Virus record (IMG/VR): IMGVR_UViG_3300028833_000062
Strand: one strand, 5' to 3'
DNA length: 64,000 nt
Origin: an uncultured virus (IMG/VR IMGVR_UViG_3300028833_000062)
Lineage: Duplodnaviria; Heunggongvirae; Uroviricota; Caudoviricetes
The position numbers were made by a program, and so were the translations under genes. Numbering within the stretch: position 1 is the first letter of the stretch; the number at the start of each line of letters is the position of its first letter. Positions 1-64,000 of the stretch are shown piece after piece. The notes beneath the pieces were generated by a model. It was not told where the DNA came from and did no database searches. It was given only the letters and a program-made list of their open reading frames with translations.

Positions 1-1120
1 GTGGACCATTATCAACAATTGTTTCAATTTGTGGAGTACCAGCTTCATTTTCAGGCATCCAATATTCTTTATTAAATGGCATATTTACTTTACCATTTAC
101 CATTAATTCACCAGTATCAACATTGAAAGATATATCTTCTTTATATCTGTTCATTGCTTGTGAAAGTGTTTGCATACCCTTTGCTTTATTCATACCATTA
201 ATTGGAATTGTGAACTTTGTCTTGAATGAAGACTGTGTAACAGTCCAAATAACTTGTGCTTGTTCAACAATTCTATAAAGGTTGAAAGGTCTGATAAGTC
301 TTTCAAGATAACTCTGTCTACTACTTACACCAGAATCTTCGTATTTTATATAAATAACCTGTGCATCTAATAAGTATCTTTCTTTACCTTGAACACCTTT
401 AAACTGTACCCAATATGTTGTATTGTTTTTAATTTCTCTGGTAAGTGTTGCTGGGTCAATATCAATTATACCTATTATTGAATGTGGATTTTCAAGAGAA
501 TCATAAATGATTTCGTAAGAAATTACACCATCAATTAAATATCTTTTAAAATCATCCCAAGCATTTCTTTTCCAATTCAATAACATGTAAATTTTATAAA
601 AACATGCATCAACAGCATTTCTTATTTCTTCAGCTGATTTTTCAGTCAACTGTTGTGTAAGTCCAGTATCAATAAATGGTTGTGCAATATATGCTTCATC
701 GTCATCATATACAATACATTCATTAGCCATAACATCAAGAATATCTTCAAGTTCTGGCTGCATAGCCATTTTTCTAAGGATTTCTCTTTTCTGTTCAAGA
801 GTCTTCTCTTTAAAATCTTTATCTTCTTCACCCTTTACACGCCAGTTATTCATCATACCACCATAAAGTGATTGATTCAATAAAAGGTCTTCTTTAGGTT
901 GTAAAGATTTATCAGCAGGAATGGCATGTATATTGTTTAAAACTTCATCATCATAATTCATTCCATAATGAGAAAGAGATGATAAAATCTTTGATACTAT
1001 ACTTCTTCTTTTACTGTATTGATTATTCTGTAAAAGCTGTTGTGTAAGTATATTACTTTCCACAGCTTCCATTATACTTTGATCATTTTCAAGTACACTA
1101 TTTAAATTACCAAATACCAT
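1..1120 (-). CDS. gp20: T4-like portal protein (gp20), 3' end runs off the window
   Basis: Not in the ORF track; translated by hand from ATG at 1120. Contains LRKMAMQPELEDILDVMANECIVYDD, SYLERLIRPFNLYRIVEQAQVIW and MPFNKEYWMPENEAGTPQIETI, matching conserved gp20 portal blocks. Confidence 0.92.
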   Translation of the reverse strand, partial: MVFGNLNSVLENDQSIMEAVESNILTQQLLQNNQYSKRRSIVSKILSSLSHYGMNYDDEVLNNIHAIPADKSLQPKEDLLLNQSLYGGMMNNWRVKGEEDKDFKEKTLEQKREILRKMAMQPELEDILDVMANECIVYDDDEAYIAQPFIDTGLTQQLTEKSAEEIRNAVDACFYKIYMLLNWKRNAWDDFKRYLIDGVISYEIIYDSLENPHSIIGIIDIDPATLTREIKNNTTYWVQFKGVQGKERYLLDAQVIYIKYEDSGVSSRQSYLERLIRPFNLYRIVEQAQVIWTVTQSSFKTKFTIPINGMNKAKGMQTLSQAMNRYKEDISFNVDTGELMVNGKVNMPFNKEYWMPENEAGTPQIETIVDNGP

Positions 1121-1260
1121 GGTTTTAACTTATAAATAAATATATCTACTTAAAAATAATTTTAATATTTTATTTTTTGATATTTTATATAAAATTAATT
1201 TGAATTTTGTTTTTTAATTTCTATATTAACAAAGAATTTAATAAAGGTAAATATTTATAT

Positions 1261-1485
1261 ATGAAAAATAGGAAAAATAATTTAGACCAAATTATTAAAA
1301 TACGAGAAGATATTTATATCCAAAAGAATAATATCGATTGTATTATAAAAACAAAAACAAGTCCTAAAGATGGGGTAACCATTCTTAAGGATTATGTTTA
1401 TGTAGTTTATCTTAAGAATTCAAAATACAATTGGATTCAATTAAGTCTTGAAGAATTTAATAAATATTTGCAAAAATATCTATAA
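1261..1485 (+). CDS. hypothetical protein
   Basis: ATG at 1261 downstream of TGAA..CTATATT motif (1201-1227). Confidence 0.6.
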   Translation: MKNRKNNLDQIIKIREDIYIQKNNIDCIIKTKTSPKDGVTILKDYVYVVYLKNSKYNWIQLSLEEFNKYLQKYL

Positions 1486-1522
1486 TAAATATATATGTAT
1501 AACTTTTAAAACATTTTAGAAA

Positions 1523-2638
1523 ATGGCAAATTTAACTAAAGAAGTCGCAAACATTCATACCGCAACAACCAACGGATATGATTATGCAAATCGCCTTGCT
1601 ACTCTTACTCCCGAGGAAAAGTCTAAGTATCTTGCGTTGACGGATAAGGTCGATATTCACAACGTTTCAACCGTTCAGGAATATGGTTCCGAATTGAATG
1701 CAGTTGTCGCAGAAAACGGTGAAAGGTTTCTTGCTTCCGTAAAGGCCAGCGATGGTGGTGAAATCGTTGAGCTTACCACTGAGCTTCTTGCTCAGCTGAA
1801 CATGATTAACATTGATGAAATCAATGCAGACACCAAGTGGAAAAATTTCCTTCGTAGGCTTCCTGTTGTTAGGAAGTTCGTTACTACGATTGAAAATGTA
1901 AAAATCAAGTATAATGACATTGCACAGAATGTAAATTCTATTGCTGAAAAGATGTCCGCCGCTAAGATGGTGGCTATGGAAGATAATTCCACTCTTCAGG
2001 AGATTTTCGACAATAATGTAAATTACATCAAGCATATTCGTGAGCTTATCATTGCAGGTAAGGTAAAGCTTGAACAGGTCAAGGAGCAGCTTAATGATAT
2101 GAAGACGCATCCTGATCAGCATGAAAGTTATGAAATTTCTGAGGTTCAGGATTTCATCAATGCACTTGAAAAGAGGATTGCTGATCTTCAGGTAACTGAG
2201 GCTGTTATGCAGCAGAACCTTCTTCAGATTCGTGCAACTCAGGGAAATAACCTTGCAATTGCAAATAAGAGTGATAACATTGTAACCAATGTAATTCCTC
2301 TTTGGAAGAATCAGCTTTCTATCGCGGTTATCATGAATAACCAGAAGAAGAATGTTGAAGCTCAGCAAATGCTTGTTGATACCACTAATAAGATTCTTGC
2401 TGAAAATGCTAAGAACCTTCATACCAACTCTGTCAATGTTGCTAAGTCCAATGAAGAGGCTGTCATCTCTCTTGAGACTCTTAAGACCACTACTAATGAA
2501 CTTATCGCTACCATTAAGGAAGTTGAAAGGATTCATGCTGATGGTGCTCACCAGAGGGAGCAGATTGAGAAGGAACTTCATTCTATGGCTATTCAGCTTG
2601 AAGATGCCATTAACAGTGGCTCTTTGAAGAAGCAGTAG
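1523..2638 (+). CDS. telA: toxic anion (tellurite) resistance protein, TelA/KlaA family
   Basis: 371 aa helical protein with LEKRIADLQ..QIRATQGNN..VIPLWKNQL and ISLETLK motifs typical of TelA. Confidence 0.88.
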   Translation: MANLTKEVANIHTATTNGYDYANRLATLTPEEKSKYLALTDKVDIHNVSTVQEYGSELNAVVAENGERFLASVKASDGGEIVELTTELLAQLNMINIDEINADTKWKNFLRRLPVVRKFVTTIENVKIKYNDIAQNVNSIAEKMSAAKMVAMEDNSTLQEIFDNNVNYIKHIRELIIAGKVKLEQVKEQLNDMKTHPDQHESYEISEVQDFINALEKRIADLQVTEAVMQQNLLQIRATQGNNLAIANKSDNIVTNVIPLWKNQLSIAVIMNNQKKNVEAQQMLVDTTNKILAENAKNLHTNSVNVAKSNEEAVISLETLKTTTNELIATIKEVERIHADGAHQREQIEKELHSMAIQLEDAINSGSLKKQ

Positions 2639-2639
2639 T

Positions 2640-3308
2640 GTGGCTAATTTAAGTAAAGAAGCAAGAGAGGTTTTAGACAACCTCCTTGCTTCTAATAAAA
2701 AAGAAAATACTATGATGACATGGGAAGGTGGAGGAGGTCCACTTCCACCAAATACAAGACGAAATATTATGAATAAAGAAATAAAGGCATTGATCATTAA
2801 TGATAAAAAGAATAGTGAAAGAGTTATTTTCAATATGAAAAAAGCTCTATCTCTTGATGCGGATATTTCTTATAAAGATACTGAAAATGGAACAATTTCT
2901 GTATCAATAACAAAAAATGGACAGACTACAACTGAAGAATTTGACAGTATTCCTCAAGAGATAAAAGATGGAATTGATAGGGCTATGGCTATTAGACATA
3001 AGAAAGTATCTAAAGACCAAGCAAAAAATTCTGTAAATGTAAGATATAAGATTGGAGATATTCTTATTCTTAGAGGAAAAATCAGAGATGGTTCTCCTGA
3101 ACTTATAAAGAAGTTTGAAGTTAAGAAAATAATTTGGTCTATAAAAGAAGTACCAGTAAATATTCTTATTCTTAAACAACTTGAAGGGGTGAATAATAAT
3201 ATGTCACTTACAAAAAATGATTGTAAAAGATACCATATTAAATATGAAGAAGGTCTTCAGGTTTACTCTATGGGATTAAATTTCATAAAAAGAAAGAAAA
3301 AATCATAA
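2640..3308 (+). CDS. hypothetical protein
   Basis: 222 aa ORF, GTG start abutting telA stop. Confidence 0.7.
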   Translation: MANLSKEAREVLDNLLASNKKENTMMTWEGGGGPLPPNTRRNIMNKEIKALIINDKKNSERVIFNMKKALSLDADISYKDTENGTISVSITKNGQTTTEEFDSIPQEIKDGIDRAMAIRHKKVSKDQAKNSVNVRYKIGDILILRGKIRDGSPELIKKFEVKKIIWSIKEVPVNILILKQLEGVNNNMSLTKNDCKRYHIKYEEGLQVYSMGLNFIKRKKKS

Positions 3309-3377
3309 ATTTTTGTAAATTTTAAAAAAAAGATTCTATAATATATTAGATTTGATTTTAACTAAAAATTATATAAG

Positions 3378-3584
3378 ATGAATAAATTTATTAGACTACA
3401 CAATTCAGAAAATAATTCAGTTGTCATTGTGAATGTAAATTCAATTGTACTTATTGACACTGATGAGGTTGCAGGTAAGGTTTGCTCATTGGTTTATCTT
3501 GACTCTTCAAGTGATCTCGATAAATTCAATGTTAATGAATCTCCTGAAAAGATTTTTGATATGATTAGTTCTTTGAATAAATAA
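3378..3584 (+). CDS. small FlbD/SwrD-like beta protein
   Basis: 68 aa; FIRLH..VIVNVNSIVLI..VNESPEKI resembles the FlbD family pattern. Confidence 0.5.
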   Translation: MNKFIRLHNSENNSVVIVNVNSIVLIDTDEVAGKVCSLVYLDSSSDLDKFNVNESPEKIFDMISSLNK

Positions 3585-3591
3585 GAAAATT

Positions 3592-4087
3592 AAGTAATGT
3601 GGTATTAGAGGCCTATAACCTTAGTTAACATCGGATGAACTTTTTTTCTATAAAAATTGATTTTTTAGTACCCAACTTATTTTGATTTAATTATGATACT
3701 CTTTTAGGTTTTAATGGTTTACCTTTACTATTTTTATTTTTATAAACCAAGGGGAAATTCTTTCAATTAATAGAAATATAAAAAATAAGTCCGAAAATAC
3801 CTAATAACACAATCATTAGATTTAGCTCCCTTGTTTGAATTGACGGAAGAAGGTTTTGATAATTGGAGTTTAATGATACCCAGTTAAAATATAAGCCTAA
3901 TCTAATCAAATTTACTGGTGAAAGGAAAATCTTTGAAAGTAAATAAGTTTACTGGATAAAGAAAAAACTTTGAAAGTAAATAAGAGAAAGCTAAGACATA
4001 TAACCTGAATGTCCCTGTTTTATGAAGATTTGATAGACTGGAGGCTTGATAGGAGAACTTGGAGATTGTTACTTTTAGTGATTACTT
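3592..4087 (+). ncRNA. candidate large structured non-coding RNA (unclassified)
   Basis: No ORF; 5'/3' ends pair (AAGTAAT 3592-3598 with ATTACTT 4081-4087); many nested helices; followed by an intrinsic terminator. Confidence 0.6.
3911..3984 (+). repeat. two tandem 37-nt imperfect repeats, each a hairpin
   Basis: TTTACTGGTGAAAGGAAAATCTTTGAAAGTAAATAAG / TTTACTGGATAAAGAAAAAACTTTGAAAGTAAATAAG. Confidence 0.9.
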
Positions 4088-4094
4088 TTATACG

Positions 4095-4135
4095 GAGGAT
4101 GAAGAATATAAATCTTCATCCTCTTGTTTTTTTTT
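4095..4135 (+). terminator. intrinsic terminator
   Basis: GAGGATGAAGA / TCTTCATCCTC 11-bp stem followed by T tract. Confidence 0.85.
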
Positions 4136-4195
4136 GAATATATAGTATTGTTTTTTCTATTTTAATATTACAAATACAAGTTATAAATTTGAAAG

Positions 4196-5731
4196 ATGAT
4201 ATTAGATAGAACATGGAACAAAAGAGAACAAAAATTAGTAATTTCTTATATTGACAAAGAAGGTAATAGACAATTTTATCAGAAATATTTTCACCATTTT
4301 AAAACATATGAATACGATGACCGTGGTGATATAGATACATGGGATGGCCGTAAAGCTAGAAAAGTATTCAAAGATACAACAGATTATACACCTAATGAAT
4401 TCGATATACTTGAGTTTATGTATGAACTTCCTGAAGATTTAGGAAAGGAAATGCATGCTCAAAACTTCCCTAAATTATATTTCTTCGATATTGAAACTAA
4501 ATTTGACCCAACAACATTTCCTGATCCACAAACAGCTAGACACCAAGTAACATCTATTTCACTTGTTGGACCAGATATGAGTTGTATTGTATATGGTCTT
4601 AGGGAATTAAGACAAGATCAAATTGATCTTTTAAAATCCAGATATTTAGATTTTATAAATAACAATGAATTTGCAAAATCAAGATTAAAGAAAGAACCTA
4701 AAGTACTTTATCAGTATTTCTCAAATGAAGGAGATATGTTAAAGCACTTCTTTACAGTTATTTGTCCTAAAGTACCTTGTCTTGCAGGATGGAATAGTTA
4801 TGGATTTGACTTTATGTATCTTGTAACAAGACTTGGTGTTCTTTTTGGTCAAGCCGAAGCTTATAATATTCTTAGAAAATCTTCACCTACTGGTGAACTT
4901 ACTTCAATTAAAGTAAATAATCAGGCAGGACAGTTTTTATATAAATTTCCAGCACCTTGTCATACAATTTGGCTTGACTATATGGAAATAGTAAAACAGT
5001 ATGATTATTCTTTAAGACCTTATGAAAGTTATTCTTTGGATTGGGTTGGTGAACATGCTGTAAAAGCTAATAAGATTAAATATAATGGAACCTTAAATGA
5101 TTTGTATGAGAAAGATATTGAATGGTATTATTTCTATAATGCAATCGATAGTCTTATCGGTCTTCTTATACATTATCGATTGAAATCTCTTGAATCACCT
5201 TGTTCTGTTTCAAGTATTACACTTGTACCTCTTCTTAAAGCTTTTGGACAAGTTGCTCTTACTACAGCAAATGTATTTAATGAATTCTATCAAGATAATA
5301 AAAGAGTTGTATGGAATTATGATGCTGTTGAAAGATATAAAGTAAATTATGAAGGAGCTTTTTGTGGATGTGTACCTGGAAGATATTCTTGGAATGTATG
5401 TGATGACTTCGCATCACTTTATCCATCTCAAGTACAGACATGTAATTTCTCTTTTGAAAACTTTATCACACCAACAACTGAACCAGATTCTCTTGGAAGA
5501 ATTATTCCTAGAAAATGGACAGAAGAAGAACTTGCACAATTTAGAAATGATCCAAATTATTTTGTATCAATAAATGGCAATGTTTATAAGAATGATAAAG
5601 ATTATGCATTTAAGAGAATGCAAAGAAATATGAAAAAGAAAAGAGATGTATATAAATATACTGGTCAAAGAATAGAATCAGAATTACTACATGAAATTGA
5701 TAGATTAATAAAAGAAAAAGAATCTGCATGA
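4196..5731 (+). CDS. polB: family B DNA polymerase, N-terminal subunit (3'-5' exonuclease + motif A) of a split gene
   Basis: ExoI FFDIET, ExoII GWNSYGFD, ExoIII YNAID, motif A DFASLYPS; ends in the fingers (KKKRDVYK) without motif B or YGDTDS. Confidence 0.9.
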   Translation: MILDRTWNKREQKLVISYIDKEGNRQFYQKYFHHFKTYEYDDRGDIDTWDGRKARKVFKDTTDYTPNEFDILEFMYELPEDLGKEMHAQNFPKLYFFDIETKFDPTTFPDPQTARHQVTSISLVGPDMSCIVYGLRELRQDQIDLLKSRYLDFINNNEFAKSRLKKEPKVLYQYFSNEGDMLKHFFTVICPKVPCLAGWNSYGFDFMYLVTRLGVLFGQAEAYNILRKSSPTGELTSIKVNNQAGQFLYKFPAPCHTIWLDYMEIVKQYDYSLRPYESYSLDWVGEHAVKANKIKYNGTLNDLYEKDIEWYYFYNAIDSLIGLLIHYRLKSLESPCSVSSITLVPLLKAFGQVALTTANVFNEFYQDNKRVVWNYDAVERYKVNYEGAFCGCVPGRYSWNVCDDFASLYPSQVQTCNFSFENFITPTTEPDSLGRIIPRKWTEEELAQFRNDPNYFVSINGNVYKNDKDYAFKRMQRNMKKKRDVYKYTGQRIESELLHEIDRLIKEKESA

Positions 5732-5732
5732 T

Positions 5733-5966
5733 ATGAAAAATAATATAAATATAGAAGTAAATACTCTTGCAGCTTTATTTAACTTTAATGGAATTTCATA
5801 TAAAGATTTAGATACTAAAAAATTTGTAGAAACTCCTTATAAAAAAATTAGTCAATTAAAAGAATATCTTCATCAATTATATCCACAATATGATGAAATA
5901 TATTTTTATGAAAAAGTTAGAGATAGAAGACAAATAGAATGGAATAATGAATTTTTATTAAGTTAA
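5733..5966 (+). CDS. hypothetical protein
   Basis: 77 aa ORF tightly packed in operon. Confidence 0.6.
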   Translation: MKNNINIEVNTLAALFNFNGISYKDLDTKKFVETPYKKISQLKEYLHQLYPQYDEIYFYEKVRDRRQIEWNNEFLLS

Positions 5967-5970
5967 TATT

Positions 5971-6318
5971 ATGAAGATTAATGTAAAATTATTTGATCCT
6001 AATTATAGTGTAAATAAATATGGTGAAGGAGTTTTAGAAAATGCTATTAATGAATACATAAAAAATGGTAATAAATTTGTTTCATGTAATAGTGATTCTA
6101 CTGATTTAAAAGATATTATTGGTACTGTTGAGCATATTGATAGAACTGATAATGGTAAAGTATTTGCTGATATAGAATTGTTAGATACTCCTCAAGGAAA
6201 GATATATCAAGAAGCATTAAATTATGGTATGATTAATTTTGGTGTTTCTGGATATGGTAATAAAAATGAAGATGGAGTTATAACAGATTTTGAAATAAAA
6301 AGTATAAATGCAATATGA
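5971..6318 (+). CDS. short degenerate paralog of T4 gp21 prohead protease
   Basis: VFADIELLDTPQGKI..NFGVSGYG resembles the gp21 core, but GELxHP and GVSSRG motifs are absent. Confidence 0.55.
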   Translation: MKINVKLFDPNYSVNKYGEGVLENAINEYIKNGNKFVSCNSDSTDLKDIIGTVEHIDRTDNGKVFADIELLDTPQGKIYQEALNYGMINFGVSGYGNKNEDGVITDFEIKSINAI

Positions 6319-6632
6319 GTGAAGATAAGCATAGAATAAAATGGAAAAATTTAAAGATATGGCTTAAAGACCAGTTTAAAAGAAAAACTTGGTTTAAAAA
6401 TTTCTTTATCACTAGAAATGCATGGGGTGCATTCAGTATAAATAGTCATATTAATCAGCATACTGGTAAACCTAAGATAACTTATAATCATTTAGAAACT
6501 GCACTTAAGTCTGCACAGAAGATGAGTGAAAAACATGGTACTCATTTTAGTACTTATAAGTGTCTTTTCTGTGATGGTTATCATATTGGAAAAAATAGAG
6601 ATAATAAAACTGATTATGATAAATGTGGTTAA
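6315..6632 (+). CDS. hypothetical protein with C-terminal CxxC-H zinc-ribbon-like motif
   Basis: YKCLFCDGYHIG. Confidence 0.65.
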   Translation: MSEDKHRIKWKNLKIWLKDQFKRKTWFKNFFITRNAWGAFSINSHINQHTGKPKITYNHLETALKSAQKMSEKHGTHFSTYKCLFCDGYHIGKNRDNKTDYDKCG

Positions 6633-6774
6633 AGATTGGACAAAATGTTGGTATGAATTATTAAATAAATTTTATTTACCACAAATAAAATCAAATGATG
6701 GATTACCAGTAGGAGTTTTATTTTATTTAGATTTTAATTTTAATAGAAATAAATATATACAAGTAATAAAATAA
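6625..6774 (+). CDS. small peptide containing a major-capsid-like motif
   Basis: Probable GTG start at 6625 overlapping the upstream stop; LPVGVLFYLDF. Confidence 0.4.
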   Translation: MVKDWTKCWYELLNKFYLPQIKSNDGLPVGVLFYLDFNFNRNKYIQVIK

Positions 6775-7538
6775 TGGCAACTTTACATATAAACTTAGAA
6801 AAGTTAATAACAGAAAAGTTAGATGAAAAAATAAATGATGCAGTTTCAAAAGCAATTGAAAAAGTATTTTCTAATATTTCATTTGATTTTATATCTGATC
6901 AAAACAATTACGATGATAAAAATTCTTCAGATGAATGTTATAAAGAAAAATATATTGAAGAAGATAAAGACAATAAAATTAACATTATAGAAGAACAAAA
7001 AGCTCGTGAAGAAGATGTTAAACAAGAAGAAGATTCAACTTTAGAAGAAGTAAAAAGAGGTTGGGTTGAAAAAATGAATGCTTATGTTGATATTATAAAT
7101 CAAATGAAAGCTCAATTAACACCCCAACAACTTGAACAAATTAGTATGCCTAGAGAAATAGTATCTAAAAAAGAATATTCATTTAAGTTATTTATTGATA
7201 ATCTAACTTGGGATCAAGTAAACTTATTATTTAAATCCAATAATTATTTAAATGTTGATATTGTTTCTGAAGATTTTGAAGTTCAAAAAATAGAAACTTA
7301 TGGATTTACTCCTAAAGATATTTATTTTAAATTATTAAAACAAATTATTACAAATGAAGCTAATAGAGTTTATCATTTATCTTATAATGATCCAACAGTA
7401 ATATCATCACTTATTGTTACTGAACTTTATAATGATTATAATTCAAAAGTTATTGTATTTGTCGATGATATAATTGATAAACATCATATGGAAATTTTTG
7501 ATGAAATTTTTGGTGAACAATTTTATATGAAACAATAA
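6774..7538 (+). CDS. hypothetical protein
   Basis: 254 aa ORF, stop/start overlap with upstream ORF. Confidence 0.7.
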   Translation: MATLHINLEKLITEKLDEKINDAVSKAIEKVFSNISFDFISDQNNYDDKNSSDECYKEKYIEEDKDNKINIIEEQKAREEDVKQEEDSTLEEVKRGWVEKMNAYVDIINQMKAQLTPQQLEQISMPREIVSKKEYSFKLFIDNLTWDQVNLLFKSNNYLNVDIVSEDFEVQKIETYGFTPKDIYFKLLKQIITNEANRVYHLSYNDPTVISSLIVTELYNDYNSKVIVFVDDIIDKHHMEIFDEIFGEQFYMKQ

Positions 7539-7539
7539 T

Positions 7540-7788
7540 ATGGAAAAATTTACAAGATTAACACTTGAACAGTCTGATAGAAAAATGAATTGGGAGATGC
7601 CATATGAAGATGTAACTGCTGATGATTTACTTGAAGCATTTAATGCATTAATGATTGGATTTACATGGAATCAAAAAACAATATATGATGCAATGGCACA
7701 ATATCTTCAAGAGCATGCTTTTGATTTATATGATGTTTTTGATCATATTGATCATATTTCTGAACCTAATGAAGATGAAGGTAATTAA
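7540..7788 (+). CDS. hypothetical protein
   Basis: 82 aa acidic ORF followed by terminator. Confidence 0.7.
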   Translation: MEKFTRLTLEQSDRKMNWEMPYEDVTADDLLEAFNALMIGFTWNQKTIYDAMAQYLQEHAFDLYDVFDHIDHISEPNEDEGN

Positions 7789-7817
7789 AGTTGTAATTAA
7801 TATTACAACTTTTTTTT
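7788..7817 (+). terminator. intrinsic terminator
   Basis: AAGTTGTAAT / ATTACAACTT stem plus T tract. Confidence 0.7.
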
Positions 7818-7847
7818 ATTTTTATATAACTAATATAAAGATAAATA

Positions 7848-9071
7848 ATGAATAAGTTTTTTAATTACTTACAGCCAACTATAATTCAAGCTACAAATAA
7901 TGAAGAACTTCCAGAAAGAGTAAGAGGAAGATTCTTTATTAATTTTAATGTATTTGGTATACAATATTTTTCTGAAAACTATATATTACAAGAAACTTCA
8001 TTTGGTGCTCCTTATCTTATTTTAAAAGAAGATAACTGGGGTCTTCAACTTGAAAATACTTCAGAAGGTGAACTTCTTGATATTCCAAGAATATATATTG
8101 ATATAACAGATAAATTTGTAAATGATGAAGAAGGATTATTTCAATCATTCGTTGCTCAGTCATTAATGAATAATAAAATATGGGTAAGAGGTATTGATGG
8201 TTTCTTCGCTGGAATGGATTATTTTACAAATTATACTTTATATAACTATCTTGCTCTTACAGATCAGATTGAAGTTCCAGATTTTGGTGCACGTCTTCCT
8301 AATTATCTTGATAATTTTGGACAAATACAGACACAATATTGGAAACCATTGACTGGAGAAATTTATGAAGATTATAATAATATTGAGTATTTTAATGAGA
8401 AAAACAATTTATTAAATAATGAATATGATGAAGATACTCTTAATAATTTTTATTCTTCATTTTGCTCATTGATACTTGAATATACAAGAATTCCAGAAGA
8501 TGTATTAATTACACAACAAAATCAGATATATAACTTAGTATTAAACTATTTCAAGAATTTTAAATCTGACAGTGGTAGTGATGCACTTTCAATTATATTG
8601 AATTCAGGTTATACAGTTAATGAAAATTTAACAAAAGTTGGATGTAATTGTAATGATTCAATTTCAGGTTCAACAGAAATAAGTAAGTCTTGTTATGATT
8701 TATATGGAGAAGCAATGTTGAAATGGTTGAAAACAATGTTATCTGATACAAAATTTTATGAAGATTGGTTTAGAATACGTAAATCAGAAGATGATTGGAT
8801 TCCTAATGATGTATTAATTGAACATTTAAAAACATTCTTTGATGAATTTATTAAATTACAACATACATTAATGTTCTTAAAAACAACTTCATTAAGATGT
8901 GATTGTCCATCTCCTGTTTCATTTAATGAAAATGAATGTAATTATAATATAATAAATAACTATATTAAAATATTAAACTGGATATTTAATGAAGAAATTG
9001 ATGCTAATATAAATAAAATAAAAATATATGGTGGTCAATTTGGTGATTTACTTCCAAAATTACAATTTTAA
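7848..9071 (+). CDS. hypothetical (probably virion) protein with CxC motifs
   Basis: 407 aa; GCNCN and CDCP; preceded by TATTTTTA motif. Confidence 0.7.
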   Translation: MNKFFNYLQPTIIQATNNEELPERVRGRFFINFNVFGIQYFSENYILQETSFGAPYLILKEDNWGLQLENTSEGELLDIPRIYIDITDKFVNDEEGLFQSFVAQSLMNNKIWVRGIDGFFAGMDYFTNYTLYNYLALTDQIEVPDFGARLPNYLDNFGQIQTQYWKPLTGEIYEDYNNIEYFNEKNNLLNNEYDEDTLNNFYSSFCSLILEYTRIPEDVLITQQNQIYNLVLNYFKNFKSDSGSDALSIILNSGYTVNENLTKVGCNCNDSISGSTEISKSCYDLYGEAMLKWLKTMLSDTKFYEDWFRIRKSEDDWIPNDVLIEHLKTFFDEFIKLQHTLMFLKTTSLRCDCPSPVSFNENECNYNIINNYIKILNWIFNEEIDANINKIKIYGGQFGDLLPKLQF

Positions 9072-9076
9072 CGCTT

Positions 9077-9322
9077 ATGAAAAATTTAGCTACATATCTT
9101 GATGATTTCATGGAAAATGAAGAACAAGGATATTTTGAATCTTGTAAAAAAAGTAAAATATCTTGTGGCAAAATTACTGAAAAAGATTTTATGAAAGCAA
9201 ATAGAAAGGCTTCAAGAGATGAAGAAATTTCTAATCATGGTAAACCAGTAAGAATGGGAGGCCTTCATAAATCAAAGAAAAATTATTCAAGAAAAGATAA
9301 ACATAAACAGGATTATGATTAA
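9077..9322 (+). CDS. small basic protein, ArfA/BrfA-like C-terminus
   Basis: HKSKKNYSRKDKHKQDYD. Confidence 0.5.
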   Translation: MKNLATYLDDFMENEEQGYFESCKKSKISCGKITEKDFMKANRKASRDEEISNHGKPVRMGGLHKSKKNYSRKDKHKQDYD

Positions 9323-9629
9323 TATAAATTCATATATAATAGAAAAACTTCATCTTAATAAAGATACACTTAAAGAAAAAGATATAGATGAAACAGTAAT
9401 TGATTTACTTAAAGAATATGGTGAAGAACTTGATTTACATGATGCTTTAGGATATGAATTTAAAGATGAAAATGGAGATGTCATAGACTATATTTGGTAT
9501 TCTAGAGATAGTATAAGATATTCATATGAAGATAATGCAGCTGAAAGTAATGTATTAAATGATTTATATGAATTATTTACTAAAGATGAACTTACAAAAA
9601 TATATGATTTTTTAAAAGATAAAATATAA
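9315..9629 (+). CDS. putative internal head protein (capsid-targeting-like N-terminus)
   Basis: MININSYIIE|K. Confidence 0.5.
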   Translation: MININSYIIEKLHLNKDTLKEKDIDETVIDLLKEYGEELDLHDALGYEFKDENGDVIDYIWYSRDSIRYSYEDNAAESNVLNDLYELFTKDELTKIYDFLKDKI

Positions 9630-9671
9630 AAATATAAACAGAATGATTAAATAAATTCATATATATTTAAA

Positions 9672-10091
9672 ATGAAAAGTTTATTACAATTTATTAAAGA
9701 AGCAAGTGAAGAAAAAGTAGCTTCTTCAAAAAAATTAACATTCAACTTTACAGATTTTGAAGGAGCTGAAGAAACAATCAAATCTCTTCAAGAAATTGCT
9801 GATAAAGATGGTGTAAATGTAGAAATAGAAGATTCTAAAGTAACTGTAACATTAACTAAGGATAATGTTGAAAGTGCTGAAGGTGTATTTGAACTTCTTC
9901 AGGATTATATCCAATTAAGAGGTAAAGATCAAAAGAGAGCGAGTGATGAACAATATGCTCAGAAGTGTCATAAACTTGAAAGTACTCTTAATGATTGGAG
10001 AGAATTTGTAGATGATTCTCAAGAAGATGATGAAAATTCTGAAGAGGACAAAAAAGATGACAAAAAGGATGATAAAAAGGAAGAAGAATAA
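9672..10091 (+). CDS. putative internal head protein, acidic tail
   Basis: MKSLLQFIKE|A. Confidence 0.55.
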   Translation: MKSLLQFIKEASEEKVASSKKLTFNFTDFEGAEETIKSLQEIADKDGVNVEIEDSKVTVTLTKDNVESAEGVFELLQDYIQLRGKDQKRASDEQYAQKCHKLESTLNDWREFVDDSQEDDENSEEDKKDDKKDDKKEEE

Positions 10092-10093
10092 TT

Positions 10094-10411
10094 ATGAAAA
10101 ATATTACTCAATATTTAACAGAATCTAAGACAATTTCTAAAACAAATTATCAAGAATTCATTAAAAATGATGGAATGGATCAAGAACTTAGAGAATGGTA
10201 TAAAAATGAATATAAGACTGATTCTCTTGGAAATGAACTTCCAACAATGACATTTGCAGAAGTACTTGCTCAATTTTTTAATGATCTTGATAAATTTGAA
10301 AAAGAAACTTGTGCAGATGATTCAATCGTAAGAGAAAGAATATTCAAGAAACTTACAGAATTATGCAAAGTTAAATATGATAATTTTTACGATTATTGGT
10401 TACACAATTAA
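10094..10411 (+). CDS. putative internal head protein
   Basis: MKNITQYLTE|S. Confidence 0.55.
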   Translation: MKNITQYLTESKTISKTNYQEFIKNDGMDQELREWYKNEYKTDSLGNELPTMTFAEVLAQFFNDLDKFEKETCADDSIVRERIFKKLTELCKVKYDNFYDYWLHN

Positions 10412-10436
10412 ATGGTTGAGAATATTCTCAACCATT
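10411..10436. terminator. perfect 26-bp palindrome, probable terminator fused to the next promoter
   Basis: AATGGTTGAGAAT / ATTCTCAACCATT, followed by CTATATT at 10441. Confidence 0.65.
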
Positions 10437-10473
10437 ATTTCTATATTAAAATATAAATATATTTAAATTTGAT

Positions 10474-10683
10474 ATGAGTCCTAAAGATAAATATTGGTTA
10501 GTACAGGTAGAAACTGTAGAAGAAGACGAGAAAGGTAAAATTAAAAGAAATAAAGAAAAACATCTTGTTGATGCTTTCAGTGTAAAAGATGTTGAATCAA
10601 AAGTAAAACAAATGATGGAAGGTGAAACAAGAGATTGGGAAATTAAGTCAATCACAGTTCCTGGAATTATTGAAGTTTATTAA
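10474..10683 (+). CDS. DUF4494-like protein
   Basis: YWLVQV..GKIKRNKEKHLVDAFSVKDVESKV resembles the Bacteroidota DUF4494 N-domain. Confidence 0.55.
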   Translation: MSPKDKYWLVQVETVEEDEKGKIKRNKEKHLVDAFSVKDVESKVKQMMEGETRDWEIKSITVPGIIEVY

Positions 10684-10701
10684 TAATTGAAATAAATGAA
10701 T

Positions 10702-10743
10702 AAAAGAAGTATTAAAGAAATCGTTTCTTTGATACTTCTTTTT
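10702..10743. terminator. bidirectional terminator between convergent genes
   Basis: AAAAGAAGTATTAAAGAAA / TTTCTTTGATACTTCTTTT. Confidence 0.75.
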
Positions 10744-10810
10744 AGTTTTGGGACATTTTAAGGAAACTTATAACAAATATATCGTTTAAAATTTTTGATT
10801 TAAACCAGGA

Positions 10811-11203
10811 CTATTTATATAGTTTAAAGTCTAGCATAATAAATTCATTATCTATAAAACCTTCTGTCAACATATCTGCATTATCGATTGGTTTTAGAGA
10901 AGAAAAATTAAATTTTAATTTTTCAACTTTATTCTTAAAACTTTCAAATAATTCTTGATCTTCTTTATCTAAGAAATTATAAAATACATAACTGTCATCA
11001 AGTCCTTGAATATATCTGAAAGCAATACTTTTTTGTCCTTTCATATATATTGTCTTTTGTATATTAAGATATACTATGAATTCATCAATACGCATTCTGC
11101 TACTAATTTCATTATCTTCTAAAAGTTTTCTTTCTATATCAACTTTAGCAAATAAAAAATCTTCTGGAAATTCTCCAATTGTATTTATAGATATATATTT
11201 CAT
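10811..11203 (-). CDS. hypothetical protein
   Basis: 130 aa; preceded by TATTTTTA motif on the minus strand. Confidence 0.65.
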   Translation of the reverse strand: MKYISINTIGEFPEDFLFAKVDIERKLLEDNEISSRMRIDEFIVYLNIQKTIYMKGQKSIAFRYIQGLDDSYVFYNFLDKEDQELFESFKNKVEKLKFNFSSLKPIDNADMLTEGFIDNEFIMLDFKLYK

Positions 11204-11304
11204 GATTAAAAAATATTATACTTTTATATTTAAAAATATAGTTTTTATAATAAAAAATTATATAGTAAAAATTATTTTTAACTATAATATATGTTTTATT
11301 TTAA

Positions 11305-12231
11305 ATGAATAATATAGTACAAGGCAATGATGAACATAAATGGTTGAGACCATGGAATATTGAAAAATTTGATGACTTATATAATAGAGATGAAAGATTT
11401 TTCAGTATTTTAGTAAAAGGTACTCTTTCATGGTTGACATCTAATATTGTTTTATATAATAAACCTATAAATCATTTTATATTTAATACTGGTTCATCAT
11501 ATCTTTATGTTGAATCAAATGGTTATTCATTCTCTATGACTGAAACTTCTGGTGAAGATCAAATGTATATGAAAATGCCAAGATGTGTTATAGAAATAGG
11601 TGATATAAATATACCTACAGAAGAACTTTCAGCTCCTTATGTTAGAGGTGTTTATGAACGCCGTGATGGCAATGAAATAAAAGGTTATAATGGACAAATG
11701 AGAAGAATGCCAATTGAAATGTCTATGACAGCAAGATATGTATTGTCAAACTTTAATGAAAGTATGATACTTGTACAAGAAATTATAGACAAAGTTGCAT
11801 GGCAGCAATATTTTAATATCATTTACTTAGGACAAGTTATAAACTGTTCAATAGAATTAGATAATAATTATCAAATTCAAGTAAATAAAATAGATATGAC
11901 TGATCCAACAACAAATCAAAAAAATATTGAAATCCAATATAAGATTTGTTCAAATTATCCTCGTATAGATGAAAGCACAGAAGTTGAAAATAAACAATTA
12001 ATAAGTTCATTCAATACTAATTTAAATATATTTACTGATAATGACGTAAATAATACAACTGATTCAGAATCTAAAACAAATATACAGAATAATGATTCAG
12101 ATATTAATACTGGTAATAATTCAATGAGTACTGGTAATATAACAGATAATTATCAAGAAACACCAATATTACAGTATCAAAATGATACTTTATTAAAAAC
12201 AACATTTAATGAATTAAAAAAATCTCTTTAA
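11305..12231 (+). CDS. tail terminator / sheath stabiliser, T4 gp15-like
   Basis: MKMPRC..RMPIEMSMTARYVLSNFNESMILVQEII matches the gp15 P-[YI]-x-x-x-F/M..VEQI pattern. Confidence 0.6.
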   Translation: MNNIVQGNDEHKWLRPWNIEKFDDLYNRDERFFSILVKGTLSWLTSNIVLYNKPINHFIFNTGSSYLYVESNGYSFSMTETSGEDQMYMKMPRCVIEIGDINIPTEELSAPYVRGVYERRDGNEIKGYNGQMRRMPIEMSMTARYVLSNFNESMILVQEIIDKVAWQQYFNIIYLGQVINCSIELDNNYQIQVNKIDMTDPTTNQKNIEIQYKICSNYPRIDESTEVENKQLISSFNTNLNIFTDNDVNNTTDSESKTNIQNNDSDINTGNNSMSTGNITDNYQETPILQYQNDTLLKTTFNELKKSL

Positions 12232-12237
12232 TAAATA

Positions 12238-13746
12238 ATGTCACAATTAGGATATATACATAATACTTATGGTAAACAAATAAACATTGGTATAGCTAAT
12301 ACATATTCTTATAATGTTGCTTCTGGAGTTAATCTCTCTAGAAACACAATCATTATTTCTTCTAATGTAAATGAAGATGGAGATGATACAGGAACTTATT
12401 CATTGTTTATAACTGATAATAATGGTACACCAGTAAGACTTACTTATAATATATCTCAAGGAAATGGTTTATATTATTCACAACAAGGAGATTATCTTTC
12501 ATTATATATAGACAATGATACAATTATATCTGAAAATAATCAATTAAAATTTAATATTAACAATCATTTAGGAGAATCATTCTCTTATGAAAATAATAAA
12601 ATTGAATTGAATGAATTAATAATACCTAATTCTTCATATAAAAATTTTGGTATTTCAAGTATTGATAATGAAACAATAAGAAATGATGAAGATACAATAT
12701 ATGTAAATACTCAATCATTGAAATATTCAAATAATTCAACATCAACATATGGTATTGCTATTGGTGATGGTAATACAATAATTACTGAAAATGGTAAAAT
12801 TTTAGTAAATATTGAATCATTTGATAAAGCAAATAATGAAACTTTTGGATTTATTAAAGGAGATAATAATACAATTGATATTAAAGATGGTATTATTTCA
12901 GTTGTTACTAAAAACCTAAATCTTGGTACTTCTAAAAATCAAGGAATAGCAAAACCTGATAACAATACAATAATATTCAATGATAAAAAGCAAATAACTG
13001 TAAATGAAAATAATTTAAATATTGCAACACCATCATCATATGGTTTATCAAAAATTGATATAAATACAATATCAATAAAAGATAATAAAATTTCAATGAA
13101 AGATTATGATGATATTAAATCATCAATATTAAATTATAAAAATGAATATATCAGTTATGTAAATGAATATAAAAGTTTAAATGAATACTTAAAATCTGGT
13201 AATGTTTTATTAAGAGATAAAAATATTCAGTTATTTAGTATCAATGAAAAATCTGTAACTGAACTTAGTAAACCTAAAAAGGATGAAGAAGTTATTAATA
13301 TGGAAACTCAATATGTATCTATAGAGTTTAATATAATAACAACATGCGATTTTATAATGAATATACATTTTGAAGAAGGAACAAATGAATTCCCAAATGT
13401 TGATATTGTAGAAGTTAATTATAATACTAAAAAAATATATACAAGAGAAGAAGCATTAAATCCTAAAACAGTATATCCTTCAACAAATGGAGAACTTATG
13501 AAATTTATTGTAAAATTATCAGCAAAGAATTTTAGAAATTCAACAAAAGGACAATCATTAGTAACATCAATAAACTTTATAATTTCAAATGCTGAAGATC
13601 ATAATAAACAGAAAAATGAAAAATATTCAATTATAAGATATAATTCATTATATAAAGAAAAAACTAATGAAGATTCAACTAAAAATGAAAATTCAAATAG
13701 TGTATATGTTTTAAAGAGTGATAATATAACATGGTCATTCATTTAA
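12238..13746 (+). CDS. tail-fibre-like repeat protein, paralog 1
   Basis: Shared N-domain (GxPVRLTY..GNGL) plus ~38-aa NLxxA..[YF]GIxxxDxxTI repeats. Confidence 0.65.
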   Translation: MSQLGYIHNTYGKQINIGIANTYSYNVASGVNLSRNTIIISSNVNEDGDDTGTYSLFITDNNGTPVRLTYNISQGNGLYYSQQGDYLSLYIDNDTIISENNQLKFNINNHLGESFSYENNKIELNELIIPNSSYKNFGISSIDNETIRNDEDTIYVNTQSLKYSNNSTSTYGIAIGDGNTIITENGKILVNIESFDKANNETFGFIKGDNNTIDIKDGIISVVTKNLNLGTSKNQGIAKPDNNTIIFNDKKQITVNENNLNIATPSSYGLSKIDINTISIKDNKISMKDYDDIKSSILNYKNEYISYVNEYKSLNEYLKSGNVLLRDKNIQLFSINEKSVTELSKPKKDEEVINMETQYVSIEFNIITTCDFIMNIHFEEGTNEFPNVDIVEVNYNTKKIYTREEALNPKTVYPSTNGELMKFIVKLSAKNFRNSTKGQSLVTSINFIISNAEDHNKQKNEKYSIIRYNSLYKEKTNEDSTKNENSNSVYVLKSDNITWSFI

Positions 13747-13770
13747 AGATAAATAAATTTAATTAATAAA

Positions 13771-16700
13771 ATGGCATTTGTACCTTATCATAATGAGATA
13801 GAAAATTCTAGTGAGTTAGAATACTCTAGAAATCCTGAAGAATATATTATCATAGAAGATAATGATAATATTTTTACAGTAACTTTACATTTAAAAGATG
13901 GAAATAATGATATTAAATATAATAATACTGGTATAAATAATATAACATTTAATAATGTTTCTTTATATTATAATACTAGTAATAATTATAAATATGATGT
14001 AGATTCAACATCAACAAGAATAGAATATAGTATTTCAACTGATGGTACTAAATATAAAAGTGCATCAGGAAGATTATTATGTAGACAAGAATGTGAACAT
14101 AATATTTCTTTAACAAAAATATATCATTATCAATTTATTGTAAAAAATATTAATGATATAACAACTAATAATCTAGTATTTACTAATAATTCTGATACTA
14201 ATGCAAGATCATTAATACAAAAACAATCAAATAATACAGTAATAAATTATTATACAACAGCAATATCAATTAGTTTAGAAATTAATAAAGCTGGATATGA
14301 AAAATATAATAGTGGTAATATATCAGGTACATTTGGGATAAATAGTAATTCTATAATTAATACAACAATAACACCAGTAACTTTAGAAAAAGAAGAAACA
14401 CAAGTTACTGTTCATGAATATTATTTTAATATTTTATATAATGAAACACAATTATCACAAAATAAATATAATATAACTATTGATGATAAAACACAATCAG
14501 ATTTAAAATATTATGAATCACAAAATAATAAAATAGAATATACTATACAATTTAATTCTGATATAATTAATTATACTTCTATTTCTGGTTCATTAAATGC
14601 TACTATTAATAATGAATTAAATTTAGATTTATATAATATTACTGATATTGAATATAAATTTACTATAGAAGTATATGATAGTAATACAAATAAACTAATA
14701 AAAACAATAAATAATGATAATTGTAAAATAAATACTGAAATACCTCTTGGTAATGCTAATATTAATAATGAATATTATATAATTAATGATATTGATTTAG
14801 GAACATATAAAATTACTAATAATGATATATATAATTTATTAATTAATAATTTATCTACAATAAAAATATATAAAAATTTATCTGAATATACAGTAAATAT
14901 AGAATATAATCCTATTGATATAAATGAAATAACAGATAAAATAAATGTATATAAAGATAAAACTGATACAGAACCATTAGAATATAAAATTGATTATTAT
15001 ATTACAAATGAAAATAATAATGAAATAGAAGAAACAGTTAAATATAATGAAACTATATATATAAATTCTAAAGATGAAAATTATTCATCTAAAGAAGTTC
15101 GTGTATCTATTATATTAGAAAATGATGATCAATATCCTATAGTTTTAAGAAAGGGTAAAAAGCAGTTTTCTAATGAAACATATTGTTTCCCTTGGTATAT
15201 TGATGAAATAAATGTTCATTATCAATTAAGAGATAAATTAACATCTAATATTAAAGAATTCTCTGAAAAAATTAAAACATTTATTTATGATAATAAAGAT
15301 TGTAAATCTTCTGAAGAAAAGAGTTTAATAAAAGAAGGACAAAATGAAGCTAATAATGTAGTAGAAGCATCTAAATTTTATATCAGAAGAAAAGAAACAA
15401 TTGATAATAAACCATATAATTTTGTAATACCTCTTTATAAGCAGGTATATCCTAATTATATGTTATTTAGAAATGATGATAATTCATTAATAAATATACA
15501 TAAATATAAAAATTCTTATATAAATATATTATATAGAACAGATCAAAATGAATATAGTAATTTAAATGATAATTATAATATTGATAGTAATACAATTAGT
15601 ATTAATTCTAATGAAGACATTACATATAATGATGGATATAATACATTAAAATTTAATAGTGATTGTATTAGTAATGATATAAATGATAATGGTATATCTG
15701 GAAGTATATTAATATGTCCAAATAAGTATGATAATGATCAATCATCAGATGAATATAAACATAAAGATGTATTAGGATTAAAATATAATGTAATAGTTAA
15801 TAATGAAAATATTACTGGATATAATTTCAATACAGAAATAGGATATGTATTATATAATACAGATGGTAAATATAATTATTCATTTGGTGATAATAAATAT
15901 ACATTTAGTTATAATAGTATAATAACAACACATAATATTTCAGATAATAATATAAATGATATTTATCCAAATATTAAAATAACAAATTATAATATATCTG
16001 TAGAAAAAGATAAAATAACTATATCTGACTATAATTTAGAAGGTGATAACAATTATAAAACATTTAATATAAGTTATGAAAATACAGATGATTTTATAGG
16101 AATTTCAGGACAATTTGATAAAACAGTATATACATATTTATATCCTGAAATAATATATAATAATTCATCATTTACATATTCTAATAATGGTACTATATCA
16201 TATTCTGTAAAAATTTCAGATGATAATTCTGACTATAATAGCAATGGATTTAATGATGAAAATTTAAGAAATAATACTAAAGAAATTAAATATATTATAA
16301 CATCTAAAAAAACAGATTATAACTATAATCCTAATATAAATTATAGTGACAATGATAATCATTATAAGTTAGAAAATAATAATATAACATATAATGGTAG
16401 GATATCATTAGAAAATTTAGATAGTGGAAATTCTAAGATAAGATATAATTTTTATAAATATAATACTCAATTTAATGAAAATGATCATCCACATATAGGA
16501 AATAATTCATTAACTAATCAAACAAATAATGATGATTATATATTTATAAAAACAGAAGATAATAAATATTTTTCATATATTAAAAGATATATATCAGATA
16601 ATGAACAAATAAAATTTTATAAAGATACAAATAATATTAATAGTCCATATTATATATCTGATAATATTGAAACTATATATAATGATAATAATACTGATAG

Positions 16701-19491
16701 ACAGATATCATATTCTATAGAAGATAAATATGGTAGTGAAGATTTTTATTATACTAATAATAATTTTACATTAACTAATAAGAAAGTATCAAATGATTAT
16801 AATATATTATATTTTATTTATACTTTAGAAAAGGATAATAATATATATATGTCTTCTAAAAAGAACTTTAATACAAATTTATTTATTAATACTATTAAAT
16901 ATAATAATTCTCCAGGTTATGATACATTATCTAATATATTAAATAGTGATTTTGATGAGGAGTGTAAATGTATTAATATAGAAAATAATATCTTAAAAAA
17001 ATCTACAAAGATTGATAGTATTATAGATCAATATAAATATACAAGTAATCCAATTATAGAAAAAAGATATGATTGGGATTCACAATTCAGTTATAGTTTA
17101 GTTGATTTTAAGAATTATTTAAATACTATTAATTTAAGTGATACTATAAATACAATATTAGATAGTAATTTTAGCAAAGATAATATCAGTGATAATATTA
17201 TATTATCTAATTATCTTAATATAAATAGTATCGAAAATTATAATAGTAGGTATATTTATACATATGAACAAGGACAATATTATAGTGGTTACTTTAGAGA
17301 TTATATTAGTGATATTAGCTTACATACAAATGAACTTACATATTTAGATAATGCTTATACAGTTTTAGATAAATTTAATCAAAACATATCTCAATTATGT
17401 AGTAATTCAAATGTTCAACTTTCTAAGTTATCATCTGATAATTTATCTATTAAACAATTTGAAGAAATAACTATTGATGAAAATATTATTAATGGACAAA
17501 ACAAATTGGATGAATTATTATGTATAAATAATTATGAAAATAATGTTGTAGACTTATATAATACATATTTTGGAGTAAATTATACTATTAATGATTTAAA
17601 AATTAATACTAAAATAAATAATAATTATACAAAACAAAATAATACATATAGTGATTATATAGATATAAAAAATAATATAGATAGTATTAAATCAAATTTA
17701 TTTAGTTTTTATACATATACTAATCTTAGTAGTATACCAAGACAAGATGATATTGTTTATGAACTAAATAATAATTCATATAGTATAGTTAATGATCATA
17801 ATAGTATTAATGATGAAAATTATAATACATATTATATTAGAAATGAAGTTAATTCATATTTTGATAAAGAAATAATTAGTAAAGATATTAGTGATTTTAT
17901 ATTATCTACTGATATATATACTTATCAATATAATGGATATTATTATGAAATTAGTAGATCTGTAAAAGAAAATTATGATAATAATATTAATGAATTATAT
18001 AGTAATGAATATAGTGAAGAAAATAATTTAGATAATTTAAATAATATATATAATGAATTATATAATGTCAATGATATTGAAACTACATATACTTATGTAA
18101 AAAATTATATATATAATCAATTAAATATTTTAAATACATCATATAGTGATGATAATAGTAATATAAATAATTATAATAGTGCAATAAATAATATTAATAA
18201 TATATTTATATTTAATATAAAAACAAATTATAATAAAATTAATGAATCATTAGATGAATATAAATTTTATGAAAATATATCAAATAACCAAAAATTTTAT
18301 AGTATAGATGATGTATTTGTTCAGACAAATAATATAAATAAAATATCTTATTTTAAAACTAATTTTAATGATTATTATAAAACAGTAAATGTTTATAGAT
18401 TATTATTTAGAGCATATTTATATAATGTATATAGCTCATCAGATACTAATAAAACTAATATTCAAAAAGAAATTTTAAAAAATAATTCTGAGTTATTTTA
18501 TAATTATTGGTTAAATTATATTTATGTTAATAAAAAGCATTTAACTGATGAATTTTATATAAAAGCCTCAGGAAATCAAACAATAAATATTAATACAAAT
18601 GATATTGATAGTTTATTAAATAGACAATATACATTAAAGTGTGATAAAACATCTAAAACAAATATTTATTACTTTGATGATGATATGTATAATTCATTAA
18701 TAAATTCTAATATTTCTATAAAATATAAAATTAATAATGATGAACCTGAATTTTTTAATGGAGTAATTAATTATAAAGAGAATAAAACAGGAAAAATTAA
18801 ATTCTCATTATATAATCGTGACTTATTTATTAAAGATATAGATGTTATAAATAATAATATTAGAACATATTTTGATATTAATAATTCTGATAATTCTATT
18901 AATTTAACAATAACACAAGGTATAAAATTATTAAAATTAGAATTTAATATTGAAATTAATGAAATAGATATATCTGGAACAAATTATAAATTTAAATTAT
19001 TATATAGTATATTTAATAATGAAACTCAATATCAACCTCAAGAAATTAATATAGCATCACATAAAATTATAAAAAATATAAATATTCCAAATAATATACA
19101 AAAGTCAGTATATATTATATCATATAGATTAAAGATGTATAATAAATATAATGAAGAAGATTATGTTTATAGTAAAATATATAATAAGATATTTTATTAT
19201 AATGAGGATATATATGAATATAAGATAGAGAATGATTCTGATAAAATAAAAAATGATAAGATTGTTGATGTTAAATTATTATTGGATTATAATAAAAATA
19301 GTAATCATACATATTTTGTTGGATTTGCTGAAAATAATAGTAATACTAATAGTATTAAATTTTCATATATAACTAAATATAATGATAGTTATTATGCTCC
19401 ACAATTAACAGGAAAATTTGAATTAGGTAAATCATATCCTAAGTATAATTTTATTGATAATAATATAAAAGAAGTTGTAAAATATGAGTAA
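13771..19491 (+). CDS. very large Asn/Tyr-rich putative virion protein
   Basis: 1906 aa uninterrupted ORF within the fibre cluster. Confidence 0.7.
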   Translation: MAFVPYHNEIENSSELEYSRNPEEYIIIEDNDNIFTVTLHLKDGNNDIKYNNTGINNITFNNVSLYYNTSNNYKYDVDSTSTRIEYSISTDGTKYKSASGRLLCRQECEHNISLTKIYHYQFIVKNINDITTNNLVFTNNSDTNARSLIQKQSNNTVINYYTTAISISLEINKAGYEKYNSGNISGTFGINSNSIINTTITPVTLEKEETQVTVHEYYFNILYNETQLSQNKYNITIDDKTQSDLKYYESQNNKIEYTIQFNSDIINYTSISGSLNATINNELNLDLYNITDIEYKFTIEVYDSNTNKLIKTINNDNCKINTEIPLGNANINNEYYIINDIDLGTYKITNNDIYNLLINNLSTIKIYKNLSEYTVNIEYNPIDINEITDKINVYKDKTDTEPLEYKIDYYITNENNNEIEETVKYNETIYINSKDENYSSKEVRVSIILENDDQYPIVLRKGKKQFSNETYCFPWYIDEINVHYQLRDKLTSNIKEFSEKIKTFIYDNKDCKSSEEKSLIKEGQNEANNVVEASKFYIRRKETIDNKPYNFVIPLYKQVYPNYMLFRNDDNSLINIHKYKNSYINILYRTDQNEYSNLNDNYNIDSNTISINSNEDITYNDGYNTLKFNSDCISNDINDNGISGSILICPNKYDNDQSSDEYKHKDVLGLKYNVIVNNENITGYNFNTEIGYVLYNTDGKYNYSFGDNKYTFSYNSIITTHNISDNNINDIYPNIKITNYNISVEKDKITISDYNLEGDNNYKTFNISYENTDDFIGISGQFDKTVYTYLYPEIIYNNSSFTYSNNGTISYSVKISDDNSDYNSNGFNDENLRNNTKEIKYIITSKKTDYNYNPNINYSDNDNHYKLENNNITYNGRISLENLDSGNSKIRYNFYKYNTQFNENDHPHIGNNSLTNQTNNDDYIFIKTEDNKYFSYIKRYISDNEQIKFYKDTNNINSPYYISDNIETIYNDNNTDRQISYSIEDKYGSEDFYYTNNNFTLTNKKVSNDYNILYFIYTLEKDNNIYMSSKKNFNTNLFINTIKYNNSPGYDTLSNILNSDFDEECKCINIENNILKKSTKIDSIIDQYKYTSNPIIEKRYDWDSQFSYSLVDFKNYLNTINLSDTINTILDSNFSKDNISDNIILSNYLNINSIENYNSRYIYTYEQGQYYSGYFRDYISDISLHTNELTYLDNAYTVLDKFNQNISQLCSNSNVQLSKLSSDNLSIKQFEEITIDENIINGQNKLDELLCINNYENNVVDLYNTYFGVNYTINDLKINTKINNNYTKQNNTYSDYIDIKNNIDSIKSNLFSFYTYTNLSSIPRQDDIVYELNNNSYSIVNDHNSINDENYNTYYIRNEVNSYFDKEIISKDISDFILSTDIYTYQYNGYYYEISRSVKENYDNNINELYSNEYSEENNLDNLNNIYNELYNVNDIETTYTYVKNYIYNQLNILNTSYSDDNSNINNYNSAINNINNIFIFNIKTNYNKINESLDEYKFYENISNNQKFYSIDDVFVQTNNINKISYFKTNFNDYYKTVNVYRLLFRAYLYNVYSSSDTNKTNIQKEILKNNSELFYNYWLNYIYVNKKHLTDEFYIKASGNQTININTNDIDSLLNRQYTLKCDKTSKTNIYYFDDDMYNSLINSNISIKYKINNDEPEFFNGVINYKENKTGKIKFSLYNRDLFIKDIDVINNNIRTYFDINNSDNSINLTITQGIKLLKLEFNIEINEIDISGTNYKFKLLYSIFNNETQYQPQEINIASHKIIKNINIPNNIQKSVYIISYRLKMYNKYNEEDYVYSKIYNKIFYYNEDIYEYKIENDSDKIKNDKIVDVKLLLDYNKNSNHTYFVGFAENNSNTNSIKFSYITKYNDSYYAPQLTGKFELGKSYPKYNFIDNNIKEVVKYE

Positions 19492-20446
19492 ATTAGGTAA
19501 TATATATTTATCATATGGACATCAATTTAATATTGGTGTATCTAATACATATTCATATAATATTCTTTCTGGTAATAATTTACCAAAAAATATTATAGTT
19601 ATATCTTCTCCAATAGATGATGAAAATAATGATATTGGTACATATTCATTGATGTGTACTGATTCATTAGGAAATCCTGTTAGATTAACATATTCTATAA
19701 AGGAAGGTAATGGATTATTTGTAGATAATGATGTATTATATTTAAATATTGATAATGAAACTATAAAGAATTCAAATGGATTATATATAGATTTATCAAC
19801 TATATATAGTGATATAGTTTTAAATGAAAATAATATATTACATATTGATAATGATAAATTATCTGTTATTTCACAGTCTTCAAGAGGAGTATCTAAAGGA
19901 GATAATAATACTATAAAAAATGATGAAGGAATGTTATATGTTGATACTGAAAATTTACAGTATTCTAATAATTCAACATCAACATATGGTATTATAACTT
20001 CTAGTGATGATAAAATATTAATAAATAATGGAGTATTATCATTAAACCAAGATAATTTAAATAAAGCTTCTAATGAAGAATATGGAATATGTCATGGTGA
20101 TGAAACAACAGTTTCAGTTATAAATGGTAAATTACAAGTAAATACAAAAAATTTAATAAAGGCATCAGAATCAAATTATGGTATAATAGATATAGATGGT
20201 AATAAAATTTTATCAAATGATGGTTTATTAAGTATTAATACTGATAATTTAAATATTGGAGATAATAATAATATAGGAGTTATTGATATTGATAATTCTA
20301 CAATAGTATTAAATGATAATAATCAAATAACAATATCTTATTATGATAATATTATTAAAGATATTGATGATTTAAGAAATGACTTAAATAGTTATATTAT
20401 TGGTTTAGATAAAATGAAAGAAGACATTTTATCCAAAATAAGTTAA
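19484..20446 (+). CDS. tail-fibre-like repeat protein, paralog 2
   Basis: Same N-domain and repeats; ends after a coiled coil. Confidence 0.65.
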   Translation: MSKLGNIYLSYGHQFNIGVSNTYSYNILSGNNLPKNIIVISSPIDDENNDIGTYSLMCTDSLGNPVRLTYSIKEGNGLFVDNDVLYLNIDNETIKNSNGLYIDLSTIYSDIVLNENNILHIDNDKLSVISQSSRGVSKGDNNTIKNDEGMLYVDTENLQYSNNSTSTYGIITSSDDKILINNGVLSLNQDNLNKASNEEYGICHGDETTVSVINGKLQVNTKNLIKASESNYGIIDIDGNKILSNDGLLSINTDNLNIGDNNNIGVIDIDNSTIVLNDNNQITISYYDNIIKDIDDLRNDLNSYIIGLDKMKEDILSKIS

Positions 20447-20491
20447 GAATAAATCATATTTTTATATATAGAAAGATAATTAAAATAATAT

Positions 20492-23400
20492 ATGAAGACA
20501 CAATTAGGAAATACTACTAAATCTTTTGGTAAAGAATATAATATTTCTGTTTCTAATCTTGGAGGAGAAGGAGTATTATCAACATATTCATATCTTAGAG
20601 AAAATACTATTATAATTGATTCTAAGGTAGATTCTAATTTTGAAGATATTGGAAGTTATAGTATATTCATGACTGATTCTAATGGTAATCCTGTTAGATT
20701 AACATATACTATACAACCAGGTAATGGTCTTTATCCTGATCCAACTGATACAGATATTCTTAGAATGGTTATTGATGATTCATCTATCATGGCAAATGAT
20801 GGTGATGAAATTTATGTTAATAAACATAATATCATTGATAATGATACATTAACTGTAGATCCTACAGATGATGGTAATTCTAAAAGAGGTAGAATTCATG
20901 TAGTAACTCAAAATCTTGAAAAAGCAAGTGATGCAAGATATGGTGTAGTTACATCTGATCAGAATACAACATATATTCCATATGAATATTATAAAAATAT
21001 AAATTCTGACCCAGATGCTGAACCAGAATATCAGAAAATAGAATTAAATAATCCAGGAGATATTCCACAAGATTATGATTTATTAGTAGAAAGTGGTAAG
21101 ATAATGGTTAATACACAGAATCTTGATACTGTTGATGATAGTTCTAATCGTGATGGTATTGTAAAGCATAATTCAGAAACATTTAGAACTATTGAGGCAG
21201 TAGATGGTAAATTAACTGTTCTTACATATAATCTTGATAAAGCATCATATACAGATTATGGTGTTATTAAAACAGATGGTATTACAATTCAAGCTGATGA
21301 TAGTGGTGTTGTAAGTGTTTTAACTGATGGTCTTGAACATAGTAATAAATCAAAATTTGGTATTTCTAAAGGTGATGAAGTAACAATTAATTCTTTAGAT
21401 GGTGTATTAAGTGTAAATACTAGAAATTTAAGTTATGCTACATATACAGCGCCTGGTGTTGTTATTATTGATAAATATTCAATGTCAGTAAATGAAGGTA
21501 AGATTGAAGTAAATAGATATAATGAAATAGAATCTATACTTGATAGAAATAATCCAGAACATGATTTATTCCGTTCAGATATAGAAGATTTAAAAAACCG
21601 TGTTTCTAAACTTGAAACAGCTGCTCTTCAAGAAGTAATTGAATTCTTAATACCTGTTGGTGATCCTGAAACATCTCTTCCTCAACCTATATTTGATAGA
21701 GATACATGGACAGTAAATCATTATAGTGATAGAAAGACAATATCATTCAGTATTAAGACTAATTGTAAATTTAATGTAAATGTAGAATATAAAAATGGTA
21801 CTAATGATTATTCACAAGTTGAATTAATAAATGTAAGATATGGTGATGAAGATACTATTCCTGCTAACCAATTAGCTAATACAATATTTAATGCGACTGG
21901 TAATACAGTTAAGACTCTTTACTTTACATTTGTAGTAAGAAATTATGATAAAGACGATAATCTTGCAAGTATAAATACTCAGGCAATTATTTCTGCTGCT
22001 TCAATTAATGACTCTTCTATTAAACAAACACAATTCCATATCTTTAAGTGTTGGAATAATATTGCATTTACAGAAGATAAACCAGTAAAACCAGAAATAC
22101 CTGAACCAATAATTATTCCTGAATCATATTTACTTACACATGTTGGTACAGAAAAAATTTATGCATATAATTATGCATATAATTTTAAAGAAGTTGTTTT
22201 ATCATATAATAAAACAACATCAAATAATTTCTTCTTTACTACAACTATAGATGCTACATATTGTTATTGTACATATACAGATGGACAATATGTATGGGGT
22301 TATAAAACAGATGTACCAACTTATCAATGTCCAAAAATTGGAGGAAATTCAAGTTATGATATTAATATAAAATATCAAAATATTGATGAAGATGGTGGTG
22401 TTGTTGGTGGTCAAGTAGATTCTCTTGATTGGTTAAATACATATATTACTGCATCATATAATACTACAAGAGCATTTAATGTATTAACAGTATTTTCTAA
22501 AAAACCTTTGACAGAAAAATCAAGAGCTGCTTATATAACATGTTATTTGAATACTGTTGATTTAAATAATAGTACTGAATCAAATATTAAATTAAATACA
22601 AAATTTGGAGAAATAAAGAAATTTAATAATGCTACATTATCACATGTTAATTATACATATACATCAGAACAAGATCTATCACAAAAAAGTACTAATATTG
22701 AAAGTTTTAAGAATACAGTTTTAAATACTTTAAGTCAAAATATAACTGATGATTCATTATTATCATTAAAACGAACTAATATAAATAATGCTAAGAATAA
22801 TGTTACTAATTTAAATACAAGTAATACTTCATATTCTTCTGTATTCTCAAAAATTATTGAAAATGATATTACTGAATTTAATAATGTAAAAGCAGAATTA
22901 GATAATTATTATACAAATAATTTAAATAGTAAGACACCAGAAACATATCAAAAAGAAAAATATATTGCATATTATACTTATGTTAAAAAATTAGATAAAT
23001 ATGCATATAAATTAGCTGATGAATATAATAAATTTGTAGATATTTTATCAAACGAAAAGAATAAATTTGATAATAAATTTATTATAAATAATAATGAAGT
23101 ATTAATTAAAAATAATCCTAATAATTATAATAGTTATACTTATCTTACTTTATTCTATAGTGAAAAAATGGATTTAGTACAACCAATTATTAATGTAACA
23201 AGTTCTATTAATGCTAAAGATAATGGTATTAAATTTAGTGTTATAAGAAATGAAAAATCATTACTTAAAATAAATAATTATCCATTATTAATACAATATA
23301 ATTATATTAATAAATCTGGTAATTTAGTAAATTCAGATGGTACTAGTTTAAATCCTTCTAATAGATATGAAAAATATTTATTAAATATTCCTAAAGAATC

Positions 23401-24790
23401 TACAACATATACTAATGTATTACTTAATAATGTAATAAATGGTACTAATACAGAAACAACAACTGAAACTATTTATTATAATGTAATTAATATATATGGT
23501 GATAAATATGATTTAGCTTCATTTATTGGTATTGGTAGAAGTGATGGCGGAACAGTTTATTATGGTGGTTGGTGGCCAAATGTAGATGGTGAAGGAGGAA
23601 CAAATGGTAAACTTATAGAAGATAATATTTATGCTGTATATAAATTAACTGGACAAGAAGCTAGTTTTGGTTTATTCTCACAGAAATATTCATTCTGGAC
23701 AATAAATCTTAAAGGTAAATCATCTGGTTATTCACAAGATTTATGTCAAGCAAATGAAATTGAATTTGTTGGATTAAGTAAAACACCATATAGTAAATCA
23801 AGAAATGCTTCATATTATAATAAAGTAACTATTGGTAAAAATGTTTATATGGTTAATAGAACAACTAATAATACTACTAGCTTAAAAACTATTTCAAAGA
23901 ATTATTATGATAATAATAAAACATCATTAAAATATACAACAAATAATAAAACTATTAAAGTTTCTAATAATATAACAGGTATAAAGATTAAAAATGCTGT
24001 TATACCAAATTGGGATGATGTATTCTATTTACAACCTAAGATTACATATACATCAACTGGTTCTTGGGAATCTAAAGATGGTGATAAATCATTTAATGAT
24101 AATAAGAAATGTACATTTGGAAATGCTAAGATTGTATCTATAAATATATCAAGATGGGATGATTTCACAATGAATATTTCATTTAATGTTGTTGCTGGAG
24201 ATACAACTCATCTTCCAAATAATACACAGATTATAGAATATGTTGGATCATCATTTGGTAGAAGTAATATAATATTCTTGCAAGGAAGTAAGAGTTATGA
24301 ATATAGTCAATTCTATAATTCATTAAGTGTAAGTTGTACAAATTGGGTAAATAATACATGTACAGTAACATTTAAGTTATCTAATCCATATAGTTTAAAT
24401 AATACTCCAGGATTAGAGGTTAAAGAATATTTCTATAGTTTAACTTCAGATACATTAAAACCTGTTTATGTTGACAGAGAAATACCATTTAGCGGAAAGA
24501 ATAATAGAAATTATATTAAAGCTTCAGCTCCATTATTAGCAAATATAACAGGTATTAAATTCTGGGTTGGATTGAATACAACAAGTACATGTGTTGTTGA
24601 AAAACAATATATATCTTCATTATCATCAATTGGTACAGAAGTATTAATAAGTGGTAATTACAAGACAGGATGTGCTAAATCATTATCAATTGTAAATGCT
24701 AATACAACACAAAATACTAATATTTCTAATAAAAACTTTGGTAATAAAGAAAAGAATTTATCAAATACATTATTACCTGCTGAAAAATAA
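20492..24790 (+). CDS. long tail-fibre-like repeat protein, paralog 3 (candidate receptor-binding)
   Basis: Same N-domain and repeats, coiled coil, long unique C-terminal region. Confidence 0.65.
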   Translation: MKTQLGNTTKSFGKEYNISVSNLGGEGVLSTYSYLRENTIIIDSKVDSNFEDIGSYSIFMTDSNGNPVRLTYTIQPGNGLYPDPTDTDILRMVIDDSSIMANDGDEIYVNKHNIIDNDTLTVDPTDDGNSKRGRIHVVTQNLEKASDARYGVVTSDQNTTYIPYEYYKNINSDPDAEPEYQKIELNNPGDIPQDYDLLVESGKIMVNTQNLDTVDDSSNRDGIVKHNSETFRTIEAVDGKLTVLTYNLDKASYTDYGVIKTDGITIQADDSGVVSVLTDGLEHSNKSKFGISKGDEVTINSLDGVLSVNTRNLSYATYTAPGVVIIDKYSMSVNEGKIEVNRYNEIESILDRNNPEHDLFRSDIEDLKNRVSKLETAALQEVIEFLIPVGDPETSLPQPIFDRDTWTVNHYSDRKTISFSIKTNCKFNVNVEYKNGTNDYSQVELINVRYGDEDTIPANQLANTIFNATGNTVKTLYFTFVVRNYDKDDNLASINTQAIISAASINDSSIKQTQFHIFKCWNNIAFTEDKPVKPEIPEPIIIPESYLLTHVGTEKIYAYNYAYNFKEVVLSYNKTTSNNFFFTTTIDATYCYCTYTDGQYVWGYKTDVPTYQCPKIGGNSSYDINIKYQNIDEDGGVVGGQVDSLDWLNTYITASYNTTRAFNVLTVFSKKPLTEKSRAAYITCYLNTVDLNNSTESNIKLNTKFGEIKKFNNATLSHVNYTYTSEQDLSQKSTNIESFKNTVLNTLSQNITDDSLLSLKRTNINNAKNNVTNLNTSNTSYSSVFSKIIENDITEFNNVKAELDNYYTNNLNSKTPETYQKEKYIAYYTYVKKLDKYAYKLADEYNKFVDILSNEKNKFDNKFIINNNEVLIKNNPNNYNSYTYLTLFYSEKMDLVQPIINVTSSINAKDNGIKFSVIRNEKSLLKINNYPLLIQYNYINKSGNLVNSDGTSLNPSNRYEKYLLNIPKESTTYTNVLLNNVINGTNTETTTETIYYNVINIYGDKYDLASFIGIGRSDGGTVYYGGWWPNVDGEGGTNGKLIEDNIYAVYKLTGQEASFGLFSQKYSFWTINLKGKSSGYSQDLCQANEIEFVGLSKTPYSKSRNASYYNKVTIGKNVYMVNRTTNNTTSLKTISKNYYDNNKTSLKYTTNNKTIKVSNNITGIKIKNAVIPNWDDVFYLQPKITYTSTGSWESKDGDKSFNDNKKCTFGNAKIVSINISRWDDFTMNISFNVVAGDTTHLPNNTQIIEYVGSSFGRSNIIFLQGSKSYEYSQFYNSLSVSCTNWVNNTCTVTFKLSNPYSLNNTPGLEVKEYFYSLTSDTLKPVYVDREIPFSGKNNRNYIKASAPLLANITGIKFWVGLNTTSTCVVEKQYISSLSSIGTEVLISGNYKTGCAKSLSIVNANTTQNTNISNKNFGNKEKNLSNTLLPAEK

Positions 24791-24802
24791 TTTATTTAAT
24801 AA

Positions 24803-26260
24803 ATGTCTAAATTAGGTTATATTCAAAATTCCTATGGTAAGCAATTCAATATAGGTATTTCAAATACATATGCAACTAATATATTATCCGGAACTAATCT
24901 TCCAGGTAATATGTTAATTATATCTTCTCCTATAGATGAAGATAATAATGATATTGGATATTATTCAATATTAGTAACTGATTCTTATGGAAATCCTATA
25001 AGATTGACATATACTATTTCTCAGAATAATGGATTACAATATTCTAAAGATAAAGACTCATTAATATTGAATATTGATAATAATACTATTATTGAAAATA
25101 ATCATCAATTAACAGCAAATATTTCATATCTTATTGATAATAATACGATTAAATATGAAAACAATAAAATTGATATAAATATTGATAATCTTAATAAAGC
25201 AAATGATTATAAAAGAGGATTATTTAAGATTGATGATAATACAATAAAATCAGATAATGGAAAATTATATGTTGATACATCTAATTTAAAGTTTGTAAAT
25301 GAAAATACTTCTTATGGAATTTGTTTAGGAGATAATAATACAATTATATCAAATCAAGGTATATTATCAGTAAATACTAATAATTTAACAATTGCAAATG
25401 AAAATCAATTTGGTATTGTAAATGGATTAAGTGATAATATTAATGTAAATGATGGTGTTATAAGTGTTATTACTGATAATCTTGAAACATGTACAAAAGA
25501 TAGAAGTGGTATTGTATCTATAGATAATTCAACAATTATTTTAGATGATAAAAAACAATTAACAATAAATACTGAAAATCTTAATAAAGTATCAGTAAAT
25601 AATAGAGGAGTATTTAAATATGATGATAATGTTTTTGATATAATTGATGGTAAGTTAACTGTAAAAAATGTTAAAAATATTAAAGAAAATTTAAATAAAA
25701 TAAAAACAGATATTTCATTATTAAAAGAAAAAATATCTGAAATACATGATGATTTAAAAACATATAAAGTTGGTATTTTACAACCAATGATTTTAGATTT
25801 CCATTGCTGTGATATAACAACATTTGTTCTTGAAAAACCTAATTATTTAAATGAACAAATAAATGATATGGAATTCCAATATAAAAGTGTTGATTTTATA
25901 ATATCTACTAATTGTCCATTTATTATCAGTGTTAAATTTGAAAACAATATTGATCCACAAGTATCTCTTTATGAAATTAATTATGATAATAAGCATGTTT
26001 ATTATGGAACTAATGGATTAATTCAGATATATCAGACAACACAAGAGAAAAAAATACCAATTAAATTTACTTTTATAGCAAAGAATTATTATAAAAATAA
26101 TCAGAAAGAATCTACAAATGAAGTTAAAGTTAAGATTACAGTATCTTATTTAAATGATTCAACAATTAATAAATCAATATTATATTCTATTGTAAGATTT
26201 AATTCTGGTTATAATACTGAAATTGTTTATGATGAAAGCAATGTAGATAAATTAATATAA
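24803..26260 (+). CDS. tail-fibre-like repeat protein, paralog 4
   Basis: Colinear with paralog 1 including the C-terminal FxIxTxCxF domain. Confidence 0.65.
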   Translation: MSKLGYIQNSYGKQFNIGISNTYATNILSGTNLPGNMLIISSPIDEDNNDIGYYSILVTDSYGNPIRLTYTISQNNGLQYSKDKDSLILNIDNNTIIENNHQLTANISYLIDNNTIKYENNKIDINIDNLNKANDYKRGLFKIDDNTIKSDNGKLYVDTSNLKFVNENTSYGICLGDNNTIISNQGILSVNTNNLTIANENQFGIVNGLSDNINVNDGVISVITDNLETCTKDRSGIVSIDNSTIILDDKKQLTINTENLNKVSVNNRGVFKYDDNVFDIIDGKLTVKNVKNIKENLNKIKTDISLLKEKISEIHDDLKTYKVGILQPMILDFHCCDITTFVLEKPNYLNEQINDMEFQYKSVDFIISTNCPFIISVKFENNIDPQVSLYEINYDNKHVYYGTNGLIQIYQTTQEKKIPIKFTFIAKNYYKNNQKESTNEVKVKITVSYLNDSTINKSILYSIVRFNSGYNTEIVYDESNVDKLI

Positions 26261-26290
26261 AAAAATCACCGATTAATATCGGTGATTTTT
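26261..26290. terminator. bidirectional terminator
   Basis: AAAAATCACCGAT / ATCGGTGATTTTT between convergent operons. Confidence 0.85.
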
Positions 26291-26293
26291 ATT

Positions 26294-28507
26294 TTAGAAA
26301 CCAAGACCAGCTAAACTTCGTTTAAATGTTCCTTCAAGTAATTTTCCAACCCATGTATGACTTTTTATATCTGCACCTTCTGTGGCATAAATATTATTTG
26401 AATTCATCATTGCATTAGCATGCCAATCAAGAGTGAAAGAGTTAGATTTAGCTAATGAATAATCTAATTGTTTAGTTTCTATATTATTCTCTTTAAATTG
26501 ATTTGGTATAGGTTTATTTTTTGGAGATGCAGATCTTGCAGATGTTGCAGATCCTATATTATTCTTTTTTGTAAATAAACTTACATGTGCTAAATCTTCA
26601 TCAATTTCTTTATATTCAATATTAGTTTCATTAAATTCATTTAAATCAGACATATCTCTTGGTATTTCAAATTTCCATGGCATATCTTTATCATAAGTAG
26701 TTATATTACTTTCTTTAAATTGATTTTCAAATGCTAAAGATAATGGTATATCACTTAATGTAGTATTTAATGAACCATTTTTTATTCTATTTAATTTTTC
26801 TTCAAAATAATCAGTCAATGGTCCAAAATTATAATCATATAAATTACCATTGATACTTCCGTTTGATATTCTTTCTAATTTTTTACTAAAGTATTTAGAT
26901 TCTGGTCCAAAATTATAATCATATAAATTACCATTAATAGTACCTTTAGATAATCTTCTTAATTTTTCTTCAAGATAAGCAGTATTTACTTTTTTACCTC
27001 TTTTAATAAATGTAGCATAATTATAAGCATACATATTACCTTTAATAGTACCTAATTTTATTTCCAATAATTTATAATTTAAATAATCAGTATTTTGTCT
27101 ATGTTTTAGATTATATCCTGTTCTCATATAGTCATAATCATAAAGATTACCACCAATTGTACCTTCAGATAATCTTCTTAATTTTTCTTCAAAATATTTA
27201 GTATTTATTCTATCTTTACCTCTACCAGTTCTTATAAAATCATAATGATAAATATTACCTTTTTTAATTGTTCCTAATTTACTATATTTTAATTTTTCTT
27301 GGTAATATTTAGATTTTATCTTTGTATGGTTTTCATAAAGATTTTGATTAGAATTACCTCTTCTATCATGTGCTTCAATATAGTATGATTCATATGAGTC
27401 ATTTATATTTGCTGCTATAGATTCAAATCTACCATTATCATCAAATGTATATAAACCATCTTGTCCTACTATAATATGTTCATATTCATTTAATCTTGTT
27501 TCAAATACTTTATCATATTTTATTCTTATTTGATTATTACCAAGATTAAATAAATTTTCATTAGATGGTGAATCATTAAATTCGTTTAAACTATTTACAT
27601 CAAATTCACAGTTTTGGAAAGTAAATAATTTGAATGACATTATATCACTTGGATCAACATCAATATAATTTGTAGATTTATCATTATATTCTTTATTTTC
27701 ATTAGAAGTAAATTCTTGCTGATACTTTTTAAAAGGAACATGACAGAATAATATTTGCATTTCAAATTTTCTAAGATTAGCAGGTATTATTTCTTTATTT
27801 CTTATATTATCATAACAAGAATATTTATATAAATCAAATAATGTTCCTAATCTCATATCTATAGATTCTTCTGAACATTGTATTTCGATTGTATTATCAC
27901 TAAAATCTTCTGCATTGACATATGATCCTTTAATATTATTTAAACCATTTATTGATTTAAAAAACCAAGGATTATTAATAGATATATTAGATAGTGTATT
28001 TACAAATTTAAATAAAGAATTTTTTCTATTGCTTATTAATTGAGATTTATATAATCCCATATTTTCACATAAACTTAAATAAGCATAAGCAGTATTTGTT
28101 GATTTATTATGATTTAATATTCCACCTAATAAACCATAGTTAGTATCAAAATTAAAAAATATTTTAAAATAAAAATGTCCTTTAGTTACAAATGGATTTA
28201 ATTGTTTCTTCCATTTATCTATATCTTTAAAATAATCTGCGACAGAATAATTAGGAAAAAGATGTAATAAATTTACATCTTCATTATCTTTTGAAAGATT
28301 ATTTGATGGATTATTTAAAATTTCATTATATGTTTTAGCAGATAAATCAGCATTCAACATTAAATGTTCAACAATTAAATGCTCATCTTTATTTTTATTA
28401 TTTATAATATTTTTTAATCCTTTTGCTCCATTTACTGATAAATATATTGATTTTTCTATTAAATTATTATCTAGTAATGCTGGATCTATTCCTCTTTCAC
28501 CTGCCAT
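26294..28507 (-). CDS. putative tail/baseplate protein with C-terminal tandem repeats
   Basis: 737 aa in the baseplate operon; six YxxxKLxxxxxG[TS]I-GNxYxY units. Confidence 0.55.
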   Translation of the reverse strand: MAGERGIDPALLDNNLIEKSIYLSVNGAKGLKNIINNKNKDEHLIVEHLMLNADLSAKTYNEILNNPSNNLSKDNEDVNLLHLFPNYSVADYFKDIDKWKKQLNPFVTKGHFYFKIFFNFDTNYGLLGGILNHNKSTNTAYAYLSLCENMGLYKSQLISNRKNSLFKFVNTLSNISINNPWFFKSINGLNNIKGSYVNAEDFSDNTIEIQCSEESIDMRLGTLFDLYKYSCYDNIRNKEIIPANLRKFEMQILFCHVPFKKYQQEFTSNENKEYNDKSTNYIDVDPSDIMSFKLFTFQNCEFDVNSLNEFNDSPSNENLFNLGNNQIRIKYDKVFETRLNEYEHIIVGQDGLYTFDDNGRFESIAANINDSYESYYIEAHDRRGNSNQNLYENHTKIKSKYYQEKLKYSKLGTIKKGNIYHYDFIRTGRGKDRINTKYFEEKLRRLSEGTIGGNLYDYDYMRTGYNLKHRQNTDYLNYKLLEIKLGTIKGNMYAYNYATFIKRGKKVNTAYLEEKLRRLSKGTINGNLYDYNFGPESKYFSKKLERISNGSINGNLYDYNFGPLTDYFEEKLNRIKNGSLNTTLSDIPLSLAFENQFKESNITTYDKDMPWKFEIPRDMSDLNEFNETNIEYKEIDEDLAHVSLFTKKNNIGSATSARSASPKNKPIPNQFKENNIETKQLDYSLAKSNSFTLDWHANAMMNSNNIYATEGADIKSHTWVGKLLEGTFKRSLAGLGF

Positions 28508-28509
28508 AA

Positions 28510-29049
28510 TTATTCTCCATAAATTTTATTTTGTAATTTATATGAAAATGTATCTTTTAATAACATTTCATCACTGATTTTTGTATCACTATTAATATAT
28601 TCTAAAGTTTTATAAATTTCTAAACCAGTATTTTTATTTCTTAATTTTACTTTATCTTTAACATAATCTATATAAACAACTTCAAAACCTTCTGGAACAT
28701 TATATTCAGTTAAAAATTCTGGATTTATATTTTTAAATTTTTTAATATATTCATAATTATTCCAATATTTTGATAAATCAATAGTTTCTGTTTCAAATGG
28801 ATATTTTAAATTTCTAATAAATACTCTTGATGGTTTCCAATATTCAGTATTTTTTATTTCAGTAAAATCATGACTATGTATATATTCTTCATTATCATTA
28901 TTTTCTGATTTAAGATATTCATTTAATGCTTCACTATATAATTGTTTATGTACATCATTATATTTATCTGAAACATAATCAGTAAATTTTGTTTTTGAAG
29001 AATTATATTCTGCATTATTATATTTATTAATACTGTTAAAAATTGTCAT
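28510..29049 (-). CDS. hypothetical protein
   Basis: 179 aa in baseplate operon. Confidence 0.7.
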   Translation of the reverse strand: MTIFNSINKYNNAEYNSSKTKFTDYVSDKYNDVHKQLYSEALNEYLKSENNDNEEYIHSHDFTEIKNTEYWKPSRVFIRNLKYPFETETIDLSKYWNNYEYIKKFKNINPEFLTEYNVPEGFEVVYIDYVKDKVKLRNKNTGLEIYKTLEYINSDTKISDEMLLKDTFSYKLQNKIYGE

Positions 29050-29050
29050 A

Positions 29051-30619
29051 TTATTCGTTAATAGCTAAATTTACTTCTGTATATTTATTTAATATATTAT
29101 TAGTAATTCCTCGTTTAATTAAATATAAAACTTGTTCAAATTTTTGATTACCAGCATTATATATTAATTCTATACCATTTATATAATATAATCCACTTAA
29201 ACTTGGATTTGTTACTCCATTATATTCATCTGATATTAACTCTTTTTCTTTTGCATTTTTTGCAACTATCTCTGTTTTTTCATCTTTTTTAAATGATAAA
29301 GCATTATTACCATTATTTAATATTGTTTGCTTATTAGTTTCATTATATTCATCAATGATAACTTCTAAAAGCATTCCTCTTTGAAGACTATAGTTAGCAT
29401 TAGTTAATTTAACTTTTAAAATTTTACTAGTTAATTTATTAATATAATTATTTTTTAATTTTTCTAGATATAATTCACATGGACCATCTTCATTTTGATT
29501 TGTACCTAAAAATTCAATATTTTCATATTGATATTCTTCAATACCATGTAAACCATCAATAGAATTTTCAAATATCTGTACTTGTTCTTGTTTTATTAAA
29601 TTTTGTTCACATGATGAATCAAGATAATAATATCTAGTTAATGTTCCATTATTTAATATATTTTCATTATTTACTTGGCTGAAATATTCAGTAATCTGTA
29701 AATTATGAGTTGATGGAGTATTCTTTATGTTTGTAATTATTCTATATACTTCTGAAACATTTTGACCAGGTATTTTTGTCTTTGGTAAATCAGTAATAAC
29801 ATCACCAGTTATAACTTTAGTTGTCAACTGTTTTACTTCAACTGGAGTATTCATTATATATGGAATATTTACCATTACAAGATATCCAAATTCATCAATC
29901 CAACAATCAAATATACTATCTTCATCTAAACCAGCATGTGATATTTCTTGAAGAATATAGTCTTTATATGTTTCTGAATATATCTGTCTCCATTTTTTAT
30001 CAGATATTTCTTTACATTTATCAGATGCTGCAAAACCAAGTTTACAATCTTTAGCAATAGCTTCTAACATTTCATATGTTGATAATTGAGTATCACCAAT
30101 TTGTGTACATTTTTTCTGTTTTAATCCATTACATTTATATTCACCATAATAAGTAATTGTATCATCTTCATTAAATTCACAATTTGTGATATAAAAATCC
30201 ATTGATATTTTCTTATTAGCACCATCAACTGGAGCTGTCATGATAATTGTTATTACATTATTCATTCCAGGAACATCAGTTGCTTGAATGTTTTTTTGTG
30301 GATCATCAATATTAATAACAATAGTAGGTAAAAAATCTTGTATATAAATACTTAATGAATATACCTTATCAGGCATTATTATTTTATTATTTATCTTAAG
30401 AATTGGAACTAATACACCATTTACTTTTAATGTACTTGTTGTATCTTTATTTTCTCCATATTCTGATTCTTCATCATAATTATATGGCATTACAATAGAA
30501 CTAAACTTAAATTCTGGGTCAAATACAACAATAGGATCTAATGGATTTTTTGGTTCAATAAATTCTATTGAATCATTAGAAGAATTACTATTTGGATTTA
30601 TATTTGTATTTTCTGCCAT
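29051..30619 (-). CDS. putative baseplate hub / tail protein (gp27/GpD-like)
   Basis: LEAIAKDCKLGF, WIDEFGYL, LSGLYYINGIEL pattern; adjacent to gp53-like gene. Confidence 0.5.
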   Translation of the reverse strand: MAENTNINPNSNSSNDSIEFIEPKNPLDPIVVFDPEFKFSSIVMPYNYDEESEYGENKDTTSTLKVNGVLVPILKINNKIIMPDKVYSLSIYIQDFLPTIVINIDDPQKNIQATDVPGMNNVITIIMTAPVDGANKKISMDFYITNCEFNEDDTITYYGEYKCNGLKQKKCTQIGDTQLSTYEMLEAIAKDCKLGFAASDKCKEISDKKWRQIYSETYKDYILQEISHAGLDEDSIFDCWIDEFGYLVMVNIPYIMNTPVEVKQLTTKVITGDVITDLPKTKIPGQNVSEVYRIITNIKNTPSTHNLQITEYFSQVNNENILNNGTLTRYYYLDSSCEQNLIKQEQVQIFENSIDGLHGIEEYQYENIEFLGTNQNEDGPCELYLEKLKNNYINKLTSKILKVKLTNANYSLQRGMLLEVIIDEYNETNKQTILNNGNNALSFKKDEKTEIVAKNAKEKELISDEYNGVTNPSLSGLYYINGIELIYNAGNQKFEQVLYLIKRGITNNILNKYTEVNLAINE

Positions 30620-30620
30620 T

Positions 30621-31115
30621 TTAATATATTACAAGTCCTAAATTTTTATCTATATAATAATTTTTATCTTCTATAGTTTGATCTCCTGGAGAACGTCTTT
30701 CATTCTTTAATTTTTGTAAATTCTTTCTTGTCTTTGATATTGTTTCTTCTACTTTATTCTTTTTTGTTTTTGATTTATATTCATCTAATAAATCATTTTC
30801 AAATGAAGAACCAGTTAATGCTTTATTTATAGAATCAATATCTGGAACATATATAATCATTCCTTTATTTAATTCAAATGGATTAGATATACCATTTATT
30901 TTACAAATAACATCTGCATATTTATCATCACCATAAACTGCTAATGATATTAAATCTGGTCGAGCAATATAGTTTTCATCAACAAATATAGCTCTTGTAT
31001 TATTTAAATTAATATTATTAAATGTATTAACTGTTAAATCTAAAAACTTTGTAGGTTTATTATCTTTATATATAGTTAATACTGGTTTTTGTTCTAATAT
31101 AGGATAATCTAACAT
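30621..31115 (-). CDS. baseplate wedge protein, T4 gp53/LysM-like
   Basis: ARPDLISLAVYGDDKYADVICKINGISNPFEL..GMIIYVP; start moved to ATG at 31115, 23 nt below TATTTTTA. Confidence 0.8.
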   Translation of the reverse strand: MLDYPILEQKPVLTIYKDNKPTKFLDLTVNTFNNINLNNTRAIFVDENYIARPDLISLAVYGDDKYADVICKINGISNPFELNKGMIIYVPDIDSINKALTGSSFENDLLDEYKSKTKKNKVEETISKTRKNLQKLKNERRSPGDQTIEDKNYYIDKNLGLVIY

Positions 31116-31147
31116 TATCAAATAAATATCTTTATATATAAAAATAA

Positions 31148-31178
31148 AAATGATTGACAAATATTATGTCAATCATTT
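31148..31178 (-). terminator. intrinsic terminator
   Basis: AAATGATTGACA / TGTCAATCATTT stem. Confidence 0.7.
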
Positions 31179-31201
31179 AAATATTTTAGTATTTTTAGAT
31201 G

Positions 31202-34200
31202 TTAATCTCCTGTTTGAACATCACCAGATGATTGTTCTTCAACCTTAACATATATTGTAATTTCTTTCTTTTTATATACACCGTCTTGGTCACCATCAAT
31301 TATAACATTTATTGGATATTTTTGATTTTGTGTATCATTTACACCAATAACACTTAATGAATATTTGCTTGATATATTTTGTGATGTATTAAGTTTAGTA
31401 AAATAATAAATATTAAAGAATTTATTATTCTTATCAAGATTTACTTGTTGATTAGAACCATCATCAGGAACATTAATAAACCATTTATTGTTCATATTTA
31501 ATGAATTTATTGAAACATTTAAATAATTATCTATAAATTCATTTTGAACTTTTATTGAAGTTAATCCATTATTTAATTCAATTTGTAAAGCATCTGATGA
31601 ATTAACATTTAATGTTTCAATGTTTTGTGTAGTACCACTACCAAATTCATTAGAAATAAAATGTATAGCCCATCTGTCTTGACCTCCTAATGATGTTGCT
31701 GAACCTGTATTAATAGTAGTAACACTATTATTTATTTTGTTTAATTTTTTAGGAGTAACAATATAATTAACTCTCTTTGGAGAATTTGTATCTATAGATT
31801 CATATAAATCAATATCTAATGTTTTCTTATTTATTTTAATATTAAATGTTGTACTGTTATTAATACTTCTTACATAATTTGAAGAATTACCAATATTACA
31901 TGTTAATGCTAAATATATAGAATCATTAGGAATAACATCATAACTATATATATTATTAATATCATCATATTGTGTCTGAGATAATAATTTATTTACAAAT
32001 AAAATTGATCCAGAAGATGCATTATTAAATTTACCTACTGTTCTACTTGAACTACCATTTGATATAAAATCTTTAGGAATAATTACACCATTTTCTGGTT
32101 TAAATAAGTAATTATTATTTTGTTTACCATTTTCTGAATTATAATTTATTGTATTATAATTATCCCCTTCATTATATATTTTTATGAATTCTTCATTAGT
32201 ATTTCTATTTTTTATAGCTACTTTAGTATCATCCCATCTTGATGAAATATCTTTATTATCAACACCATAGAAATCCCAGAAGATATTAGCATCTGTATTC
32301 TGTATTTCAATTTGAGAATCAATATCAAATAATCTATTTAAATAAATAGGAATTCTTGGAACTAATTTAAATGAATTTACAGTTTCTTCATTATTAGTAC
32401 CAATTGTTGTATAAGTAATATAATTTTCTAAATCACTTAATAATCTTAAATTAAATTGTTTTTGTCTACGTAAAACTTTTAAGAAATAATATGCTTTACA
32501 TGGACTATATGATATAGAACCAATACTACCTGATGAAGACTTAATCTTAAATACTAAATAATAGTAATCAGTATCAGCATTTACCCAATTATTATTAACT
32601 TCAAAAATACCATTTTTATCTGGATATATAGCTGTTGATTTATTAATATCATATACTTTGTTTTTATTAAATTGAGTTTTAAATAAAGTATTTTCTGTAA
32701 CAAATCCATTAACATTATTTACACTGAATTCAGTAGTATTTAAATCAGCATCTTCTGTAGGTTTAGTTCCATTTATAATATCATTTAAAACATTAATATC
32801 ATAATAATTTTCTAAAGTATCATTACAATAATAGAATGATTTATCTGGTTCTTGACCAATTTTTATTTTATTGTTTAATAAAATATCAAATTCTTTTTCT
32901 TCATCTACATGTAATTCACCATATCTTCCATCTGATTCTGATTCATAAATAGTAATATTTCTAGAACTTGTATCACTATTTATTACACCTAAATATTCTA
33001 CTTCATAATCACTGTCACAATATACTCTTACAAAGTCATCAAATATAAGATTTGGAACAGGACCAGGAGATACTTTATTACCACTTGGATATGATGCAAC
33101 AAGGTCTTCAAAAGTTATTGTTCTTATACAATAATTAATATTATTAGCAGCATTATTTTCAAAATAGTTTCCTGTTTCTCTATCATCTCTTACCCAATCT
33201 GAACCTCTATCTGTAACATTTCTAAAATCATAAGAATCATTAATTTTTCTATAAAGATTTATATTACTAGCTTCATCTTTAAGGAATATAATTCTATTTT
33301 GAACTTCTTTCTTTAATTTAATTTTAAAAGATATTATAGTAGGAGTTATTTGTCTTGATTGATTATCATCTTTATAATAGAATATACAATATAAATTAAA
33401 TTCTTTATCTGTATTTTGTGTTTGTACAGGAGGAATATAATAATATTTATTATTTTCACATACTATTTTACCATATTCAACTGTATTATATTCAACAAAA
33501 TCTCTACCATCCAATGTATATGTACCAGAATTTCCAATAAAGAAATAAGGATATATACCATATTCACTACCATATAATAAATCAAATGTAATTTCTTTTT
33601 TAGAAACTTCATCATTTAAATAATATGGCATTGATATTGCATTATCTCTAGTACCACTAAATGTTATATTATAAATTTTACCATATTCAATTGCATTTGA
33701 ATTATTTAACTTAGATGCAAATGTTTCACCATTGTTATTTATTATCTGAGTATTTCCAAATTTAAATTGAGTTATTGTATTATCAGATTTTTCTATAGTT
33801 AAATGTATATTAAATTCTGAACCAACAAAACTATCACCATTTTCATCAGAACCACCAGTATGATTAACTGTAAAATCAACAGATTTTTTAGCAGGATCAA
33901 AATTAGCAAGATTTTGAATATTTGATTTAATATCAGTATACCATGTTTCTAATGGTTTATAATTACCTGTACCAATAATATCCATATCAATTTTGAAGAA
34001 TTTCCACAATTCTCCATTATAATCTACTGGATCAACATTCAATTTTGAAATTGAATTTATAATAGCAGTATTTGCTGTAACAGATGAAGTTACTGACATT
34101 TCACCAGGGTTATTTGAAGCAATAACTGAATATAAATTATTACTTAATCCAGCATTATTATAATATGTATATACATTATCTAAAGATTTATTTAAATTAT

Positions 34201-34837
34201 ATGGTGTTCTGTCAATAGTAGGAGTTAATATTACTTTTGCTCTATTACCAGAATTTCTAAAATCAGCTTGATAAAAATTACCAAGAATACTTTTATCTTG
34301 ACCTTCTAAAAAGTCAATATTAGCAGCATTGTCAAAAGGATAAAGTAAATCTTCATAGATACATGCTCGTGCATTTCTTCTATCCCAGTGATCTGTATAG
34401 TAATCAATTGTAATAACTCTCCATGTTAAATAATTTAATAAATCAACAATATCAGTAGAATCTTTTATTGTACCATCTTTATACCATCTTGGTAATAAAT
34501 CTAATACATCAGTATTACCTTCTGGTGTTTCAGACATATCAGAAAGGTAATCATATTTACTATTAATCCAGTCAATAGTATTATTTATTTTATTTTCGCT
34601 TATTTCAGCATTTTTTACTTTATTTATATATTCACTAAATGAACCACTTGGTGTTTCACCAGCAGCATTCCATTTTCTGATTCTTGTTGCCCAAGGAATA
34701 TTAGTATTTTCCCAGTCAATATTTAAAGATTCTAAAAGTTTATAAGTATCGCTTGCTCCAGCGGTAATTAATCCATCTGGAACTTCTACACCATTTGTCC
34801 ACTTTTCGTTTTGATTATAATCTATTCTTTTACTCAT
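31202..34837 (-). CDS. large putative virion structural protein
   Basis: 1211 aa ORF in the late operon. Confidence 0.65.
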   Translation of the reverse strand: MSKRIDYNQNEKWTNGVEVPDGLITAGASDTYKLLESLNIDWENTNIPWATRIRKWNAAGETPSGSFSEYINKVKNAEISENKINNTIDWINSKYDYLSDMSETPEGNTDVLDLLPRWYKDGTIKDSTDIVDLLNYLTWRVITIDYYTDHWDRRNARACIYEDLLYPFDNAANIDFLEGQDKSILGNFYQADFRNSGNRAKVILTPTIDRTPYNLNKSLDNVYTYYNNAGLSNNLYSVIASNNPGEMSVTSSVTANTAIINSISKLNVDPVDYNGELWKFFKIDMDIIGTGNYKPLETWYTDIKSNIQNLANFDPAKKSVDFTVNHTGGSDENGDSFVGSEFNIHLTIEKSDNTITQFKFGNTQIINNNGETFASKLNNSNAIEYGKIYNITFSGTRDNAISMPYYLNDEVSKKEITFDLLYGSEYGIYPYFFIGNSGTYTLDGRDFVEYNTVEYGKIVCENNKYYYIPPVQTQNTDKEFNLYCIFYYKDDNQSRQITPTIISFKIKLKKEVQNRIIFLKDEASNINLYRKINDSYDFRNVTDRGSDWVRDDRETGNYFENNAANNINYCIRTITFEDLVASYPSGNKVSPGPVPNLIFDDFVRVYCDSDYEVEYLGVINSDTSSRNITIYESESDGRYGELHVDEEKEFDILLNNKIKIGQEPDKSFYYCNDTLENYYDINVLNDIINGTKPTEDADLNTTEFSVNNVNGFVTENTLFKTQFNKNKVYDINKSTAIYPDKNGIFEVNNNWVNADTDYYYLVFKIKSSSGSIGSISYSPCKAYYFLKVLRRQKQFNLRLLSDLENYITYTTIGTNNEETVNSFKLVPRIPIYLNRLFDIDSQIEIQNTDANIFWDFYGVDNKDISSRWDDTKVAIKNRNTNEEFIKIYNEGDNYNTINYNSENGKQNNNYLFKPENGVIIPKDFISNGSSSRTVGKFNNASSGSILFVNKLLSQTQYDDINNIYSYDVIPNDSIYLALTCNIGNSSNYVRSINNSTTFNIKINKKTLDIDLYESIDTNSPKRVNYIVTPKKLNKINNSVTTINTGSATSLGGQDRWAIHFISNEFGSGTTQNIETLNVNSSDALQIELNNGLTSIKVQNEFIDNYLNVSINSLNMNNKWFINVPDDGSNQQVNLDKNNKFFNIYYFTKLNTSQNISSKYSLSVIGVNDTQNQKYPINVIIDGDQDGVYKKKEITIYVKVEEQSSGDVQTGD

Positions 34838-34856
34838 ATGTTATTTAATAAATTAT

Positions 34857-35942
34857 TTACTTTATAATCCAAGTTAAATTACTTGTATAATATTTTGGAG
34901 ATTCATATACTTTATATAATATTCCATTATATTCAACTTCTTTTTCATATAAATTATATGAACTTAAAATGTTATTGAAATTACATCTAATGTCAGATGA
35001 TTTCAAAATAAATTTAGGATCTTCTAATACATAAGGAACAATAAAATAATGTTTTCTTATATTATTTGTTTCTCCTGTTGTTATTTCTGTTCCATTTTCA
35101 TCATAAAGAATATCTGTATTAAAATCAAATGTATAATTATTAATATCAAATAATTCTCCATAATCAGAGAAAATAGGATATTTAAATTTAATATCACAAA
35201 TTTTTAAATTTGTAATATATGTTTTATCTCTATCACATAAAAATATCTTTACAGGAACTTTATATGTTGGATAATTTAAATCTTTAATTACTTCAATATT
35301 TACAGGTATATTGATACTATGTTTCTTACCATCACAAACCATTTCAAAAGGTTCTAATTGAGACATATTAAAATCAACACTGTCATCAAAGAATATTTTA
35401 TAGTATGGTGAAACTGCTGAAAATAATGCTGAATATTCTATAATAATATATTTAATAGTTATTTTTGATAACATTGATGTTTCAAATATATCATTGCTTT
35501 TTATAGTTTCATTAGTAATTGTACCATTTAAATCTTTTTCAATTCTAATAGAAATATCACTTATATCAATCCAATGTTCTCCAAGTAAAACACCATTATT
35601 TATCATTATTTTATCATTATGAAAATATATAGAAGAATCTTGAAGTTCAGATATTTCTTCTGTTGGTGTTTCTTGTTGTTCTGGATTTACTATTAAATTT
35701 CCTTCTAATAATTTCTTTATATTATCATTTTTTAAAAGTTCTTCAACAGCATGTTTTGTTTCTAAAGTTTTTAAACCATAACCACTAGCAATATGAGTAT
35801 TACCAATATAAAGACTATTATTGTCATCATCAGTAACAACAACATTAATCTGTCCTGAATTTTCAGTATTAGCATTATTAATAGAATCGACTACTTGATA
35901 ATCGACTAATTTACCTTTAATTTCTTCTGACTTATTACTCAT
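34857..35942 (-). CDS. putative structural protein
   Basis: 361 aa ORF in the late operon. Confidence 0.65.
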   Translation of the reverse strand: MSNKSEEIKGKLVDYQVVDSINNANTENSGQINVVVTDDDNNSLYIGNTHIASGYGLKTLETKHAVEELLKNDNIKKLLEGNLIVNPEQQETPTEEISELQDSSIYFHNDKIMINNGVLLGEHWIDISDISIRIEKDLNGTITNETIKSNDIFETSMLSKITIKYIIIEYSALFSAVSPYYKIFFDDSVDFNMSQLEPFEMVCDGKKHSINIPVNIEVIKDLNYPTYKVPVKIFLCDRDKTYITNLKICDIKFKYPIFSDYGELFDINNYTFDFNTDILYDENGTEITTGETNNIRKHYFIVPYVLEDPKFILKSSDIRCNFNNILSSYNLYEKEVEYNGILYKVYESPKYYTSNLTWIIK

Positions 35943-35959
35943 TTTAATAATCTTTATAT

Positions 35960-38900
35960 TTATTCTTCAGTAGCTTCATCAACAAGTAATGTTGTTGAAT
36001 TTAATATACTTCCACTTGAAGTATAATCATAATTTGCTGTAATTTCAACCATATAATGTTGAGGTTCATTTATAAGAGAATCTCTTAAATCAAAGTAAAT
36101 ACCTTTAGTAATATTATTTACAGTTTCATTATCTAAATAATATTCAAATACAATAGGAACAGAAATTGATTTACCAACTTCTACTTCAACATATCCATTA
36201 TAATTACCATTAGTAAGTATTGTATTTCTACCAGTAATATCTGGATATAAGAAAGCTCCTATAAATATATTTGTTGCTGGATTTACACCATTTACAGTAT
36301 TATTTGCAATAAATTCAGATAATGATGATTCAGCATCTAACATTACTAATTTACCATCTAAATTAATACCAGCAATATCTTCAAAACGGTTAAGATAATT
36401 ATTAGCAAGTGTTTGTTCATAGATAAAGAATTCAATATCCTTTGAACTATATAATTCAAGATTTGATTTATCTGGATTGAATTTATCAGCTAATATATCA
36501 AATATACCATCACCTTTATAATCAAGACCAACCCAAGTTGATTCAATCATTTCTTTAATTTCTCCAGTATTTCTCTTTCTATATCCAAGAAGAGGAGAAT
36601 CAAAGTTTCTCTTCATATATGTATTAATTCCTTTAAAATCAAGTTTAGATATATTAGTTGTTATAGATTTATAATCTTGAAGATCTTGTGATTCATTATC
36701 ATAATATATCTTCTTTCCTGTATAAGGATTATCTTGACGGAAATAAATCCATTGACCAAGAGTCTGATAACTTAATGTATTATCAATAAATATTGGTACT
36801 CTTTCATAATGATAAATATATTGTTCATAGAATTCATTATTAGAAAGAAGAAGAGGAATATCTATATTTCCTGGGAATATTGAATATAATTTAATATTAC
36901 TGCTTCCTGTATTCTTAATAACAATATTCATATACTGTTTTACAAAAGCATCAGTAATATGATCATCATTATATATATTAATTTTATTTATTGCATTATT
37001 AAATAATTTAACATTCTTATCATTGAATGTTACATATACTTCATATTTCTTATTAAATTCTGAGTCTAATATTGTTTTTGTATTTTCAATGTCATTACTC
37101 ATTGTAGTAAGCTTATCTTTAAGAGAGATAAGATTATTATCTGAAGTATTGAAACCTGAATAAATATTTTCAGGCATATGGTAATAAACAACATTATTAG
37201 ACTTTAATGAATTGTTTACGTGATCTTGATAACCATCATTAATAAGTGTCTGACTAAATCTTGAATTTATTAAATCAGTATCATTTTCATTTAATATTGT
37301 GGAAAGTTGTAAATTGTCACTAAATTCATTAGGGAATACAACTGTCATTTCATCACTCCAAGGTGTATATAAATTAATAAATGGTTGACCAATATTATAT
37401 TTATATCTACATCTAAGTACTACATCTTCACCTTGAACAATAGGAATATCAATTTGATTCCATTTAATTATATTCTGTGTAGATGAATAATCAACAAAAT
37501 CAATAGTAAATCCAGATAAAGTTGAATTAAATACTAATTTTCTTTCTCTTTCAATATTATCTAATTTAATCCAATCTGTAAATACATTTGAATTTATATT
37601 AGTAATAGTTGTAGTTTCTTTTGTAGGAGATTTATATTTATATTCACATTCAAGACTTATAATCTGTATTTTATCACTTTCATTAGAATGTAACCATGTT
37701 TCAAGTTCATTTGTATTAGTTATACCTCTTACTCTATATTTAGTATCTTCTCTAGCAATTTGAATATCTTTACTGATTGCATTGATATTTTCAATTGTTG
37801 AATTTAATTGTTTTTGAATAGTTACTTTCTGTGCATAATATTTATCAAGTTTAGCCTTAAGAGCTTCTTGAGAAATTTGTACTTCTTGAGAGAAGTCTGT
37901 ATTTATAAGAGTTGAATAAACATTATTAATATTATCTTGAAGAGAAGATAACTGAGTATTCAATTCATTTTTCTGACTATGTAAATTTATAATATCTTCA
38001 GAAGTAGAATCATCAACAAGATGTTTATTAATAGGAAGAACTTGAAGAATACCATCTCCCATAAATGTTTCATTGACAAGAGTCTTAATTGTTGAATTAT
38101 CCTGGATTGATACAATAATATCATTTGTAAAATTACTTATCTGAGGATAAATTGTTTCTGAAATACCAATAAGAATATCACCAATATTTGTACAATATTT
38201 ATTATAATATTCTATATAATTCATATGATTACCTGTAGAATCAAGAATTGGATTACCATAAGTATCATACATTTTAATTGAACTTAAATCAATTAAATAT
38301 GGTGAAGAATATAAACTTCTTGTATTGTTATATACTAAACTTAAGAAAATACATATATATTGATTTTCTTCAAGAGGAACATTTACATAATGATATTTAT
38401 TATAATTAGAAACATAATATTGTAATTCCATGTTATTATTTTCTTTATATGTCTGAAGATTAACATGTCCTATAGTTTCTGATATTGATATTGTCATTTG
38501 TTTAATATCAACATTAGTAACTTTATAAATTACTGTTTCATTAGGTAAACATACACTATCTCCAACAGAAAGAGTAAATTCTGTACTTTCATCTTCTTGT
38601 GAATGATATTGAAGAGTATCTTTTATTTTAAGAACATAATGTCCACCATTATCATCTGAAATTATTTCATCAATTTTAAATGATGATATATATGCTTCAC
38701 TCTTTATAGGTAACTGTAATTCACTTTCATATTCTTCATAATCTATTCCTTTAGTATAATTATAAAGAGCTGCTACATATTCAGAATATGAATTTAAATT
38801 TAAGTTTCTTATCTGTGAGAATATATTATAATTTGAAAAGACTATCTTTTTCATATAGATCTTTTCAATATTATCAGGTAGATTATTTATATTTAATTTT

Positions 38901-39295
38901 AAAAATGTCTTAGGTGAAACTAAGTCTTTAAAAAAGTTATTGTCTGTAATAGATCCATGAACATTAGAAGTAGAAAATTCTGGTACAAGGGGTGCTGTAG
39001 AACTTTTTACAAGTTCTAATTTAGTCATACTGTCTTTAGTATTGAACCATGCTTCTCCAGAAGTTGGAATATTAAATAAATTATTAAAATTATTTTCTAG
39101 TGTTTCTAATTTACTTTCTAAATAAAATAATGATGGTATTGTCAATGTTTTTTCTTCATTATCCACAGTTACTGTAACAGCAACATTTGTTGATGTTGAA
39201 GATAAACTTTGATTCATAGCCTCAACCATACTAACTGCATTATTATACAATTTAGTAAGTTGAACATAATATTCTTTTAATGAATTATTTATCAT
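35960..39295 (-). CDS. large putative baseplate/structural protein with central coiled coil
   Basis: 1111 aa; heptad region around LHSQKNELNTQLSSLQ. Confidence 0.6.
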   Translation of the reverse strand: MINNSLKEYYVQLTKLYNNAVSMVEAMNQSLSSTSTNVAVTVTVDNEEKTLTIPSLFYLESKLETLENNFNNLFNIPTSGEAWFNTKDSMTKLELVKSSTAPLVPEFSTSNVHGSITDNNFFKDLVSPKTFLKLNINNLPDNIEKIYMKKIVFSNYNIFSQIRNLNLNSYSEYVAALYNYTKGIDYEEYESELQLPIKSEAYISSFKIDEIISDDNGGHYVLKIKDTLQYHSQEDESTEFTLSVGDSVCLPNETVIYKVTNVDIKQMTISISETIGHVNLQTYKENNNMELQYYVSNYNKYHYVNVPLEENQYICIFLSLVYNNTRSLYSSPYLIDLSSIKMYDTYGNPILDSTGNHMNYIEYYNKYCTNIGDILIGISETIYPQISNFTNDIIVSIQDNSTIKTLVNETFMGDGILQVLPINKHLVDDSTSEDIINLHSQKNELNTQLSSLQDNINNVYSTLINTDFSQEVQISQEALKAKLDKYYAQKVTIQKQLNSTIENINAISKDIQIAREDTKYRVRGITNTNELETWLHSNESDKIQIISLECEYKYKSPTKETTTITNINSNVFTDWIKLDNIERERKLVFNSTLSGFTIDFVDYSSTQNIIKWNQIDIPIVQGEDVVLRCRYKYNIGQPFINLYTPWSDEMTVVFPNEFSDNLQLSTILNENDTDLINSRFSQTLINDGYQDHVNNSLKSNNVVYYHMPENIYSGFNTSDNNLISLKDKLTTMSNDIENTKTILDSEFNKKYEVYVTFNDKNVKLFNNAINKINIYNDDHITDAFVKQYMNIVIKNTGSSNIKLYSIFPGNIDIPLLLSNNEFYEQYIYHYERVPIFIDNTLSYQTLGQWIYFRQDNPYTGKKIYYDNESQDLQDYKSITTNISKLDFKGINTYMKRNFDSPLLGYRKRNTGEIKEMIESTWVGLDYKGDGIFDILADKFNPDKSNLELYSSKDIEFFIYEQTLANNYLNRFEDIAGINLDGKLVMLDAESSLSEFIANNTVNGVNPATNIFIGAFLYPDITGRNTILTNGNYNGYVEVEVGKSISVPIVFEYYLDNETVNNITKGIYFDLRDSLINEPQHYMVEITANYDYTSSGSILNSTTLLVDEATEE

Positions 39296-39310
39296 ATCTC
39301 TATTACTATA

Positions 39311-40624
39311 TTATTTCCATTTATATACAAGTTCATTGAATAATGTATTTACTTTTTCTTCAATGATACTGTCTAAGTTATTTAATTTTTCTTTCATTTC
39401 TTCATTATCTTTCTTATAATCATCTAATTGTTGTTGTAATTTTTCAATATCTAAATTATTAGTTAAACTACTTACAATTTGTTCAAGTTTTGTAACTTTA
39501 GTATAAAGATTATTTATTTGATTAGATAATGTTGATTGACTAGATAATATTTTAGCATATGTTGCGAATGCTTGCTGATTATCTTTTGAAGTTATATCAT
39601 TATTCTGATATTTATTAGAATATGGGAATGGTTTAAATTGTGAAGAAATTACAAGACTCCAAGAAGGAGCATATTTAGAATTTTGATCTCTTTTTAATTC
39701 AATAACTTCATCACTGAACCAAATACCAAGTGGATTATTAATACTTCTTTTTTCTTTTTCAGAATAATCAATATCTGTTTTAAGAATTATCTCTCCGGTT
39801 TCTTCATCAAGAGTATAATTTTTTAATTCTATATTTTCTTCAAGAGTTGTATTTTCATCAACTTCATTGAAATTAGTTTGATAATTAATATCTGTTATAT
39901 CAAATAAAGGAATTATAACATTGAATTTAATATAATTTCTATCTTCATCAATTTCTTCTAATTCATATGTTGAATAAAGTTCATATTCATTTGATACATT
40001 TTCTTCATCAAGAGAATCTGGTTCAAAATTAGGTTTAAGATTTTTATATTCTGAATCCTCTAATTCTTCTGTTGACCAACCATATAAAATATTTAAATCT
40101 TTATCATATGGTTTTCTGTCACCAGAGTTTACTATCATTTTATATAGTTGTACAGAATTTGAATTTTGCTTATATCCTTCTCCAGAATCTATAATACATA
40201 TTGTATCTGTATATGTACCTTTAAAATCAAATTCAGTAACTTCTCCTAAAAAAGTTATTTGATAATTTTCATCAAATTTACTAATACATTTAAATAACCA
40301 TGCAAGAGAATTTACATCAGCTTCTATATCAAATTCAGAAAGATTATCTTGTAGTTTTTCTGTATAAAAATCTCTTAAGAAAGCAAGTTTGTTTTCATAA
40401 TATCTAACAAGATAATTTTTAATAAAGTCAGCTTTTACACTTTCTTTAGTTTCTCCTTCTGGTATTTCTTCTAATTTAGGCATATATAAACACAAAAATC
40501 TAGATGGATATACTTTCCAATCTGTTGAAAGGAAATTACCAGTAAGAGCTTCAGTAAAATTACTAAATGTTAAAAAATTACTGTCATCTGTTTTTGTATA
40601 AAATAAATTAGTTTTTCTTTGCAT
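39311..40624 (-). CDS. putative structural protein with C-terminal coiled coil
   Basis: Start at ATG 40624 (MQRKTN), 24 nt below TATTTTTA. Confidence 0.65.
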   Translation of the reverse strand: MQRKTNLFYTKTDDSNFLTFSNFTEALTGNFLSTDWKVYPSRFLCLYMPKLEEIPEGETKESVKADFIKNYLVRYYENKLAFLRDFYTEKLQDNLSEFDIEADVNSLAWLFKCISKFDENYQITFLGEVTEFDFKGTYTDTICIIDSGEGYKQNSNSVQLYKMIVNSGDRKPYDKDLNILYGWSTEELEDSEYKNLKPNFEPDSLDEENVSNEYELYSTYELEEIDEDRNYIKFNVIIPLFDITDINYQTNFNEVDENTTLEENIELKNYTLDEETGEIILKTDIDYSEKEKRSINNPLGIWFSDEVIELKRDQNSKYAPSWSLVISSQFKPFPYSNKYQNNDITSKDNQQAFATYAKILSSQSTLSNQINNLYTKVTKLEQIVSSLTNNLDIEKLQQQLDDYKKDNEEMKEKLNNLDSIIEEKVNTLFNELVYKWK

Positions 40625-40737
40625 ATATAATATCAATATTTCTATAATTAAAAATAATTTATTATAATAATTTTACATAGGTAAATGAATAAGAAATTTA
40701 AGATTTTCTATATTAATTTAAGATAAATGTTAATAAT

Positions 40738-41490
40738 ATGAATGATATTAAAAAACCTTTGGTATTTCCAGATATAGAAACAACGGGTCTTAATAAAGAA
40801 CAAGATTCAATTATTCAATTTGCAGCAATTAAGGTTGATCCTATAACTGATGCAATTATTGATTCTATTAATTTATATATTCGTCCAATTGGACCATATA
40901 CTATTACTATACAAGCATATCTTAAACATCATATTAAACCAGCAGATCTTCAAGATAAACCAACATTTCCTGAGGTTGCTGATAAAATTAGAGATTTTCT
41001 TGAAGGTTGTGATATTGTAACTTATAATGGAAATGGATTTGATTTACCTTTTTTGAAATATGAATTTATTAAAGCTGGTAAAGATTTTTCATTTTTAAAT
41101 ATAAATTGTTATGATGCTTATGTAGAAGAAAGACGTAGAAATGGTATAACTCTTGCTCAGACATTTAAAAGATATGCTGGTTGTACAATGGAAGAAGCTG
41201 GATTAAAACCTCATGATGCTTTTAGTGATGTAAAAGCAACTCATAAGATTTTTTCAGAACAACAAAAGATTCAAGAATATGGACCAGAGTCTGTATTAAC
41301 TGAAGACAATAGTATTATTTTAACTGAATTTAATAACAGAGAATTACCATGTTTTAATATTGGTAAATATAAAGGACTTCCTATTTCTTATATTTCAAAT
41401 GTTGATCAACAATATTTAAAATGGTGTATAAGTGATAATTGTAATTTTGTTCAATCAACTAAGAATTATATTAGTAAATATATTAAATAA
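40738..41490 (+). CDS. DEDDh 3'-5' exonuclease (DnaQ/PolIII epsilon-like)
   Basis: DIETTG, YNGNGFD, HDAFSD; C-terminal FNIGKYKG module as in Bacteroidota homologs. Confidence 0.9.
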   Translation: MNDIKKPLVFPDIETTGLNKEQDSIIQFAAIKVDPITDAIIDSINLYIRPIGPYTITIQAYLKHHIKPADLQDKPTFPEVADKIRDFLEGCDIVTYNGNGFDLPFLKYEFIKAGKDFSFLNINCYDAYVEERRRNGITLAQTFKRYAGCTMEEAGLKPHDAFSDVKATHKIFSEQQKIQEYGPESVLTEDNSIILTEFNNRELPCFNIGKYKGLPISYISNVDQQYLKWCISDNCNFVQSTKNYISKYIK

Positions 41491-41495
41491 ATAAT

Positions 41496-41717
41496 ATGAG
41501 TGAAAATATAGAAGATTTAGGAAGTTTAATTAAAGATGATGTAATTGATGTAAGTACTTTATTAAATTATTTTCTTGAAAGATTTAAACATTTATTATTA
41601 TTTTCTACAAGTGATAATTCAATACAGTCATTAGAAAGATTATCAAGAATAATTATTGCAACTAAAAAAGCACAATTAGCAAAAATACATGAAAAGGATA
41701 TAGAATCAAACCCTTAA
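41496..41717 (+). CDS. hypothetical protein
   Basis: 73 aa ORF in operon. Confidence 0.6.
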   Translation: MSENIEDLGSLIKDDVIDVSTLLNYFLERFKHLLLFSTSDNSIQSLERLSRIIIATKKAQLAKIHEKDIESNP

Positions 41718-41730
41718 AATTTAATTAATT

Positions 41731-42171
41731 ATGATATACAATAACATAGATAAACTTATTGCTGAGGCAATGAAAAATCATGACAATGTAAGATTGTCAA
41801 CACTTAGATTAATTAAGACAAAGTTCCTTGAATATAAGACAAGTAAGGGAGCTAAACCAATTGATGAAACTATTGAAATTTCAATTCTTAGAAAAATGGT
41901 TTCTGAAAGGACAGATTCTCTTGGTATATATCTTTCTGCTGGTAGAAATGAACTTGCAGAAAAGGAACAAAATGAAATAAATATTATTAAGGAATTCCTT
42001 CCTGTTGAAATTACTGAAGAACAAATTTCTCAAGCATTTAATTCTGTATTAAGTAAAGGTATTGAACCTATTAAAAAGAATATGGGTGTATTTATTAAAG
42101 AGATAAAGAATATTCTTCCTACAGCAGATGGTAAAACTGTTTCTACTTATGTACAAAAACATTTAAGTTAA
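41731..42171 (+). CDS. GatB/YqeY domain protein
   Basis: AMKNHDNVRLSTLR..AGRNELAEKEQNEI..FLP..MG..ADGK. Confidence 0.9.
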   Translation: MIYNNIDKLIAEAMKNHDNVRLSTLRLIKTKFLEYKTSKGAKPIDETIEISILRKMVSERTDSLGIYLSAGRNELAEKEQNEINIIKEFLPVEITEEQISQAFNSVLSKGIEPIKKNMGVFIKEIKNILPTADGKTVSTYVQKHLS

Positions 42172-42173
42172 TT

Positions 42174-42554
42174 ATGATATTTGATATTTATGATGATAAT
42201 AGATATTATCCATTAATTGATATTGAAAATTATTATAGATTTAATGAATATGATAATAAACATTATCAAACAATAAATACTACTATATGTCCAATGGGAT
42301 TTAGTAGATTTATATTAAAGAATAAAGAATATTTTGATAATAAAGATAATTTAAAAACATTTATTTCTTGGATAGATCATCTTAGAGATTTAGGATTTTT
42401 ACTTAATGAAATATGGAGAAATAATTCTGATTTTCCTATGAGAAATGATGATGAAGAATATTCATCTGAAGAAGCTAGATATGTTGAAGAAAAAATCCGA
42501 AAAGAAGTAGAAATATTTTGTTCATATTGGAATCTTAAAATCAATGAAGATTAA
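42174..42554 (+). CDS. hypothetical protein
   Basis: 126 aa ORF. Confidence 0.65.
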   Translation: MIFDIYDDNRYYPLIDIENYYRFNEYDNKHYQTINTTICPMGFSRFILKNKEYFDNKDNLKTFISWIDHLRDLGFLLNEIWRNNSDFPMRNDDEEYSSEEARYVEEKIRKEVEIFCSYWNLKINED

Positions 42555-42556
42555 TT

Positions 42557-42811
42557 ATGAGTGGAAAAACAATAACACAATCAATCAATACAGATACTAA
42601 TAAGAAAAAATATTTAACATTGGTATTTAGTTATAATGATTGTACAAAGAATAGTTATGATACTGTAAATAATTTTATAGCTCATATAATATCAGAAACT
42701 GATAAGTATAATCAGAATAAACCATATGTTAGTTCAACTAGATATAATATTGAAAGATTTTTTACTTCTGAAAATATAGACATTAAAGATAATGATATTA
42801 ATAGTTTATAA
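42557..42811 (+). CDS. hypothetical protein
   Basis: 84 aa ORF. Confidence 0.6.
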   Translation: MSGKTITQSINTDTNKKKYLTLVFSYNDCTKNSYDTVNNFIAHIISETDKYNQNKPYVSSTRYNIERFFTSENIDIKDNDINSL

Positions 42812-42841
42812 ATTATTTTTATAAAAAGATTAATTGATTAA

Positions 42842-43123
42842 ATGAAAAAATTAGTTGATTATATAAATGAATCAAAAGGAGATCCTATTGATGAACAATG
42901 GATAAATGATGAAAAACCAGTAATGACTAAAGATGGCCGTCAAGCTATTATTAAATCAATAGATATGGATGAGGTTCCTAATATAATTAAAGGAGCAGTT
43001 AAATGGAATGAAGATCTTCTTGATTATGAATGGTTAGATGATGGAACATGTAAGAAGGCTCTTGACCGTCTTGGAAATCCTAAGAAACCTGATGAAAGTG
43101 ATAACCTTGTAAAAGCAATTTAA
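42842..43123 (+). CDS. putative internal head protein
   Basis: MKKLVDYINE|S; TATTTTTA at 42814-42821. Confidence 0.55.
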   Translation: MKKLVDYINESKGDPIDEQWINDEKPVMTKDGRQAIIKSIDMDEVPNIIKGAVKWNEDLLDYEWLDDGTCKKALDRLGNPKKPDESDNLVKAI

Positions 43124-43126
43124 AAT

Positions 43127-43399
43127 ATGGATATAGATATTAATCAAATTGGTCGCCAAGGATATAAAATGCTTCAAACAATGCATGTAATTGGTGATAA
43201 AGAAAAGAAAGATTTAACTCTTAAAGAAAGAGAAGAAATAATTAAAAATCTTTATGAACATTTAAATATGTCCATAATAAAATGTGGTCAAGATAGAAAT
43301 CATAAGTATGAATTTTTATCATATTTATATCTTAGTGTGATCCTTTATCTGGATAACTTGGATTTAAATAAATTTATAAAACTTTCTACAAAAGACTGA
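43127..43399 (+). CDS. hypothetical protein
   Basis: 90 aa ORF. Confidence 0.6.
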   Translation: MDIDINQIGRQGYKMLQTMHVIGDKEKKDLTLKEREEIIKNLYEHLNMSIIKCGQDRNHKYEFLSYLYLSVILYLDNLDLNKFIKLSTKD

Positions 43400-43517
43400 A
43401 TTTAATTTTAATATTTTTCTATAATATAAATGTAATTTTAATGTTTATTTGAATTGATATTAACATATAAATTAACAAATATCAATTCGTATGTTTAACT
43501 TTTAAAAATCAAATTAA

Positions 43518-44597
43518 ATGAAAAATCAAAAATTGATCACTGCTGCAGATGTATGTGATGTTCTTGAGTCACCTTTTGCAGATGATAAGGAGAGAATTAA
43601 ATATATCTCTCAGCATTACGGACAGATGACCATTACTAAGGCCTTTTCCGTATATTATGGACTTGAAATTGATGATGATAAGAAGTCCAATAAGAATGTC
43701 ATTAATAATATTGAACTCGGAAAAATTTATACTGGTACTGTCAAGGAGTTCACAAAGAATATTATGACATTTGATATTCCTGGTGTAAAGGAGGAGATAA
43801 TCTGTAAAGAGCCATTTGGCACATGTATGGACAGTATCAGAAATTATCTTCTTACCCATGATAATAAGCTTATGTTTGAGGTTCGTGAGAAGGAACGTGA
43901 TAAGTATTATGTAAGTGTTATCAATGCTTACTATAAGGCATGGGAAAATCTTATTAAAAAGGCTATTGACCATGAAGATGGTATCAATGTTCACATTGAT
44001 GAGCTTGTAAAGGGTGGTTATGTTTGTCACACAGATATTACAACTCTTACTGAGTTAACAGGTAAAAAGTATATTTCAAGTGTATTTATTCCTGGTTCTC
44101 ATATTGTATTGAATATTGAACGTGATTTTGAGAAGTGGATTGGTCAGGATGTAGTTATCGTTCCTCAAAAGTTTGTAGAATTTAAGAAAGACCTTAAGAC
44201 AGGTTATACTGAGAATAGTCTTGTTGGTTCAAGAAAGAGAGTTCTCCAGATTCTTGGTACAAAGAATATGTTTGACCTCTGGAATGATCTTGAAACAAAG
44301 AAGAAGCTTGCTTCTCTTTCTAATAAGACTGATGTTAAGTCTGATGTTTATGAAGGTACTGTAACAGGTATTATTAATTCAAACAAGAAGACTGGTATTT
44401 TTGTTGAGCTCAATGGAAAGTATATTACAGGTCTTATGCCTATTGATACTTCAGAGCTTCTTGATTATCGTCCAGGTGATGAAATCAAGGTTAGAATATC
44501 TGAATTTGAAATTCAGGAAGGAAAGGAACCTTTCGTCCTAAATAAGAAAAATCAGATTATTAAGTGTAATGTCAGACCTGTTTTCGAGGTTGCATAA
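43518..44597 (+). CDS. ribosomal protein S1-like multi-S1-domain RNA-binding protein
   Basis: Three OB-fold-like segments: GKIYTGTV, VKGGY..VFIPGS..SRKRVL, YEGTVTG..GIFVEL..GLMP..GDEIKV. Confidence 0.75.
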   Translation: MKNQKLITAADVCDVLESPFADDKERIKYISQHYGQMTITKAFSVYYGLEIDDDKKSNKNVINNIELGKIYTGTVKEFTKNIMTFDIPGVKEEIICKEPFGTCMDSIRNYLLTHDNKLMFEVREKERDKYYVSVINAYYKAWENLIKKAIDHEDGINVHIDELVKGGYVCHTDITTLTELTGKKYISSVFIPGSHIVLNIERDFEKWIGQDVVIVPQKFVEFKKDLKTGYTENSLVGSRKRVLQILGTKNMFDLWNDLETKKKLASLSNKTDVKSDVYEGTVTGIINSNKKTGIFVELNGKYITGLMPIDTSELLDYRPGDEIKVRISEFEIQEGKEPFVLNKKNQIIKCNVRPVFEVA

Positions 44598-44598
44598 A

Positions 44599-44626
44599 AA
44601 AAGAGAGGTTTTAAAACCTCTCTTTT
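44599..44626. terminator. bidirectional terminator (perfect 28-bp palindrome)
   Basis: AAAAGAGAGGTTTT / AAAACCTCTCTTTT. Confidence 0.85.
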
Positions 44627-45062
44627 ATTTTATAACAGTAATTACACCTGAATAACTATTTGTTCGTTTATTATATAAAATAGTTCCTTCATAAGGTTTT
44701 TCTTCTCCTGTTGATGGATCTAAGTAAGTAAAATATTCTTGTTTACTTTCAATAGGTGGATTATATTCTAATTTAAATAAATCTCTTTCTGTGTATGTAA
44801 AATATACATTACCATCTTCATCTTTCTTTATTGATTCAAAATATCTTATTTCCTTATTTTCATTATTGATATATGAATAATAAGATAAGTAACCTTTTAC
44901 TTCTTCAATTTCTGGATGGTATTCAAGTTCTTTATTTAAAGTATTCTTTTCAGAAATAGTAAGTATTCCATTATATGAATTATTATCAGATATAATTTTA
45001 CCTACATATTTTTTCTTATTACCATCTTTGTCAATGTAATAAAATTTATCTTTATAAGCCAT
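44625..45062 (-). CDS. small internal-repeat protein (paralog of 45955-46368)
   Basis: Three [YF][YF]xYxD/N..G..K.Y.G.I units. Confidence 0.7.
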   Translation of the reverse strand: MAYKDKFYYIDKDGNKKKYVGKIISDNNSYNGILTISEKNTLNKELEYHPEIEEVKGYLSYYSYINNENKEIRYFESIKKDEDGNVYFTYTERDLFKLEYNPPIESKQEYFTYLDPSTGEEKPYEGTILYNKRTNSYSGVITVIK

Positions 45063-45076
45063 AGTTATGGAATAAT

Positions 45077-45937
45077 TTATTTATTAAGAATTAATCTACC
45101 AGTAAATTTAACACCAGATTCAGCATAAGCTGTAAGTGTACCTTCTGAACCTTTCTTAAGTTCATCAGTTGTAGCATTTAACCAAACAATACCTTCTTTA
45201 CCAGTATTTGTATCAACTGAGAAAATATCTGGAATTGATGAATACCAATAAAGCTGAGTATTAGTAACATTTTCTGGAGTAAGTGAATATGAAAGTTCAA
45301 ATTTATCTCCACAATTAAGACGAATTGGTTGTTCAAATTCAATACTTGTTACAGGATAACGATTCTTATATTCTACAGTATGTCTATTATCAGCAATACT
45401 ATCCCATTTATTAAAGAAATATGTTCCTTCTTCATTACAGAAAGTTACATCATAAATAAGTTCAAATGCACCTGAATAAGCATTTTTTGTAAAGTATTCT
45501 GTATTACCATCAAGATTCATTTCAGAATATGGGATTTCTTCATACTTTTCACCATCTGGAACAAATATTGTTGTTTGTGAAGGTAATTTACAATAAATTG
45601 ATGGGGGATTTGATGCTTCAAAATCAAGTTCTTGTAATGATGTACAACCATCAAATGCTTCTTTACCAATATATTCAATTGTTTCACCAATAGGTACTCT
45701 TTCAAGTGATGTACAACCCTTGAAAGCTCCTCTCTTAATTTTCTTAATTTCTGGTGGGAATGCTATATATGATAATTCTGTGCAATTTTGGAAAGCATAA
45801 GCACATACTTCATCAGTATTATCAAGACCATATCTTACAACATGTGTATCTGCTTGAGCAAATGTATGAGTATAAGGAACTTGACTTTTATCAGTAAGTT
45901 CTACATTTTCACCATCAATGATAAGTTTATTAATCAT
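45077..45937 (-). CDS. BspA-type leucine-rich repeat (LRR_5) protein with C-terminal Ig-like (Big_2) domain
   Basis: AFQNCTEL, AFKGCTSL, IGKEAFDGCTSL; PVTSI..LTPENVTNTQLYWYSS. Confidence 0.85.
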   Translation of the reverse strand: MINKLIIDGENVELTDKSQVPYTHTFAQADTHVVRYGLDNTDEVCAYAFQNCTELSYIAFPPEIKKIKRGAFKGCTSLERVPIGETIEYIGKEAFDGCTSLQELDFEASNPPSIYCKLPSQTTIFVPDGEKYEEIPYSEMNLDGNTEYFTKNAYSGAFELIYDVTFCNEEGTYFFNKWDSIADNRHTVEYKNRYPVTSIEFEQPIRLNCGDKFELSYSLTPENVTNTQLYWYSSIPDIFSVDTNTGKEGIVWLNATTDELKKGSEGTLTAYAESGVKFTGRLILNK

Positions 45938-45954
45938 AATATATTATATTAATT

Positions 45955-46368
45955 TTATTTTTCTTTAAATATTTTAACTATTTCATCATGAAGAATATCT
46001 TCTGTTACTTCTCCATAATATGAATTAGATTCTAAATCAAATTTTGGTTTGCCAATAAAAACTCTTTCTCTACCATAATTATCTTTATATGAGAAATATT
46101 CATCGACATGTTCAACAGAATTTACTGTAGGATGATAATCTAAAATAACTTTATGTGTTGTAATTGTCTTTCCAATATATGATCCATCTAAATCTGTAAC
46201 AACAATTCCTGAATATTTTAATTTTTCTCCATTTGCATTTGTATAAGTATAATATTCAGGTACATATTCTTGTCCAGGATGATGTATTAAAGCTATTTTA
46301 ATATTTCTTTTTATTCCTTTACTTGCATTAGTACCAGGTTTTTTATTTGAAAAAGAAAATGTTGCCAT
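45955..46368 (-). CDS. small internal-repeat protein (paralog of 44625-45062)
   Basis: EYYTYTNANGEKLKYSG / EYFSYKDNYGRERVFIG. Confidence 0.7.
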   Translation of the reverse strand: MATFSFSNKKPGTNASKGIKRNIKIALIHHPGQEYVPEYYTYTNANGEKLKYSGIVVTDLDGSYIGKTITTHKVILDYHPTVNSVEHVDEYFSYKDNYGRERVFIGKPKFDLESNSYYGEVTEDILHDEIVKIFKEK

Positions 46369-46463
46369 ATTTATTTATTTTACCAATTTATAATTAAAAA
46401 TAAAATATAAAATGAATTATTAGAAAATGATTCTATATTAATTATGTAAAAACAAAGAATATT

Positions 46464-47204
46464 ATGAAGTATATTGGTAAATCTGATAAATTTTACACTC
46501 TCTGGGAAGTTAATACAGAAACCCGTACTACAATGCGTGGTGAGACTTATAGAGTTACTACTCATCAGTATATCAAGAATATTTCTTTTGATCTTGTAAA
46601 AGCTACCAATAAATATCCTAATGCAATTCTTGATACTTCTCTTCGCGGTCATTCTTCTTGGACTTCTGTAGATTATCCAAAGCCTCCAGTTGATGAATTC
46701 CATGGAGGTAAATATCGTGGAGATAAGATTGCTGAATGTACAGATTATCAATATCTCCATTGGGCTTATGACCTTGGTTATATCATTCCTTGGGAAGCTA
46801 GAGAAATAGTTCTTGGAATTCTTGAATCACAAGGTTATAGGAAAATTAATGATACTCATATTGCTACTCCTGAAGAAGTAGAAAGAATCGAGAAGAGTTA
46901 TACTGAATGTGAAGAAGCTCAGAAAACTTTAGAAGAGTTTGGTTCTATTAAGATTGTCGCCAATAAGAATCTTGATGAATTTGGAAATTTGAGTATTGGA
47001 AATATCGAATTCAATTTTCCTAATTATAAAGAACTTGAATATGGTGGTTATTCTTATGGACTTCCTATTGATTCTAAAGGAAAAGCTAAAAGAATTAAGA
47101 ATAAGGAAATTGAAATTATTCCTGAATCTTTTAAAATGGTTATCAGTGAATATGGTTGGGGTGCAACCCTTAATGTTGAAGTAAAAGATTTTAAAATTTT
47201 ATAA
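46464..47204 (+). CDS. hypothetical protein with FxxGKYxG motif
   Basis: FHGGKYRG..DYQYLHW; downstream of TGAA..CTATATT motif. Confidence 0.7.
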   Translation: MKYIGKSDKFYTLWEVNTETRTTMRGETYRVTTHQYIKNISFDLVKATNKYPNAILDTSLRGHSSWTSVDYPKPPVDEFHGGKYRGDKIAECTDYQYLHWAYDLGYIIPWEAREIVLGILESQGYRKINDTHIATPEEVERIEKSYTECEEAQKTLEEFGSIKIVANKNLDEFGNLSIGNIEFNFPNYKELEYGGYSYGLPIDSKGKAKRIKNKEIEIIPESFKMVISEYGWGATLNVEVKDFKIL

Positions 47205-47206
47205 TT

Positions 47207-47404
47207 ATGGCTTGTTTAGAAGATTATCCTATTATTGAAACTGCAATTAATTATGGTCTTAATGCTTGGGGAAAGCATGAAGCTATGGCTATTCAAATTG
47301 CAAGATTCTGGGTAGATGGTTGGCTTGAAGCTAACAAGGGTAAGGTATCTGAAGAAGATGCCAAGATTATTCGTCGTGGAGTTGATAATTGGATTTGGCT
47401 ATAA
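47207..47404 (+). CDS. hypothetical protein
   Basis: 65 aa ORF. Confidence 0.6.
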   Translation: MACLEDYPIIETAINYGLNAWGKHEAMAIQIARFWVDGWLEANKGKVSEEDAKIIRRGVDNWIWL

Positions 47405-47405
47405 T

Positions 47406-48131
47406 ATGGAAAAAACTCCTAAATTAATTAAAGATTGTAAAGTGGGAGATACACTTTACTATGTTATTTTAAAAGATGGCTCTGTTGAAGATTTAATTAT
47501 CCCAGTTTCTATTGAAGAAATTAAAATGGGTGATTCATTTGGTATAAAGCCGAATGTATATAAATGTAAATCTATATATGGTAGTGACACTTATGAATTT
47601 AATCATGAAAATAGTGAACAACATGACAGTCTTATTGTAGATAGTGATTATGCTTATGCAAAAGATGCTAATGGTTTTAAAAATAATTATGAAAGATTTT
47701 ATACAACATATGATGGTGCTGTTGAATGGTTAATGGTAGAAATCAAATATGATATTATAAAGAAACTTAATAGGCTTGAAAAACTTGAAAGGAATAATGG
47801 AATAAAGACAAATATATTCCAAAAGAAAACTAAACAGTGTAAAATAGATTATCATCCTTATAAGAAAATTGAAATTTATGACTGTAGTTCTTGGGAGAAA
47901 CCTGAAGATATAGATAAAGCTCTTGAAAATAAGAAAATTAAAGTCTATAAAAAATTAATTGAGACTGACTATTATGGTGATATCAAATATTCTGGTACTG
48001 AAATCTTTGTAAAAGAGTTTGATTATGTTGAAGATGCATTAGAATATATCTTTGAACATGATAAATCAAGATGGCATGGTGATCTTGATTCATGGTATGA
48101 AGGTGAAACTTATTTTATAAAAGAAGATTAA
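47406..48131 (+). CDS. hypothetical protein
   Basis: ATG at 47406 just after the upstream stop. Confidence 0.65.
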   Translation: MEKTPKLIKDCKVGDTLYYVILKDGSVEDLIIPVSIEEIKMGDSFGIKPNVYKCKSIYGSDTYEFNHENSEQHDSLIVDSDYAYAKDANGFKNNYERFYTTYDGAVEWLMVEIKYDIIKKLNRLEKLERNNGIKTNIFQKKTKQCKIDYHPYKKIEIYDCSSWEKPEDIDKALENKKIKVYKKLIETDYYGDIKYSGTEIFVKEFDYVEDALEYIFEHDKSRWHGDLDSWYEGETYFIKED

Positions 48132-48133
48132 AA

Positions 48134-48352
48134 ATGAAAACTTATAAATTTTATGTAGGAACATGTCCTAATAGTCCAAATTTTGAAAACTTACAAAAAT
48201 GGTTTGAACATATGCAATCTATAGGATGGGAACTTATTTGTCCAGTTCATAAACAAACTAATACAAATTATGCATCTTATGAACAAGGATATATATTTAG
48301 AAAAGAAGAAATACTATGTAAACCTAATAATATAAATGATAAAGAAGGATGA
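48134..48352 (+). CDS. DUF4177-like protein 1
   Basis: YKF..GWELI..YIFRKE. Confidence 0.55.
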   Translation: MKTYKFYVGTCPNSPNFENLQKWFEHMQSIGWELICPVHKQTNTNYASYEQGYIFRKEEILCKPNNINDKEG

Positions 48353-48546
48353 AACAATTTGAATATAATATGATATCTGTACCAAATGGTACTGATGGAT
48401 CAGAATTAATTAAATGTCTCAATAATGATGGTAAATTAGGTTGGGAAGTAATATCTATGATTCAATCATCTGATAGAAGTCATTTTAATGTTTTGTTGAA
48501 ACGAGAAATTTTAAATGAAAATTATATAGAAAATGAAAAGAATTGA
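48349..48546 (+). CDS. DUF4177-like protein 2
   Basis: FEY..LNNDGKLGWEVI..LLKRE. Confidence 0.7.
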   Translation: MKQFEYNMISVPNGTDGSELIKCLNNDGKLGWEVISMIQSSDRSHFNVLLKREILNENYIENEKN

Positions 48547-48706
48547 ATATAAAGTAGAATGGATATCAGAGAGTGGTTCATATGAATTGGAAAATAGATT
48601 ACAAAAATATGGTGATGATGGTTGGGAATTAATAACCATTAGAGAACATTTTACATATATATTTAAAAGAGAAAAAATTATAAATAATAAAAAAGAGGGA
48701 ATTTAA
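48533..48706 (+). CDS. DUF4177-like protein 3 (57 aa, absent from the ORF track)
   Basis: MKRIEYKV..LQKYGDDGWELI..YIFKRE. Confidence 0.7.
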   Translation: MKRIEYKVEWISESGSYELENRLQKYGDDGWELITIREHFTYIFKREKIINNKKEGI

Positions 48707-48718
48707 ATTCCCTCTTTT
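48691..48718. terminator. bidirectional terminator (perfect 28-bp palindrome)
   Basis: AAAAGAGGGAATTT / AAATTCCCTCTTTT. Confidence 0.85.
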
Positions 48719-49436
48719 ATTTTACTTTTTTACCAAAACTTATAAGATTATAATTTATACTTAAACCAACACCGACATAAACATCTGGTTTTTTATTAAT
48801 AAATCCATAACCAACACCAATTTGTGGTCCTACACCAATACTCCATCTTGGAGTAGTTTTTGGTAAAACAACACCTTGTACATCATTATATTTAAGATAT
48901 GGATTATTTGATGTTACATATACTTTACTATCTTTAATAGCAACAGTAAGATCTGCATAAACTATATCTTTATCAATAGTAAGACCAATATTAGGTTTAT
49001 TATATTCTATAAATCCAGAAAGTATTCTCCATTTATTTGAAAAATCAAATGGATGTTTAATATAAGTAGTACTATCACTTACAACAAATGTTGTATCATG
49101 TACTGGATAAGGTACTTCAACATTTACATAAACAACTTCACTTGGTTTTGCTTTAAGTTCTTTAACTTGTTTATAAAGATCTTCATTTGTTTGTTTAAGA
49201 AGATTAATATCTCCTTCAAGAACTGTTTTTTCAGCAACTAAATCACCACTTTTAGTTTTCCATAATTGAACTTCTTCAGTTAAGGCTTTAACATTATTTT
49301 CATATATCTTTCTACTATCAATTTGATTAGTACATGATCTAAATAAGAACAATAAAGATATAACCAATGCTAAACTTAATATAATTTGTGATTTATATTT
49401 ATTCCAAAAATCTTTAATTAATTCAATAAAATTCAT
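48717..49436 (-). CDS. membrane-anchored coiled-coil protein, candidate spanin/lysis protein
   Basis: N-terminal TM ending FRSC, coiled coil, C-terminal Gly-rich amphipathic beta hairpin. Confidence 0.5.
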   Translation of the reverse strand: MNFIELIKDFWNKYKSQIILSLALVISLLFLFRSCTNQIDSRKIYENNVKALTEEVQLWKTKSGDLVAEKTVLEGDINLLKQTNEDLYKQVKELKAKPSEVVYVNVEVPYPVHDTTFVVSDSTTYIKHPFDFSNKWRILSGFIEYNKPNIGLTIDKDIVYADLTVAIKDSKVYVTSNNPYLKYNDVQGVVLPKTTPRWSIGVGPQIGVGYGFINKKPDVYVGVGLSINYNLISFGKKVK

Positions 49437-49489
49437 AAAATTAATAGAAAAAATATATTTTTATATAGGTAATTAAAAATAATTTTTTT

Positions 49490-49948
49490 ATGTCAACTAA
49501 TAATTATATAAAACATCAAGGACCTAGAAAAAATTCTAAATATCATCAAGGTGTAGTTGATCCTAAAAAGCTTAGAAAATATTTTGATTCATGTAAAAAT
49601 GAACCAGTTATTTATAGAAGTGGATTAGAATATCAATTTATACAGTTTTGTGAAAATAGTCCTACAGTTGCTAAATGGGCAAGTGAAGTACTTAAGATAC
49701 CTTATTATTCTCATCTTGATGGTAAAGAATGTAATTATTATCCTGATTATGTTATTGAAAATTACAAAGGAGTAAAATGCGTAGTAGAGCTTAAACCATA
49801 TAATCAAACAATAAAACCAGATATGACAGATAGTAATTGGTTGAAAGAACAATGGATTAAGAATGTTGATAAATGGAATGCTGCTAAAAAATTCTGTGAT
49901 GAGAATGGACTTAAATTTATGATTATAACTGAAAAATTCTTTGAATAA
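49490..49948 (+). CDS. head completion nuclease, T4 gp4 / TnsA-like
   Basis: IYRSGLE..WASEVLKIPY..YYPDY..ELKP..NVDKWNAAKKFC..F.IITE. Confidence 0.9.
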   Translation: MSTNNYIKHQGPRKNSKYHQGVVDPKKLRKYFDSCKNEPVIYRSGLEYQFIQFCENSPTVAKWASEVLKIPYYSHLDGKECNYYPDYVIENYKGVKCVVELKPYNQTIKPDMTDSNWLKEQWIKNVDKWNAAKKFCDENGLKFMIITEKFFE

Positions 49949-49952
49949 AAAT

Positions 49953-50333
49953 ATGAAAACATTAGTACAATATATTAAAGAAAGTAAAGACGGTAAAATA
50001 TTATATAATGATATATTTAATAAATTATATAAATACCTTTTGAAATCTAATAAAGAAAATAAGAAAGGATATTCTGATAAAGAAATAGATGATTATTTTC
50101 ATCAAGATTTAAACTCAGATTCATTTAAAGAAAATGAAAATAAAGTTGTTAAAGAATTATTTGAAGAATATCCAGACATGGATTGGAGTACCAAATCCCA
50201 ATTAATGGAATATATTAAAAGAAATAATAATGCTCTTTGTGCAAAAGAATTAATCGGTACAGCACTTTATCAGGCATTTGTAAAATTTGTTTATATTCAT
50301 ATTCAACATATAAAATATGAAGGACATGTTTAA
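49953..50333 (+). CDS. putative internal head protein
   Basis: ATG at 49953 gives MKTLVQYIKE|S. Confidence 0.55.
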   Translation: MKTLVQYIKESKDGKILYNDIFNKLYKYLLKSNKENKKGYSDKEIDDYFHQDLNSDSFKENENKVVKELFEEYPDMDWSTKSQLMEYIKRNNNALCAKELIGTALYQAFVKFVYIHIQHIKYEGHV

Positions 50334-50354
50334 ATAATTCTATATTATATATAT

Positions 50355-51053
50355 ATGGCACCATTTAAAAGACCTATAAAGAAAAAAGAAGAACAAGAAG
50401 AATTATCAAGAACCACGATAGTTAATTCAAGAAGAAACTTACGTGATTTAGATACTCATATATATACACCAGATGAAATTGAAAATTTCAGATTAGATGA
50501 GGCAATAAATAATAATCCATTATCACATAGACCAACTAATATTAGAAGTAAATTAGCTTATGCTGAAGTAATGAAACAATTAAAACCAACTTCTAAATAT
50601 TTACTTCCAGGACAACTTGTTATTTTTGAATATCTTGAACCAAAATTTAAAGAAGATCTAGAATATTATGACAGAACACCTTTTACTCTTTTCTTTGGTA
50701 TAACAAGAACAGATGATGGTAATATTCGTGAAATTGGACTTAATCTTCATTATTATCCACCTCATACAAGAGCAAGAATATTAAGAAAAACTTATCAAGT
50801 ATTTAAACCATATTTTGATAAATATTTCAATGATCCATCACATAAACCAAATGCTATTATTTCATATTCATCATTAAAACATTTAATGAAAGTAAATGAT
50901 AAGATTGGTTTTGGTGTTAAGATGTATATTCCTGTTCTTAGAGGAAGAAGTTATGTTGTTCCTCCAAGACTTTGGCCAACTGCATTTTATACAGAAGGAC
51001 ACTTTAGTAAAGCTACATTACAACAGATATTTAGTTTCTGGAGACAGTTTTAA
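50355..51053 (+). CDS. DNA end protector protein, T4 gp2-like
   Basis: PGQL..F.Y.PK.K..L.YYD..P..GLNLHYYPP..R. Confidence 0.85.
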   Translation: MAPFKRPIKKKEEQEELSRTTIVNSRRNLRDLDTHIYTPDEIENFRLDEAINNNPLSHRPTNIRSKLAYAEVMKQLKPTSKYLLPGQLVIFEYLEPKFKEDLEYYDRTPFTLFFGITRTDDGNIREIGLNLHYYPPHTRARILRKTYQVFKPYFDKYFNDPSHKPNAIISYSSLKHLMKVNDKIGFGVKMYIPVLRGRSYVVPPRLWPTAFYTEGHFSKATLQQIFSFWRQF

Positions 51054-51109
51054 TTGAATTGATTAAAATATAGATTCTATATTAATTAATAAATATAGAA
51101 TCTTTTTTT

Positions 51110-51979
51110 ATGAGAGATTGTGTAATAGTAATTCCAGTATATAAACCTACTCTTGATTGTGTAGAAGAAATTTCTTTAAAACAACTACATAAAATTATTT
51201 ATAATCCACCATTTCATATGGATGATTATAGAGATTGGGAAGAAAGAGATGTATTTCTTGTTTATCCTCAAGGAATGGATATAAGTGAATATAAAAAAAT
51301 ATATCCTTCTCTTAAAGAAAAAACATTTGATCCTGAATATTTTAAATCAACAGCAACATATTCACAATTATGTATATCATATGATTTTTATAAATCATTT
51401 GATTGGTATGATTATATGTTGATATATCAACTTGACTGTTATCTTTTTAAAGATGAAATTAGTAAATGGTGTAAAAAAGGATATGATTATGTTGGTGGTC
51501 CTATTCTTTCTACTGATTGTGGATGGAATACAATAAAAGAATCACAAAAAGGTAAGAAGTGGACTCCTTATGTTGGTAATGGTGGATTTAGCCTTAGAAA
51601 AATATCTACATTTAAAGAACTTACAGATCCTCTTGGTGAATTTAGAATAAGATATAATTTAACAGATGATAAATTAAAGAATGTATTATTTGAAGATAAA
51701 TACTTCTGTAATGATATTTATAACTTATATGAATTAGATGTACCTTCTTGGAAAGAAGCTCTTGAATTTGGTTTAGATATGTCTGTAGATATTGTATATA
51801 ATTATCTTAAATGGACTGGTGAACCTATGGGTATTCATTCTGTTGATAAGAATATCAGATGGTGGAAAAAAATAATTCCTGAGTTTATGGATCAAAAAGT
51901 CATAGATTATTGTGAAGAAAAACATAAAGAATTCTTTAAGTTATATTATGATGAAAATGATTCAACATTAAGACAATAA
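51110..51979 (+). CDS. DUF5672 family putative glycosyltransferase
   Basis: VIVIPVYK, LIYQLDCY, YDYVGGP, VGNGGFSLRK, EDKYF, P.GIH. Confidence 0.85.
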   Translation: MRDCVIVIPVYKPTLDCVEEISLKQLHKIIYNPPFHMDDYRDWEERDVFLVYPQGMDISEYKKIYPSLKEKTFDPEYFKSTATYSQLCISYDFYKSFDWYDYMLIYQLDCYLFKDEISKWCKKGYDYVGGPILSTDCGWNTIKESQKGKKWTPYVGNGGFSLRKISTFKELTDPLGEFRIRYNLTDDKLKNVLFEDKYFCNDIYNLYELDVPSWKEALEFGLDMSVDIVYNYLKWTGEPMGIHSVDKNIRWWKKIIPEFMDQKVIDYCEEKHKEFFKLYYDENDSTLRQ

Positions 51980-52038
51980 TATAGATTAAATTATTATAAG
52001 TTTTATTATTATATATAATTTATAATATGTAATTAATT

Positions 52039-53070
52039 ATGAAGAAATTTTCAGATATATTTAACGAATCTTGTGTAACAAGTGATGTAAATCAAGGTAA
52101 TTCATTATCACTTGGTGTAAGTAATCATTATACACCTGTTCAGAATATTGTAACTAATGTTAGAAATTTATTTTCTATCATAGTTCCTGTTGTTGCATCT
52201 GTTGCAGAAGATGGTGTATCAGTTAAATTAAATTCTAGTAAATTTGTAAATAAAGAAGAAATTAATAAATTACTTTATCAACCAGTATATCAATCACAAT
52301 CTTTATATTCATTCATTGCTTCACAAGGACTTGATCTTGTTAAGATGGTAAATCTTGGCATGTATTTTGTTGTATATTTCTGCCCAAGAGATATTAAACA
52401 AGCAGCTCCTGGTCTTGAAGCAAATCCAGCTTCAGCTCCAGTAAAAGAACAATTCCAAGAAGAAGTTGAAATGTTTAACTTTATCAAAGAAAGTGAAGAT
52501 GATGAAGAATTAAAAGATTTGACTAAAGAAAAACTCAAAGAAATTCTTGATATGAAGGATAAAGTAAAAGCTGCTAAGCAGATGGAATTACTTATTTCTA
52601 GTGAAGTAGAACTTCCAAGAGAATATTATTTTGCTGGTGTTAAAGATAAACAAGGAAATGAATCAATTGCACTTAGATGGAAATATACAGTAAAGAGACC
52701 AAAGGGAATGAGTGCTGAAATTACAAGAAGCCTTATTAATATTTATGGTGTTGATAAAGATGGTGTATGGGTAGGAGATTTTGATGAAGATAGTATGTTC
52801 CAACTTCCTGATGAAGTAAAGAAACTTATTGAAACAGTTCTTGATTATATTGGTGCCGAAAAAACAGATGATCCATGTGTATATGATTTATCCGGAGAAA
52901 ATAAAAAAGATAAAGAAGATAAAGAGGATAAAGATGATGAAGAAACAAAGGATAATTCTAACAAAAATGATGGAAATAAAGAAAAAGAAAGAGAAGAAAG
53001 CAAAAAAGAAAATGATGAAGATGTAGAAGATGATAAATCTCGTGATGAAGCTGATGATTTATTAAAATAA
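52039..53070 (+). CDS. putative internal head/core protein with D/E/K-rich tail
   Basis: MKKFSDIFNE|S. Confidence 0.55.
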   Translation: MKKFSDIFNESCVTSDVNQGNSLSLGVSNHYTPVQNIVTNVRNLFSIIVPVVASVAEDGVSVKLNSSKFVNKEEINKLLYQPVYQSQSLYSFIASQGLDLVKMVNLGMYFVVYFCPRDIKQAAPGLEANPASAPVKEQFQEEVEMFNFIKESEDDEELKDLTKEKLKEILDMKDKVKAAKQMELLISSEVELPREYYFAGVKDKQGNESIALRWKYTVKRPKGMSAEITRSLINIYGVDKDGVWVGDFDEDSMFQLPDEVKKLIETVLDYIGAEKTDDPCVYDLSGENKKDKEDKEDKDDEETKDNSNKNDGNKEKEREESKKENDEDVEDDKSRDEADDLLK

Positions 53071-53088
53071 ATATATGACTATTAAAAT

Positions 53089-53328
53089 ATGAAAAATTTA
53101 GTAGAATATATTAGTGAAAAGTTTAATGATATAAAATCTAAAGAAGTAAATGAACAAGATGAAACTGTTTGGGTACTTAGAGATAAAGATTTAGATGGTG
53201 CAATTTTTGATGTATGTGATACAGAAGAAGATGCTAACCGTTTAAAAGAAATGAAACTTAAAGAAAATCCTGATGCAAATTTTGAAGTAGTAACAGGAAA
53301 AAGAAGTGAATTTGTAAAAGAAAATTAA
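53089..53328 (+). CDS. putative internal head protein
   Basis: MKNLVEYISE|K. Confidence 0.55.
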   Translation: MKNLVEYISEKFNDIKSKEVNEQDETVWVLRDKDLDGAIFDVCDTEEDANRLKEMKLKENPDANFEVVTGKRSEFVKEN

Positions 53329-53341
53329 TAAATAATAAATT

Positions 53342-53632
53342 ATGAAAAATTTAACAGAATATTTAACAGAATCATCATCTATTAATGAAGCATGGAATTC
53401 AAAATGGGATGATGTATTAGATTATCTTTTAGATGATATGGATCCAGAAGAATTAGAATCAATGAAAGAAGATGATCCTGGTGAACTTTTTGATTGGATG
53501 CAAGGACAACTTGAAGATAGTGATGATTCAACAGCAAGAAGTTTTGCTAAAGCATTATCTAAGAATGATCCAGCTGTTATTAAACATATTCAAGATAAAG
53601 TTGATGAAATTTTAGCTGATTATGATGAATAA
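53342..53632 (+). CDS. putative internal head protein, very acidic
   Basis: MKNLTEYLTE|S. Confidence 0.55.
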   Translation: MKNLTEYLTESSSINEAWNSKWDDVLDYLLDDMDPEELESMKEDDPGELFDWMQGQLEDSDDSTARSFAKALSKNDPAVIKHIQDKVDEILADYDE

Positions 53633-53657
53633 TAAAATATTTAAATAAATTAAAATT

Positions 53658-53696
53658 GAGGGATTCTTTTGAATTCCTCTTTTTTTATACTATATT
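53658..53696 (+). promoter_or_regulatory. terminator hairpin overlapping a TGAA-N16-CTATATT promoter
   Basis: GAGGGATTC/GAATTCCTC plus T tract; TGAA 53670, CTATATT 53690. Confidence 0.65.
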
Positions 53697-53709
53697 ATAT
53701 ATGTAATTA

Positions 53710-54036
53710 ATGAAAGATATGTCAAGAAGCTATAATAAAGTATTTACAACTGGTTTATGTTGTGGTGATAATCGTTGGTTTTATAAAGATCGTCGGCATA
53801 AATTTGCAAATCATATAAAACATCAGCTTCGTAATTTGATAGCAAATTATGATACTGATGAAATTGATGATATTATTGAAAAACCTAAATATATTAAACA
53901 AGATACTTGGGCTGAACCTACTGATGGACGTTTAATCTACTTTTCACTTGATAGACTTAAGGAAAGATATAAAGATTGGGATAAAGCAAAAAGAAAACTC
54001 TATCCTAAAATAACTAAAAAATGTAATTGGAAATAA
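53710..54036 (+). CDS. small basic hypothetical protein (MSRSY type)
   Basis: 108 aa. Confidence 0.65.
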   Translation: MKDMSRSYNKVFTTGLCCGDNRWFYKDRRHKFANHIKHQLRNLIANYDTDEIDDIIEKPKYIKQDTWAEPTDGRLIYFSLDRLKERYKDWDKAKRKLYPKITKKCNWK

Positions 54037-54038
54037 TT

Positions 54039-54206
54039 ATGACAGAAGCAAAATTTAGAGACATTATTTCGACAATGGTTGAGTTTGGTTGGCTTGACCC
54101 TGGAAGAGCTATTCTTGATAGAGAATATCTTAATACTCAGTTATCTCTATATATTGAGGCAGCAAATACTGCACGTGAAATACTTAACATGGAACCTTTA
54201 GTTTAG
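54039..54206 (+). CDS. hypothetical protein (55 aa, absent from the ORF track)
   Basis: MTEAKFRDIIS..; fills the gap in the operon. Confidence 0.55.
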   Translation: MTEAKFRDIISTMVEFGWLDPGRAILDREYLNTQLSLYIEAANTAREILNMEPLV

Positions 54207-54218
54207 ATAAATAATATT

Positions 54219-54665
54219 ATGGATAAAGTAGTTAATGGTAAAAAGATTACTGCTGCTGTAGTAATTATTGATAGTGAAGGAAATATTCTTGCTTGTCATG
54301 GTACTGGTAAACCTAAAGATAGTGGATATGATTTTCCTAAGGGTTGTGTAGAAGAAAAGGAAGCAGATATTGCTGCAGCTGTTCGTGAACTTAGAGAAGA
54401 AACAGATATTTATCTTGATGATTCTTATCGACTGATTGATGCAGGAATACATCCGCATAATAAGGAAAAGAATATTCATCTATTTATTTATAAGACTAAT
54501 CATTTTCCTCCTCTTGAACAGTTGAAGTGTTCTACATATTTTGAAAGATATGGTAAGCAATTTCCTGAAGTAGATTCTTATAAGATTATTTCAAAAAGTG
54601 AAAGAAGAATGTTTAATAAAGTACTTCAGAATAAATTTGAAATTATTGATAATTTTAATAAATAA
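54219..54665 (+). CDS. NUDIX hydrolase
   Basis: PKGCVEEKEADIAAAVRELREETDI NUDIX box. Confidence 0.92.
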   Translation: MDKVVNGKKITAAVVIIDSEGNILACHGTGKPKDSGYDFPKGCVEEKEADIAAAVRELREETDIYLDDSYRLIDAGIHPHNKEKNIHLFIYKTNHFPPLEQLKCSTYFERYGKQFPEVDSYKIISKSERRMFNKVLQNKFEIIDNFNK

Positions 54666-54766
54666 TGAAACACAATGTAGAAGTAGAAACATTTTTTAAA
54701 GTATTATTTCTTATTTTAAAACTTGGACTATTAGTTTATTTAATTTTCTTTTTATAATATATAATT

Positions 54767-55351
54767 ATGGCTTATAAAGGTGACCCTGAAAAAGATTTGA
54801 TGTGTCAGTATCTTGACTGGGACAAAAACACAATGAGTCTTGAGACTCTGCTTGGTGCTATTGAAGATGCAAGAAGGAATGCTATTAAAAATGGATATGA
54901 TCCTACAAAGATTCCAGTAGTAATTAGGTTTGATAATATTAATTATGCTATTCCTTGGTATGGCGCAGGATATGGTATTGGTAGTAAAGGATTTAGTATG
55001 TTTATTGAATCTGGTAATTATCATAAAATTATGCCTATCGTTTCTGATGTTCGCCCTGAAAGCGGTGAAGGAGAATATTGGTATAGTCGTGGTCCTGGTT
55101 ATCCTGATATTTCTGGCTTTGTAAAATCTAAACAAGCTGGTGAAAGGATTGATAAGATGGTATCTGAAGTCCTGATGAATAATGAACATAAGTCTTGGTT
55201 AGACTATCGTGAAACTGAGCCTACTTGGATTCAGTATAAGTTTCATAGTGATGAATTTGATATGGAGATGCTTGATAAGCTTACTAAGGAAAACAATGGA
55301 ATTATCACTAAGGAAATTATTAAGAAATGCAGTAAACTTTTTGGAATGTAA
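54767..55351 (+). CDS. hypothetical protein
   Basis: 194 aa ORF. Confidence 0.75.
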   Translation: MAYKGDPEKDLMCQYLDWDKNTMSLETLLGAIEDARRNAIKNGYDPTKIPVVIRFDNINYAIPWYGAGYGIGSKGFSMFIESGNYHKIMPIVSDVRPESGEGEYWYSRGPGYPDISGFVKSKQAGERIDKMVSEVLMNNEHKSWLDYRETEPTWIQYKFHSDEFDMEMLDKLTKENNGIITKEIIKKCSKLFGM

Positions 55352-55353
55352 TT

Positions 55354-55731
55354 ATGGATGTTATTTTATTTATTTATTTTCTAATTTTAGGAATGTTTTG
55401 GTTAGCCACATTATCTTGGCTTTTAATTGATGAAGGTGATTGTTATTATGTTAATGCCATTGTAAATGGTGATGATGAAATAAAAGCAGATATAACTGGT
55501 TGGATAAAAATGGTTTGGATTTCAATTTTCTGGCCTATTTATCTATTATATTTATATCTAAGATATGGATTTATTCCTACAGTTAAATTCTTATGGAAGG
55601 CAATCATATTTATATTTAAGTTTTTGTTATATCCATTTAAATTAGCTTTTGGCTGGATTAAATTCAAGAAACCTTCTGAACCATTACATGATAAGATAGC
55701 TAAATGGATAGTTAAAAAGTACCATTTATAA
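55354..55731 (+). CDS. hypothetical membrane protein
   Basis: Two to three hydrophobic segments. Confidence 0.7.
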   Translation: MDVILFIYFLILGMFWLATLSWLLIDEGDCYYVNAIVNGDDEIKADITGWIKMVWISIFWPIYLLYLYLRYGFIPTVKFLWKAIIFIFKFLLYPFKLAFGWIKFKKPSEPLHDKIAKWIVKKYHL

Positions 55732-55778
55732 TTGAAATTTTATAATTTAATTCTATATTAAATTGTAAAATAAATATT

Positions 55779-55985
55779 ATGAAGAAACGAATAGTAATTA
55801 AAGATTGGAAATATTCATTAGGAGTAGCTTGTAATAAAGTTACTTCTGAAATTATTTATGAAAAGAAAGTAGATGATCATTTTGAATATTTTACTTTTGA
55901 TAATAAATATATAGGAAGATATAATTCTGATGTTTCTTTATTTAGAGATGATTTAAATTTAGTAGTATTAGATTCTGAATATTAA
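55779..55985 (+). CDS. hypothetical protein
   Basis: 68 aa after TGAA..CTATATT motif (55733-55759). Confidence 0.6.
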   Translation: MKKRIVIKDWKYSLGVACNKVTSEIIYEKKVDDHFEYFTFDNKYIGRYNSDVSLFRDDLNLVVLDSEY

Positions 55986-55986
55986 T

Positions 55987-56322
55987 ATGGATAATATTGG
56001 AGAAGTAAAAGATGCACAAGTAAAAGATAAAATCAAAGAAGAAACTACTGATTTAGCAGAAATAGCTAAACTTCTTGATAAAGATATGTTTTTTACTGCA
56101 AATGTTGCAAATAAAAAAACTTGGGCTGTTCAAAAGAAACGTCTTGAAGTTTCTATGCTTGAAATATATAAAGAAATAAATGCTGCTATTAATGCTGGTG
56201 AATTTTCTGTAACACTTTGGCTTACTAATAATCAGAAAGAATTTCTTTATAATAAAAATTTTAGCCTTACTCCTATTGAAAAAGGTAATAGTAAAATAAA
56301 ATGCCAAATTTATTGGAATTAA
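55987..56322 (+). CDS. hypothetical protein
   Basis: 111 aa ORF. Confidence 0.65.
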   Translation: MDNIGEVKDAQVKDKIKEETTDLAEIAKLLDKDMFFTANVANKKTWAVQKKRLEVSMLEIYKEINAAINAGEFSVTLWLTNNQKEFLYNKNFSLTPIEKGNSKIKCQIYWN

Positions 56323-56336
56323 AAAAATTATAATAT

Positions 56337-57041
56337 ATGATACATACTGTAGATAACTTTGAACTTTTTGCTAAGAAGCTTTTTGAGAAGCCTCTTAAAG
56401 AAGATGAATTTTACTTTCTTCAGATTCTAGTTCGTGGAAAGGATGGTCATCATGTAAGTGGTAATAACAAGAATCGTCTTGTCAAATATTACACTATTAC
56501 TTCTGGTGAACAGCTTCTTTCTCTTAAAGATGAGATTCTTGCTATCTGTCATGTAGATAATGCAAGAGCATATATTCATCCTACTAAGAGAAATGCTAAG
56601 GAAGTTGCAAATATTGCTGTTGAGCTTGCAGTTCATACTTTTGTATCTCAGAACTGGATTGGTTTTAAGAGTATGTATTCTACTGCTTTTGGTCAGAGTT
56701 TTGTAACTAATGATAAGAAGTTTATCGTTGATCTTGATGATATTCATGAAGGTGATGCAATCCTTGATGAAATTAGGAATAAAATTTATACTTATCGTGG
56801 TCATGGTGGTGAAAATTCTGATAAGGTATTTATGACTGTTCCAACTAAGAGTGGTGTACATCTTATTACCTGGCCATTTGATGTAGGTCAGTTTACAAAG
56901 GATTTTCCTGGAATTGATATTCATAAGAACAATCCTACTCTTCTTTATTTTAGATGGGAGACTGAAGATGATAAAATTAAAAAGGATAACATAGATAAAT
57001 ATATGATATCTGCTGAATATGGTCGTGCATCAGAATATTAA
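56337..57041 (+). CDS. hypothetical protein with AEP (primase-polymerase)-like motifs
   Basis: FIVDLDD (hhhDhD) and VPTKSGVHLI (TxxGxH). Confidence 0.5.
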   Translation: MIHTVDNFELFAKKLFEKPLKEDEFYFLQILVRGKDGHHVSGNNKNRLVKYYTITSGEQLLSLKDEILAICHVDNARAYIHPTKRNAKEVANIAVELAVHTFVSQNWIGFKSMYSTAFGQSFVTNDKKFIVDLDDIHEGDAILDEIRNKIYTYRGHGGENSDKVFMTVPTKSGVHLITWPFDVGQFTKDFPGIDIHKNNPTLLYFRWETEDDKIKKDNIDKYMISAEYGRASEY

Positions 57042-57042
57042 T

Positions 57043-57135
57043 AAAAACAAGGCAACATGCGAACTGCAGTGGACTGTGTTGAATAATATTAAGTCGTCGA
57101 TACGAGTTATCGAGTGTAAATAATTGCTTGTTTTT
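57043..57135 (+). ncRNA. candidate small four-helix junction RNA
   Basis: Closing stem AAAAACAAG-GCAA / TTGCTTGTTTTT enclosing three hairpins; GC-richer than flanks. Confidence 0.45.
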
Positions 57136-57136
57136 T

Positions 57137-57173
57137 ATTCCAGGAATGAATTCCTGGAATTTTTTTCTATATT
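57137..57173 (+). promoter_or_regulatory. hairpin with TGAA loop plus CTATATT promoter element
   Basis: ATTCCAGGAA-TGAA-TTCCTGGAAT, CTATATT at 57167. Confidence 0.65.
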
Positions 57174-57196
57174 AATATTGTAATTTATTAAAATAT

Positions 57197-57280
57197 ATGA
57201 TTGAAATAATTGCAGTAATATTTGGGTTATTACAAGGTATTACAATTGCTCTTAATAAAAGAAGTAATTGGATATATTGA
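57197..57280 (+). pseudogene. truncated PnuC-like (nicotinamide riboside transporter) remnant
   Basis: MIEIIAVIFGLLQGITIALNKRSNWIY* resembles the PnuC first helix; stops after 27 codons. Confidence 0.45.
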
Positions 57281-57358
57281 AGGTATTAATTGGATGAGTA
57301 ATGAAATTTTAAAAAGAATCTAATACGGATTATAATTTATTATTCAAGAGATTTTTAT

Positions 57359-57691
57359 ATGAATACAAGAGCATTATATAAAACTTGGGAAGATTACATG
57401 CATGCTAAGTATGGTGATAAAATCAAAGAAGAATGTAAGAATTTTGTCTTCTTTGAAGATGGCTCTATGAAGTATGATTTTGATAAATTTAATGATTATT
57501 GGGAAGCTATGATTGATGCTGTAAAGAATGGCGAAAATATTGATAAAGTAGTTAATCTTGTTTTTAGAGAGAAAGTTGATTGGCCTATTGTAAAAGAAAA
57601 ACTTTTGAAAGAAATTAATATAAGAGAATCAGCTAAGAAAGGTTGGGAAACTAGAGCACTTAAGAATTATTTAAATTCAAAGGAAATATGA
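57359..57691 (+). CDS. hypothetical protein
   Basis: 110 aa ORF. Confidence 0.7.
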   Translation: MNTRALYKTWEDYMHAKYGDKIKEECKNFVFFEDGSMKYDFDKFNDYWEAMIDAVKNGENIDKVVNLVFREKVDWPIVKEKLLKEINIRESAKKGWETRALKNYLNSKEI

Positions 57692-57864
57692 AATACAAGA
57701 TTAACATAAAATATTGTCTGCAAACTCTTTCTTATGAATATTATATAATTGATAAGAAGACAAAGAAAGTAGTTGCACATAACTATTATAAAGGTTATGG
57801 TCCTAATAAGAAAATTAGGGAAGGTATTATTAATATGTATAAAGGTATTTTAGATTTTGAATAA
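57688..57864 (+). CDS. hypothetical protein (58 aa, absent from the ORF track)
   Basis: ATGA overlap with upstream stop; MKYKINIKY.. Confidence 0.55.
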   Translation: MKYKINIKYCLQTLSYEYYIIDKKTKKVVAHNYYKGYGPNKKIREGIINMYKGILDFE

Positions 57865-57865
57865 T

Positions 57866-58072
57866 ATGAAATTACCAAACATTATTTATCCAATAGGAAC
57901 AAAGGTTTATAAACCTTCTGGTAAGCCATTTAAATCTGGAAAGAAAATAAATACTATTTCTTGTATTATTGAACATCCATTTAAAAAAGATGAAAATGGT
58001 AACGGAGTTCCAAGTTATAAATTTGTTGAAGATGATTCAATTGTTGAGGCAATAATGTGTAAAGCTATTTAA
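57866..58072 (+). CDS. hypothetical protein
   Basis: IGTKVYKPSGKPFKSG motif. Confidence 0.65.
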   Translation: MKLPNIIYPIGTKVYKPSGKPFKSGKKINTISCIIEHPFKKDENGNGVPSYKFVEDDSIVEAIMCKAI

Positions 58073-58074
58073 TT

Positions 58075-58338
58075 ATGAGCAGAACTTATAGAAAAGAATA
58101 TACAAGTAATCTTTTTCATAATGGTGAACATGGACATCATAATTCTTTAACTAGAGAATTTAAAGGTATTGATGGTTGTTGGACAGTTAAGTCTGGAAGA
58201 GGATTGATTGATCGAAGAGATTATGAATCTGATAGATGTAAAGCTATTAGAAAGATTATGACTCAGAAACGAAGAACTGTTATGAAAAGAAATACTAATA
58301 AAATTATTGAAGAGGAACTATTATATGATGCTTATTAA
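58075..58338 (+). CDS. small basic hypothetical protein (MSRTY type)
   Basis: 87 aa. Confidence 0.65.
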   Translation: MSRTYRKEYTSNLFHNGEHGHHNSLTREFKGIDGCWTVKSGRGLIDRRDYESDRCKAIRKIMTQKRRTVMKRNTNKIIEEELLYDAY

Positions 58339-58464
58339 TATTGGTGGTAATTTATTTCCAATTCCACAAAATAATGACAATAATGATAATGATGATACTC
58401 CTAATGGCTGTGGATGTTTAATCATTATAATTATACTTTTATTGATATTTCTTTTTATAAAATA

Positions 58465-58503
58465 GAGGAGATTCTTTGAATTTCCTCAATTTTTTTCTAT
58501 ATT
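58465..58503 (+). promoter_or_regulatory. terminator hairpin overlapping a TGAA-N16-CTATATT promoter
   Basis: GAGGAGATTC/GAATTTCCTC; TGAA 58477, CTATATT 58497. Confidence 0.65.
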
Positions 58504-58528
58504 ATAATGTGATTAAAAAATAAACATT

Positions 58529-58696
58529 ATGAATAAAGAAGAATTATCAAAGAAAATCCATGATGCTTTGATGGAGTATTCATTTAAGATTGCAATGGAA
58601 AGTGAAGATGGTAAATTTAGCATGTCTGATATGTGTGAAGCATTCCATAAGGGTACTGAAGTAATTCTTGAATCATTAAACATTAATCTTGATTAA
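58529..58696 (+). CDS. hypothetical protein (55 aa, absent from the ORF track)
   Basis: MNKEELSKKIHDAL.. directly upstream of cca. Confidence 0.55.
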   Translation: MNKEELSKKIHDALMEYSFKIAMESEDGKFSMSDMCEAFHKGTEVILESLNINLD

Positions 58697-58697
58697 T

Positions 58698-60125
58698 ATG
58701 ACTTTTAAGACTCTTCCATATGATAACTTACTTAAGGAAATTGGCTGTGTTGCTGATGATCTTAAGTATGAATGCTATGTAGTTGGTGGTTTTGTTCGTG
58801 ACCTACTTCTTAATAGAGACAATGATGACATTGATGTTGTTGTTGTTGGTAAGGGAGTAGAGATGGCTAAGACCTATGTAAAATATCTTCGGGGTTTAGG
58901 AAGAAATGTAAAGTATTCTTTTTTTGAAAACTTTGGTACCGCTCAGGTTAAGGTTGATGATCCTGAGTATGGTGATATTGAAGTTGAGTTTGTTGGCGCA
59001 AGAAAGGAATCTTATGAGCGTGGTTCTAGAAAGCCTATTGTTGAAGAAGGTACTCTTCGTGATGACCAGCTTCGTCGCGACTTTACTATCAATGCAATGG
59101 CAATTTGTTTGAATAAGAAGCATTTTGGAAAGCTTGTTGACCCTTTCAATGGAGTTGATGATCTTAAAAGAGGAATTATTCGTACTCCAGTAAATCCAGA
59201 TATTACTTTTTCTGATGATCCTCTTCGTCAGCTTCGCGCTGTTCGTTTTGCAGCTAAGCTAAATTTTGATATTGATAGAAATACTTTTGAAGGAATTCAG
59301 AGAAATGCAGATAGGCTTTCTATCATCTCTGAGGAAAGAATCAATGTTGAACTTATGAAAATTCTTGCTTCTGACTCTCCTTCTAAGGGTATTCATCTTC
59401 TTCTTGATACTGGACTTCTTGAGAAGTTTCTTCCTGAAGTAAGTAAATTAAATACTGATGGAAGGACTGAGAAGATTACTCATGGGCATAAGAATATCTT
59501 TGCTCATACTCTTGAAGTTCTTTCAAATGTAAGTGCAAAGACTTCTAATCCTTGGATTCGTCTTGCTGCACTTCTTCATGACATTGGTAAGATTCCTACC
59601 AGAAAATATATTCCTGGTACTGGTTATACTTTTATGGGACATGAGAATGTTGGAGCAAACATGGTTGATGTAATTTTCCGCCGTCTTAAGCTTCCTCTTG
59701 ATGAGCATCTTACTCTTGTACATAATTTGGTAAAGCTTCATATGCGTCCTCAGTCAATTGCTTCTGAAGGTGTTACTGATTCTGGCGTACGTCGTCTTGT
59801 CTTTGATGCTGATGGACATATTGATGACCTTCTTATTCTTGCTGAAAGTGATATTACTACTGGTAAACTTGCAAAGAAAGAGAAGTTTATTGCTCAGTAT
59901 GAGGAGTTGAAGAAAAGGATTGAAGAGCTTAAGCAAGCTGACTTTGTAAGAACTTTCCAGCCTTGTGTAAGTGGTAATGATATTATGGAAAGATATGGTC
60001 TTTCTCCTTGTAAGAAGGTTGGTGAACTGAAGCAGATTATCAAGGATGCTGTTCTTGATGGTACTGTAGAGAACACTCCTGAAAAGCTATATGAGATTCT
60101 TGATAAAGAAATGAATTATGAATAA
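58698..60125 (+). CDS. cca: CCA-adding tRNA nucleotidyltransferase with HD domain
   Basis: VVGGFVRD..DIDV, RRDFTINA, FSDDPLR, ERINVEL, ALLHDIGK; VEFVGARKESY block typical of Bacteroidota enzymes. Confidence 0.92.
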   Translation: MTFKTLPYDNLLKEIGCVADDLKYECYVVGGFVRDLLLNRDNDDIDVVVVGKGVEMAKTYVKYLRGLGRNVKYSFFENFGTAQVKVDDPEYGDIEVEFVGARKESYERGSRKPIVEEGTLRDDQLRRDFTINAMAICLNKKHFGKLVDPFNGVDDLKRGIIRTPVNPDITFSDDPLRQLRAVRFAAKLNFDIDRNTFEGIQRNADRLSIISEERINVELMKILASDSPSKGIHLLLDTGLLEKFLPEVSKLNTDGRTEKITHGHKNIFAHTLEVLSNVSAKTSNPWIRLAALLHDIGKIPTRKYIPGTGYTFMGHENVGANMVDVIFRRLKLPLDEHLTLVHNLVKLHMRPQSIASEGVTDSGVRRLVFDADGHIDDLLILAESDITTGKLAKKEKFIAQYEELKKRIEELKQADFVRTFQPCVSGNDIMERYGLSPCKKVGELKQIIKDAVLDGTVENTPEKLYEILDKEMNYE

Positions 60126-60372
60126 TAAAAAGGCAAAAGAAAGATGGATGAAAATCCAAGAGAATAATAAAAAGTGTTGTGCTAATTGTTCTCAATTATG
60201 TAAATATTCAAGTGGTGATTATATTTGTTATTTTTTGACATCTAAAAAAGAAACAAAAACAAGTGGTGTAATTGTTCATGCAGATGAACTTTCTATGGTT
60301 CGTGGAAAGTGTTTTGACAAGTATAATGGATTAAATTTAATGTCGATGCAAATGGTAAAGAAACACCTTTAA
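60118..60372 (+). CDS. small Cys-rich hypothetical protein
   Basis: CCANCSQLC. Confidence 0.6.
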   Translation: MNNKKAKERWMKIQENNKKCCANCSQLCKYSSGDYICYFLTSKKETKTSGVIVHADELSMVRGKCFDKYNGLNLMSMQMVKKHL

Positions 60373-60384
60373 ATAAATATACTT

Positions 60385-60663
60385 ATGAAAAGTAATTATG
60401 CAAAATTATTAAAATATAAAGATGAGATATATACATATTCTCATTCAAAGGGAAATATTTTAATATATATTAGTCAACCTTATTATTATTATGAAGACTG
60501 GCTAGATGATGGTGGTATTCTTGTTGTAAAATATAAACCTAATACAAAAAATAATCAATACTATGTTCTTCATAAATTAAGAATTTGTGAAGGAAGCGGA
60601 CATATTGAACATATAAATTTAACAAAACAAGATAGAATAGCTAAAGAATATGAACATGAATAA
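60385..60663 (+). CDS. hypothetical protein
   Basis: 92 aa ORF. Confidence 0.6.
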   Translation: MKSNYAKLLKYKDEIYTYSHSKGNILIYISQPYYYYEDWLDDGGILVVKYKPNTKNNQYYVLHKLRICEGSGHIEHINLTKQDRIAKEYEHE

Positions 60664-60883
60664 AGAAGCATATATTGAAAAGGTTTTGAATGGAGTATCT
60701 ATCAAAATAGGAAATGCTATAGAATCTGATCATGATAATATGTGGGCTTTAATTGATGACTATATTAGAGCAGGTATTGAAGAAGCATATGATAAAGGCC
60801 ATATAGATGGATATAGTGAAGGTTATAGTGATGCAATGAATACAGCTTCTTATGAATTTGATAGAGAAAGATGTTATCTTTAA
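60650..60883 (+). CDS. hypothetical protein with GxxxG repeats
   Basis: AYDKGHIDGYSEGYSDA. Confidence 0.6.
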   Translation: MNMNKEAYIEKVLNGVSIKIGNAIESDHDNMWALIDDYIRAGIEEAYDKGHIDGYSEGYSDAMNTASYEFDRERCYL

Positions 60884-60899
60884 AATATAATGATTAATT

Positions 60900-61331
60900 A
60901 TGGGTGAAAATATAAATAAACCAGTTCCTAAAGTAGGAAAAGAATATCATTTCTTTGATGATGGTAAAATAAGACGTTCAAGACATTATATTGCTACTAT
61001 TAAAAGAATTATTACTAAAGAAGAAGCAAAATCAATTATATTTAAACTTACAGAATATTTTAATGATGATGATTACTATGATTATAAATCATCATTATAT
61101 GATATTTGGCAATCAGAAATAGAAAGATATGATTGGATTATCGCTAAAGATACTGATTATATAGTAGAAGCATCTATTCCTGAGTATGATGATAATTTAA
61201 TTTATTTTGTAAGAACAAAGAATGGTGGATGGTTTAGTATGAATATACAAAGCGATTGGCAAGGAGGAAGACTTGATATTGATGGAAAATTATATGAATC
61301 ACTTTTAGAATATGAAAACTTATACATGTAA
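60900..61331 (+). CDS. hypothetical protein
   Basis: 143 aa ORF. Confidence 0.7.
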   Translation: MGENINKPVPKVGKEYHFFDDGKIRRSRHYIATIKRIITKEEAKSIIFKLTEYFNDDDYYDYKSSLYDIWQSEIERYDWIIAKDTDYIVEASIPEYDDNLIYFVRTKNGGWFSMNIQSDWQGGRLDIDGKLYESLLEYENLYM

Positions 61332-61677
61332 TGGATTATATTATGAAGGAATAGTATATGTTCTTGAATCATTAGAAGATTGGGATGAATATGAAAAGAT
61401 TTGTAAAGAAAAAGATCCTAATTTTCCAAAATGGAATCCTAATTTTTATCATATAAAAGAAGAATTTAAAGAATATATTAATTGTATTTGGGAAGATAAA
61501 GAAAATCTACGATATACATATAATGGTAAGTCAGTTTATAAAGAATATATTGTAACAGGTATTGAAGATAATGGACCAATGATGGATTGGTATTGGATTG
61601 TTGAAAATGAAGATGATCCAAAGGATATAAAGCATATTCTTGTTAATTCTCATGATTTGAAAAATGGTTTAAGATAA
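61312..61677 (+). CDS. hypothetical protein
   Basis: 121 aa ORF. Confidence 0.7.
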   Translation: MKTYTCNGLYYEGIVYVLESLEDWDEYEKICKEKDPNFPKWNPNFYHIKEEFKEYINCIWEDKENLRYTYNGKSVYKEYIVTGIEDNGPMMDWYWIVENEDDPKDIKHILVNSHDLKNGLR

Positions 61678-61777
61678 GATTATTAAATTTTTTATAATGC
61701 AGTTTCTATATTATATTATAGAAGCTGCATATTTCTTATGTAGTTAATAACAAAAATTCTAAAAAAACAAATAACGT

Positions 61778-62272
61778 ATGAATATTTTAACAAAAGAAAC
61801 TGTTAAGACCTATTCTTATACTACTGCCAATGGTAATAGAGAAGGTTCAATGCTTGTTAGAATTAATGGCCGTGACTACGTCAAGTTTGGCACATTCCAA
61901 GCTGTCACGTTAGTTGGAAACTTGTGCGAAGTCTACGATGCTGATGTTAAACGTTCTAAAACTGTGCTCTTTGTTGGTGTATCAAGGCAGCACCCACGTG
62001 ACATAAAGATTGATAAGGAACTCGCTTATGAGACTGCTCATCTTAATGCACTATTTAATCCTCAGATGGTTATTGAAGTAGGAGAATGCTTCACTCAATA
62101 TAACTTCAGAGAGTTTGCAAAAAATTATATTGATACTCTTAAACTTCAGTTTGTAAAGACAACTCAAGAAATTGATGAAGATGATTTTTTATCAAGTATT
62201 GAAGATATTGAGTTTGAAGAAATTGAAGATGATGAACCAGATATTGAGGAGACAAAAATATCTGAAAAGTAA
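61778..62272 (+). CDS. hypothetical protein with acidic tail
   Basis: 164 aa after CTATATT at 61706. Confidence 0.75.
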   Translation: MNILTKETVKTYSYTTANGNREGSMLVRINGRDYVKFGTFQAVTLVGNLCEVYDADVKRSKTVLFVGVSRQHPRDIKIDKELAYETAHLNALFNPQMVIEVGECFTQYNFREFAKNYIDTLKLQFVKTTQEIDEDDFLSSIEDIEFEEIEDDEPDIEETKISEK

Positions 62273-62274
62273 TA

Positions 62275-62874
62275 ATGGGTGATGATTTAATTCAAAAATT
62301 TGGATATTCTGAAATGTATGAGTGGAATGAACTTCCACCAAATGATTCTAAATTAGGTAGATTTGTTACATTTTCATCAGATGATCCTTCTAAGATTGTA
62401 AAAATAAATAAATCTAATCAGCCTGTTCTTGGAGTCACTACTGTTAATTCAGTAGTAGATTCTGATAATCCAGAAGAATGGAAATATAAAAATCTTTGTA
62501 ATGAATATGGTGATTTATATCTTAGAAAAGAAAAGCTTGCTGTTGGTGAAAAGGTATATGATCAACTTAATGAAATAAACTATATTCGTACTCGTCCTTG
62601 GGAACATTTTATCACAATAGATAATAAATATTATGATAAGAATAAAAAGTATGTCAAGAGAACAAATAGAGGAGAATGGATTAGAGTTACTTTGATGGGT
62701 AAGACAATAGTTTATGATAATGGTAAATGCACTCCAGGTGAATGGTGTACTCCATATACTGGTAAATTCAAAGAGGATTTTGGTATAGCTGTTCCAGCAA
62801 CTGAAAAATCAAAAAATAAATATTATGTCCTTGAACGACTTAGTGATAAGACAATATTAATTTTTTATAAATAA
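62275..62874 (+). CDS. stand-alone Peptidase_G2 / intramolecular-chaperone-like domain protein
   Basis: YSEMYEW..GRFVT..LGV..W..K.L.NEYG..Y..R..R.EW..V.LMGK..V.D.G. Confidence 0.7.
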   Translation: MGDDLIQKFGYSEMYEWNELPPNDSKLGRFVTFSSDDPSKIVKINKSNQPVLGVTTVNSVVDSDNPEEWKYKNLCNEYGDLYLRKEKLAVGEKVYDQLNEINYIRTRPWEHFITIDNKYYDKNKKYVKRTNRGEWIRVTLMGKTIVYDNGKCTPGEWCTPYTGKFKEDFGIAVPATEKSKNKYYVLERLSDKTILIFYK

Positions 62875-62889
62875 ATTATAGTTTGAAGT

Positions 62890-63876
62890 ATGGCAAAGGT
62901 AGAAGAAAATAAAAAATTAGACGTTATCTCAGTCATTACAACATTCTATAATGCTGAGAAATTTATATTCAATACTCTTAATTCTATTAATCAGCAAATT
63001 ATTGACGGATTTGATTTTGAGTATGTAATTGTTGATGATAAATCACCAGATTCTTCAAGAAAAATAGTTGAATCATTTATTGAAAATAATGTTCCAGAAG
63101 ACAAGAAAAGTAAATGGAAACTTTATACTCCAGAAGAAAATCTTGGTTGTGGTGGAGCAAGAAAATTTGGTATTGATCATGCAATTGGAGATTTCTTTAT
63201 GTTCCTTGATGCTGATGATTATTATATGCATACAAACTTTATGTTGAATGCTTATAATACAATTATTTCAGAAAATGCAGATATTGTTGAATATGGTGTA
63301 ATATTTAATCAACCAAATGGACAACAAATAAATAATACTGCTCCACAAAAGTATATTATTGAAAATAATCCAAGTGTTGCTGAAATTGCATTATTCAAAG
63401 ATAATCTTATTAAATTCAATGTATGGAGTAAAATCTATAGAAGATGGGTTGTTGAAAGTTATCCTTATTCAGAAGTACGTACATATGAAGATGTAAGAAC
63501 TATTCCTGTATGGGTTTCAAATGCTCATAAAATAGTTATAATGCCTACTGCTGAGATTAATTATCGTGCTGCTAGTGGAAGTATTATTAGAAGTGATATG
63601 ATTCAAACTCGTCTTGGAACTATTACTGCTATTACAGAATTATTCCCAAGATTCAAAGATGATTATAATGTTCTTAAAGCTATGTATGGTAGAGCTATGG
63701 TTGATTTAGAGGCATTACTTCATAATCATTCTTCTAATGATCCAGGATTTAATGAAATGAGTAGATTAAATACAATAATGCTTTCTTATCTTTATCCAGA
63801 TAATTATAAAGAAATTACTTATAATATTGATTTAGAAGAAAATAAAAATATTGAAGAAAATAATGAATCTAAATAG
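62890..63876 (+). CDS. glycosyltransferase family 2
   Basis: ISVITTFYNAEKFI, IVDDKSPD, N.G.G.AR..G, FLDADD, VWSKIYR, YED. Confidence 0.92.
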   Translation: MAKVEENKKLDVISVITTFYNAEKFIFNTLNSINQQIIDGFDFEYVIVDDKSPDSSRKIVESFIENNVPEDKKSKWKLYTPEENLGCGGARKFGIDHAIGDFFMFLDADDYYMHTNFMLNAYNTIISENADIVEYGVIFNQPNGQQINNTAPQKYIIENNPSVAEIALFKDNLIKFNVWSKIYRRWVVESYPYSEVRTYEDVRTIPVWVSNAHKIVIMPTAEINYRAASGSIIRSDMIQTRLGTITAITELFPRFKDDYNVLKAMYGRAMVDLEALLHNHSSNDPGFNEMSRLNTIMLSYLYPDNYKEITYNIDLEENKNIEENNESK

Positions 63877-64000
63877 TGCTCTTTTAAAATATCATATTAT
63901 TAATTCATTAATTTTTGTTGATGGTAATTATTCAGTTAGTAGAGAATTGAAAGTTAAACTTATAAGGTATAAGTTCAATTTTAAGAAATTTTTTGATGAA
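63863..64000 (+). CDS. hypothetical protein, partial (runs off the window)
   Basis: ATG 63863, open to the end of the window. Confidence 0.5.
   Translation, partial: MNLNSALLKYHIINSLIFVDGNYSVSRELKVKLIRYKFNFKKFFDE

Follow-up and report, generated by a model that had tools for sequence, protein, structure and literature searches.

A structured phage RNA of about 500 nucleotides, possibly a ring, in a conserved gene cassette

The 64,000-nucleotide stretch of viral DNA analysed here (the window) encodes an intricately folded RNA of ~500 nt, which lies on the plus strand in a gap free of genes. The earlier note, made from the letters of this DNA, had described a large, structured, unclassified phage RNA on the plus strand followed by a strong terminator, and that core is borne out by covariation, by Rfam searches without a match and by contigs from RNA libraries. 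The gap, the terminator, the strand and several of its helices stand, but its pairings in what it called the second and third domains and both of its pseudoknots do not. We propose, at about an even chance, that the RNA represents a class of large structured non-coding RNAs, so far undescribed, in huge gut phages, and that it is excised, sealed into a ring by a ligase and acts in trans. The features on which this proposal draws are collected in Table 1.

Table 1. Features of the RNA and its surroundings, in window coordinates
Feature	Position	Strand	Basis or remark
TelA-like gene, first cassette member	1523-2638	+	Pfam TelA, E 6.8e-73
p222, second cassette member, C-terminal ~100 aa strongly conserved	2640-3308	+	13/14 loci
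Sigma-70-like promoter of the ORF68-RNA unit	3313-3342	+	TTGTAA, 18 nt, TATAAT; 10/12 consensus matches
ORF68, conserved 68-aa protein, candidate RNA partner	3378-3584	+	Homologues in 13/14 loci
Mature RNA, possibly covalently closed ring	3588-4088, 501 nt	+	Back-joined contigs, covariation-supported fold
P1 closing helix, 5' strand	3592-3597	+	Pairs with 4082-4087
Domain 1, long variable arm	3598-3811	+	18/22 pairs compensatory (helices 1-4)
Domain 1 helices	3598-3608/3801-3811; 3624-3625/3799-3800; 3631-3636/3789-3794; 3641-3645/3781-3785; apical 3715-3721/3743-3749		
Domain 2, multibranch core	3813-4081	+	Closing helices covary
Domain 2 closing helices	3813-3819/4075-4081; 3823-3826/4068-4071; 3828-3836/4055-4063		
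Domain 2 inner hairpins	3840-3843/3906-3909; 3852-3858/3892-3897; 3861-3866/3880-3885; 3911-3917/3975-3980; 3925-3930/3966-3971; 3987-3991/4017-4021; 3995-3999/4009-4013		Predicted
Most conserved block, ATACCCAGTTAAAATATAAGCC	3876-3897	+	Exact in window and in 9/9 loci L001-L009
Tandem duplication in variable arm of domain 2	3911-3984	+	TRF period 37, 2.0 copies, 89% matches
Second invariant block	3987-4021	+	Hairpin GACAT-ATAACCTGA-ATGTC; two alignments of homologues
Intrinsic terminator	4094-4133	+	12-bp stem, 7-nt loop, T-run; hairpin 4094-4124
Conserved block, presumed polymerase-gene control region	4150-4195	+	Nearly invariant among close homologues
Family-B DNA polymerase, N-terminal piece, outside the cassette	4196-5731	+	Pfam DNA_pol_B_exo1; PHROG DNA polymerase

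Covariation, strand and fold

The gap that holds the RNA (3585-4195, 611 nt without an ORF of at least 60 aa) is, as had been noticed earlier, the longest in the window, where the other internal gaps measure at most 350 nt. Covariation was assessed over 15 distinct sequences from phage and metagenome contigs. Standard pairs fill 94.9% of the pair cells of the 87 consensus pairs, against 37–48% when the partners are slid; compensatory changes occur in 39 of the 87 pairs, against 6–15 pairs with slid partners, and in 127 cells, against 12–24. The observed values were reached on all five measures by none of 500 shuffles. Covariation in homologues was one of the checks that the earlier note had proposed, and its outcome is positive. 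Another was folding energy, which came out negative: the RNA is no more stable than shuffles, whether folded as a linear plus strand (z = -0.60, 30 of 100 shuffles equally good) or as a circle (z = +0.41). Because the single-sequence energy is about that of shuffles, the evidence for the RNA rests on covariation, and since both covariation and transcript evidence are positive, the folding energy does not refute it.

The strand is indicated by the orientation of promoter and terminator and by the excess of G.U over A.C (121 to 16 cells in 79 pairs), which agrees with the earlier reading of the G-U pairs. This excess is expected only for a plus-strand RNA, and it speaks against an element that acts as DNA, for example an origin of replication or a site of packaging or recombination, whose repeats would mimic RNA helices. 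The region is AT-rich, adjoins the polymerase gene and contains a 37-nt tandem repeat, and its minus strand folds slightly better than shuffles (z -2.22), all of which would suit such an element. The repeat is, however, specific to the window, and the promoter, the terminator and the RNA-library contigs fit a transcript; we consider a DNA element extremely improbable.

The plus-strand RNA has a two-domain fold with a closing helix, P1. Domain 1 is a long, variable arm, and domain 2 is a multibranch core of high conservation. The junctions in the consensus of the 15 sequences are a three-way one at P1 and a few within domain 2, and the putative ring would measure 464–530 nt across the sequences. 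The closing helix as drawn in the earlier note (3592-3598/4081-4087) is perfect in the window, but only its outer four base pairs (AAGT/ACTT) are conserved, being paired in 11–15 of the 15 sequences; in L056, P1 reads AAAATT/AATTTT, a compensating change. Domain 1 has a mean nucleotide identity of only 53%. The arm helix that had been proposed at 3599-3608/3801-3810 covaries strongly, and so does one half of the proposed TCGGA+CTT helix (3631-3635/3790-3794), with pairs such as UA:7 GC:4 CG:4 and CG:9 UA:6 in these two helices. The other half (3640-3642/3787-3789) pairs in 6–14 of 15 sequences and gives way in the consensus to the register 3641-3645/3781-3785. The helix predicted at 3715-3721/3743-3749 is supported as well, the pair at its base reading CG:5 AT:4 TA:2.

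The three closing helices of domain 2 (helices 6-8) show compensatory changes in 11 of 17 pairs. Specifically, 3813-3819/4075-4081 covaries (G-C:9, A-U:5), and it competes with a helix suggested earlier at 3815-3822/3899-3906, which is compatible with the alignment, yet invariant. A further suggested helix, 3906-3913/4026-4033, is invariant and pairable in part. As to the suggested pseudoknots, CCTAT/ATAGG pairs in 3–13 of 15 sequences, with a gap at this place in 11 of 15, and CCAGT/ACTGG is, from a reading of the alignment, not retained in L008. Several inner helices of the earlier note and both of its pseudoknots are thus not supported. The inner hairpins of Table 1 are almost invariant and are therefore predicted hairpins beyond the reach of covariation. 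No supported pseudoknot emerged when more covarying helices were sought in a stricter scan, and an exhaustive column-pair scan of the alignment was too noisy to use. One weak alternative did appear in the helix scan, between 3828-3832 and the 5' arm of the terminator.

Nucleotide identity among homologues is 85–87% in the domain 2 cores, 77% in the polymerase gene (60% at third codon positions) and 60% in ORF68. These figures indicate selection on the domain 2 cores, which are more conserved than the neighbouring genes. DNA copies of the RNA occur in 13 metagenome loci, in nine contigs of viruses and in a single MAG contig. One homologue, L098, lies in a contig binned with a Clostridia MAG, although that contig may be no more than phage DNA; blastn against a collection of phage records gave no match. 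The inner 20-mer of the most conserved block recovers the same eight viral contigs, and its inner 18-mer finds 27 metagenome loci, 13 of which are true homologues. The other 14 were set aside as chance, 12 being without further likeness and two having a short, weak one; the eight of them that were queried have no neighbouring cassette gene. What had been described as twin hairpins is indeed repeated, as a 37-nt tandem duplication, but the other homologues lack it and carry unrelated insertions at this site, some with a CTTCGG hairpin.

The RNA is non-coding. No conserved plus-strand ORF lies within the ring, the longest (20–43 aa) being found at differing places, and indels in the homologues have lengths that are not multiples of three. 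A minus-strand ORF of 48 aa, at 3763-3909, recurs at much the same place of the ring in eight of the 14 other sequences; it is missing from the diverged sequences and was therefore rejected as coding.

Transcript, ends and a possible ring

CTAT and a portion of the promoter's -10 element do not vary among 12 aligned upstream regions of homologues. At the other end, the strong terminator of the earlier note is real, with seven of eight counted pairs compensatory in homologues (helix 16). The RNA had been taken to end there, which holds for the primary transcript, but the putative mature species (3588-4088) excludes the terminator.

RNA-library runs X1, X3, X4 and X6 were compared, and the small-share runs X5 and X7-X11 were left out. 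The data are assembled contigs, and uncovered parts (4098-4204 in X3, X4 and X6; the p222 gene in X1) were not counted as evidence. A transcript, which the earlier note had also proposed to look for, is present in these contigs: run X1 has an exact contig of 650 nt (3373-4022, mean depth 130.2) that is continuous from the ORF68 gene into the RNA, together with exact polymerase-gene contigs at depths of 3.9–9.4 (contig means only). Run X3 has a back-joined contig leading from 4088 to 3588, with 96 letters on its shorter side and one other letter per piece, and run X6, from another study, has one leading from 4080 to 3593. Both joints are at P1, with zero and one shared letters, respectively, and no inserted letters. 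The joint 4088|3588 would close P1 with a 5-nt loop; the joint of run X6 would remove the 3' strand of P1. These contigs indicate an excised species of ~500 nt, possibly a ring, although as assembled contigs they could also reflect a cDNA artefact.

The same new structured RNA might instead be a stable linear species that arises from the ORF68 transcript's 3' UTR and is cut back to the foot of P1, in which case the back-joints would be artefacts of reverse transcription or assembly. The evidence from structure, conservation and the cassette fits a linear RNA equally well. Back-joints occur in only two of the four runs compared and are 13 nt apart; run X4 has none, and in run X1 a linear contig spans the 5' site without one. 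The joints are also known from contigs, not raw reads, and in a de Bruijn assembly the same path could be closed by occasional cDNA chimeras, joined head to tail, if a linear RNA with fixed ends is abundant. Against this, the joints come from two studies, fall within a few bases of the same helix and, with no letters inserted, are cleaner than typical template switching, which often adds bases. We hold a linear RNA to be a real possibility, short of probable.

A ring would call for an activity that joins its ends. The nearest relative, G001, which has 83% of the window's sampled words in common, encodes an Rnl1/gp63-like protein (PF09511, E 8.8e-15; phrog_562, E 3.8e-54) and a protein of the Rnl2 family (PF09414, E 3.2e-12); RtcB was not found in it. 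Among the window's ORFs of at least 100 aa, no ligase was seen in the 56 of 59 that were scanned. G006, a relative that lacks the RNA, has PF09414 ligases too, and PF09511 was found in one of the eight records searched, so that the presence of a ligase is permissive, not specific. RNA-bearing phages cannot be told from the others by their RNA ligases. Small self-cleaving ribozymes (hammerhead, twister, hatchet, pistol and HDV-like) had no match in 3300-4300 at E up to 10. The 5' and 3' processing sites have differing sequence contexts.

We propose the following course for an excised and sealed RNA. The RNA would be produced as the 3' part of the ORF68 transcript, ending at the intrinsic terminator, and would be released by cuts or trimming a few bases beyond P1, at ~3588 and ~4088. 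P1 is expected to keep both ends side by side, which could then be sealed to give a ring of ~500 nt, most simply by an ATP-dependent RNA ligase of the Rnl1 or Rnl2 kind, both of which are encoded in the genome of the nearest relative. Resistant to exonucleases and made from a host-type promoter, the RNA might accumulate. It may act in trans, serving as a scaffold or decoy and probably forming a particle with the ORF68 protein, conceivably in concert with the TelA-like and p222 proteins; regulation of the polymerase gene would not be among its roles.

The upstream gene cassette

The RNA is part of a cassette of fixed order, which consists of a TelA-like gene, p222, the 68-aa gene, the RNA and the terminator. 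The order p222, ORF68, RNA, polymerase recurs in every homologous locus that is long enough, in 13 of 14 for each neighbour: of the 14 loci queried that bear the RNA, 13 have p222 upstream of it, and ORF68 homologues lie directly upstream of it in 13 of 14. The TelA-like gene is found too in L098 and L078, and it is 56% identical to a counterpart at the same place in the megaphage locus L075.

No Pfam or PHROG family was found for p222. Its C-terminal domain resembles a 134-aa megaphage ORF (55% identity over 78 aa, E 2e-25), and its AF2 model (pLDDT 76) gave only weak rows and no clear match in a fold search. The AF2 model of ORF68 (pLDDT 92.9) has five strands and a C-terminal helix and weakly resembles small nucleic-acid-binding beta folds (Sac7d, E 0.2; RemA, Z 5.6; LytTR, Z 5.3). 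An Atlas look-up returned unnamed viral clusters. The ORF68 protein is a candidate binding partner of the RNA.

The cassette has a counterpart in seven megaphage loci, where a TelA-like gene, the p222 C-domain, a tandem duplication of ORF68, an ORF-free gap of ~700 nt and a terminator are followed by an HSP90/HATPase-like gene in place of the polymerase. This gap has 12 compensatory pairs, against 0–2 with slid partners. Block 3987-4021 is the best nhmmer --max match in the megaphage gaps (E 0.03–0.09), and its word GAATGTCCCTGT is common to the megaphage RNA candidate; nhmmer at default settings found no match in these loci, and model R1 with filters off only E 3–9. On synteny, architecture and one shared 12-13-mer, the RNA of the megaphage gap is a candidate homologue.

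These comparisons bear on the place given to the RNA in the earlier note, upstream of the DNA polymerase. The two do adjoin here, but the association does not extend to the megaphages, where a different gene follows; the RNA belongs with the upstream 68-aa gene and the TelA-like cassette, not with the DNA polymerase. They bear equally on a role in cis, in which the RNA, as a leader or attenuator resembling a giant riboswitch or binding a protein, would control read-through of the terminator into the polymerase gene. Such a role would agree with the position of the RNA directly upstream of this gene, with the terminator at its end and with the binding of T4-like family-B polymerases to their own mRNA. 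However, the megaphage cassette retains the upstream genes while preceding an HSP90-like gene, a separately conserved block follows the terminator ahead of the polymerase start, and the abundant species, by the RNA-library joints, has both its ends before the terminator. In addition, searches with the RNA profile and with model R1 (3' core) gave no match in front of the polymerase in nine polymerase loci at 55–68% identity (L027-L035), and none anywhere in three whole relative records of 223–410 kb. We think a cis-acting leader very unlikely.

The link of the cassette to TelA-like proteins points to a function in phage–host or phage–phage conflict, rather than in replication. More tentatively, we suggest that huge phages of the ruminant gut may carry a transferable cassette whose ornate RNA of ~500 nt, closed into a ring by a phage ligase, is bound by the small beta-protein of the ORF68 family, tandem in megaphages; the exonuclease-proof particle so formed would work together with the TelA-like and p222 proteins in host takeover or the exclusion of rival phages.

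Significance and relation to known RNAs

Large, intricate non-coding RNAs are rare in bacteria and phages, and each known class has opened new biochemistry or structural biology. The present RNA is ready for experiments: its comparative support is strong, there is evidence that it is transcribed, its promoter and terminator are defined, and it has a conserved protein neighbour. If the ring is true, phages would make stable circular RNAs from ordinary genes, and phage RNA ligases, whose roles other than tRNA repair are unclear, would gain a physiological role beyond it. No large circular non-coding RNA encoded in phage DNA would precede it, and it would give T4-type RNA ligases a natural substrate and provide a natural design for exonuclease-resistant RNA.

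Rfam 15 includes models of ROOL and GOLLD. The Rfam search that the earlier note had suggested gave no gathering hits in the 64-kb window, with nothing inside 3588-4088 at E up to 10 and nothing plausible in six homologous loci. Models of tmRNA, RNase P, 6S and other housekeeping RNAs had no match in the window, which also has no tRNA or tmRNA (ARAGORN for tRNA). The weak rows for snoR22, RAGATH-30, JPX_2, STnc410, ceN108, mir-1892 and SNORD123 lie outside the RNA or antisense to its conserved block, far below gathering, and were therefore dismissed as chance. A viroid-like or obelisk-like replicon was likewise rejected, as the sequence exists in phage and metagenome DNA contigs. No description of this RNA was found in the full-text literature, supplements aside, and in 10.64898/2026.10.21.760802 the terms ROOL, jumbo, rumen, DNA polymerase and circular RNA do not occur.

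According to PMC5737381, ROOL, which is 581 nt long on average and is present in prophages, came to light in data from the cow rumen, and both ROOL and GOLLD are often near tRNA genes; both are reported to form RNA-only assemblies in 10.1101/2024.12.08.627333. Like them, the present RNA is of the 500–800-nt class, with many helices, highly conserved unpaired stretches and an association with phages. Unlike them, it has no match to Rfam in sequence or structure and no tRNA gene in its 64-kb window, is narrowly distributed, comes with a dedicated upstream protein gene and TelA-like cassette and may be circular; its consensus also falls short of the six junctions of ROOL, and no pseudoknot in it is supported.

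Group I introns are common in DNA-metabolism genes of phages and form circles once excised, and the RNA shares with them a structure of several hundred bases, a phage DNA-metabolism region and a putative circle. It differs from them in having no model match, in lying between the ORF68 stop codon and the terminator, where no gene is interrupted, and in its end bases: group I introns have U before the 5' site and G as last base, whereas A3587 precedes the site here and the ring of run X3 ends in U4088. The joint of run X6 ends on G4080, the base expected last in a group I intron. Models of group II introns likewise have no match, and the ring begins with AAUUAAGU, not GUGYG. The size, the gut habitat (from run labels), the phage origin and the possible circle do resemble ROOL and group I introns, but these differences from ROOL, GOLLD and both kinds of intron make a very diverged ROOL or GOLLD, or a self-excising and self-circularising intron, very unlikely.

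The closest precedent for a ligase-sealed RNA is archaeal. In Thermococcus kodakarensis, a ligase knockout represses the circularisation of C/D-box sRNAs, as reported in PMC9014305. These too are DNA-encoded non-coding RNAs, and their ends are joined by an Rnl-type ligase; here a terminal helix apposes the ends and the nearest relative encodes PF09414 and PF09511 ligases. The archaeal sRNAs are small methylation guides, whereas the present RNA is ~500 nt and phage-encoded, with circle and ligase both putative. For a particle of the RNA with ORF68, the analogy is OLE RNA, which PMC9723947 describes as ~600 nt long, with highly conserved nucleotides, and as forming a ribonucleoprotein with dedicated proteins (Oap). 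Both are large conserved RNAs; OLE, however, is bacterial, its partners, judged by names only, are unrelated to ORF68, and the phage RNA has no Rfam match. With regard to biogenesis, the model is the small RNA derived from a 3' UTR. Such RNAs form the 3' end of a protein-coding transcript, share its terminator and are released by processing. The phage RNA is far larger than these, its terminator hairpin would be removed, and its ends are possibly joined.

A structured RNA upstream of the polymerase gene

The ~500-nt RNA encoded between ORF68, a 68-aa gene, and a 511-aa family-B DNA polymerase piece is a real, large and structured RNA that is uncatalogued. It lies in the longest internal stretch of the window without an ORF of at least 60 aa (611 nt; other internal gaps are 350 nt or shorter), which is bounded by the ORF68 stop codon and the polymerase start. 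Homologues were collected by three routes, through the polymerase, a conserved 18-20-mer and ORF68. The RNA is present in nine viral contigs, which are those with a polymerase 78-91% identical, in 13 of 27 metagenome loci carrying the 18-mer, and in one contig of a metagenome-assembled genome.

In A5, an alignment of 15 distinct RNA sequences, RNAalifold places 87 pairs. Compensatory changes occur in 39 of these, and none of 500 shuffles attains the observed value on any of five measures, so that the covariation in homologues proposed as a check in an earlier note on this DNA is indeed found. Standard pairs make up 94.9% of cells, compared with 37-48% after partners are slid by 1-3 columns, and changes on both sides affect 39 pairs (127 cells) as against 6-15 pairs (12-24 cells) when slid. 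The excess of G.U over A.C cells (121 to 16) fixes the plus strand, on which no conserved ORF occurs within the RNA. Nucleotide identity is 85-87% in two core blocks of domain 2, the second folded half, 77% in the polymerase gene (60% at third positions) and 60% in ORF68; domain 1 is only 53% identical, and its pairs are nevertheless kept. Together, the pairing statistics, the shuffles, the G.U bias, the absent ORF and the identity pattern form the signature of a structured RNA.

A tight three-way junction links the two domains to P1, a short closing helix whose outer four pairs are conserved. Inside domain 2, nearly invariant hairpins accompany a variable insertion, which in the window is a 37-nt tandem duplication. 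The homologue alignment upholds the closing helix, the first two arm helices and the apical hairpin read earlier from the sequence. Two further helices proposed there, 3815-3822/3899-3906 and 3906-3913/4026-4033, compete with covarying pairs, and because they are invariant, covariation gives no verdict on them. Neither of the suggested pseudoknots (CCTAT/ATAGG and CCAGT/ACTGG) is supported by the alignment or a helix scan.

The earlier note had also named a folding energy no better than that of shuffles among the results that would speak against its proposal, and this is what the single-sequence folds give: -106.5 kcal/mol on the plus strand versus -103.2 +/- 5.6 for shuffles (z -0.60; 30 of 100 shuffles equally good), and z +0.41 for a circular fold of 3588-4088. 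The minus strand scores slightly better against its own shuffles (z -2.22). Taken alone, such shuffle-level energy would count against a structured RNA.

Features of the RNA locus, of the window and of the megaphage loci
Feature	Location	Strand	Description
TelA-like gene	1523-2638
p222 gene	2640-3308
Promoter-like site	3313-3342		-10 element kept across 12 homologous upstream regions
ORF68	3378-3584		68 aa
ORF-free gap	3585-4195
RNA, probable mature form	3588-4088	+
P1	3592-3597/4082-4087	+	closing helix
Domain 1	3598-3811	+	long arm; heavily covarying 3598-3608/3801-3811, 3631-3636/3789-3794, 3641-3645/3781-3785
Domain 2	3813-4081	+	closed by 3813-3819/4075-4081, 3823-3826/4068-4071, 3828-3836/4055-4063, all three with compensatory changes
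Terminator	4094-4133		12-bp hairpin and T-run; sole terminator-like site in 3000-4500
AT-rich block	4150-4195		nearly invariant in close homologues; between terminator and polymerase start codon
Polymerase piece	4196-5731		511 aa
ORFs downstream of polymerase ORF	5733-5966, 5971-6318, 6315-6632, 6774-7538, 7848-9071		without family match
RNA-end enzymes	58689-60125, 54219-54665, 40738-41490		CCA-adding or poly(A) polymerase-like protein with HD domain, NUDIX hydrolase, RNase T-like exonuclease
TnsA-like ORF	49490-49948		152 aa; TnsA-like endonuclease N-terminal domain
Megaphage TelA-like gene			56% identity with the window gene
Megaphage 134-aa ORF			p222 C-domain match, E 2e-25
Megaphage ORF68			tandem two-domain form
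Megaphage gap	L074-L076 ~1932-2640; L078-L081 ~1722-2405		~700 nt, ORF-free, terminator at end
Megaphage HSP90/HATPase-like gene	L075:2638-3195; L078:2405-3175		after the gap

Transcript, ends and a possible ring

Parts of the stretch are contained, all as assembled contigs, in 11 RNA runs (sheep or bovine gut metatranscriptomes, 8 studies), and the contigs of four runs (X1, X3, X4 and X6) were placed on the window. An exact 650-nt contig of X1 spans 3373-4022, covering ORF68 and the RNA, at a mean depth of 130.2; exact polymerase-gene contigs have 3.9-9.4. In X3 a contig joins 4088 straight to 3588, with 96 letters on the shorter side, zero shared letters and one differing letter per piece, and in X6, which comes from a different study, a close relative's contig joins 4080 to 3593. 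Contigs of X1 and X4 contain no such back-joint. The X3 joint would leave P1 capped by a loop of five bases.

The minimal reading of these joints is a discrete processed species with its ends at P1; the bolder one is a ring of ~500 nt. The joints could instead be rare head-to-tail cDNA chimeras closing the same assembly-graph path; contigs do not yield a junction frequency, and the two joints lie 13 nt apart from agreement. For these reasons we consider the chances of a ring to be about even. That the RNA is made from the ORF68 transcript and processed at P1 is well supported, and its circularity is plausible but unproven.

A separate X1 contig, at depth 446, stops at 4056 and runs directly into sequencing-adapter letters, which implies very many fragments terminating exactly there. 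A nick could account for this, as could a strong start or stop of reverse transcription at 4056 or a second site of processing within domain 2.

Ends that a helix places side by side, to be joined within a small loop, are suited to sealing by an Rnl1-type ligase. The genome record nearest to the window (G001; 83% of sampled words in common) has genes for two ligases, one Rnl1/gp63-like and one of the Rnl2 family, and RtcB was not found in it. An Rnl-type phage ligase would seal the P1-held ends into a ring, much as archaeal Rnl circularises C/D-box sRNAs in living cells (PMC9014305). Against ligase specificity, a relative that lacks the RNA also has PF09414 ligases, and PF09511 turned up in only one of eight records searched. 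The window also encodes RNA-end enzymes although its 64 kb hold no tRNA gene; these could act on RNA ends, this RNA's among them.

A cassette that recurs in megaphages

The order p222, ORF68, RNA, polymerase is found in every homologous locus of sufficient length, each neighbour being present in 13 of 14 loci. Polymerase loci at 55-68% identity have no RNA, ORF68, p222 or TelA within 1.5 kb upstream, and the RNA core is absent from three whole genomes of relatives in this identity range. Upstream of the polymerase gene of a relative at 67% identity, ~1.2 kb (L031:208-1365) holds no ORF of at least 45 aa and matches neither the RNA profile nor R1, the model of the RNA's 3' core; this region may be a recoded gene or a different RNA.

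Searching with ORF68 gave 16 viral loci: the nine RNA-bearing viral contigs plus seven on megaphage contigs, which reach 554 kb. In these seven the TelA-like gene, the 134-aa ORF and the tandem ORF68 stand in that order, ahead of the ORF-free gap and the HSP90/HATPase-like gene. When folded, the megaphage gap has its ends closed by a helix of 15 bp, a long arm that varies and a 3' domain that is conserved, with 12 compensatory pairs versus 0-2 when slid, from two sequence types only. GAATGTCCCTGT occurs in both the gap and the window's RNA, at comparable relative positions, and is the best nhmmer --max match (E 0.03-0.09); likeness beyond it is not significant, and the gap has no Rfam match. 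The gap is apparently a larger, second version of the RNA, located ahead of an HSP90-like gene. From the shared cassette order, the polymerase relatives without the RNA and these megaphage loci, we infer that the RNA travels not with the polymerase but with ORF68 and the genes for p222 and the TelA-like protein.

Codon 11 of the HSP90/HATPase-like gene is an in-frame TAG in both megaphage sequence types, and the frame is open only with TAG as a residue, which suggests either that these megaphages recode the stop codon or that translation starts downstream of it. In the genome of L075, a frame of 516 aa (contig 90674-91108) lies a few kb from the cassette, on the same strand, and weakly matches RNA_ligase (PF09414); the genome has three stronger ligase matches at other places. 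A 47-kb contig assigned to a Clostridia metagenome-assembled genome also bears the whole cassette including the RNA (R1, 141.6 bits); this is either a host hint or a mis-binned phage contig.

ORF68 is modelled with confidence as a beta fold of five strands, with a helix at the C-terminus. Its likeness to the nucleic-acid binders Sac7d, RemA and LytTR is weak, making nucleic-acid binding a lead, not a finding. As to function, our best guess is that the RNA forms a stable particle with protein and acts in trans as part of a conflict or takeover cassette linked to TelA.

The window comes from a large, AT-rich tailed phage; among its genes are those for a T4-type portal, a TelA-like protein and a CCA-adding or poly(A) polymerase-like protein. 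The DNA polymerase ORF ends at 511 aa, past a DxxSLYPS-like motif and the part for the exonuclease, and the five ORFs without family match come next (window 4196-9071 in all). No window ORF matches the Pfam polymerase domain, and G001 gives a weak 18-bit match within the same frame as the polymerase ORF and nothing else; the gene looks split, with its second part elsewhere. The AT-rich block before it is probably the gene's own promoter or operator. The TnsA-like ORF possibly encodes a homing or mobile-element nuclease.

Comparison with known RNA families

Rfam 15 gave zero gathering hits over the window, and within the RNA it had no match even with E allowed up to 10; in six homologous loci its matches were all at chance level. 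ARAGORN found nothing on the window. The Rfam comparison called for earlier thus leaves the RNA without a match to any known family in that release, and with the covariation, the core claim of a large unclassified structured RNA stands. Neither the end bases nor the location of the RNA fit a group I or II intron. The literature searched, supplements aside, yielded no account of such an RNA class. Measured against the ROOL features set out in PMC5737381, the RNA departs from ROOL in its junction and pseudoknot plan, tRNA neighbourhood and model match, whereas in size and habitat it is like ROOL.
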